From Tubulanus polymorphus (Eukaryota > Animalia > Nemertea): a stretch of DNA of 64,000 bases. Shown here one piece after another: positions 1 through 64,000 of this stretch. The translations under genes were made by a program, and so were the position numbers. The DNA lies in contig NC_134029.1 in the NCBI RefSeq assembly GCF_964204645.1, positions 24,112,950-24,176,949 of the forward strand, in the 5' to 3' direction. The notes beneath the pieces were generated by a model, which did no database searches, was not told where the DNA came from, and saw nothing but the letters and a program-made list of their open reading frames with translations. Position 1 is the stretch's first letter; every line of letters starts with the position of its first letter.

Positions 1-3000
1 TCGAATCCGTTTCTACAGATACGTTATCCATGGCTCACGCACCAGTTCGTACATTTCCGAACTTTGCGGCGAGTTGTCCACGATTTCCACTCGATCGGGC
101 GAAAACATTGGCGCAATTTTCGACCGAAAATGATTGCGATTCTGCTTTTCCAGGAAAGCGGTCTGATACTATCTCTAAACGCGCCAGTTGACCGATACAG
201 ACATTTCTCGCCCGTAATGTCGATGAACGAAGTCATTTCTTGAGACCCTTTCAGTGCAGTTTTACTACAAAATTGAAACTTGTGGTTTCTGATTTGAATG
301 CATGCCCAACAAAGAAATTATTTTCGATGTTTCATAAAACGATACTCCGCATATAGTTACCATCGATGAAACACATTTGTCCGTGTTGTGACGATTTACA
401 GAGAATCCCTCACTATTTGAGAAAGTAATACTATTAATTAGTAACTACTATAACGAGAAATATGAAGTCCGAAAAGTCTCCTTTAAGCTAATTTGATTCA
501 ATATTTCGACTATATCCAAATAGTCATCTTCGGTCATCTTTCCCGAATATGACTGTTAGGTTATAGTCATAGAAATTAATCAATAATCTATTGGCCGAAG
601 GAAACCTTTCGGACTTCATCTTTCTGGTAATATCAGTGTGGCCGGGATTCTCTATATATTTTCGATCAGTGAGCGCGCTTCGCTTTACAGTGAAACTTGC
701 TGCAAAAACCTGCGTATATACAGATATACATGTATATATGATAGAACGGTACAATAGACATAAAACTGACAGCGTTTATTACAGTTTTGTATCATTGCCA
801 TTTGGTTAAGAGCAACATCGATTATACTTTCGAGGACGATACGGTTCATCCCGGAATTTATTGCGTAGAATAGGTCTATCTTGTCTGCGCCATTAACTCC
901 TAATTGATTATACCCTCGAAGTCTTTCTCACCTTCGTCGCTTCTAAACGTTAACACCATTCTCGAATTTTTCAATTATCTGCTACCGATAAATTTATAGG
1001 AATAAATTCTGTGAAAATTTGAAAATTTGGATCTCACGAAAATGGAAATCTACCTGCGTTTGTTTCTTTGTTTTCCATCGTTGCCGAAACAATCAGCCGT
1101 AAACATTTATTTATTGTTTGGATATTTCGCGCTGGAGTCTGCAGAAATGAAAAAAACCATATTCAAGACATTATTGAATAACCAGACTGCTGCACTGATT
1201 AATATTTCAGAAGACTAAAAAACTGGGATTCTGATAGAATGTCATGATTATAATGCAATATACAAAAAACAACACCGATTCAATTGGCGGATGATGCCGT
1301 TTCATTGCCGCATTTTTTCAGCTAGTGTCTGTCGCTCATATCCTGGTTGTATAATGACAATATTGAAAAAAGAAACTGATAAATGAATAAATCCGGAATA
1401 AAACACTGGTTTTCCATGTCGCTTATGCATTAACATACACTCAGAAAGTCGATATCTTCGCGCAGCAGTCAGTCGCGAAAAACGGATCCTTACAGATTCT
1501 TAATCATAAATGTAGATGAACATGTCATCCAAGGTCGAAACATTAGTTCTGATGATTGTGTATTCGTTGATCTTATCTCAATCTCTCGTCGCTGTCCTGG
1601 TTGTGTAGCATTACGTATGCGATACACGTATGCCCGTAATGGGACACATGTTGTAGACAATTTCCCAGAACAAGTATCGGCTCTTATACGTAAACGAGGG
1701 TCATCGATAGAGATATTGTAATGAATTGAGAGACGACTCTGAAAAAGATGAATAAAAGAGAAGCTGTCGATGTGTTTTATCCTTTACACAGGTCGTTGAA
1801 TTGATGATTATTTATGTAAGTAATTCTTGCTTTAATTTCCGGCTAGAGAAGTGCAATATCGCGAACACAGGCGACAATATCTTTACGACTATTTCTTTAT
1901 GAATTATGAAAATCGTATCTCGCTTCATTTTCGTGTTGTATCGGATTCTCCCGAACTCGTGGATTGTGATTACGCGTTTCTCTTCTGCTCAAGTTCTCTG
2001 CACGCACCAGCGCAGTTCGCCTTACCTCGCCCGCCTCATACGCGCTACCAGTGATAATTTTTCGCTATGGTATTTGATTTTGAACACGATGTGAAATCTC
2101 TTTAGACGGGAATAAGACCGAAATTGATCTCCAGAGGTAATATTAGTGGCTGGCTCTTCATTCATTATGAGCACGAGGCATATTTACATGTTGCCGATTA
2201 AACTTGGAATATTCCTGCGGACCCGAGATAAATTTCAATCAACAACAGTGGCACCGGGTCCTGATGTAAACATTATCCGTGAAATGATAATGTTCGTAAC
2301 GAAATGGTGATTGCATAAATAGCAATATGATACTCAGTACTAAAATTCAAGACTTGATTTTCATCACGATAAGAGCTTGGGCTTGTGTTGGCTTAGGCCA
2401 TTCATAAATGCGTATACGTTTTATGAATTACCCTCTCTGGAATAAAGTAACAGTTTTGTATTCGAAGCTAGAATTCCTTTATCTCTTTAATCGTTATGTT
2501 TTGAAAATTTATTTCCCGGAAGGCTATTTTTGGATTGAGCTCAGAAAGCATTCCTGCCAAAAACGAAGATTTCAACTCGAGATAATACGAGATGATACGA
2601 GATGATAGTCTCGCGATTCGAATCGATAATCATTTTGAACGGTAGGAATTAATAAGATCTTTCGATCGAGCGAACCAATAATTATCATTTGTTCTACTGT
2701 AATTAAACTAATTAAACCATCACAATAGGAATCGAGAGACCTCCTCCTGGCTGCAATTGCTATAAGCAATCATATATCGCAGTCTAATGATTCACTCGTG
2801 GCGGTAATGAGCAGATTATTAAGATAACTCAGTTGGTTAATTATTGACACCGCTTTGTCTGATAGGTTTTGCTGCATATTCTCCACTTACTCAGTGAACT
2901 CACAATGTGCTAAACTCGATAATCGGATTACCTGATAAACGCCTGATGTATAAACCGCTACTTAAATCAAACGAAAAACTGTGAAGCTGATCTCCCAGGG

Positions 3001-4932
3001 TGGAATAAGGGCTTTTTTACTTTTGCATTATCTAACTCTAAGGCCCTAAAAAACTGCAATAAAAATGATTTACGTTGTTTGTTCACACCTTCGTCAGTTG
3101 CGTTTATGCAGTATGAGAATGATTCCTATGTTTTTTGTGTTACAAAGCGAGATAAAAAAAAGTGTAAAATTGCAATTATTTGCAGAGTTTCAATCCCTAT
3201 CAGCTAGTAACAGTAAGAATAACCCGTACACTCAGACGTGGAGGATAGAGATGATTAGTTTAATAAAATCTCTCTAGAGACCGTCGTCAGGTTTGACCCT
3301 AACCCTATCCTCTAACCCTAACGATGTCCGAGACGCCGTGACCTTTGATCTTGATTTTTGAGAAATAGATTTACTTTTAAATCTTAATAGCAGTTGTTTT
3401 AATACATAAGTCTCATTATGATCACAGAACGACATCAGACAAACTCCAACAGGATATGATATATACATGTTTTCGGTACAGTTGCCTCGGGCGGGAAGAA
3501 TATACCGAAAATGCTGGACCTGCTGCTAGATACAAGTGTCGCATTTCTATCAAGAGGAAATCATAACCGACGCCTTGAGCTTCGTTCTTTTGTTTACTCG
3601 GAAGAGACTTGAAAAAACAGTGTCTCGAATAACAGATTGGACACATTAAATAGCAAACCTCACGCGTGTATATCTATCGCCCCATCTGTAGTTTATATCG
3701 CCCAAGGTTTCGCATCCCTCTCGGCGGTTATACCGAGCCGTGTTGTGTTATATCAGTGCAATAAAATGAAGTCAGAGCTTGCTTCTGTTAGTATAAATTC
3801 GAGTGTTGGTCCGATTAATTAATCCACTGGGATCACGCTATATTCGCTCTTATGAAATTCGACACGGTTTTGAAGTTGAAGGTTGTTTTTTAGTGCTCAG
3901 GTTCAGGTGTTCTGTTGAGATATTTAGCGAGCGTCGTATTTTATCACCGCTTCTTCCGAAACAAACCGCCCGCTTGGGCTCAATGTAGTAATGTTTCCAA
4001 CACGACTTTTAGATCTCCCAAATGGATACGAATTTCGGCATTACGAGCTGCTGTATATTTGAATATTTCATTAGCTGTAAAACTGTCATCCTTTCTCGCA
4101 CTAGTTAAATCTTATTATAGCTTAAACCATTTTAGACGACGAGGGAGGCTTCGAGCTCCACTTTTGAGGGCGATTTCAAACTGCACAAAAATACCGATGA
4201 ATAATGTATGATGATGAAGCATTTCTTTTTAAGAAAAGTAACATATCCTCCATTAAGAGTATGGTCTGCTAATGTTGTGGTCTGCTAATGTTGGTTGCTT
4301 CATTTTTTTTTATTATTTCATTTCCATCGGGAGCTTTAAGTGACTTATTGTACTATCATAAATCAAATATTACGGACATCAACCTGACATGGGACAAGAC
4401 GGGTTTTTATTTCATTGAGTGGCTTGTAATCGAGATTACAAGACCGGCCAATAAACGATCTATTAGGTATTTCGTGACGCACCGAATTCAGTTTATATAC
4501 CGCAAGATGTGGCAGCAGCGAACACGCACTTGTTACTCGCTACAAACAGGTGACAGAGTCTGGAGTGAATAACCATCTCGTCTGAGAGTCCATATCGTGT
4601 AGAACTTTAATCCGGCGGGCACTTGTTCGACGACATCTTGTTAACTTCTCAGCTCATTGTCGTTTCGTATGAGAACTAGTTTAGATTTTTCATCTGCGAT
4701 GTTAAGTCGCGCCGTCACACAATAGGTTCAACCGCGCTTAACGATCTTGAACGCGGGATAAACATCGAACGAGGATGAATATATCATCGGCCATGATGAT
4801 ACAAGTAACTCTACGCAATGCTCGGAAACAACAATAACTGTGAAGTAACAACACTGAGCTACAGTTTGCTTTAGAATATTCGAAAATATACACGTAACTA
4901 AATATAATATAATATCTCGGTGTTTGTGAACG

Positions 4933-17583
<12,651 letters not shown>

Positions 17584-18896
17584 TCGTCGTCGTCGTAGTT
17601 GTCGTGGTTTCTATTTAAAGTCTCCTCACCTGCCGCGCGTGTCAAATCAAACGGATATGTTTGCCTGTGATGAATGCGCCTACATGAATAAATTACACGT
17701 GTTGCTTCTTTTCCAAACACTTTTGAGTCGTTGTCTTCAAAGCGTTCGCTATCCCAAACATAGGGAACAGTGGCTTCATCACCGGCTTTGTTTATCACGA
17801 AACGGTCAGGCTCTTCGGGACGGTAACAAAAGCAACTTTCTCACAAGGATTTCAGTACGGTACTTAAAAAAAAATATTCAGACGGATTGAACCATTCGAG
17901 CTGGCTTATTCGCGGCTTATTCAGTACACTACCGATATACCGGGCACAGCAAGTATCGGAAGTGCTTCTCGATCCGCGCTGAAAACTCGGTCCAGATATC
18001 GTACTGAGTTCACCTCACCGTTAATCGTCTGTGGGTACTGAAATGACCCGTAATTGAAGCTACTTATTCGTTAAATACAAGTAAGGATTAATGTGTTATT
18101 GAGAATGTATTTTTTATTTTTGCACTGAACTACAGTAGCGTGAACTACATGTACTACAGTTGTCGATGTATATATCTATGATAAGAGCTCATCTGTAAAA
18201 TCCATAGAATAACTGAACCTGGAGATCGAATCTGTATTTTTATGATGATGTTTGTATCTATTGCGGACGAATTGAACAAGTTCCACAGTTGTGTAGATAA
18301 GAGTGAGAAAATTACGTATATTCATTTTCGATGGCGTACGGTTACGCGTACAACTGGTGAGTTAAACGTGAACCGAAAACTGTGCAACTGGATTCAGATA
18401 TTGTTATGAAGAAAAAGGTTCTTCGTCGAAGGAAAATTGTATGTTGTATTTTTGAGAATGAAATCGGATTAGAAACCCATTTTGTGTGTTAATTGAGTGT
18501 GTGATTGAATCGTTGAATGTCTGTTGGAAATAAAATGAATGTAAGGTGAATGCGTGGCCGTGACCTTCATGTCAGCTTCAGAGTATCAACAAATAAAACA
18601 AATAAACAGAGTTGACGATTTTTTGAATGTATATAATAAACAATGTTTGAAAACTACTGAAACGAATAAATACATTTTCATTCTAAAACTCCTCGTTGAA
18701 TTAATTTAATCATTGTGCGCGTATATGTTTGTATATATCTGTATACGGTATATATATATATTTGTGTTTTGATTGTGTTGATCAATTGGTTGTGAATCTT
18801 GATGATGAAGTACGGAGAGGCCTGAGTGAGTCAGTATGAGATCGTGTTGCGCGTGTCCAAAAATATATTTGGGCGAGAGACTGAAATAGCAAGTCT

Positions 18897-19064
18897 AACG
18901 ATGGTCAGTTGTTTTGGATTACATTTCCAAAAGCCCAAGAAATCTAAAATTCAAGATCCTTCATGGTTTGGTTTAAGTCCGAACGATGGTCAGTTGTTTT
19001 GGATTATACCTATTTCCAAAAGCCTCCAAGAAATCTAAATTCAAGGTCCTTCATGGTTTGGTTT
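18897..19064 (+). repeat. Two-copy ~85 bp tandem duplication
   Basis: AACGATGGTCAGTTGTTTTGGATT...CAAGAAATCTAAA..CCTTCATGGTTTGGTTT occurs twice in tandem. Confidence 0.9.
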
Positions 19065-19743
19065 TGATTAAAAGGTAACGGAGAATGTCTATAATGTTCC
19101 ATTTCGCTAGTGAATTGACGACCCAAAGGACGGATACGTCTTAAGATTATAAATTGAAAGCTTATAAATTGAAATTCAATTCGTTATCGTTGAATTTCGT
19201 TGTAAAATTCATTTGTTTATCACTTCAGTTATTTCATTGTCTAAATAAATTTTATCATGATTTTCCAAAAAAGTCTTGTTGTCAAATGGCGTTTATTGGG
19301 TGAAGGATTGTACAGTAACACCTGAGTTATTCCGAATTATCTATAACCAATATGAATAAAATCCAGATTCCACGGCATGTTCACATATACTTATTTATTT
19401 ACAGCCTTACTCTGAGGCCAGTAACAAAACAGGTTCATTACACACAAGACCTCAAACTTTCTGGCTACCCTTATACAGACAGAAATACTACATCATTAAG
19501 CACACATTCAAAACCAACCCTTATCAGCTTCAAGTACAAAAACATTGTGAGACAAGTGTTTTAGTTGTTTAGCACAATTGCTGATGGCGGTTACACTTGA
19601 AGTGAAATGAGCACTTGTTCTTCTTTAATGTCTTCTATTCACTACGATCTGCAATCAATAAATTTAGCGTTTGATATACACGTAATTTGAATGAGGTTTT
19701 TTGCATAAATACAAACAATATAGCAACGAGTTCTGACCTTGTG

Positions 19744-22700
19744 TCAACTGGAAGCCTTTCCGCTATCAGCAGCCTTTTCTTTCAACGGTTGATCTTCAAG
19801 AATTTGCCAAGAAGAATCTTTCCCTCGGTCCTATAGAATTGAACAAGCATTCGATAAGCGTTTGGGACTAAAAACATTTAACCAAATTTTTTATAGATGA
19901 TTTCTCCTAATAGATTTCAGAAAAATTATCATTTTTATCTAGTTGACCTCCTGTATAGGTAGGCCTGCTTGTTTTTTTTTTGCTTGATGTCGTATGGATT
20001 GACTAACCCTATCAGATTGCCTACACACTGTAAGCAACTATCAGGACTCAAACCTTCTTTAGAATGAAATAAAATCACATCATACTCGTGCCTAATCTCT
20101 TACCTTTATCTGTACACCACACACGACTAAATCTTCTCTGAATTTATCACAAGATTCTAACATATCGTCACTTATTTGATGATGATTATTATTTTCTATC
20201 TGACTCGTTGAATCACTATTCTCATTATTCTGGTCGTGTTCACTATTTGTCTGTGATGATTTTTTCATCGGTTTTGAAACTGATTTTCTATGTTTTAAAG
20301 CCTGTTGACGAATTGCCGATCGGAATTTAACGACGTTGTCCAGGACGCTGGTTAACTGCTGATCTTTCATATTGTCCGTTATAGCCTGGAATATATTTGA
20401 AACATTTCATGAGAATGAAGAAAAATTCATAAATCAGGCAAACATTAGTGGTATAGTCTTAGTTATATCCAAAGAACTCAGATACGGTCGTGAACTGGTG
20501 TCCGTCATACTGGTCTTCAGATCAGCTTTAGACTAATGGGTTCCATAACTGAGCGTAAAATTTGACCCCAGAATCATTATATTGAAATTTAACTAATTCT
20601 AACCCTCAGACTTAGTATTAATTCACAACTGTGGAACTCCGTTGTAAATTAAGTGGTATCTAATCATAAGATTTCTCTAGTTGTTACATCAGCTATAGAA
20701 CTAGGAAATTCTGGAAATGCAGTCGATAAGATGAGCTGAATTAGACTACAGCAGTACTGGAGATGATACCTACCTGTCTGGTTGTTAACTGAATACCTAA
20801 CGTATCGGTAAAACGGTGTATAAATGCTACAAGAGCTGCTATCACAGTCGGGCTACGAACATGATCGGTATTCTGAAATATAACATAAAACATTCCTCAT
20901 CAACTCGGTTCTCAAACACTGGATTCTAAGATCTAAACTCTAGAAATAGGTCCCGATTTCTGAAATACAGTGAAACTTCTCTGAAATCGTCATAGTTGAT
21001 ATGATCATTACATCGATGACTTAAGCAAGTTTGACAGTATATAACATTGCGAGGTAAAGTACCGTTGTATGACGTCCGAGTTCGATATTTCCTTTACGTA
21101 ACAAAGTTTTAATTGCTTCCATCGCTCGAGGAGTATCAAAATCATCGGCCAGTGCACTTCTTACTACTCTCTGCGTCTCTGCAAGGCTTCAAAAATAAAA
21201 CGACAACATATTCACGGAAAACGATGAATAATCTTGAGTTTAAAACTTGATGTTTTTCTTTTGATTGTGACTTTTTGTTTCTACAACCAAAAAAATATTC
21301 ACTACGACTATCAGTGAAGAGAACAGTAAACTGAGATTATTGATAGTTGATAATACCTTTCCCATAATAGTGAATCATTGATAGGTTCTACGTTACTGTT
21401 TCCTCGTATATACGAATCAGCGCACTCCAAGAAAGCCGTCAATTGTCGGTTAATACTGACTGATTTCTGCATGATTTCATCGCTGTAATCAATCCCTGAA
21501 ATATTGAGAAAATTACACAATTTAAATTTTCACAATCAGAAAACTATGCAGTCGAAATCTGATTACTGAAATTTTCTTCTCTATTAAGTCCTAATTTGTA
21601 TTTCTAATTCAATTTACTTAGTGTAAGTCATTATTTGGACAAGCTATCAACATAATACTTGTCACAACTACACCGACTGCAATAAGTTTCACTGAAATAT
21701 CTAATTATGAAATATCGTACTTTTCCGATAATGAGACAAAAGACAAAATATTCTGAACTGATTTGGTGTATATTTGCTGAGTAGATCCGGAACAGTGACA
21801 TAGTTCTTCAATGATTTGGACATCTTATCAGCGTCATACTTCAAATGTAAATGACCTGCAAAAACAGAATAACACATAACTCAAAAATAGTTTAAAATCA
21901 GTGAATGATTCTATCATAATGTTTACTTTCCATCAACCGATAAGTGATTGAGGATATTTGAATTGGAGAAAAACCCACAGTTAAAATTAAAATGTGAAAA
22001 TGGCTTTTAGCATTTGAGTCAAACTACTCTTATAGTCTTTTTTTGTAATACTGAGCTTTATGACAATAGTTTATATAAATTATGGAAGTTATTTTTACCA
22101 CAATGAATCCAGTAATTCACCCACTGATTACAACAGTAATAAGACTGAGATTGAGCGAGTTCATTTTCATGATGTGGAAATCTGAGGTCGTCGCCTCCCG
22201 AGTGGATATCAACATTACGACCATAAACTGAACTGAAATCAAAACACGTTCAAACATCGTTTAATTGACGAGGCACGAGGAACAGGAGTGGATACAGGGT
22301 TAGGCAATCACTCCTTGGTAAACTCTCTAAATAAACCGTTGATTACACACTTTCTCATAATGATAGAATAAAATCCAGGAATGAGAAAGAAAAACACATC
22401 CAGAATGTTTCCTTTATTAGCTACTATTTCATGAAATACACGTATTAGCAGCTCAAGGAAATATTTTGCACTCCTTTTTCTTTCTTATTGCAGGATTGTA
22501 TATTTAGATTATGACTGACATTACCTCGCTATTGTTGAGCATTCAATATGCCAACCGGGTCTACCCCGACCCCACGGAGCTTGCCACCACGGTTCTCCCG
22601 GTTTCGCGCTTTTCCACAAAGCGAAATCTCGAGGACTTCTTTTTTCAGTTGTCGCTGCAAGAAAATAAATCCGAGGAAATACGTAGAATGGTATGTAGAA

Positions 22701-25177
22701 TGGGCAATTTGAATGTCAATCTGAAAAATCGTGACGTCTTAGATTTTCCAGGGCCAAATATCCACAATTCCATACCTGGTAGCTACTAAATGAGGTAAAG
22801 GCAAAATTTATGAAAAAAAAACAAGAACAAAGTGTCCAGACTACATTTCTAAAATTTCATAAGTTCTTCAATCATAGCTTCCAGACAGAAAACTTTCATT
22901 ATTTTCACAAGTCTTGAAAATATAATGACTAATTCTCCAGGATTTTCAGGACTAGTAAGTCCTATAGATTACCTGCTTCACGTATTTCAGTATCCATGCT
23001 ATGAGTCCACAGTTTACCATACTGTCCATACTTATTCACATCAAATAGAACATTACCTGAATGAAATAAATGTCTCATCAACAGTGAAGATTCGGAATGA
23101 TTCTCATTTTCATTACAGGGTAAATTATACATCATTTCACGGAATACACAAAACCCCCAAACAAGAAATGGACGATTTCTTTTATTTTATGAAATCACAA
23201 AAGTGTCTCCATCCTTCTAAAGTGCAAGTAAGGTTGCAAGGTCTTCTGTATTTGTACCTGAATCAGTAACGTATCCGAATCCATTGTTGATGATTTGTTG
23301 AATGTATTGAATAATATGAGGAATAAATTCAGTAACTCTGAGTGTCGCGAGTGGAGACTGAACGTTCACAGATGCCATATCTCTCATAAACTCCATCTCA
23401 TACTTACGAGATACGTTCAAAAAATCAGTTCCCAGCTACAAGAAAATATATTTGAAATTGAAGACACTAGTTTGACAAGTTCTTACTGATCAGAGAATCC
23501 AGAATCCTCCCTGATACGTCTCCCTTCATATCCTCAGTGGGAGTTTCTTCATCATCTTGTGTCACTCAACAACAAGACACCAATAAGTCTCTGACTTTTC
23601 CCTGATTTTCACGAGAAGAGAGAATTCATGATTTACCCTACAGGGTTAAAATAAATTCCCTGATCTGTAAAGCCTAGCGCACATCGACACAGCGATTGGA
23701 GACAACTAGTTGCAAGGCAGTTTTCGGCGCATGAGAGGGACTGGCTGGATACGATCAGTTGCTTGAATGTGTCGATGTGAGCGAGCTTACGATTGGTAAG
23801 CGTCGATCTATCTCCAGTTCCAGCCAGTTGCCCATGTTCTACTTTTGAGCAACTGGTTGTACTCAATCGCAGTCATATCCGTCGATGTGCGCGCTCTGGA
23901 TCTCGACGATCGACACGCGCCATGCAGTTGCTGCAACTGACCGGTCGTAACTAGATTTCGATGTGCGCGGGGTAATCGTTCGGTAGCAACTAGTTGTCTC
24001 CAATCGCAGTGTCGATGTGCGCTAGGCTTAAGAACGAACTCTGGTTCGACAGTTTTGAAATAACAATCTGACAGCTGTAGATATTGATACAAACCTCATT
24101 AGATTTGTTAATGATTTTATCATCGATATCAGTAATACCCATCGCTAATATAACATCCACGTTAAACATGTTGTTCAGAATTCTGCGAATGAAATCGAAT
24201 CTGACGTAAGAACTGTAAAAAAAGAAAATAAAATCAGAATTTCCGTGGATCAACAGGTTCCATAGTCAGTAACCTGTCTGTGGTTTAGTTTCACAAACCA
24301 CATATCTGTTGGTATAAGCCCATCCGATTATAAAAGCTTACCACCAACGATAAGGTAACTAACAAGAGGTTCCTGTGATAGAGTTCAGCAGAATCCATTT
24401 CAACAGTTTTGAGTTAGAGTTGCTTCAAAATGAGAAATTTGATATTTCAATGAGTTAACTGAGAACTGTGTAACTGGATCCAGTAAGTCAACAGCCCAGG
24501 CCCCGTACGTACCATGCATGTCCGATATGAGCGCTGTCATAAACAGTAGGACCACAAACATACCTGCATTAGAAAAACAATCATTAACAGTTCATGAATC
24601 ACTAAAAATCAAAATATCTGTGATTTTAATCATTTAAGATATATAATTAATTGACTAAAAAATTGGAAATATTTTTGGTGGGTTTTATATGAAATGCAGT
24701 GAGAATAAGGAGATATTTCACAATAAGGAACATATAAGTCGAAAATAGTGAAATTTGAACCCTAAATATGTTTGTCATCTCGGGTTTTATTTGACAGTTC
24801 TCGACACGTGCTGCTATTATTTACAAACAAATGCTAGGGGTCAGTCATAAATTGAAAACTTACCAAGTGGCTACCTGACCCTTCGGTAGAATCAGGGGAC
24901 ACTTCGTTTTGGTCAAACTATTATAAACCTTCACTCCCGTATCGAATCCAGTCGGTTTCTGCCAAGTATCAGCCTGTTCGACTGTGGAATCCGTTGAATA
25001 ACTGTGATTAGGACATGTCTCTTCTCGTCGTCGGTTCGGTTCTGGTACCCATTCGCTGTTTACATGCCGCCGCGTATCGGAGTTGAACCGGTGACAGACT
25101 GCAAGTTGAACCCGCCGTGCCGCGCCTGTCTGAGCCTGTAACCTGCTAGAAGCTACCCGATAATATACTCTGAACAT
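19744..25177 (-). CDS. CARS2: Mitochondrial cysteinyl-tRNA synthetase
   Basis: Arg-rich N-terminal presequence, then [17 protein letters not shown] (HIGH motif, exon 24513-24563), [42 protein letters not shown], and KMSKS (~21810-21825). Last exon ends in TGA at 19744-19746. Many short GT-AG introns. Confidence 0.96.
23671..24028. mobile_element. PIF/Harbinger-type (Tourist-like) MITE in a CARS2 intron
   Basis: 43 bp TIRs AGCCTAGCGCACATCGACAC(A/T)GCGATTGGAGACAACTAGTTGC with one mismatch; TAA target-site duplication at 23668-23670 and 24029-24031; internal TCGATGTG subrepeats. Confidence 0.9.
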
Positions 25178-26081
25178 CGTAGAATAGCTAAACCAGAATC
25201 AATTTTACCAGAAATTATCCTATCATTGCTAAAATCACGTTTGAATCGCGGTTTGTAGTAGAAAACTTATCACTGAAAGTGAAAACAACGACGCCATCTA
25301 TTCGCCATTTTAGTAATTACAACGGGCTGCAATGGTCGTCAGTATATCCTGTATAAATTAGCTTCAATTAACGGAAAAATTCACAAATTCACTCTCTTAT
25401 TCATAAAAATATAGTTAAACAAATTGCAATATTTTTCTGTAGAGTCCGGCATACCGTCGACTGTCAGACTTTGACCGTCAGGTGCTGCTGCTATATACAA
25501 CACAAGCGGTGAAAATGTGAACTAACTCGATTATTCTGGTTTTCCTACTGTGGCATGCGGGTGCTCCAACCACACTATGAACCGATATTTAAAGTGCTAA
25601 CGCGTCAAACACCTAACACAACGGATTCAATCTCTCAGCTCATTCAAATTAACGATAATCAGTGGCATCAGGTAAAGTTCATTAAACAATGTTAACCGAT
25701 CTATCATCAATCGAATCAGGTGATACCAGTTAAATTGCCATGATTAAATTGCTGTGTGGCAGTCTCTCTTTCACAATCCAAAAAAGAAAGTCAAAATCTC
25801 ATTTCTCATCAGCTTTTTCTTTGTGTGTAGGAATTAGTCTTAAACGGATGTTTATTTTTCCTGACCCCCACACCGTCCAGATGATATAAACAGCGTAATT
25901 TATAGGCTCTTTGTGGGGATCAGAGCCACAGGCAGCAGGGGGATAAAAAGTCCCAACAAAAGTACAGCATAGTAAAAACATGTAGAAAAAATTCAATGAG
26001 TGGAATGACAGTTTCCTGAGGAGCCTCGACTTAGAGTGTGATGTTTATATTTCAGTAGCAGCAGGAGTAGCACAGGGCAAG

Positions 26082-29000
26082 ATGAGTGAATATTATATCG
26101 GTAAATCAGTGTCGATCGACTGCGGAGATGTTTTAGGCACGTATCAAGGCTTCGTATCTCAGGTCGATAAAGAACAACAAACGTTATCAATTATAAAAGC
26201 GTATCGGAATGGAATCTCGTGTCAGGTTCCGTCAATTACTATCAGGTAAATTATTAATCATTTCATAAACCTTAGTTTGAATCTGGATCCAGCTACAAAT
26301 GATTAAAGAATTAACTCCTAGGCCTACATCAGATCAAGATAAACTAAATTACGAAAAAAGTGTAATCATTTGTTGAGTTCAACTTAAAAATGGCTGCTGG
26401 GGGGGGGAGGGGGCGTGTTGGACGTAACAAACTGTTTAATCATATATAAAGTTGGTCTGAATTACATTGTTACAGTCCCCTACGACCTGTTGGGGAACAC
26501 TAGCTTTAGATACTAGACTCATTTCGTTTCAGTGCTGCTGATATTAAAGCTTTGAATATGATAGATACAGGACCAGTCCCGTCAGCTTACTGTAACCCTC
26601 CTCCAACACAAACTACCAGTACAACTAAACCTACTACTCCTCGTAAAAAGAAAGATGAGAATGAGAGGAGAGAAGAGTTCGGCAGACGTCGTTCTAATTC
26701 TTACTCAGGTACGGAAATTATCATTATCATCCTTCAGTTCACTGTTCAAACTATTCGAAAATACTTCAATCTTATCAACAAGACTGATAAAGAACAGACT
26801 GGCCTCACCTGGAAATCAGGAGAAGATCTTAAGTAATTTTGTAAAGAAGAGCTAAAAATCAGTGAAAGAGAAATTTGTTGAGATTGTGAGATCACGCATG
26901 AAATCGAACAGTTTCCGTCTATGTCTTATGTACTGGTATTTGACTGTGTTAATTGAGTGGATTCTTAGCAGATCGAGTCAGGGAAAGCAACATAGATTAC
27001 AGGCAGGGAAAAGTCAAATGAAAGTGGCGTCACCCTGAAGAAGACTTCAAATTTGCAAACAAGACTTCAAAGCCAATCATTCACTCATGATTTTTATTTC
27101 TAGCATCTGAACACAATGAAAAAGTACCCACTCGCCGCAGCGCGACTACCCCGAAAAAAATAGATCAGAGACAACATCAGCAGCAGAAACAACGAGGTGA
27201 AGTAAAAGATGATTGTTTCAGCGCGCCGGTCGAATCATTCCTAGAAGAGTTTGATTTCGAGAAGAATCTCGCGCTGTTCGATAAACAAGCGATATTTGAA
27301 GAGATCGAGAATAACATGAAACCGGACGTCGTTCGAAACACGGATAAACGAGCTCCGACGAAATATCGATGCGACGAAAACGTGCTTCCATCGGGACCGG
27401 TGATTTATCAACAGATTAAAATACCGCAACAATTCATCGCTGATAAACAATACGTTACTGGTAAATATTCAATATGCTTAGTAACTTCAGGGTTCTTACG
27501 GGAAGCAGGGAATTCTGAATGTTTTAGAAATCAGGGAAAAGTTCAGGGGATTTAAATTTTGGCGGTTTGTTCTTGCTGGTGACGAGTGGCACATGGATCC
27601 TCTCGATAAGAAACAGCTTCCTTTGAGGATAATTTAATCGAGGAACTTTTTGTCAGGAACTATCAACAAATTTTCGATTCCCTGATCTGTAAGAACCCTT
27701 CGAATTAATGAGGTATTTAGGAAATCTATCAGGCAATTTCTGGGAGCCAGATATTTACTAATGATAGTGTTACTGAATCAACTTGACTCTATCTCTGTCT
27801 CTACTCCACAGACCGTGGTTTAGTCGTGCCTAGTATCACATACTCGATGAAAGTAAAAATACAACAAACCGCTGAAAGATTTGGATTCGTTGCTCAGAGG
27901 CAGCTGGAAGCATTGGGTCGATCTACTGCTGAAATGGTTTTACAATTAATCGGAGGGAGTCACAGGTATTAACATCGTCAAATACAGTCACATCTCAAGG
28001 TCGTCGATCATTATATTGATGACTTAAGCTTAGTAGATTGAATTAGAAATACAAATTGGAGACAACTTCAATAATGTGGCTTATTGAATCACCAAGTTGA
28101 CCGTATTTGAATTGATTGGTTTGAGGATTGTTTTGTCGTTTGAATTTGCAGATTAAATCCTCAGAATTCTCACCAGCGACCGAGCGTTGTAATTCTGTGC
28201 GGCTCTCATATCCAAGGTGCTCAAGCTGTAAATTGTGCTCGTCATTTAATGAATCGTAGCGTGAATACGACTGTATTTATTCCCGAATCATCCCTCGTTC
28301 GTTCGTTAGCAGACGAACTGCATTTATACAACGTTTCAGACGGCAAGAAAGTTTCAACTGTCTCCGGTAACTATTCACTCTAACTCTCTCTTCCGCCACG
28401 CTCGTCAAAATTACGATAATTTCCGATATTTTTGCCACCAGAATCAGGAAATGTATCTGATTGATTTTCATTTGACAGGGCCGTCGGAGCAGGAGCGGCC
28501 ACAGCTGAACTAAAAATATTTTTTTTCATGTTCTTTCCTCTCGTGATGAATATCATGATTTTCATAGCCAGATTCATTCAGAATCAATCTCAGAGCTCGG
28601 GAACATCAAAAAAAAAATTTGGGGGAGGACCCCTAGACCCTTTTGAAATACAGCTACGTGGCAATCACATACTTTATCAGATCATCAATATAAACAATAG
28701 CCGCCCCACTGAAATTTTCCTTCCGACGGCCCTGTTTGAAGACACTCTGTAAAATTGAATACCGGTACCCGGTAATCTTTTTTGGATGTGAACTAATTTT
28801 AACTCAACTGACAAATGTAGAACAGGACCCTTGTTTCCATGGTTCTGATTTCATTTTGATTTAAGAGTTAAAATTAGTTCACTCTCAATTGTTTTGACTG
28901 CAGTCACATTGAACGGATGTCTTTAGAATTAGATCCAGTAATATGATTAATCAATGATTTCAATTACGCTTACCGGTATTTCATTAATTGATTTGTAGAA

Positions 29001-29330
29001 TTACCGACTACACCGGTTGATATAATAGTGAACGCTATCGACAGTCAGGATCAGCCGCACAATCAAACACAAAACTGGTATAAAGCGATGGTCAACTGGT
29101 CAAACGAGAGTAAAGCTCCGGTTCTAGCGTTGGATCCACCGGCGACCGGTACGACCATCGATACAAAGTGGTCGATCACGTCTATTTTACCGTTGAGTTT
29201 CACCGATAGCTGCGGTCAGGTTTACCTCTGCGACGTTGGATATCCGAATAAAATATTCAATGAGGTCGGAATTAAATATATGGCGCCGTTCGGTTCGAAA
29301 TTCTACATTCCGCTTCATTTGAAGAAATAA
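26082..29330 (+). CDS. EDC3: Enhancer of mRNA-decapping protein 3 (LSm + FDF + YjeF-N domains)
   Basis: Exons 26082-26245, 26533-26708, 27104-27460, 27812-27965, 28152-28366, 28999-29330. Motifs MSEYYIGKSVSIDCGDVLGTYQG, EEFDFEKNLALFDK, RLNPQNSHQRPSVVILCGSHIQGAQ, and APFGSKFYIPLH. Confidence 0.96.
27488..27699. mobile_element. Degenerate MITE in an EDC3 intron
   Basis: CAGGGTTCTTAC..CAGGGAA at the left end versus TTCCCTGATCTGTAAGAACCCT at the right end; no clear TSD. Confidence 0.55.
28476..28734. mobile_element. MITE with 13 bp TIRs and 5 bp direct flanks
   Basis: CAGGGCCGTCGGA ... TCCGACGGCCCTG, with TTTGA immediately on both sides. Confidence 0.8.
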
Positions 29331-32300
29331 TACGCGCGAAACTCGTTGCTGCTGAAGTCGACATAGTTTGGAGCCAATCATTAAAACTTAGTAAATTGAA
29401 TTAGAATTCAAGTTCCAGAGCTGCCAACTCGATCATTTTCAGTATTTTGTTACTATTTTGTCACGAGAAAAATACTGATTTATTTGATGTGTACTGAAAT
29501 GTGAAAGATGTTGTTACTGCGTGTCTTTTACCCCCTTGATTACTACTCAATTTGAACTGTTTCTTTCATATTTTAATGATATTTTCCCCTGAAGAATGTA
29601 CAACTTGTTACTGACAGCACTTTCCAGAGTTTGGCAGCTCTGTTCCGCTATAGACAGAACTTCAGTAATGTGACGAATTGCGTAAGTATTTTCTCAACCC
29701 ACGTTTCATCGACCTCAGAATTCAAATGACTACGTAAGACCAGGAGCCAGTCGCTCAATAATTGGTAAGAGTTAATTGGTGGATAGATACCACGGGTACA
29801 ATGCACTTTCAATTGTCACTATGTCATCTTATCCGCAGGTTAACTCTTACCAACTTTCCAGCAACTGGTCCCTGTACGTATGTGTAGATAACTCTGGTGT
29901 GAAACTCGGTCCAGTGTCGATGATAACTGGTCCTGATCGTCTCTCTGTGACAGCCTGTATTTCTGAACATTATAAATCGGTGCCTCGCGTACAATGTTTA
30001 ATTTATTCAATTTTATCGTGTTGATGATATTTAATTTTTTAAACGCATTTTTCAATCAAAATGGTTTTTGTTTTTATAACGGCGCAACGATCTGATGTAT
30101 ACATTTTAGACAGTAATAACGTAGTCTCTGCTGAGAATGATGATTGATGATGATGATGAAACATCAGGTTTTCATTGACGCTGCGTTTATTTATATAATC
30201 TATGTTTGATATGTGTTCAGTGGTTATAGTATAAATGTAGCTGTGATAATGAGATTTGTGCAAGCATCAAATAAACATTACATTTTAACGGACATTTTCT
30301 CAGTTTTAGTTGTTAATTTATTCGTTTCTTTTATACGGTATTTTTAGAACTGGCCTCCGAGGATTCCAGCCACGTAAATTCTTGTAGCTGATGGGAAGAA
30401 ATGAAACCCCTCGGACCCCACCAAAAATCTCTGTTCCCTCACCCAACTAGTCTCATTGGACCCCAATCAATGAAAAATACCTCCTTGAACACTAGTTGAT
30501 GAGCAACACCTCTCCTCTGATGCGTGCCCGGTAACTTGACTGAATCGCTGGTCTTTTGAAAAACACTTCAGTTTTAATAAATGGTATTTATTTTCCAAAT
30601 ATACATTTCATTGATCAATAATATTGAATATATGTATATTTATATATATATTAACGGCACACACTGAAGAATGAGAAGAAGTTATTGATAATAATCCTTA
30701 TATTGAACCACAATCAATGACCATAAACACAAATATTCAAGAGAAATGAAAATTTCATTTGAAAATAGCACTATTTAACAATATACGTATTGGAATATGT
30801 CATTATTGCTGCTTTGATTCCTGCGTTTTAAGCAACGGTAACATTTTCAAATCTAATCAGTTGCTTTCACTAACTCTCGGGTTCAGTGGAATGAAGCATA
30901 CAAATATCTACGTAATCCGAGCTAATTCATTCTAGCGTTTTTGGTCAGCAATGATTTTCTACCATGTAAAGTATTGAAACTCAAAATCAACTAAAATACA
31001 AAACGTTTCATTCTAATTCGTTAATAAAGATTGTAGTTATGAATTGTTAAGACTGATTTACAGATTGTTTACAGAATGATGAATATTTTACACTGAGATC
31101 ATCGAACACACATGGACTTTACTTAGCACAATCAATACAACCAAAAACCGAGCTCCTCATCAACGTATTCGAGTGTAGATGATGATTAGAATGATTCGCT
31201 CGAGGTGGCAGTAAGAGACAGGTCAAACAGGGAGGGGGCTACAGGTCAAAATATCACATCAATCGCTTCAAGCACAACAAAATACATCGTACAGCGGAAC
31301 CACTTTTACAATAACCTCACATATAACGTTTTATCAGTTATCACAAACCTAGAATATCATCCCAAATAGGACGAGTTAAAACCCATACTGGATAAGTCCA
31401 AAAGTGGTCTTAAGACTGGCCTGTTAGATTAGCTATAGAACTAAGTTGGTCTTAGACCGGTTTTAAGTCTAAGCCATGACTATGGAACCAACTACTGAAG
31501 TTCATAGTAACAAGATTTAGCTGTAGAATTCTAATCAAACTCATTGTTTATAACGTAACTTTGATAATTTGCCGAACGATGAATCGTGATGTGAATGATA
31601 TATCAATGAATATCGAAAATACGATTGAAATTGTTGAGAGTTAATACAAACAGGAAATTAGACAACAACAGACCGACAGGGAGTCGGTAGAAATCACAAA
31701 CATGATTCCTATAGATGATAAACTGCGCAACCACACCCATCAATCATCACTCGCTCATCTGACAACAATCTGCTTACAGATATACTAGAGATATAGATAT
31801 TCAAATAATAACAGTATTGTTTATAATACAAGATTGAATAATTCATTGACACTATAGATATTTATATGGGCCCTATATATATATATATATATACATGTAC
31901 TATATATGAATAGGGTAATTACACAATAATATCATTACATATATAGACACAACACTTAATAAATAGTGTTTGGACAGTTAACAGAGAGAGGGAGAGAGAG
32001 AGCACCACCCCTGAGAACAAAAACACCATTTTATTGAATATTATTTGCAAATGTGATTTCAGTTATTTTCATGATTATCACAAAATTCAGTTCCACAGTA
32101 CTGGATCGAGTTCCACAGTTCCCTAACTCACAACTGTGGAACTGGGTACAGTTCTCTCACAGTTCCCTTACTTAAAACTTGACTCTGAGGTTAAATGAAC
32201 TAATTTCAACTCATTTTTCATTTTTCGAATATTTGACTACAGTGTCAAATTCTAACAATGAACTGTAGAACTAGCCAGACTTTGTTACTAATTAGGTAAT

Positions 32301-32592
32301 AAACCAATAAGACACTGAACTTATTCCATTATCTCTCATACTGGTAGTTGCAGCATTCCAACTCTATGCTTCTATAGGCGTATATATAACATAGTGACCT
32401 AAATAACTACATCAAAATGCAACAGAAGAAAACTTTGATAAAATTTCAAATATATTAATTTTCATATCGACGACAATCATTATTAAATGACCTCATTATT
32501 AACGCACATCAGAGCAACGATTATCATAACTCTACAACAATCTCCAATTACTCTTTAACTTTTTATCAAACGAATTGAAAATGCAGTCATAA

Positions 32593-32813
32593 CAGGGGCG
32601 GATCCTCGAGAGCTGAATTCCAACCATAGCACCAACAGAAAAGGTCACCAAGAATAATAATATATAGTCTATTTATCCTGCATTCCTCTGAACTGACACT
32701 AAGTCTTATAGCAGCGCTTTCTGGAGGTTATAGCGTATGTAATTTGATAAATTGCGAGGCCTTGTACAAAAATGCACCCGATATCTTGACTGTACGATGT
32801 AGATCCGTCCCTG
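32593..32813. mobile_element. MITE with CAGGG(G/A)CGGATC ends, downstream of the ABHD17 stop codon
   Basis: 12 bp TIR with one mismatch; TSD not exact. Confidence 0.55.
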
Positions 32814-32943
32814 ATTAAACTATTAATCAATGAATGTTAAAAACTGCTGGAGAAAAAGAGGACACAATTCTTCCTGGTCCTACATTGTTATATATCTATA
32901 CTATATATCGGTTTATGAAATGAACTTAAGATGGCAGCAGTTG

Positions 32944-35558
32944 TCAATTAACGGCCAGCTCGACACTGATGAACTGTTTAAGTCGCTCCAAATATTGTCC
33001 GAATAATTCGACGTCGTTGTGCCCGGCGCCCTCGACCCACAGAGGCTCGACAGTCCGCGGGCAGCGTTCGTATATCGCTAACCCGTGCGAAAAATCAATA
33101 ACTTCATCCTCGGTTCCGTGTATGACCAATACGGGTGACGATATCTTCGGTACTTTATCGATGCTGCAATAGAAATTGAAAAACACAACAATCAGTCGTA
33201 GCCATAGAGATTGATAATCAATAGACACCAGGTATCTGACACACTACTAACAGTTACAAAAATATTATCGCCCTCAATTCAGCTGCTTGTGTTCATATTT
33301 ACTTAAAACATTCTGCATGTTTTACATCTTGTATTTAATGATGATGCTGTTCACATAATAGTTTAGCCATGGAGTGATCTGGTATTTTAATACACACATT
33401 CATGTCTTCCTGGAATCCTGGGGCTGCAGTTGCTCAAAAGTTGGTTAGTATTAACCAGTGGATAGTTGATATAGTGACAATTAAAAGTTCATAGTTTCTT
33501 CATGGTATTTATCCACTGGTTATCTTTAACCAACTTATGAGCAACTGCACTTTTTTGCAAGCTTGATTGATCACCAGTATAACAACTGTTAATTTACCAG
33601 CCGACTGATTACGCGTCGTGAGGAATGGCTACATTGTCACTCAGACCTATTACCAGATCTTTTGTGTAATGGTACATAGTGATGTGTCAAAAACAAATAT
33701 GGCTGATTTAGGAATTTTACAAATTGCAATAGTCTGGACACCAAAATACCATGAAAACATCACTAATTTCAGTAATGTGAACATCCCTAATTTCAGTGTC
33801 CACAGAGATCAGAGAATCAGTTCGGCTAAATTATCATTTACACATCTTTTTTGAGGTTTATACTTAAAGTATCATGGATCAGTATCAAAGGGAGTGGAGC
33901 CAGCTTTCATTTATTAGTGTCAAATCATTTAATAAACGTCATCCATTAAGAAATCAATCAACACAATAGAGAGAGTGGGAGAGGGAGTGGGAGAGGGAGA
34001 GTGTGGGAGAGAGGAGAGAGAGGTGATATCACGCCACAGCTGTGAGTTTCAGTGTAACCACATACTACAGTCAGCTGGAACACTATCAATCAATATGAAC
34101 TCAATTCAGAAACAATTCCATCAATATTTCATACATTTTTCCATAACTGACCAATGACATTTACAGTATTACCGTAACAGTGACAGTTACAGTGAGTGAC
34201 AGTAATACTGAAACAGTGGCAGTTTAAGACTGATAACTGGTTGATTACTGGAGTTGAGGACTCAAACACATCAGACTATTATCGATAAGTGTCTTACACT
34301 CAAATAGAACAACCTGTAACAGTAACAACTGTCACCCACCCTTGCCTCACTCCCTACTCTCAAGAGGCCATTATACACACTCAACCTTCTTCCCCACAAG
34401 ACACTGATGCCTAAGTAAAAGTACCATTTATTATGAAATCAATATCGATGCGAGTGAGAACCCAACGAGTCAGATACCAATAGGCCTTTATCAGACTTCC
34501 ATCCGTCCTTGATATTATTACAAGCCTCGTTGAAAAACATCATGCGCTACTTATGATGATCCCTACACGGCTCCTTATCTGGCTATTGTTCCCTTGGAAC
34601 CGGCTCCACAGTTGTCAGTTAAGATTTGACTCATTGAAAATGAACTTAAACTCATAGTTTATTAACTCACAACAATGGAAGTGGATCCTGAGTTCAGAGC
34701 TAACTCTATAACTCACAACTGTAAAACTGGATCCTGAGTTCAGAGTTAACTCTAACTCACAACAGTGATACAGGATCCTGAGTTCCGAGTTAACTCTTAA
34801 CTCATAACAGTGGAAATAGATCCTGAGTTCAGAGTTAACTCTAAAACTCACAACTTTGGAACTAGATCCTGGTATTTATACTTCTCCTTCCCTCAATGTT
34901 AAGATGCTTACCTGGGAAACGCGTCAAAGAACCAGGTGCGTTTAGTGTCAGGGAACGCGACCCTCATTCCAGACATAAGAGGTGAGTGTAAAACTACAGC
35001 TCCGACCTCGTATCGGGACGCGAGGTCTATAGTCGGTACCGTACCGATACTCTGACCATACAGTATTATATTCTCCGGGCTGATACCGTATCGAGTACGC
35101 AGAGCCTGCCACGCCGCGTCGATATCCGTGTAGAGATTCTTCTCGGACGGTCGACCAGAACTGATCCCGTAACCTGAGTAATCGAAACTAAATATATTAC
35201 AATTAATCCTCGAGCCGAGTCCGACGTAGAAACTGCTCATCTGCCCGAGATCGACGGCGTTACCGTGACTGAACAGTATTGTATACTTCGCGTGCGGTGA
35301 ACAGCGTACGAACATACACGCGATACGATTACCACGAGCGGTACGCGTCATGAAAACCTCGATCAGATCGAGCTCTTTCTGCGTGTACTGCCATTCTGCT
35401 CGGTCGGTCAGGTGCAGACTGTAACGCGACCCTGTCTCATCTGATATGAATGAATATGTCGGTTCGGGTGGAAGGAATGCTAGTTTCGCCGCGATTCGCG
35501 ATGGACACGGGGGACAGCAAAATAGACAGCATAGTTCACTGAATGATAAGCCGTTCAT
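32944..35558 (-). CDS. ABHD17: Alpha/beta hydrolase ABHD17 (protein depalmitoylase)
   Basis: Two exons, 35558-34912 and 33163-32944. N-terminal [11 protein letters not shown] cluster, GQSIG nucleophile elbow, HGTEDEVI and GAGHND complete the triad. Confidence 0.98.
33421..33550. mobile_element. Short palindromic MITE (related copy at ~29744-29872)
   Basis: TGCAGTTGCTCAAAAGTTGGTTA ... TAACCAACTTATGAGCAACTGCA inverted arms. Confidence 0.7.
34600..34871. repeat. Copy of the abundant CCAGTTCCACAGTTGTGAGTT MITE family with its end amplified as ~45 bp tandem units
   Basis: About 5 units of GAGTTAACTCTAACTCACAACTGTGGAACTGGATCCT. Related copies at ~8313, 24390-24482, 28790-28940, 32086-32275, 37098-37190, 45341-45448 and 56826-56935. 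Confidence 0.8.
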
Positions 35559-36760
35559 TTCGGCTCCGGCTTTGTGATCCCGTTCAGGAGGATCCCGTTT
35601 ACTGGAGAATGTGTTATACTTGCTGTTAGCAATGGTGACTGTTTAATATCGGATCCGCAACTCTGAAAATTCGCTAAATTCGCTTCGGAAAATTATTTAG
35701 AAAATGACGAATCTTTCGATTAATGAGTTTCTGTGGACTTTGTAGGAACTGTGCTCGGGTGGTCCCAGCCGCTGAGTGGTCATCGGCTCGGGCGTCGAGA
35801 AAGATGCAAACTAATCATTTAGATGACACGAAATGACGACATTAAATACTCGTGTCAAATTTATTTGCAGTCAGTTTTAGATATATTTCCATAAAGAAAA
35901 GAATTTTTCATCCGCAGATCTAGAAAGAAAATGTCTTTTTCTAAACTAAGTTTAGATTAGTATTCAAGTCTACTGGTCAAAATGTGTGAATGTAGTTTGT
36001 GAGAACCACGGATTCCTGAAAAAGTTTACTTTTGGTATTAGTTGCGGTTTGATAAGAATGAAATACGTTGCTTTCATTAATCCGAAGCGAGATATGATGA
36101 TTCGCCAGTTCACGCCCCTAACTAGAATGATTAGTATTTTAGTTTGTCGTGACCTATCAGCTCCGAGACTTCTCGTGGCATATACCGCGAACTATTTGAG
36201 TAATGACGTCAGTGAGAAGTGAAATTAAATTCTTATATTTATTAAAATGCATTCTATAGCTATCAATACATTTTTTGTCATTCAAATTATTTTTTTGCGT
36301 CCTCTACCTTTTTTGTATCTACATTTTTGAATAGTTTTGAATTCATTTGTTATTTCACAATTTATTATTCACTGCTGACCTACAATATGTCAGCGCCCAT
36401 GACCAAAAAATTTTGAATAAATGCATGAAACGTGTGCCTTCCTTCCTGCTTTTCTGATCAGCTTACCACGAAGAGCTTAATATATAGAAAGGGAAGTTCA
36501 TATCTGCAAATTCATTTTAGATAAGAAACAAGGTTCGTAACTGACACCCCATACCCTGCAGCCGTGCAGGAAAGTCAGACAATAAGTCAAGAGTCAAACT
36601 GCACCTTCTCTCTCCTCCGTCTCTCTCCGGGGCCCTCTTCATTTTCAATTCTCTCCAAATGCTCTACTCTGTACTATTAATATACTTCGAACATCATGCT
36701 GGTTTTTCCTTTCTTATCTTATATCATACGCAATTTGTAATTGTGGTAATTTCATTTCAG

Positions 36761-37917
36761 ATGAGTTCGCAGAAAGGAAACTCGAAAAGAACGCGTGGAC
36801 AGAAATATCAGAATAAATCAGCGTTTAAAAATAACCTACACGATACGAGTAAAATGACTAAATTATTGAATGAACTCGCTGTAACGGGAGTGTGCAAACA
36901 CTGCAGTGAAATCATTGACTGGAAAATCAAATATAAGAAATACAAACCACTGACGCAAGCTAAAAAATGGTATTCATTATTTAATGACCCAATTTCATGG
37001 TTATGTTTGACTTATTTACATAAAAATTAGCTCATTTCTGATCGTTTAATTAGTAGAGTAAAATGTTGGTTTTAATGTAACATGACCAATAACCAAATCC
37101 AGTTCCACAGTAGCTTGATCTAATTCCGCAGTAACTGAACTGAATCCAAATACTGTATAACCAGGTCCATTTACTGTTGAACTGGATCCAGATGTCTTTC
37201 TTTGTTGTGAATTTGAACAAGTGTAAATTTTGTCTAATTGCGTCTTTTGCTATTTCCAGTACTAAGTGTTTACAAAAGACTGTGAAGAAAGCTTATTACA
37301 TCATCTGTGAACCGTGTGCTAAAAAACATGAAGTTTGCGCGAAATGTGGCAAGAATGAAGAAATAGTTCAAGAGTAAGTTACAAATATCTGTCTGCAGTG
37401 ATTGTTATGGATGTGTTCAGTTTGACTAAACGATGATGATACTTTTTTCAGACCGCTGCCGTCAGAAGCTGAAGAAGCAAGAATGCAATCACAGTTTGAG
37501 CAAGAATTGAAACTTTTACCCGAACGAAAACGAAGTAAGTTGAAGATATCGAAGCTGCTTTGTAGGTTAATTCTAAAGGGTCGCGATGATTCTAGTTGAT
37601 ACCTAATTTAGATGTAATAATGGCTTCAGGCAAATTATAATTAATGTTTTGTAGAGACGTTTTTGAGACTTCAGGCAAGTGGTAAATTGACTGGTGAAAA
37701 TCTTAAAACAACGGAACAAGAAAATACAGATTTGTGTCAGTCTTCAGATTCATCAGACGAGGATGAAAATAGTGATGATAGAATTGAACAGTCAATATGT
37801 GAAGCGGAAAATGTGATCGTTGAAGGGCAAGAGACTTTTAATGGGGGAGAGCCTATTAGTGGTGGGCAGGGGGCAGAGACTGTCTGTGGGAGAGGGGCAG
37901 ACACTGTTAGTGAATGA
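36761..37917 (+). CDS. C9orf85: C9orf85 homolog (DUF2039 family)
   Basis: Exons 36761-36969, 37260-37373, 37452-37534, 37655-37917. MSSQKGNSKRTRGQKYQNKSAFKNNLHD, VCKHCSEIIDWKIKYKKYKPL, CxxC pairs, acidic tail. Confidence 0.93.
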
Positions 37918-38631
37918 ATTATATATACATAAATCATTACAACTCAATGTTTTTTTAGTTCCTCTGGTTTGTGGTGATGCAGTCCTAATGGAGTCCGAGG
38001 ATGATTAAAAAGTCAATTCATCTCTGGTAATCAGTAGCTATATAGAATCATGTCACAGACCACAATGAGGAAAGGATGGATCGTTTTTGCCGCCATCATC
38101 AAAACATGAACACAACTTATAGAAATGATTATCAGGTGTTTTATTCTTCTAAAAGCAGCCAGTATGACATAATACATGATGTAGCAATGTCAATCAATTC
38201 ATTTGGTAATTATACATTTACTAATTAACTAAATTACAGACAGTTATATACAGTAGACTTACAGACACAATATTCTTATTATCAACAACATTTTCAACCA
38301 AACGTTAAAAATCTGGTAAGGTCCAATTTGACTTCATAGAAACTGTTTTAAATATCATCCAACAACAACTGATAAAAGTGAACTTACTCTCTGGCTCACT
38401 GCAGAAATTCTGATCTCGCAATCAGTTAGTTCTTTCACATTTCCTGATTGATTGTAGGACTAGACTTAACTCGACTTCGACAGTCAATGGAGATTAGGTC
38501 TTTAAAGCCTCGGAAATAATCATCCAAACTGTCATTATGAGCGGAAACTGGTACACTGGTTTCTGAAGCGCGGGTTTTAGAATACGGATTCATGATATAA
38601 ATATATGTCCTATTTATTATTTTAACAGTTT

Positions 38632-41600
38632 TCACAGCCATTGTACACTAGAACTAGCGGATATATCCATCAATCTCCAGGCAGCCCTCGGGTCTAATTC
38701 TGTCTGATCTCTACACAAAGCCCAAACATACAACACTTTCTGGATTTGTTCCTAAAAACGAAATCAAAATTTATTGAAAAGCGCGTTCATTTCGGTGACT
38801 TGAGAGAAGATTGGTTGTTGAGAATCACTTACCGGATCACCTTCGATTACTTTCCCTTCTTTATTGCGAATGACCATGATTTGCTGCGCGTTAAAACTGA
38901 TCACCAGAACGGGACCTTGTTCCATCATTTTACCAGCAGCGAGCTGAAACATAACGCTGAAAACATGGATGACACTGAGACAGGAAGAGAGAGCGCAATG
39001 AGTGACGTGAAACTTACATCTATATTACTAATATCCAATACTCTAGATCCTATTGTGTAATTAGATGCTTGAACTTGTTTGATAGGAGTCGATAGTACGT
39101 TGAACGTCTGAAACGGTGATAGCAAAATAATTACATTTGATCCGCGATAGATTATTATCTATTATCATGCCAGAGATCTACTTACCGCTTCACTGCACCA
39201 GTCCTTTAATATCTCCAAGTCTCCCCTCACTAAACTCTACAAACAGTAAAACAAAGTCATGATCTCGATTCCACCAGGAGCTGAAATTCTATTTCAATAT
39301 TTCCTCCCAACTCACCTCCAACACATTCGGTATTATATCTAATTCACAATCTTTCAGAAACATTTCTTTATCGAATGTCGGATCCATTTTGACGATTTCA
39401 GTGAGCACTTCGGACATCTCAGTCTTAGAGAACATTCCACCTGAAATAATTCATCATCATACATTGATATTTAATTACATAAATCCCAGGAACCACAACA
39501 ACAGCTAAATGAGTTCCTTATCTATCAACTTTCAACTGAATTTGTAGGCACCAGAATCCATACATTATCACACGAACAGTAAATACATATCAAAATCATT
39601 ATTCTATTCGGTGATTGAGGTAAAGTCTAATTGATTAATTCAACAGGAAAGTTCATTCGACACTAACTGAAATGTGGATGGAATCGAATGCGAGAAGTTC
39701 GTATCAACACCTGGTGGATATTGTCTGTTACCGCAGTAACATTGGGAAGGTTTGTTCTCCGTGTGGATAACTTACCGAATAAATCAGAAACTTTATCAGT
39801 GAAAGACCGAGTGAATCGCACTATTAAATGATCACTTTCATCGTACTTTGTTTTTAAATCAAACACCTCTGAAAATGGATATCACAAGAAATAAATATCT
39901 CTTTTTAATAACGTTTTAAATGCGCAGCTCACGAGACCTAGAATTCACTCAACTTACTGTGAACATATGGATTGTTATCCTTGAAATTCTGCCAACTTTG
40001 AAAGAATTTTGAATCTTTATGCATCACCATACCGGTAGCTTCACTGTCAGAAAAACAATAAACGATATAAATCATGAAGACAAACGGCTACTGCTGCTGG
40101 TTTCATAAACTTACGTATTCACTTCTACTGGTTTTATTTCCTCTCCTTCTAAAACTTCTTTTCGTTTTCTCAGAACGACTAAAACATAAAAAGATGATCA
40201 ACATGGTTTGTGCTGATGGGATTCATCGTCACGTCAGGGACTACTTTCACGTACCAGGAGGTTTATAAACTCTTCCTCTTTTTAACGTTGTTTCATCAAT
40301 TTCTTCTTTTATTCCTTTTACTCCCTACAGAAAATACATGTATAACACAATCATAAACAATGAGATGAGATCTGAAGCAGGGTGGATCTACAGTCTGGAC
40401 CCGTGAGATCTGAAGCAGGGTGGATCTACAGTCTGGACCCCTGAGATCTGAAGCAGGGTGGATCTACAGTCTGGACCCCTGAGATCTGAAGCAGGGTGGA
40501 TCTACAGTCTGGACCCCTGAGATCTGAAGCAGGGTGGATCTACAGTCTGGACCCGTGAGATCTGAAGCAGGGTGGATCTACAGTCTGGACCCCTGAGATC
40601 TGAAGCAGGGTGGATCTACAGTCTGGACCCCTGAGATCTGAAGCAGGGTGGATCTACAGTCTGGACCTGTGCCTTATTTTCTCTAGTTCTACTCACATCG
40701 CTGACGGTTTTAAAAGCTCCACTTTGAGTGATACGTTCTCCAGTTTTACCGATAGACTCCGCGGCCTTGGTCGCTGTTTTACCCAAATCTTGACCAATTT
40801 CTAAACCTTTCTTCGCAAATTCAGACTTTTGAACCTCTTCTAATTGCTTAAAGAAATAATGCAATCATTCGTTTCTAAAAAGTAATCATCGATGATATAA
40901 AATTGATTTCTCAGGATTCAGTTCTGCAATGATCTTTACCTCACTGAGTTTATCTTTAAAAACACCGACTTTTTCTTTAAAAATCGCAGAACTTTTCATC
41001 GTATCGGATTCCATTTTATCCTTGAATTAAAAATCAATCATTGTTTTAATCAAACACTGAATATTCTAAAACGTAATTCACTGATTTTCAACTCACATAT
41101 TTTTCTCGCACTTCTTTCAAAGCGTCCGATTGTTCTAATTTCTCGGCTTCCTCTCGGAATTTTTTCAAACTTTCCTAAAAAATGAATTCAATGAAAACAG
41201 TGAACGTCAGATTGTTTTTTTTTAAGAAAATTTGAGCATCTTTTTTTGCAAGAAGATTTTCACCTTCATTTCTTTATTCTTGTTGAATTCCTGTTTGATA
41301 TTGTCCAGTAAACCCTTAATGAAACCTTTTCTTTGTTCTTGTTGTGACATGTATCGAACCTACAACAAAAATAAACATGAGAAACTTTTATCTGATGCTG
41401 CCAGAGAGAGAGAGAGAAAGAGCATCTCAATATTTTTTTTACAGCAGAGGGACTCTCATCTACTCGAATTGCTTGTTATGTTTACCTGATACAATCGCAA
41501 GTTCCGATGTTGTTTTTGTGGTATAGCTGAAACGTGTCCATCGTGTGAACTAATGTTGGTTGCCGATGATAAATGATGCGTAGAACGAGCTGCCGCAGTT

Positions 41601-41836
41601 AAATGCTGAATGAAAGGTAGTTGCGTAATTAAAAATTGGTTGGGATTTGATTGAATGTCATTATTTCAGATTCATTGTGAAATGAATGAAACGTTATGTG
41701 GTGGTAAAAATCTAGAGCTTTATTATTTACTGACAGCGAGAACAGATTTTACCTGACGATGATAGTTAGAAGGAATTCTACAACTTAAATATAGGACGGC
41801 ACGCTGTACCGGCGGCCTACAGGTGGAAGACGCCAT
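38632..41836 (-). CDS. TIMM44: Mitochondrial import inner membrane translocase subunit TIM44
   Basis: ATG at 41836 with a presequence-like first exon. Motifs FDLKTKYDESDHLIVR, TEMSEVLTEIVKMDPTFD, WCSEA, GKMMEQGPVLVISFNAQQI, YVWALCRDQTELDPRAAWRLMDIS; stop at 38632-38634. Confidence 0.96.
40367..40667 (+). repeat. 38 bp minisatellite, 8 copies, in a TIMM44 intron
   Basis: GAGATCTGAAGCAGGGTGGATCTACAGTCTGGACCC(C/G)T repeated head to tail with no spacers. Confidence 0.98.
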
Positions 41837-42289
41837 TTTGTATTCAATTGCCAATGTATGTTTCGGAGCCACCCGACAGGCGCCTACCCAACTAATTCGA
41901 TTCAATTCTTAATTTATTGCGTCAAAGACATAACCAACACTTCAATTGTTATTGATGACGAAAATGAATGATCCGGATGAATGATTTCTCAGTGATCGGT
42001 CAGCAGTGCTCTTGGCCTGGTCCGGGTCCAGGTATCATCCAAAAAGAATCTTTAGAAATATAATTCTGGTTGAATAAGATATTTTTGAATTTTGTCGATA
42101 TATTATGCCAACTTTGGTTTTATAGGGTTATCAACCTTTGATGCAATAAATAAAAAAAGTCTATACCAAGGTGGCGCTAGCGGACGGACGAGCAATTATC
42201 AAATGGCAATTGGCAACTAGCAACTAGCAACTGGCATGTCCCATCAGGTCTTCCATACTGTCGCGTCGGGGGCAGCGACGCGCGGAGAA

Positions 42290-42348
42290 TCCGCGAGTCC
42301 TCACTTCCGGTGTGGAGTCGTGACCCGCCATATTGAAATTTGGTAAGT
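42290..42348 (+). promoter_or_regulatory. Candidate promoter / short first exon divergent from TIMM44
   Basis: CpG-rich patch with ETS-like CACTTCCGG, YY1-like CCGCCATATT and a donor-like G|GTAAGT at 42343. Confidence 0.4.
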
Positions 42349-42704
42349 CTTGGAAGTTTTCCGGTTTTTTATCCTTGAATTATATCTATGTTTTAAGTTA
42401 ACAGTTCGGTATAAACCCCGGAGATGCAGGTACTAAACACCGTCTCTAAAACTGACCTGAGACCCGCCGCCAAACAATATTCAAAATCGTTTTTGAAGTA
42501 CGTCACGTGTGTCGTCACGGTTCGGTGGTCCGCACCTCGCCTTGCTTTCTGCTGTGTATGAGATGAGGGAGACATTATCAGAGTTATCCTACAATAATTA
42601 TTCAAACACACTGAGAACAAACTGTTGAATTAGTTACATGTGACACTAGCCAGCTTGTTAAAAACAAATATCAAAAGACAAATGCAATCAATCTGAAAAG
42701 CTAA

Positions 42705-42911
42705 GGCCCAGACACGGCGAACAGCGCCGCTTATTTTGAAACGACCAGCTGCTAGCGCCACCTTGCTATCATGTGCCCGTCGAAGAGCCGTGATTGGCTG
42801 TTTGATACGGCATTCGAGGTGACTGATCTCGTAGGCCGACTAAATCGCCGAAGGCCATTGCCTGGACACACTGGGCAATTTACCGACGAAATCGCCCAGT
42901 GTGTCCGGGCC
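42705..42911. mobile_element. Probable Harbinger-type MITE
   Basis: GGCCCAGACAC ... GTGTCCGGGCC inverted ends in TA-rich flanks; TSD imperfect. Confidence 0.55.
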
Positions 42912-43324
42912 TTTAGTGATATTGTTGGAAGAGCGAGGTCTTCAACACACTAACAGTAACAACAGCCAGTGATGAATAAACTTAAACATTGTTATTGTTG
43001 TTTACAGATTACATTGTGGTGAATATTATTGTAATAATTAAAGTGACCTCCTTTTCTTATTGATACAGATACAAACAACAGATTTCATCAATCGATCCTT
43101 CCTTCAACGGTCTGAGTTCGAATCAGTTAAAAACAACAATATGAACAACTGCCTCCCTTCACTGGCTGTAACTGGGTTGAGATCTATTAATCATCTTTTA
43201 GAAAAGGTTTGTCTCTCATTCATTCAATCATGTAACTGATATCTGTGAATAGTCTCTACAATCAACAGATACCACATTGAAATCTAATATTCTTTATTTC
43301 AGTTATAGTCAAGAGCAACACTGT

Positions 43325-43645
43325 AGGAGCATCAGAGCAGGAGTATCATAGGAGCAGCAGGAGTATTTTAGGAGCAGCAGAGCAGGAGTATCGTAGGAGC
43401 AGCAACGCTGTAGGTGCAGCAGAGCAGGAGTATCTTAGGAGCATCAGAGCAGGAGTATCATAGGAGCAGCAGGAGTATCGTAGGAGCAGCAGGAGTATCT
43501 TAGGAGCAGCAGAGCAGGAGTATCATAGGAGCAGCAACGCTGTTGGTGCAGCAGAGCAGGAGTATCTTAGGAGCATCAGAGCAGGAGTATCTTAGGAGCA
43601 GCAGGAGTATTGTAGGAGCAGCAGGAGGGACCCAGCAGGAGCAGC
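43325..43645 (+). repeat. Degenerate tandem repeat (TAGGAGCAGCAGAGCAGGAGTATC-like units)
   Basis: More than 12 variant units visible directly. Confidence 0.9.
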
Positions 43646-43692
43646 TGAATGAATCACAGAAGAGACAAGATAAGTAGTTTTAGAATTATGTC

Positions 43693-45101
43693 TTCATTCA
43701 TACCACTTATTGATGGAGGAGTTGAAGATGTTCAGGATCAGAATTCAGTTTATCTCCTAACAGACTAAAACAAAATGTAGAATCATTATAAACGGTTATT
43801 GAATTTGTCTCCAGCAAGTATCTGTATCCATCTTCAGCTCACTTCACACACTGCTGTAGATCAGAGTTCCTTACAGCGACCACTGAATCAACCTAATCAT
43901 TACAACTGAAATAATGATAACAGATTCTATTTATGAATACATATGAAGCACATCTGAAACCAAAGTGATAGAAAAAGAGAAAGTTGTAAAATGTTTTCTG
44001 ACGCAGTCTGATTTGTGTCAGATTGTAACTGTAGAAGTTTCACTCATTGTTTCAGTCTAATAGAGATATAACTGATGTACATGTAACACTGACTGTGTAA
44101 CACTGCAGTCATTAGTTCACTTATTCCTCCTCAGTTGGAAGAATGTTTCTTCTCTCATCTTCATTAGCGATAAGAATCATTGCCATCCGTGTAACTACAA
44201 CATCGTAACATTTCTACTCATCTAATCATAGAGGGAATGAGTTGTATGAGGTTTGGGTATGGAATGAGGCAGGGTATGGTGTAGTTGACTGTTAGGGTAG
44301 GATATGATAATGTGATAAGGTAAGGTCGGTTGGATGATGCAGGGTTATTTGATGTGGTTGGATTCGATGATGAGTTTAATATGGAACTGTTTGGGGGTAA
44401 GTGATGTATGTGGTAGTGTACGGTGTGTATGTTCGGAGGGTGTATGATAACGGATTGAAAGGTTGCTGGTAGAGGGCGGTACAGTAGCATCCTCACTCAC
44501 CAGGGCTTGGGTTGCTTCCTGCTGTCGCTCACGTCGACACAAACGCTGACCGCAACTCATCTTCCCCCGGCAGGGATTCGAACCTGATGGCATCGAGATT
44601 GCCACATTAGACCGAGTGCGCAGGTACAAGCGTGCAGCTTAGATGATGTCATTATCAGCCAATCAGATATCCCATTTTATTTTAGCCCGGGTTTTACCAT
44701 TTATAGTTCTTCCGTGAAATTTACCTCAGTGATTATACAACGAGCAATCTAAGTAAGTTTTCACGCGGCAAAGCTGCGCATGCACCTGCGCACCCGGTCT
44801 AGTGTGGCAGGAGTTCGATGCCATCATGTTGGAACCCCTGCCGAGGGAGGATGACCACAACTTTATTTATCGGTTGGAATACGAGGAATTATTCAGCCAA
44901 TGAAAGCGGAGTAATTATCAGATGTGAGCTTCAGCGGAACGCAACCAGACCCTGGCGAGTGAGGATGTGTAGTAGTGATACCGGTATGGTTTGTGTAAGA
45001 TAGGGGAGGTTGTGTTGAGGATAGGGTAAGGCATGGTTAGATTGATATGAAAGTGTAAGTTTGGGTAATGTTGGGGGCAGGATGTTTGATGTTGTTGAGG
45101 T
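43693..45101 (+). repeat. Left arm of a long inverted duplication
   Basis: 43693-44483 is the reverse complement of ~48627-49413, and 44975-45101 matches ~48249-48281 plus 48540-48626. Confidence 0.93.
44488..44967. mobile_element. MITE inserted in the left arm only
   Basis: ~27 bp TIR CATCCTCACTC(A/G)CCAGGG..GGTTGC; absent from the right arm, where the flanks are contiguous. Confidence 0.8.
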
Positions 45102-45340
45102 ATAAGGGACCATTCATTAAGTACGTACGCAAAAAATATATGATGTTATTTCAAGGTCGTACCTTGTACTATATTACTGATGACCACACGTACACAATCA
45201 TTGATCATGTAGTATAAAAACATAAACACTTAGTAGTCTACTGGTCTGTTTTATTATAGTATAATTAAATTCTATTATTTGAGACTTTAGTTATCACACC
45301 ATAAAGCTTGCTCCTCTTGAAGGGATTTACTAGGATGCAG

Positions 45341-45448
45341 GGTCCAGTTCCACAGCTCTGAGTTAAGATTTGACTCTGGGTTGAAACATTGAAAATGAAC
45401 TAACTTTAACTCAGAGTTAACTCTAACTCACAACTGTGGAACTGGATC
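45341..45448. mobile_element. Nested 108 bp MITE with CAG flanks
   Basis: GGTCCAGTTCCACAG ... CTGTGGAACTGGATC, with CAG on both sides. Confidence 0.75.
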
Positions 45449-45627
45449 CAGTCTTTTAAACTGGGCAATGAATTCATTATATTGTTCCAGGCTCGTGGCT
45501 AAACTACTACCTACAGATGAGTAGCCAGGCTACTACAAAATTATACAGTAGAAATTAGACCACTTTGATTTTTGAAGTACGTACGCTTTGCGTAAATAGC
45601 TTTATACGCAGATCGTTCGCTTTTGTC

Positions 45628-45935
45628 GTTGAGGTCCTACCTAGGGGTTGAGGTCCTACCTAGGGGTTGAGGTCCTACCTAGGGGTTGAGGTCCTACCTA
45701 GGGGTTGAGGTCCTACCTAGGGGTTGAGGTCCTACCTAGGGGTTGAGGTCCTACCTGGGGGTTGAGGTCCTACCTAGGGGTTGAGGTCCTACCTGGGGGT
45801 TGAGGTCCTACCTAGGGGTTGAGGTCCTACCTAGGGGTTGAGGTCCTACCTAGGGGTTGAGGTCCTACCTAGGGGCTGAGGTCCTACCTAGGGGTTGAGG
45901 TCCTACCTAGGGGTTGAGGTCCTACCTAGGGGTTG
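45628..45935 (+). repeat. 19 bp minisatellite, ~16 copies
   Basis: GTTGAGGTCCTACCTAGGG repeated head to tail. Confidence 0.98.
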
Positions 45936-46237
45936 CATACGTACTTAATGAACAGTCCCTAAGGGTGAATTTATCCATGTTTTCACTAAGTAACGGGGTT
46001 TTTGCTGTGTTTTGAATGGGGCCACAGTAAAATGTTTTGAACAATAGTGAGTGATGCTCCTGGCGCTCCTTCACTCATCTATAGACAGTACTGAAGTATC
46101 TATCTCTATCAATACTGATGCATCATCTCCCCCCCCCACAACTTCTTTAGATAGTTTCTGTCTGATTCGTCGGGAAATGGTGATAGGACAGTACAGGGTC
46201 GTGAGGGGTGATGTTGGGGTAGGGTCATGCGATTCAG

Positions 46238-46446
46238 AGAAAGTGGACCGGTACAGAGTTGGAGTTGGGATACAGTACGAGCCCGTGTAGAAAGTGGACC
46301 GGTCCAGAGTTGGAGTTTGGATACAGTACGAGCCCGTGTAGAAAGTGGACCGGTCCAGAGTTGGAATTTGGATACAGTACGAGCCCGTGTAGAAAGTGGA
46401 CCGGTCCAGAGTTGGAGTTGGGATACAGTACAAGCCCGTGTAGAAA
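46238..46446 (+). repeat. 51 bp minisatellite, 4 copies
   Basis: AGAAAGTGGACCGGTCCAGAGTTGGAGTTTGGATACAGTACGAGCCCGTGT; explains the 17-aa repeat ORFs seen in several frames. Confidence 0.97.
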
Positions 46447-47123
46447 GCCCGTCGTTTTGAGTACACGGGTATTTTTGAAATGAGTTTCACTCAAATATGT
46501 ACTGACTGAAAATACTCACATGTATTTCTCTAGTTGAACTAGTGTTTGATCTGCATTCATTATGACTCTTCACTGACATATTGTGCAGTGTAATTGAACG
46601 CAAAATTCTGATACGCGATTTGCAAATATTGATGATAAAGATCGGCTTTCAGCATGTCCTAACAGGATGGAACCTAACAGAGTGATTTCAACTTGGATGT
46701 AAATACTTCAAGGGTTTTATATCAGTAGTATCGTACCTAGTCTTATACCTCCTTCCCGCGCTTACTATTCCACAATCTCTATATGAGATACATCGAGAAT
46801 GATGCTATTGAAGATTGAATTCATTGATTCATTTAGGAATTGAAACTTGTTTCATGGAACAAATGGTGCTGCAAATAAACAATATCATCAAACAATGATA
46901 TGATTCTGTTTGACTAGTGAACTGCTGCCCTACTACTGGTTTTAAAAGCACTGATTGAGATGGATTTAAACCCAGTTCAATTACTATATTTCCTATACAC
47001 TTACTGCCGGGTGGTACTGACACATAGCAAGGAGAGATAGAGAGAGAGATAGAGAGAGCCATAAGAAAAAAAAAACATGAAAAGAGTGGGGTCTGAGAGC
47101 AATTCGAAGGTTTAGTGTCCTGC

Positions 47124-47357
47124 TGGCTTAGCGAGCGGGCAGGGGTCTATTCCTACCTCGACTCAAGAAAGGTGAGCTTAAAGCCACCAAGCACAAAAGT
47201 GGGGTCAAAAGGGTAGTCCACTACTGGCTTAGCGGGCAGTGGTCTATTCCTACCTCGACTCAAGAAAGGTGAGCTTAAAGCCACCAAGCACAAAAGTGGG
47301 GTCCAAAGGGTAGTCCACTACTGGCTTAGAGAGCGGGCAGTGGTCTATTCCTACCTC
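47124..47357 (+). repeat. ~100 bp tandem repeat, ~2.4 copies
   Basis: CTGGCTTAG..GGTCTATTCCTACCTCGACTCAAGAAAGGTGAGCTTAAAGCCACCAAGCACAAAAGTGGGGTC recurs. Confidence 0.92.
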
Positions 47358-47401
47358 ACGTGCTTAAAAATGTTTGCAAAAAATGGCAAATAAGAAAGTA
47401 T

Positions 47402-47432
<31 letters not shown>

Positions 47433-48248
47433 AGCTGAGTTTCATGTATCACTGGGTGTAACGTGATATAAGAAATAATTCACAGAAAATCTTGAATGAT
47501 TTTATTATGGGTTCAGAGTCTATTTCCCACCAGTTTGCTATTTGTAAAGCTTTTAGTTGGGTAAAAACTAGTCAGAGATTTGTGAATCAGAAGATTTTGC
47601 CGTCATTTGCTTCATGGAAAGTTCACTTGTTAAAATGAATCATGTGACACACATGTAAAATACTGTTACTGATTTATTATTGTTTTGATGGTGTCTTAAT
47701 GTTCAATATCTTGCAGGTATCGTCTCCTAGTATTTCACATAGAATTGAGGAGTAGTTTGAGTGAATGGGAGGCTTGAAAAAATATGTCACTTGTTCCATT
47801 AGATTTAGTTTGACATCATCCGATTGATTTTAGTGTCTCGACTACTTTTCAACCAGTAGTTCATTGTAGGTTTGTCGGGAATTGTAAATATTCGTTCACC
47901 AACGAGGTTTTAGACGTCACATCCATAGCTCCTTCCACTACTCGTGAATTCATTTTTACACAATGATGCTATTTATCATGGAATATGTTAGTAAAGGTAG
48001 ATATCAATATCGTTTGTTAGATCTAAACTGGCTAATTTCACTCAAAAGCCATTAATGAAAAATAGTGAAAAATTCTAAATAAGAATAGGAATTGCTTTGA
48101 CATGTCTAAAGGGAGCGCCTGGAGGCGGCTGAGAGACGGATCGACCCTGTCAATTACTCATCACACCCTGTACTGTTCTAGCTTCACCCCTTATATCACA
48201 TCATGTACCTCCCAACCTTCCACATACACCAGCCCCGACCTCACCCTC

Positions 48249-49413
48249 ACCTCAACAACACCAAAAATCCTGGCCCCACATCAGGGTCCGATCTAAGCAC
48301 TTGTCCCATTGCCCGGGACAAGTATATGCTCATCAGGGCGAGTAGGTTATCATTATCACTTGTCCCCCGGGCTAATGCAATTTTATGTCACAAAGCTTTT
48401 TTCCCACTCGATACGATGGATGATAGTGTACCAATCAAACTGCCTGTGTAGGGCAAGTAGCCTTTGGAGGGGGGCGAGTGAAATTTCAGATATGCTTGCC
48501 CCCCGGGCAAGTGGCTTTCATTCCTTAGATCGGACCTTGAACTTACACTTTCATATTACTCTAACTGTACCTTACTCTATCCTTATAACAACCCCCCTAC
48601 CTTACACATACCATACCAGCATCACACCTGTACCGCCCTCTACCAGCAACCTTTCTCCATTATCATACACCTCCCTAACTATACATCGTACACTACCACA
48701 TACACCCACCCCAAACAGTTCTATATTAAACTGATCATCTAATCCAGCCATATCAAACAACCCTGCATCATCCCACCTGACCTTACCTTATCACAATGTC
48801 CTATCCTCCCCTAATGTGTCAACTCCCATACTCTGTCTCATTCCATACCCAAGCGCCATACTCCTCATTCCCTCTATGATTAGATGAGTAGAAATGTTAC
48901 GATGTTGTAGTAACACGGATGAGAATGATTCTTTTCGCTAATGAAGATGAGAGAACAAACATTCTTCAAACTGAGGAGGAATAAGTGAACTAATGACAGC
49001 AGTGTTACACAGTCAATGTTACATGTACATTAGTTATATTTCTATTAGACTGAAACAATGAGTGAAATTGGTTGGTATTATAATCTGACACAAATCAGAC
49101 TGCGTCAGAAAAAATTTTACAACTTTCTCTTTTTCTATCACTTTGGTTTCAGATGTGCTTCGTACGTGTTCATAAATAGAATGTGTTATCATTATTTCAG
49201 TTGTTATGATTAGGTTGATTCAGTGGTCGCTGTAAGGAACTCTGATCTATAGCTGTGTGTGAAGTGAGCTGAAGATGGATACAGATACTTGCTGGAGACA
49301 AATTCAATAACCGTTTATAATGATTCTACATTTTGTTTTAGTCTGTTAGGAGATAAACTGAATTCTGATCCTGAACATCTTCAACTCCTCCATCAATACC
49401 TGGTATGAATGAA
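48249..49413 (-). repeat. Right arm of the long inverted duplication
   Basis: Reverse complement of 43693-45101, e.g. GAAGATGGATACAGATACTTGCTGGAGACAAATTCAATAACCG versus CGGTTATTGAATTTGTCTCCAGCAAGTATCTGTATCCATCTTC. Confidence 0.93.
48282..48539. mobile_element. MITE inserted in the right arm only
   Basis: CAGGGTCCGATCTAAG ... CTTAGATCGGACCTTG (16 bp, one mismatch); internal CCCGGGCAAGT/ACTTGTCCC subrepeats; no intact TSD. Confidence 0.75.
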
Positions 49414-50147
49414 TGAGGACAGAATTTCAACAGTTTATTTCATGATTTCCTGCAATAGAATTTGATAACTTGGAGAATCTGTTATTTTCATTTCAGTATC
49501 AATCATTGCTGGGGAGTTGTAGAATCTGATAAAGAACTGATTTTCACAGTCAGCTGCAGACATTACTGGTATGTAATACATGTTTATGGATGCAATAGAA
49601 TAATATTCATTCATCATCATCATTATCATCATCATCATCATCAATCATCATCATCACACTAGTTCTGCCTCCTCAGTAGCAGTAATGTGCATCCTGAGGA
49701 GGCAATCAGTCGTCCTGCAATCACAGATTGCCTGTTCTTGTATTGCCACTCTCAACAAGGTCAGGTGACATTGGGTCTTACTTTAGTTCAACTCGGTGTT
49801 CGTTTCTCAGGTCGACTCTTAGTTGCTGTTGGAGGTTGGAGCGTTGTCTTACCCGACTAGATTGCCTAACCACCTGGTATTGTTAATTATCTCCCATTTT
49901 GTTTTAACCTGTTAGGAGATGACCAATTACCAGGAGAAGACCAGGGATGACCAATTTATCAATTGCCAGGGATGACTAATTACCAGAAGACCAGAAATGA
50001 CCAATGGCTAGAGACCAGCGATAACAGGTTGCCAGTATAATTGTATGATTGATTTTCTGTTTGTGAATGAACTTGAGAACAGTCGCTGTTCTTTAATCCT
50101 ATCAGTTACAGCCATGTTTTGATAAAATCTCAGTTTAAATCTCACGA

Positions 50148-50223
50148 TCACCTCTATCTCACCTCTATATCACCTCTATCTCACCTCTATTTCACCTCTA
50201 TATCACCTCTATTTCACCTCTAT
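50148..50223 (+). repeat. 11 bp tandem repeat (TCACCTCTATN), ~7 copies
   Basis: Directly visible. Confidence 0.92.
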
Positions 50224-50765
50224 AATAAATACTAATGTTTTATTTTAACTCTCATCAATCAAAACGTGGTTGTCATTGATAGAATTAGAGACGCTATACA
50301 GCTGGATGTCATAATTCAAAACCTTTAATTGTGTTGTACATGTAAAAACAAGTTCACCCAAACTGAAATCCCAGAATCTATTTTGTAAACCTGAATAAAT
50401 TTATTTATTATTGTGTTGTGTTGTTTATTCAGCGCGATCTGTGGTGATTCAATCACGTGATCCGCTCAAGTTTTTTATGTCAACTCCCTCCAGATTCTGG
50501 ATCCGGTGGTATACTGTAGTTAAGACCATTGAACTGAGTTTTATGTTAGGGGCCTTATATCTTAAGACCAGTCCCAAGTTGTTATACATTGGTTGCAGTA
50601 AAGTGATCTTCTATAACATCTTGGAACCAAGCTATTAATCGGGTCTCGCAATTCTAATTCTCGCCATTCTCCCATAATCCGAAACCCGGATCCAGGTTTT
50701 GTGGAGTGAAAGCAACCTCCCGCATATGTTGGTAATTCTCCCATAGACTGGTTGTCGGTCTACCT

Positions 50766-50886
50766 GACTGGTCACCTGTCCAATTCCCCGCCACCTGCAT
50801 TCGCAGTCAGAATAGAACTGAAAGCAGAGACCGGCAATTCTACCCGTCTTATGCAGGTGGCGCAGAATTGGATAGGCGACCAGTCT
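50766..50886. mobile_element. Short fold-back element
   Basis: GACTGGTCACCTGTCCAATTCCCCGCCACCTGCAT versus ATGCAGGTGGCGCAGAATTGGATAGGCGACCAGTC (~35 bp imperfect IR). Confidence 0.65.
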
Positions 50887-51492
50887 AGTTTCCCGCTACC
50901 CAAGATTGGTTGCCAGTCTACCGCTATCCATCTTCGCTTGCCAGGGGTTACAAAGCGCTGTGATGGACCGCCCGAATTCCGGTTGCGTTTGAATCCCCTG
51001 ATAGGTGATGATGCAGGGGAGGGGAGCGATACTGACCCCTGGCAAGCGAAAGTCTCTGACTAAGTTAAATGACCTTAAAAATTCAAGATCGCTTTTTGAT
51101 TTATTTAAAGCTACGGCTGCCGGGCTGTTCTCTGTGTATATCGTGAACACACGACTGCGGCAAGCGAGCATTCCACTTGGTTCGTTAGTGTGATAATTCA
51201 TTGCCCGGCCATATTCGGGTTTTGCCCCTTAAATTCTAGCTACAGCCCTAAGTAGAGCCTAGTTTATCCGCAGCCAGCCGCCGGGTCACGTTAAGCTGTT
51301 ATAATCATTTCATTTCTAAGGCTAGGTCTCTGGTTAGCGATCGAGAGTGGCCGGTTCGCGGCTCCGCATCTTAAGCTCACGTGGATCAGCGATAGCGATG
51401 CACCACTGACACGAAAGTTTTCGGTGAAAGCCAGATCCGACCTTTGAATCTTCTCGTAGCCCGACCCTTTCTAAAACCACCCCATAGCCCGA

Positions 51493-51611
51493 CCTTACCG
51501 ATTTTGAAATAATCGCGAAACTCTGTAGTTCCACCCACTAGTTTTCTATATATAATCTGGGCGACGTCAGTGAATGCCTCTGGGAACGATCGAATCTGGG
51601 GCCTGGCCAAT
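51493..51611 (-). promoter_or_regulatory. Candidate TATA-type Pol II promoter firing leftward
   Basis: On the minus strand: CCAAT box (51607-51611), CRE-like TGACGTCG (51562-51569), TATATATAG (51546-51554), then a donor-like CG|GTAAGG at 51498. Confidence 0.45.
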
Positions 51612-52111
51612 CACATGCCAAGGCAGCGAGTGTTCCGGGGTCACCTAGATTAATATACATATATGATTGTAGAGCATCGTAGCATCGCTTTTGATTCAAC
51701 CAGGGTGAAACAAAAGCAGACTGATCCTTGCTGTTTAATTCGGGTGCTATATGAAATAGAAGGTTAGCGTTATAGATCACTGTTTTAAACATGTACGATG
51801 TGAATCTGATAGCAAAAACATGTGTTCGGGTATCATTGTTACGCACAGCCGGGCTGTGATATTAGACCCGCCACTAAATTAGCTGTCACGCGGATGAGCC
51901 ATGTAAAACTACACCGTCATATCGGCCCCGCCGCTTGGATACTTTTCCCGATAGTTTATGAACTAATGAATGCCCATATTTGGTATATTGAATCACACCA
52001 CCCAGTTGCTTTAACACTGCGCCATTATGTGACGTTGTTGTTGGAATTGTGAGTTTTAATGAGTTTATACGTGTTTCCAAAAGTGTTTAGAAATAAAGAA
52101 GAATAAACAAC

Positions 52112-55100
52112 ATGTCGTGGCTGGACAACCCTCTGTGGAGGAATAGATATGAGGAGGTATTTCAGAAAGCTACGGGAGGTGAAGGTGAATACAACACTAA
52201 ACTGAAGAAACAAGACGATATGTTAAAGGTTAGTTTAATTAGTTCGATAATTTAATGAAAACAATCTATAGCAACAAATAATATGTTTAGCTCACCAAAT
52301 TACTAAAACAGTTTCGATTGAAAATAATATTTCAGCTATGAGACGTTACATTTAAACGACTTGGTTTTCTGTGAACAAAAATGTGATAATGAACATTTTT
52401 TTAAGTTTCCACCGATTCAATGTAGAATCGTAGAACAGAAATCCTAGTTACTTTTGATACAATATGTATAATTATTGTCTAGGCGAGCTCGTCTTCAAAT
52501 TGCTTGGGCATGTTGGACAAAATAAATTTATCCACGAAGAAGGCAAAGCTTAAAATGTACATCGATAAAAATGAGAAAACGGCTGGTCCTAAGCCAGATA
52601 TCGGTGTCGGAGCTGCCGGGTAAGTCAATATTCTTATTAGATAAAAAGTCTCAATAAGACGCAGGTTTATCAGATTGTTTATGATATCTACATATGCAAT
52701 TCTGTGATATTCAGATACGCGACCGTTTTACAAAGCGTTAAAGATATCCCGGAAAATACGTTCTTCACACCGGGTCGATGTTTCCAGGCTCGAATCAGAC
52801 ACTTCAATTTTCCAGGTAATAGATTGGAATTGCATCAAATATTCTCTGAAACTGCAACGACTCCAACTGGTCAACCATGGCGTGTAGGCGCGACAAGTGT
52901 AAACAAAAATCGTTAATAATGTTTTTGACTGAGAATCGAGGGAGATTGGACAGTCATGTATTCGATTTAAAGCAAACATCTTTAAGTTAACGACACAACT
53001 TTATCAGTACTCTAAAAAAATTAAACCCCTTGTTTCGTTCCTGGCAATCGTGGTGGATTTGTAAGGGACGCTACGATCTTATTCATATCAATCAAATAAA
53101 TAAGAGAGACAATCATACTCATTTCGAGATAGAAAATACAAGGTAACATTGATCGTGATCGTGAATCTGTTCGATTTCAGAAAGTGACGATAGAGCTCCA
53201 AGTTTCCGAGGTCTAGTATTAAAACTAACAGATAAACATACGGGCGGACCGCTGGATATGATGTTTATAACAGGACCTCAATGTGCTCATCCCACTATAG
53301 CTGTTCTAGACTCGTATTTACACGCCATAAAAGCCGGGCCGCAACAACTTAAAACACATTTGCTTCAATATCCCGTTTTGTAAGTATGAATTCTGACAAG
53401 TAAACGTATATAAGTAGATTACAGTAGTTTGGATCTCAAGTCTAAAGTTTTGGATAAGAGAAATGCATTTGGTACGCTTATGAATTTGCTTGCGTCAAAC
53501 ATCAGTAAGTGACCGTGAAGTGATTAGCTCGGAGCATGCGAATAGTTATTCCGAATTACTCAGATATCTTAGAAAGGAAGCAACGGACTGAAGTTTGACT
53601 GATTTTATTTGAAAACAGGAGCTTTTGCAATTGTTGCCTAGAGTAGCTTCATCGTATAGGAATCTTTCATATAAATGTAGCGCTTCCTCACTCATTCCAC
53701 GGAGCCCCTGATGATGTTGAAATTGATCAAAATAAAACACCCATATTGAAGTGGCATGCTGATCAATGAATTGTCTCTCATGTCGCTAGTTGGCATTAGA
53801 ATAATCGTTATTAGTATAGTTCTACTGTTTCGATATCCCTAGTAAAATTACCTTTCAACCCTTGGTCTTTATTGCTGCTTAATCTACCCCTTTCTTTCAA
53901 CATTTCTGTGGCATCCCTTTTTTGTTACAGCCTTTAGTGTTGTGGATGTCATTTTGATAATGTCAAAATTGTCGATTACACACATATATACGTGTACACT
54001 GTTATTCATATATTGATGGATAAAGTTATTACTGATGATTTTATAATTCGACGTGTTTTTCTCTTTCAGGTTGGAAGCTTATATCGGTGGCGTTCGTAAG
54101 AATCTTATTTCTTATGCCGATCAATTCTACTACAATCAATGTGTATATTTCATGCGTGGTTCGGACAATGCTGATTACATGGTTCGTTTCCGGGTCATTC
54201 CGGCAGACACGACGGAAGAGTCTGGTCTTCTCTCCGACGAAGATCAAATGCACGTCTGGTAAGAATGATGCTGATATCGATGCCTTTCTCATCAGCAATC
54301 AATGGCATTTTACTTCACCTACTAATTTGTCGTCACATACATATGAAATGATTTGATCTAATGTAAAATATATACATTTATGATTCTAAAAAATGAATCC
54401 AAAAAATGAAATGAAGATGTTTGTATATTGTAGGGATCTGAAAGTCGATGATGATAATAGAACTGCTGATTATCTGAAAAACGAATATTACGACAGAGTT
54501 AAAACGGGACCTGTTTACTATCTGTTACAGATGCAGGTATTTCACGCTCCATTTTTCTGTTCTTAATTCACAATCTGGAATTTCTTTTAAAATGAATTCC
54601 ACATTCAAGGGTAATAGGCCTACTGTAATTGAGTCAGTAAAACTCATAACATCTTAACAAGAAAAATGAACCCACGATATCAACAGAACTTGAAATATGT
54701 TGTATGTATTATTTTGTAGTGGAGACCGGCTATGAATGATATTGGTCCTGAGGTGACGAGTGGTGCATTGAAGTGGGATGCTGAGAAGTTCCATTATTAT
54801 AATTTGATGGTAGTTAATATCGATTGTACGGTTCCTTTGGACTCATTGAACGCCACAAAATGGGACCTCACTAAAATACCGCCAATACTTAAACAGCCTA
54901 CTCCTAAAGGTAGGAAATCATCTTCAGGCTTGTTTCGCACAGAGTCACCTAACAGTGAAAAAATAGTTTACATTGACGTGTTTTGATTAACATTTTAAAT
55001 ACATCCACTATATCTAGAGAATACTATCTTGAATAATATTACATCTAATGATTGCATCAATTTTATTTTGTTTTTGTTTTTGTTGTTAAGAGCATTGATA

Positions 55101-58100
55101 TTGTTCTTAATATAAAGCGCTTCTGAGAAATAGATTCTGACCCCTGATTTCGAATCTATAGTTTTTCATTCTAACAGGCCTCGGAGATTTCGCCCTTGTT
55201 CCGTTAACTATACACGAAATTGACATGTATATGACGGACGTCCCGAATCACATGAAAAAACAATCGAAAAACGAAGCTAAAAACGACACCGGTATCAACG
55301 TGCAATACACGATCAACGTACAAACTGGGAACCTAGGTGGCGCTGGTACTGATGGGAATGTAAGGATCACGCTGATAGGTACGTTTCATCATTGACATTT
55401 TTGACCGACTGTTTCGTCGGTATTTCCGTGTCGTAGCTATGGTCTATTCTCTTCTAAATTCATCTACCGGCAGCCATCTTCAAAAACATAGGCAGAATTT
55501 TGTTGATTTGATATTTTGCAACGTTCTAAAATCATTTAGTATTTCACAGGGCCCAGCGCTTATTTGATTCTTTATCAATTTTCAATTTTCAATTTTTGAG
55601 GTTTAGCCTGCTGTCTTGCACTCGGCCAATCAAACTTGTGTTTTGACTTACGTATAAGAATTACGTAAAATAAATTATCACTCATCATTTCACAGGGCCC
55701 AGCACCAAACAGTACTTCATCAAATTTCAATTTTAGAAGTACAGCTTGCTAGCTCGCACTCGGCCACTCGGCCACTCATGATTTATCGCCAATCAAACTT
55801 AGATTATCACTCATCATTAACTGTAGGTAAATTAGGAAGAACATCGCGCCACAATCTCGATACAGATCGTCACGATGATTTCGAAGCCGGTCAACTCGAC
55901 TCGTATAAGTTCGAAGACCGAGAAATCGGTGAATTTCTGATGGCACAAATCGACCTGGACGTGCGGACAGGAAGAGAGGACTGGTATTTGGAACACGTGG
56001 AAATCTTCATCAAAAGCGACGGTTCGGACGATCGTCGTATTTTCCTTCCTTGCAATCATTGGTTGACGAAAGAGTTTCCGAGTTATCAACTAAAAGAAAT
56101 TAATGGTAAATCATCGAACCTGACTTTCACTATACATGAATTCAGCATCCGAAGTTCCACATTTCGAGTCCGATTTTTCATATTCGATTTAACCATCGTC
56201 AGCCAGACTGTTGAAGGCACGGAGCCTTTTCGGGATTGAATCGAAGTGCCATGAGAATGTTTTAAGAAGAACTTAAGTGTCGATGTACTAAAGTGATACT
56301 TTATACTCAGCATCCTATAGAGCGTGCTCTGTGAAAGCAACTAGGGACCATTGCACATATATGGCTTAGATTTAAGACCAGCTAATGGCCATCTCAGTTT
56401 GTAGTCAATCTAACTACTTATGATCAGTCTTTATTTACATTATGATCTAAGGCCATTTTTGGACTCGACAATCATCACGACTGTGCAACTGAGACCAGGA
56501 TTGGATGAATAAGAAAATATGTATTGTTTTATGTTTTATGGTTCCAGTTTGTATCATGGATCGTGAGCAGAATCCACGAATGCGGCTTCAGCGTCGATAC
56601 GAGGTTCAGGAGAAACAGAATTTGTATAAGTGGTGTTTAGACTTCCCTGGTTTACCCGGACACGCGTTCTCTGGACCGAATCACGAACACGATAAACTAC
56701 CGCTCGATATTCAGTTTGATCAGGAGAAAAAGAGCGATTTTTGGGCCGGAATTTATCAGAGTAGAATGAATTTAGGTAATTCAACCCGATCGATGGTTCG
56801 TTGTACAACTGGAAATAGAGAATCAGTGGATCCAGTTCCACACACAGTTGTGAGTCATGATATTTGAGAATCGAGGATTGAACTGATTTCAACTCTTGGG
56901 TCACACCCAACGCATTACGTATTACGGAACTGGTTCCATTCGTCTTTATTTCCTTGAATAAAAGATTTTTCTATGACTGGAATAACGTAATTTCATCGCA
57001 TCTTAAATTTTGCATTTTTGAATTTTTTATTTTTGTTGAAAGGTTTGGGTCAAATCGCAGCTACGTTCGAACCTTGGGATGAATTCGACGATTACACGAA
57101 TTACATAACTAAAGCTCTACCGTTGTCAAAACAACGCGACTACATCATTCAACATTGGCGAGAAGATATCGAATTCGGGCGTCAGATTATGAACGCTAAC
57201 GCGCCGAACCTGATCTACAGATTGACGGAAATACCCGAGAACTTTCCGATTGACAGGGAACTTTTGGACGCGTTGTTGAAACGAGACATCAGTCTTGAAG
57301 CTGAAATACAGGTTCGCGAACAGATAACCTTCGTGTTTGCAACATATTTCTTAAAAGGATCAAAATAAAAAGAATAAGAACAAATACTTGAGACACTTTT
57401 CTAATTTTTCAGGACGGTAACATGTACATGGTGAATTTGGATGGTCTTGCCGGCATAAAATGTTATCGTAGTCAAAACGAACGAAGATTTATTTGTCATC
57501 CTATGTGTCTACTGTACGTAAGACCGGACGGTACGCTAGTACCGATAGCTATCCAGCTATTCCAGCGTCCCGGCGATAAGGTACCGATCTGGACCCCGAA
57601 GGATGATCCGTTAGATTGGCTCTACGCGAAAATCTGGTTCAAATGCGCCTTCGCCCAGTACAGCACCATGTACGTGCACCTGCTAATGACGCACCTGGTT
57701 ACTGAAGCTGTTTGCATAGCTTCCCTCCGTACGATGCCTTCCTGTCACCCGGTACACGCCTTACTGCAGCCTCATATGAAATACACAGTCGCTATCAACA
57801 CTTTAGGCAAACAGATCTGGTGGCCCGGTGACCACATCGTTGATAAGACGCACTCTATCGGCGGGGGAGGTCAATTAGATTTCATGGGTCAGATGTACCG
57901 CAATTTCAACATGGGGCAATTGAATATTCCAGAAGATATGAAAAGACGCGGCGTTGATGATAAAGAGAAGTTACCCGGTTATCATTACAGAGATGATTCT
58001 CTGTTACTCTGGGACACAATACTGACCTACGTCACGGAGTATATCAAGCTCTATTACAAGTACGATTACGATGTCGGTCGCGACGTAGAATTCCACAACT

Positions 58101-58931
58101 TCTTACGCGATCTGAAAGAGAACGGTTTCTATCATTGGGAAAACGACGAAGATCACGGCGTCCCGGAGAAGATCACTACGATAAAAGGTTTATCGGTTTT
58201 CCTCACTGGGATCATATTCAACGCCACTTGTCAACACGCGGCCGTCAATTTCAGCTCGTTGGATATGTTGGCTTTTCAACCGAATTGTCCAACTGCTCTC
58301 GGTAAACCACCGCCCACGAAGAAGGGGCTGCGTCTTCCAGAAGTGATGGACGCTCTTCCCAATAAGGAAATCGCCTCGCATGTAACGTGCATGGCGAATG
58401 CTTTGACGCAGTTTGCCGATAAAGAGGTAACTCGTATTTTGTATTTCATTAATTACAAACGTTTCTGTTCTTGTCATTGTTATGTGTATGGTGTATTGAA
58501 GAAGATTGTGAAATAAACACAGTACACTCCTTCCTCCTTGTTAAATCGGCACCGGTCGATCCGATGAATTTCACTTTTTGAAATACCTTCCTTCTTTACT
58601 GATTCTCAACATATAGGGAAATATTTACAGCAGCCTCAAAACTAGCGATTAAGGCAGTGTTGACTTTTACTAATTTTGCAATAGACGATATGTTTTGTTC
58701 ACAGTCGTTTCTTGACAAACACCATTGAAAACACGACCTTTTATGTTTCAGGAATACCTGGGTCTGTATCCCAACTGTTTCTACGAGGAGGAACGACTGC
58801 ATAAAGTTGTCATCGATTTTCAGGAGAAACTGAAAGGTGTTTCTGAAGCTATTCGTAAACGGAATGAAGATCTCGCTTGTCCGTACGAGTACCTGCTTCC
58901 AGAACGTGTCCCCAACTATACCGGAATCTAA
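52112..58931 (+). CDS. Catalase-like (allene oxide synthase-type) domain + PLAT + lipoxygenase fusion protein
   Basis: 13 phase-consistent exons: 52112-52228, 52483-52619, 52715-52815, 53181-53379, 54070-54258, 54434-54536, 54720-54909, 55178-55378, 55827-56105, 56548-56775, 57043-57311, 57413-58426, 58752-58931. AOS-like blocks FFTPGRCFQARIRH, GPLDM, EESGLLSDEDQ, DYLKNEYYDRVKTGPV. PLAT blocks YTINVQTGNLGGAGTD, DDFEAG, PCNHW. LOX blocks WLYAKIW, HLLMTH, QHAAVNF and C-terminal PERVPNYTGI. Colinear with coral AOS-LOX as recalled. Confidence 0.94.
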
Positions 58932-59715
58932 ACTTCACTCCAATCAAACAACAATGAACACTGAATTATCAATGTGATGATAGTATCTTTAATATCACGA
59001 AATAATTAATGTATTTTGCATATCATGAAACCGAAGAAGCTCTGGACGGAGCCATAAAGAGGCTTACATACATCATTAATGGACGATAAGGCATTTCGTA
59101 TTTAAACAATGTTGGGGCTAACTACAGAATATATTCATATTTATTCACAGTTTTTCAGATATAAGTAAGTTTCATCTTCATGTATTTATGGTTTCATTTA
59201 TTACCGTATAATGAAGATCATCTGAATTTTAAATCTACAATTTTGGATCCAATGCCACAACATCAATCATGAGGTCGTAGTGATTAACTAATAGTTAGAT
59301 TTTGTGACGCTGGACCCTATGGGCTTATTATCCTGAAGCGTAATCTCAATGTACTGCAATATTGTAAAATAAACTTCTTGAATTATAAATTATCTTTAAC
59401 GGGAGCCAGGAAGCTATTAATTGATTTGTTGCACTGTCGTATTTTCTTGCTGAATAAATTCTACAGCATAAAAGCAAAACATTTAGTAGTATATACAACA
59501 TCATCAGCATACGATACGCAGAATCTACGAAGCATCAAGAACTCGGTTAAGTCGTCGTAGTTGGGATTAGATCATTACGCTGACACCTTATCCAAATATT
59601 CACTCACTTTGATCAATTGAATTGGAAATAAAGATCTAGACTCAAAATAGAAACGACTTCGGTGTCAACTTGTCCGACGACGACCTAACCGAGTTTGACA
59701 TGTCTCAGTCAATTA

Positions 59716-62016
59716 TTAAACACTTTCTGTGTTGACTGAACCGGTTTCTGATGCTTGCTCGGATTCGAACGTGCTGTATCTGTTATTAGCATCAGCAGCA
59801 GCGGTTCTTCTTAAGAGGGGTGCCTTCAGTCGACGGTGGCGACGTATCGACAAGGCGACGACCAAAACTACCATGACGGCCACGCACAAAGTTCCAATTA
59901 CAATACCAGCTACGGAACTAGTTGATAGACCATCGACGACACCAGTTCTCGCGGCCGGTCCAGTCTGGTCGGAAGCTGGCTTATCCGCCGGTTGAATAGA
60001 CTTCCATTCGCCCTGATAGATCGCTTTAGCCGTCGGCAAGTCGACTTCCTTCCAGGTTCCGGTCTCCATACTCTTGTATTTGATTCTTCGGTCGGCTGTC
60101 ATCAGGAACATCGAACCGTTGATGATAGTGAGCGGTTTAGGGTTGTACGGAGGACGCCGGATTAAAGGTAAACCGATACCCATCGGAATCGAGTTCGCTT
60201 TGGCGCAGAAGTTGATTTCGCACCCGTCGCTGATTAATGCCAAGTGTTGACTGAATCCAATAGGACATCGTTTTGGCCACGATTTCGGGTCCGCATTTTT
60301 CTGCAAATATCCAAGAAGTGAATGCAGTTGATTCGTGTTCTGTTTGCTACTCTGAAGGATTCCCGTGTGTTCCAGAATTGTCAGTGGATTTCCACTTTCA
60401 CAGCTAAAGAATCCGGCGAACGGCACAGAATACCTGAAGCCGAACTCATAATCATCGCTGACGCAAACGAAGGCACTTTCGGTCATCTTTAACGGGTAGA
60501 AATGAGTGGGACAGTTTTGCTGTTTAGTCAAAGGATTCGACTGCGATGTGGTGTAAGTTCCTCCGAATAGATACCCAGAGTTCGGTTGTACGGTATGAGT
60601 CGCGGCGCACCAGTACGTCCGGTAAAGCGGAGTCCCGGTATTCGCACCAGTAACGTAACATTCAGTATGACATCTTTTGAATATCCACCAACCGTGACAT
60701 TTCTCCTTGCAAACGAACCCGGGTCCGTTGTGAATCAGAACACTTTCGTAGTCATCAGGACAGCTATATGTACCGGTTTTCGGATTAACTTGCGCGTATT
60801 TTCCGCAGTCTCCGAGTGGACTTTGACACGTTTGATAGACGCCTCCGAAAGTAAAGTTATTCGACGAACCTTTACAAGTTCCGTCGTCGATATTTGCGTC
60901 GATATCGAAATTTTTAGAATTCGAATTCGTGCAGCCTTTATACGCGTTGTGTTTGTAATACGACTCGACGGCTTCGCGAACTGTTTCCGCTAATTGTTTA
61001 ACGTCGTGAAGCGGCAAATCACGGAAAGTCTCGGGAGTTATCGCGTAGTGTAACGGATCACCGAATCGATCGACGGCCACGAGATTATCGTGAAGTCCAT
61101 CTTCCCATTGATTCAGAGTGAAATTCGCTCGGAATGCCGGACCTCCGTACGTAAAAATCTGTGAATGTTTACGATTTTTGATGTATTGATCGATCAGTTC
61201 TTTACTGGTCGAATGTGAATAAGAACCACCACCGCCGAACATACCCAGGAAGGAACCACTCGCCGCAGCTGTCACCTTAGATTTATCCATACTGTATCTG
61301 TTCACATAAGATGCGTTAATCGAATCAGTTTGGACGATGGCACCACCAGCGTCCTTACCAGTGACGTAATGAGTGCCAAAATCACGCACCAACAACTGCG
61401 CCAAATACCGAGCGCCTCTCTTATCACCGGCTTGAAGGAAGGAGACGATATCTCTGGACTGAGAGTCGAACCCGGGGGCTAGGGGAGTACCAGGTTCAGC
61501 ACGGATCTTGTAGAGTGTATGACGTACCTGAACACGTGACGTGACTGTGTCGTCGTTAACCTGACTCTTTCTAATCGATTCTTTCTCGGAGGAATACGAA
61601 CCGCTTACACTCCCGAACCATCCGAATGACGCATGCGCATCGGCGTTAATCGTGCGCGAATCAGTACTGGTAAAGTTGGTCCAATGATCGTATATTTGAG
61701 ACGTGATGTCGACGCTGCTACGTTTCTCAGGAGTCACCGTGACGTCATCCGGTATGATATAGCGACGGTCTAGAGTTATACGGCAGTCATCGTACCGGTG
61801 TTTCAGCACCATTCCCATCTCAACATTACGTAGATTATCGAATCCGGCTCCGGGCAGGACGTCCATGATATCCTTCTGCAGCTGCGGGCAGTGTTGCGGA
61901 TCATCTTTGCGGTATTTGAAACCATTCGCTTCTGCCACCGCTGCATCGGAAGCACCAGCGGCGACCCACATTCCACCACAGCAAAATAACAGACAGATCA
62001 GGAGAACAGATTCCAT
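59716..62016 (-). CDS. MPEG1: Macrophage-expressed gene 1 / perforin-2 (MACPF + P2 domain + TM)
   Basis: Intronless ORF with signal peptide from ATG 62016 (MESVLLICLL). Motifs VLPGAGFDNLRN, DFGTHY..DAGG, NFTFGGVYQTC, GYLFGG, FAGFFSCESGNPL, CPIGFSQHLA; C-terminal TM helix followed by RRHRR. Confidence 0.97.
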   Translation of the reverse strand: MESVLLICLLFCCGGMWVAAGASDAAVAEANGFKYRKDDPQHCPQLQKDIMDVLPGAGFDNLRNVEMGMVLKHRYDDCRITLDRRYIIPDDVTVTPEKRSSVDITSQIYDHWTNFTSTDSRTINADAHASFGWFGSVSGSYSSEKESIRKSQVNDDTVTSRVQVRHTLYKIRAEPGTPLAPGFDSQSRDIVSFLQAGDKRGARYLAQLLVRDFGTHYVTGKDAGGAIVQTDSINASYVNRYSMDKSKVTAAASGSFLGMFGGGGSYSHSTSKELIDQYIKNRKHSQIFTYGGPAFRANFTLNQWEDGLHDNLVAVDRFGDPLHYAITPETFRDLPLHDVKQLAETVREAVESYYKHNAYKGCTNSNSKNFDIDANIDDGTCKGSSNNFTFGGVYQTCQSPLGDCGKYAQVNPKTGTYSCPDDYESVLIHNGPGFVCKEKCHGWWIFKRCHTECYVTGANTGTPLYRTYWCAATHTVQPNSGYLFGGTYTTSQSNPLTKQQNCPTHFYPLKMTESAFVCVSDDYEFGFRYSVPFAGFFSCESGNPLTILEHTGILQSSKQNTNQLHSLLGYLQKNADPKSWPKRCPIGFSQHLALISDGCEINFCAKANSIPMGIGLPLIRRPPYNPKPLTIINGSMFLMTADRRIKYKSMETGTWKEVDLPTAKAIYQGEWKSIQPADKPASDQTGPAARTGVVDGLSTSSVAGIVIGTLCVAVMVVLVVALSIRRHRRLKAPLLRRTAAADANNRYSTFESEQASETGSVNTESV

Positions 62017-62119
62017 GATTCTGGAATCAACAGCGATATTCAATTCTAATAACCATATATCAGAAAGAGAAGCGAATGCTTCCACCTCGACTGGAGTTGT
62101 TTTAAGTATATGAATCTGA

Positions 62120-62553
62120 AGCCTATTTATTGTCTCTCAAAAGGGGAAATGAGTTTGGGGAAGCCCAATTTGTAATCAAGGCATTTATGATTGGTTGACG
62201 TGATAGTTCATACATCCCTGTGAGTCATCTGATCGTGATTTCCAGACTTTTGTTCATTTAGAAAGCAATTCAAATTGTCCCAGTTTTACGAGTATTGTAC
62301 AAGTATTTCCAGAATTTAGTGAACAGGTAAAACAGCAAAATGCTTATTTTCGCTGAGTTTTTATTATCATAAGTCGATCGAAGTCTGTAGTTAGGGTTTT
62401 CATCAAACCTGTTTAAACAATAATAGAATATCTAGGTTATGACGATATACGATTAGTCAATATTGCGAGCAATTTAGAGCAAATTTTTAACCATCATGTG
62501 AAAAGTTTTGGATCGTATTCAAGATAATGGCGCGTGACAGTTATGGGAATCCC
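62120..62553 (-). promoter_or_regulatory. MPEG1 upstream region with immune-type motifs
   Basis: TATA-like ATAAATAG (~62123-62130, minus strand), kB-like GGGGAAGCCC 62157-62166, CCAAT 62190-62194, TGACGT 62196-62201, AP-1 TGAGTCA 62221-62227, kB-like GGGAATCCC 62545-62553. Confidence 0.5.
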
Positions 62554-63100
62554 GATGACCTTTCACTATCGAGATAACCAGGGAGATTAAACATTGATAC
62601 TGACTGGGTTTTTATAGCGACAAAGGTTACTATAGACTTGTCAATGAACTGTGACAATAATAACTTCACCTTTCATAGCTAATATGAGTTTGTAGGTCTT
62701 ATTATAAACAGCAAGAACATGTGAGGTTTATAGAATAGATCATTTTAAAAACAAACAACAACAACAATTCATTATCTAGTGAATATCAAAGTTTGAAAAT
62801 GAATAACTTATGTTATTTATATTCAACTCAGTGTACAGGGGTCACAGCAAACCAATTTACATGTACCAGTGATTGATTGTCAGTTTTTCAAAGTTGATAA
62901 GCGAAACCCACAGTAAAAACTGTTGATTATTTCAACGTTTTGAGGTTTTAACTAAACCTGTCCGGTGAAAATATTAGAATCTCGAAACTGTTAGAATCAT
63001 CAACCTGTGGGTTTTCGCTTAAGTACCAAAATCAAATCCTACATTTTAATGCGTCGTCTATCAAGGTGGCTAAAGTCTAATTATATATAACTGATGAGTT

Positions 63101-63939
63101 CTATTTTGCATCACTTGTTTTGGAACGGCATATGACTTTTGAACAAAGTGACTCTGCATCCTTTTTTTTCGCCGGATAGTACCATATTGTAGCATCGTCC
63201 TTTGTTTTCAGTCGGTACATGGCTTCAATTCGCATAACTACGTCTTTCAACACGCTCAAATCTACGCGGAAAAATCCGCTGAACGGCGAATCAAAGTCGG
63301 ACACAACGTAACAGAGTAGTGAGATACTGAACACAGTGATGACGCACATCACCAGTTCTAGAATGTATGATTTTGTGGTCAGCAACAAAACTCCGAAAAA
63401 ACTGAAGAAGCCAAGAGTTTCCAGAAACATCCACCTATGAAAAGAGATCAGAGGTAAACATTGCATAAGACCGTAGAGTCAAATTTTTGGGGAAGGGTGG
63501 CATTGTCCCAAGAAATTGAGTTAGCCCCAGGGGCTGGTTTTATAGACCAGTATCAACCTAAGGGAAGGTTAGTGTGGTACAGTTTGGCTCAGGTTACTAC
63601 CAGTCTGTAAAACCATAGAGCTGGTTCTTGGAGTTTCCAGTTAGAATTTGACTGTACATGTAAAAAATACATTAGGAATTGATATATCAAACTCAAGACT
63701 TAAAATTAACCGTAGATTACAGTTGAGCCGGGTCCTGAACTGAGAACTGGAACTCAGTACGTACTTTAATGGGTGGATTCTGGTATGCCAGGCTCCCATT
63801 CTATCTGAACAAATGCTGTTCAACTCCATGATGTGTTCAATGATTTCTTCAACAAGAACCCTATTAACGACTCCATCGAACTCATCAACCGCACGGGGCG
63901 TCAACTTCTTTAGATCATCCAAAATCGTCCAGATTTGTA
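63101..63939 (-). CDS. 3' end of a DUF4239-like (bestrophin-like) membrane protein; partial, continues beyond the window
   Basis: Exons 63939-63765 and 63434-63101 join in frame (HPLK|WMFLE). Two hydrophobic helices followed by SDFDSPFSGFFRV, resembling the D-L-D-x-P-F-x-G motif of DUF4239. The family call is from memory. Confidence 0.65.
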
Positions 63940-64000
63940 CTGAAAATACACAGTTTCAATAAGATCATAATATGTGCGTGGAATTACCATTCTGAACATA

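What the first reader, a model, noticed from the sequence alone, without database searches (positions are those of the whole stretch)
52483..55230. AOS-LOX fusion whose catalase-like domain has lost all canonical heme ligands (candidate pseudoenzyme module)
Seen: the N-terminal domain is encoded by 8 intact, in-phase exons with no stops or frameshifts. Known: coral (Plexaura homomalla) AOS uses distal His67 (RATH), distal Asn137 (MNTG) and proximal Tyr353 with Arg349 (RVAVY). By-eye ungapped alignment gives RRATHTVGTGGIG -> AGPKPDIGVGAAG (His->Pro, codon 52594), GPLDIVMNTG -> GPLDMMFITG (Asn->Ile, 53267) and DYNSIGELRVAVY -> DFALVPLTIHEID (Arg->Ile, Tyr->Asp, 55222). The structural blocks around these sites are conserved. 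Inference: the fold is maintained but is not a canonical heme enzyme, so it may act as a lipid-binding, regulatory or scaffold domain, and the protein may release hydroperoxide instead of allene oxide. His (55213) or Tyr (55228) nearby could be alternative ligands.
Basis: partly seen in the sequence, partly recalled or inferred. Interest (0 to 1): 0.85.

Follow-up and report, generated by a model that had tools for sequence, protein, structure and literature searches.

The report
Haem-less catalase domain on worm lipoxygenase
A ribbon worm keeps an intact gene for a coral-type two-part lipid-signal enzyme whose haem half has lost most of its haem-holding residues yet is predicted to fold normally, so it likely serves as a non-catalytic helper of the lipoxygenase half, and similar losses recur in bivalves and amphioxus.

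Summary
Real, with corrections. The gene (13 exons, 52112-58931, 1068 aa; Tubulanus polymorphus by database label) is an AOS-lipoxygenase fusion. Its N-terminal domain matches coral AOS (E 7e-33; model rmsd 2.2 A over 356 residues) but lacks His67, Thr66, Arg349, Arg64 and Arg360. Tyr353 aligns to Asp361 or, with a two-residue insertion, to Tyr363: unresolved. Asn137 loss is uninformative (6 of 12 intact relatives lack it). The domain keeps 39 of 51 conserved non-haem positions but 1 of 6 haem positions, so it is not a decaying relic. The worm has two ligand-intact paralogues. The loss is not unique: 14 of 22 other animal representatives (bivalves, amphioxus, leech) lack Tyr353, from at least two origins, and one coral case is in print. 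The lipoxygenase keeps all five iron ligands, but its invariant active-site Leu is Trp. Best reading (0.6): haem-free pseudoenzyme module on a lipoxygenase that would release its hydroperoxide. No RNA, haem-binding or activity data. The scan had no look-alike of this DNA; it had noted Tyr-less bacterial relatives. New variant of a known kind; interest 0.45.

The parts
   Evidence: identical to the start of public model P0001; aligns to the N-terminus of coral AOS
52483..52619 (+). exon 2; Gly74, Lys76, Pro77 (codons 52585, 52591, 52594) at coral Arg64, Thr66, His67
   Evidence: residues 74-77 have pLDDT under 50 in the model
52715..52815 (+). exon 3; Arg113 (coral Arg102, kept; 52797) and Phe115 (52803; Ala/Ser/Gly in 12 of 12 intact relatives, Phe in 6 of 6 bivalve-clade rows)
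53181..53379 (+). exon 4; Ile148 at coral Asn137 (53267); Phe147; His155 (53288) at a Phe/Leu position
54070..54258 (+). exon 5, catalase-like barrel
54434..54536 (+). exon 6; carries the one replacement polymorphism seen (Val252Ala)
54720..54909 (+). exon 7, catalase-like domain
55178..55378 (+). exon 8; proximal helix with Ile357 (Arg349), His358, Asp361 or Tyr363 (Tyr353), Pro368 or His370 (Arg360); linker; start of PLAT domain
55827..56105 (+). exon 9, PLAT (C2-like) domain
   Evidence: Pfam PF01477 E 1.6e-15 on residues 389-494
56548..56775 (+). exon 10, conserved lipoxygenase segment that the public 968-aa model skips
   Evidence: tblastn of relatives E 2e-5 and 8e-5; alignment; in frame
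57043..57311 (+). exon 11; the public model enters it only at 57114
57413..58426 (+). exon 12, lipoxygenase core: His760 (57677), His765 (57692), Gly803 (57806, R-type switch), Trp807 (57818, invariant Leu position), His946 (58235), Asn950 (58247)
58752..58931 (+). exon 13, ends in Ile1068 (iron ligand) and TAA

Best explanation
This is an unbroken AOS-lipoxygenase fusion gene whose catalase-like domain has lost the distal His and three of four haem-holding Arg residues but is predicted to keep its fold, and likely works as a haem-free, non-catalytic module on an iron lipoxygenase. Shown: gene structure, residue losses, selective retention of the non-haem core, intact iron ligands, two ligand-intact paralogues in the same species. 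Inferred: without His67, Arg349, two propionate Args and probably Tyr353 the domain cannot cleave hydroperoxides, so the lipoxygenase product (R-configured by Gly803; position unpredictable because Trp807 replaces the shielding Leu) would leave the protein as hydroperoxide, to be reduced or used by the intact paralogues. Inferred and weakest: the domain is kept because it packs on the PLAT/lipoxygenase part and tunes it (about half of this reading), or holds a fatty acid in the emptied pocket (about a third).
For: Fold: E 7e-33 to coral AOS 1u5u; AlphaFold model, blocks of residues 81-350 at pLDDT 77-94, aligns to 1u5u at Z 44.3, rmsd 2.2 A, 356 residues. Site loss. Constraint: 39 of 51 non-haem columns conserved in 12 intact relatives are kept (76%; leave-one-out range of the intact ones 72-93%; 18% identity at other columns) against 1 of 6 haem columns. 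Haplotype differences in codons 1-372: 1 replacement, 3 silent, pN/pS 0.09, p 0.03; all three indels in 52000-55500 are intronic. Paralogues P0073 and P0101 of the same species keep Arg64, His67, Arg102, Arg349, Tyr353, Arg360. Precedent for long retention: all 6 bivalve-clade rows lack His67 and Tyr353; their stem branch is 1.04 in this domain against 0.42 in the rest, the crown 2.68 against 2.17. PMC5617202 (passages) places AOS helices against the lipoxygenase domain in coral.
Against: No RNA, protein, haem-binding or activity data. Tyr363 can be aligned to Tyr353. The domain's end branch is 1.61 times that of the rest of the protein (tree-wide 1.04; but intact paralogue P0073 1.99). The polymorphism count is four changes from one haplotype pair. 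The intact set was defined by three of the six haem columns, and the structure model rests on an alignment with the ungapped register. The full-length model does not reproduce the coral domain arrangement (rmsd 26 A to 3dy5). No orthologue from another nemertean was found. Trp807 and the public model's missing 100 residues leave lipoxygenase activity open. Seven unnamed relatives keep His67, Asn137, Arg349 and Arg360 without Tyr353, so loss of that Tyr alone need not mean loss of haem.
Confidence: 0.6

Rival explanations
1. The domain still binds haem through a shifted or new ligand (Tyr363 after a two-residue insertion, His358, or His155 on the distal side) and has changed chemistry or acts as a haem or redox sensor.
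For: Five of five MAFFT modes on 13 rows, the 8-row alignment and hhalign place Tyr363 on Tyr353; HMMER confidence falls to 4 of 9 there; Arg102 is kept; His155 stands where intact relatives have Phe or Leu; Tyr-less relatives with an otherwise full pocket exist.
Against: Arg349, Arg64, Thr66 and His67 are absent in either register; both models give one continuous helix over this stretch (352-371; 350-365 at pLDDT under 50), which would turn Tyr363 away from the pocket (inference); Phe115 replaces a small residue beside the distal pocket; none of His155, His358 or Tyr363 is shared with other degenerate lineages.
Confidence: 0.15
2. The domain has no job: it is a passenger that selection keeps foldable only because a misfolded N-terminus would wreck the lipoxygenase behind it.
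For: This also predicts a kept core with a lost active site and a somewhat longer branch; loss recurs in many lineages by different routes.
Against: A useless 370-residue N-terminal domain is easily lost, and stand-alone PLAT-lipoxygenases are common in the same phyla; the bivalve domain changes as slowly as the lipoxygenase part within the crown group (43-80% against 44-88% identity).
Confidence: 0.17
3. Both halves are altered: the lipoxygenase is also no normal dioxygenase (inactive, or a hydroperoxide isomerase like eLOX3), or the main transcript is the 968-aa form lacking 100 conserved residues.
For: Trp at the invariant Leu in 0 of 108 other representatives, 99 have Leu; the Leu positions the substrate and shields oxygen (PMC11003420, PMC13059375 passages); fusions of Lingula and one amphioxus group lack both first iron His; public model skips exon 10.
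Against: All five iron ligands and 55 of 62 strongly conserved lipoxygenase columns are kept; exon 10 and the start of exon 11 are conserved, in frame and flanked by AG/GT, whereas the public model's acceptor lacks a pyrimidine tract.
Confidence: 0.08

Closest known systems
Coral catalase-related AOS-8R-lipoxygenase fusion (Plexaura homomalla; PDB 1u5u, 3dy5) and HPL-LOX of Capnella imbricata
   Same: Domain order catalase-like / PLAT / lipoxygenase, length about 1066-1068 aa, fold of the first domain (rmsd 2.2 A), five iron ligands, Gly at the R/S switch.
   Different: Lacks Arg64, Thr66, His67, Asn137, Arg349, Arg360 and probably Tyr353; Trp at the invariant Leu of the lipoxygenase; no activity shown.
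Stony-coral AOS-LOX paralogues with altered AOS residues (Orbicella faveolata XP_020618715.1; Acropora sequences), PMC5793058 section 2.1.2
   Same: Published note of a fusion lacking Thr66 and His67 with Tyr353 changed to Leu, lipoxygenase ligands kept (sections 7 and 10 read).
   Different: One predicted coral sequence, mentioned without test of fold, selection or function; not examined here; different lineage.
Bivalve (Sinanodonta, Potamilus, Mya) and amphioxus fusions annotated as AOS-LOX or 5-LOX-like
   Same: Full-length catalase-like domain without Tyr353; bivalves also without His67 and share Phe115 and Phe147 with this protein.
   Different: Other residues are lost by other routes; common origin with bivalves is neither shown nor rejected (AU p 0.21), with amphioxus included it is rejected (AU p 1e-5). 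No description of them was found in the searches listed.
eLOX3 (ALOXE3) hydroperoxide isomerase
   Same: Lipoxygenase fold with iron but little dioxygenase activity (PMC13059375 passages): a model for what an obstructed site could do.
   Different: Only an analogy; no sequence feature of eLOX3 was tested here.

Membership tests
AOS-LOX fusion (by descent and architecture) | catalase-like domain, PLAT and lipoxygenase in one reading frame | tested here: met
catalase-related AOS/HPL haem enzyme | catalase-core fold | tested here: met
   predicted model against 1u5u Z 44.3, rmsd 2.2 A, 356 residues
catalase-related AOS/HPL haem enzyme | distal His67 (with Thr66) | tested here: not met
   Pro77 or gap, Lys76; no His in residues 1-113
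catalase-related AOS/HPL haem enzyme | proximal Tyr353 | tested here: inconclusive
   Asp361 (HMMER); Tyr363 (MAFFT on 13 rows, hhalign)
catalase-related AOS/HPL haem enzyme | Arg349 beside the proximal Tyr | tested here: not met
   Ile357 in all alignments; no Arg in residues 270-372
catalase-related AOS/HPL haem enzyme | haem-coordinating Arg64, Arg102, Arg360 | tested here: not met
   1 of 3 kept (Arg113); all three are in 12 of 12 intact relatives
catalase-related AOS/HPL haem enzyme | distal Asn137 | tested here: not met
   Ile148; weak feature, absent in 6 of 12 intact relatives and described as non-essential in PMC5617202
catalase-related AOS/HPL haem enzyme | bound haem and hydroperoxide turnover | not testable with these tools
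   needs protein
iron lipoxygenase | three His, Asn and C-terminal Ile iron ligands | tested here: met
   His760, His765, His946, Asn950, Ile1068 (ligand list from PMC5793058)
iron lipoxygenase | invariant Leu of the arched helix, one turn after the Gly/Ala switch | tested here: not met
   Trp807; 99 of 108 other representatives Leu, 0 Trp
iron lipoxygenase | dioxygenase activity | not testable with these tools
   needs protein
pseudoenzyme domain | catalytic residues lost while the fold stays under constraint | tested here: met
   constraint rests on conserved columns and four polymorphisms, not on dN/dS between species
pseudoenzyme domain | shown lack of activity and a shown non-catalytic role | not testable with these tools
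   needs protein and genetics

The most novel reading that the evidence does not exclude
Bilaterian AOS-LOX fusions have repeatedly turned their haem domain into a haem-free catalase-fold module with a job of its own (a lipid-binding or lipoxygenase-gating domain), and the nemertean, bivalve, brachiopod and leech proteins descend from one such ancient lophotrochozoan paralogue (all share Phe147); in this worm it sits on a lipoxygenase with a remodelled, Trp-lined site that makes a product unlike coral 8R-HpETE.
Probability: 0.2. Interest if true: 0.7.

Novelty: new variant of a known kind. Interest (0 to 1): 0.45.

Why it matters
Databases name such proteins 'allene oxide synthase-lipoxygenase-like', and transcriptome studies read them as allene-oxide makers. 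In this sample 15 of 23 animal representatives lack the haem Tyr in the main alignment, including every bivalve-clade row, so many would release hydroperoxides or something else. A catalase fold kept without haem across distant bivalve orders would be an undescribed kind of pseudoenzyme module, and the worm offers a clean test: one degenerate and two intact paralogues in one genome.

Tried and rejected
No whole genome was held, so paralogues come from protein databases only. RNA: no RNA holder listed; the four runs laid gave no splice joints and three behave as DNA; the guessed RNA run laid nothing; no evidence on expression either way. Word-index searches with the N-terminal domain and an 18-row alignment returned only 1 and 2 proteins: insensitive, no evidence of absence. 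Alternative exons restoring the His, Asn or Tyr motifs: none by tblastn or motif profiles over all six frames of the window; one six-residue match near 51230 runs into a stop. No paralogue in the window. Sister relation to Lingula (SH-aLRT 81-97) collapsed in the careful mixture-model tree: not claimed. Shared derived residues with bivalves (6) do not exceed those of an intact paralogue (5): not claimed as proof of orthology. A second fold from the gapped 8-row alignment was too poor to settle the Tyr register (mean pLDDT 55.8). The ESM Atlas look-up gave only catalase-family clusters under 0.9. Complex prediction of the domain with PLAT was not available; no result. Papers on the coral structures, on Asn137 and on the Leu mutants were not held; supplements of the papers read were not opened, and the alignment figure files of PMC5793058 may bear on the coral precedent. 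The pN/pS row for codons 248-505 used a truncated variant list and is not used.
Full report
Gene. Reading 51500-63000 and correcting trial splice models gave 13 exons from 52112 to 58931, all introns GT-AG, 1068 codons and one stop. A search with exon 12 returned a 100% match labelled Tubulanus polymorphus (nemertean), 968 aa (P0001). That public model equals mine for residues 1-505 and the last 463, but omits 100 residues (exon 10 and the start of exon 11). The omitted part is conserved in relatives (tblastn E 2e-5 and 8e-5; alignment), and the public acceptor has no pyrimidine tract, so the 1068-aa form is the better model. No RNA was found to decide.

Identity. Residues 1-384 match coral AOS 1u5u at E 7e-33; Pfam finds PLAT and lipoxygenase but no catalase family on P0001. 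An AlphaFold model from a 55-row alignment has mean pLDDT 85.4; residues 74-77 (the old His loop) and 368-383 are under 50. It aligns to 1u5u at Z 44.3, rmsd 2.2 A over 356 residues. The best Foldseek match of the whole model is the coral fusion 3dy5, with rmsd 26 A, so the domain arrangement is not modelled.

Haem site. PMC5617202 (passages) lists Arg64, Arg102, Arg360 as haem-coordinating, Thr66, His67, Asn137 as distal and Tyr353 as the ligand; PMC5793058 (passages and sections 7 and 10) adds Arg349. Of 271 proteins held at that point, 78 hit a domain profile and 70 covered enough of it to be aligned; they reduce to 38 representatives at 90%, 12 of which keep His67, Arg349 and Tyr353. The query reads Gly74, Lys76, Pro77, Arg113, Ile148, Ile357, Asp361, Pro368. 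Asn137 is absent from 6 of those 12, so it carries little weight. The Tyr is the soft spot: HMMER and the large alignments give Asp361, while small MAFFT alignments and hhalign insert two residues and give Tyr363. The structural alignment ends with the same +8 offset as at residue 340, and the helix is continuous in both models, which favours Asp361, but the good model was fed the ungapped register and the other is of low confidence. His67, Arg64 and Arg349 are missing in either register. No other exon in the window restores a motif.

Constraint. Among columns conserved in at least 80% of the 12 intact domains, the query keeps 39 of 51 outside the haem site and 1 of 6 inside (p 0.007; 19 of 21 against 1 of 6 at 100%); intact domains left out one at a time keep 72-93%, and identity at other columns is 18%. 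Three of the six haem columns define the intact set. Contigs of a public DNA run differ from the window in codons 1-372 by one replacement and three silent changes (pN/pS 0.09, p 0.03), a single haplotype pair that may be the assembled animal. On a fixed 19-row tree the domain's end branch is 1.61 times that of the rest of the protein; tree-wide 1.04, intact paralogue P0073 1.99. This fits a kept fold with a lost site, not plain decay.

Relatives. A profile search of 1.84 billion representatives (best 150 listed) and cluster look-ups gave two more Tubulanus fusions with all of Arg64, His67, Arg102, Arg349, Tyr353, Arg360. Of 23 animal representatives, 15 lack Tyr353 in that alignment: the query, 8 bivalve-clade rows (one unnamed, placed by trees; one partial), 5 amphioxus and a leech. 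The sample is biased by a query profile that held such proteins and is no census. Trees (28, 29, 19, 18 rows; fragments and redundant rows left out) do not resolve the query's place. AU tests on 19 rows reject one clade of all Tyr-less domains (p 1e-5), reject query plus its two paralogues weakly (p 0.02) and do not reject query plus bivalves (p 0.21); the fewest changes of the Tyr state is 4. In bivalves the domain shows a long stem (1.04 against 0.42) and then a crown rate like the lipoxygenase part (2.68 against 2.17): a burst at the loss, then lasting constraint. Phe147 is shared by the query, bivalves, Lingula and the leech and by none of 12 intact or 4 amphioxus rows, a hint of common origin only.

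Lipoxygenase half. All five iron ligands are present and Gly803 predicts R stereochemistry; 55 of 62 columns conserved in 85% of 108 other representatives are kept. The exception that matters is Trp807 at the invariant Leu (99 of 108 Leu, none Trp), described as the clamp on the reacting carbon and the oxygen shield (PMC11003420 and PMC13059375, passages). Activity and product therefore cannot be read from sequence.

Mechanism. Most likely (0.6) a haem-free pseudoenzyme domain on a lipoxygenase, the AOS chemistry left to the paralogues. Its retained role is inferred: packing on the PLAT/lipoxygenase part, as coral AOS helices do (PMC5617202 passage citing a paper I could not open), or holding lipid in the emptied pocket. 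Rivals: passenger fold 0.17, haem on a shifted ligand 0.15, both halves altered 0.08.

Novelty. Ten full-text searches (listings and abstract starts only, except the five papers cited) showed no description of this protein or of haem-less AOS domains in bilaterians; pseudoenzyme + catalase + heme + lipoxygenase gave 0 papers, nemertea + lipoxygenase 1 unrelated. Subscription journals are largely missing from that library. One coral fusion lacking Thr66, His67 and Tyr353 is noted in PMC5793058. The scan's own index had no look-alike by sequence and notes on Tyr-less bacterial relatives by words. That pseudoenzymes often arise from duplicated enzymes is recalled, not looked up.

Noticed in passing
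proteins P0074 (Lingula) and P0075 (amphioxus cluster of 9 members): Fusions whose lipoxygenase half lacks both first iron His; P0075 also lacks Arg102, Arg349, Tyr353 and Arg360 yet its cluster spans several Branchiostoma species: a candidate doubly inactive fusion.
   Followed up: partly
proteins P0006, P0009, P0010, P0011, P0267-P0270 (Sinanodonta, Potamilus): Consecutively numbered locus tags suggest a tandem array of at least seven His67-less, Tyr353-less fusions in a freshwater mussel.
   Followed up: partly
window 56548-57113: The public 968-aa gene model skips 100 conserved codons; likely a prediction error or minor form.
   Followed up: yes
window 59719-62013 (-): Intronless 765-codon MACPF-domain gene with a likely signal peptide, tail to tail with the lipoxygenase gene (Pfam E 2.5e-19); resembles MPEG1/perforin-2 (name recalled).
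   Followed up: partly
window 15762-16268 (+), 27091-27552 (+), 34911-35642 (-), 36545-37027 (+): Exons of a ligand-gated ion channel, an FDF-domain protein, an alpha/beta hydrolase and a DUF2039 protein.
   Followed up: partly
window 53018-53069 and 55540-55820: A short interspersed repeat in intron 3 that other contigs match at under 90%, and a short direct duplication in intron 8 seen in the sequence.
   Followed up: no
proteins P0052, P0059, P0093, P0102, P0109, P0114, P0115 (unnamed or hypothetical): Seven fusions that keep His67, Arg102, Asn137, Arg349 and Arg360 but not Tyr353: a different kind of change, possibly haem on another ligand.
   Followed up: partly
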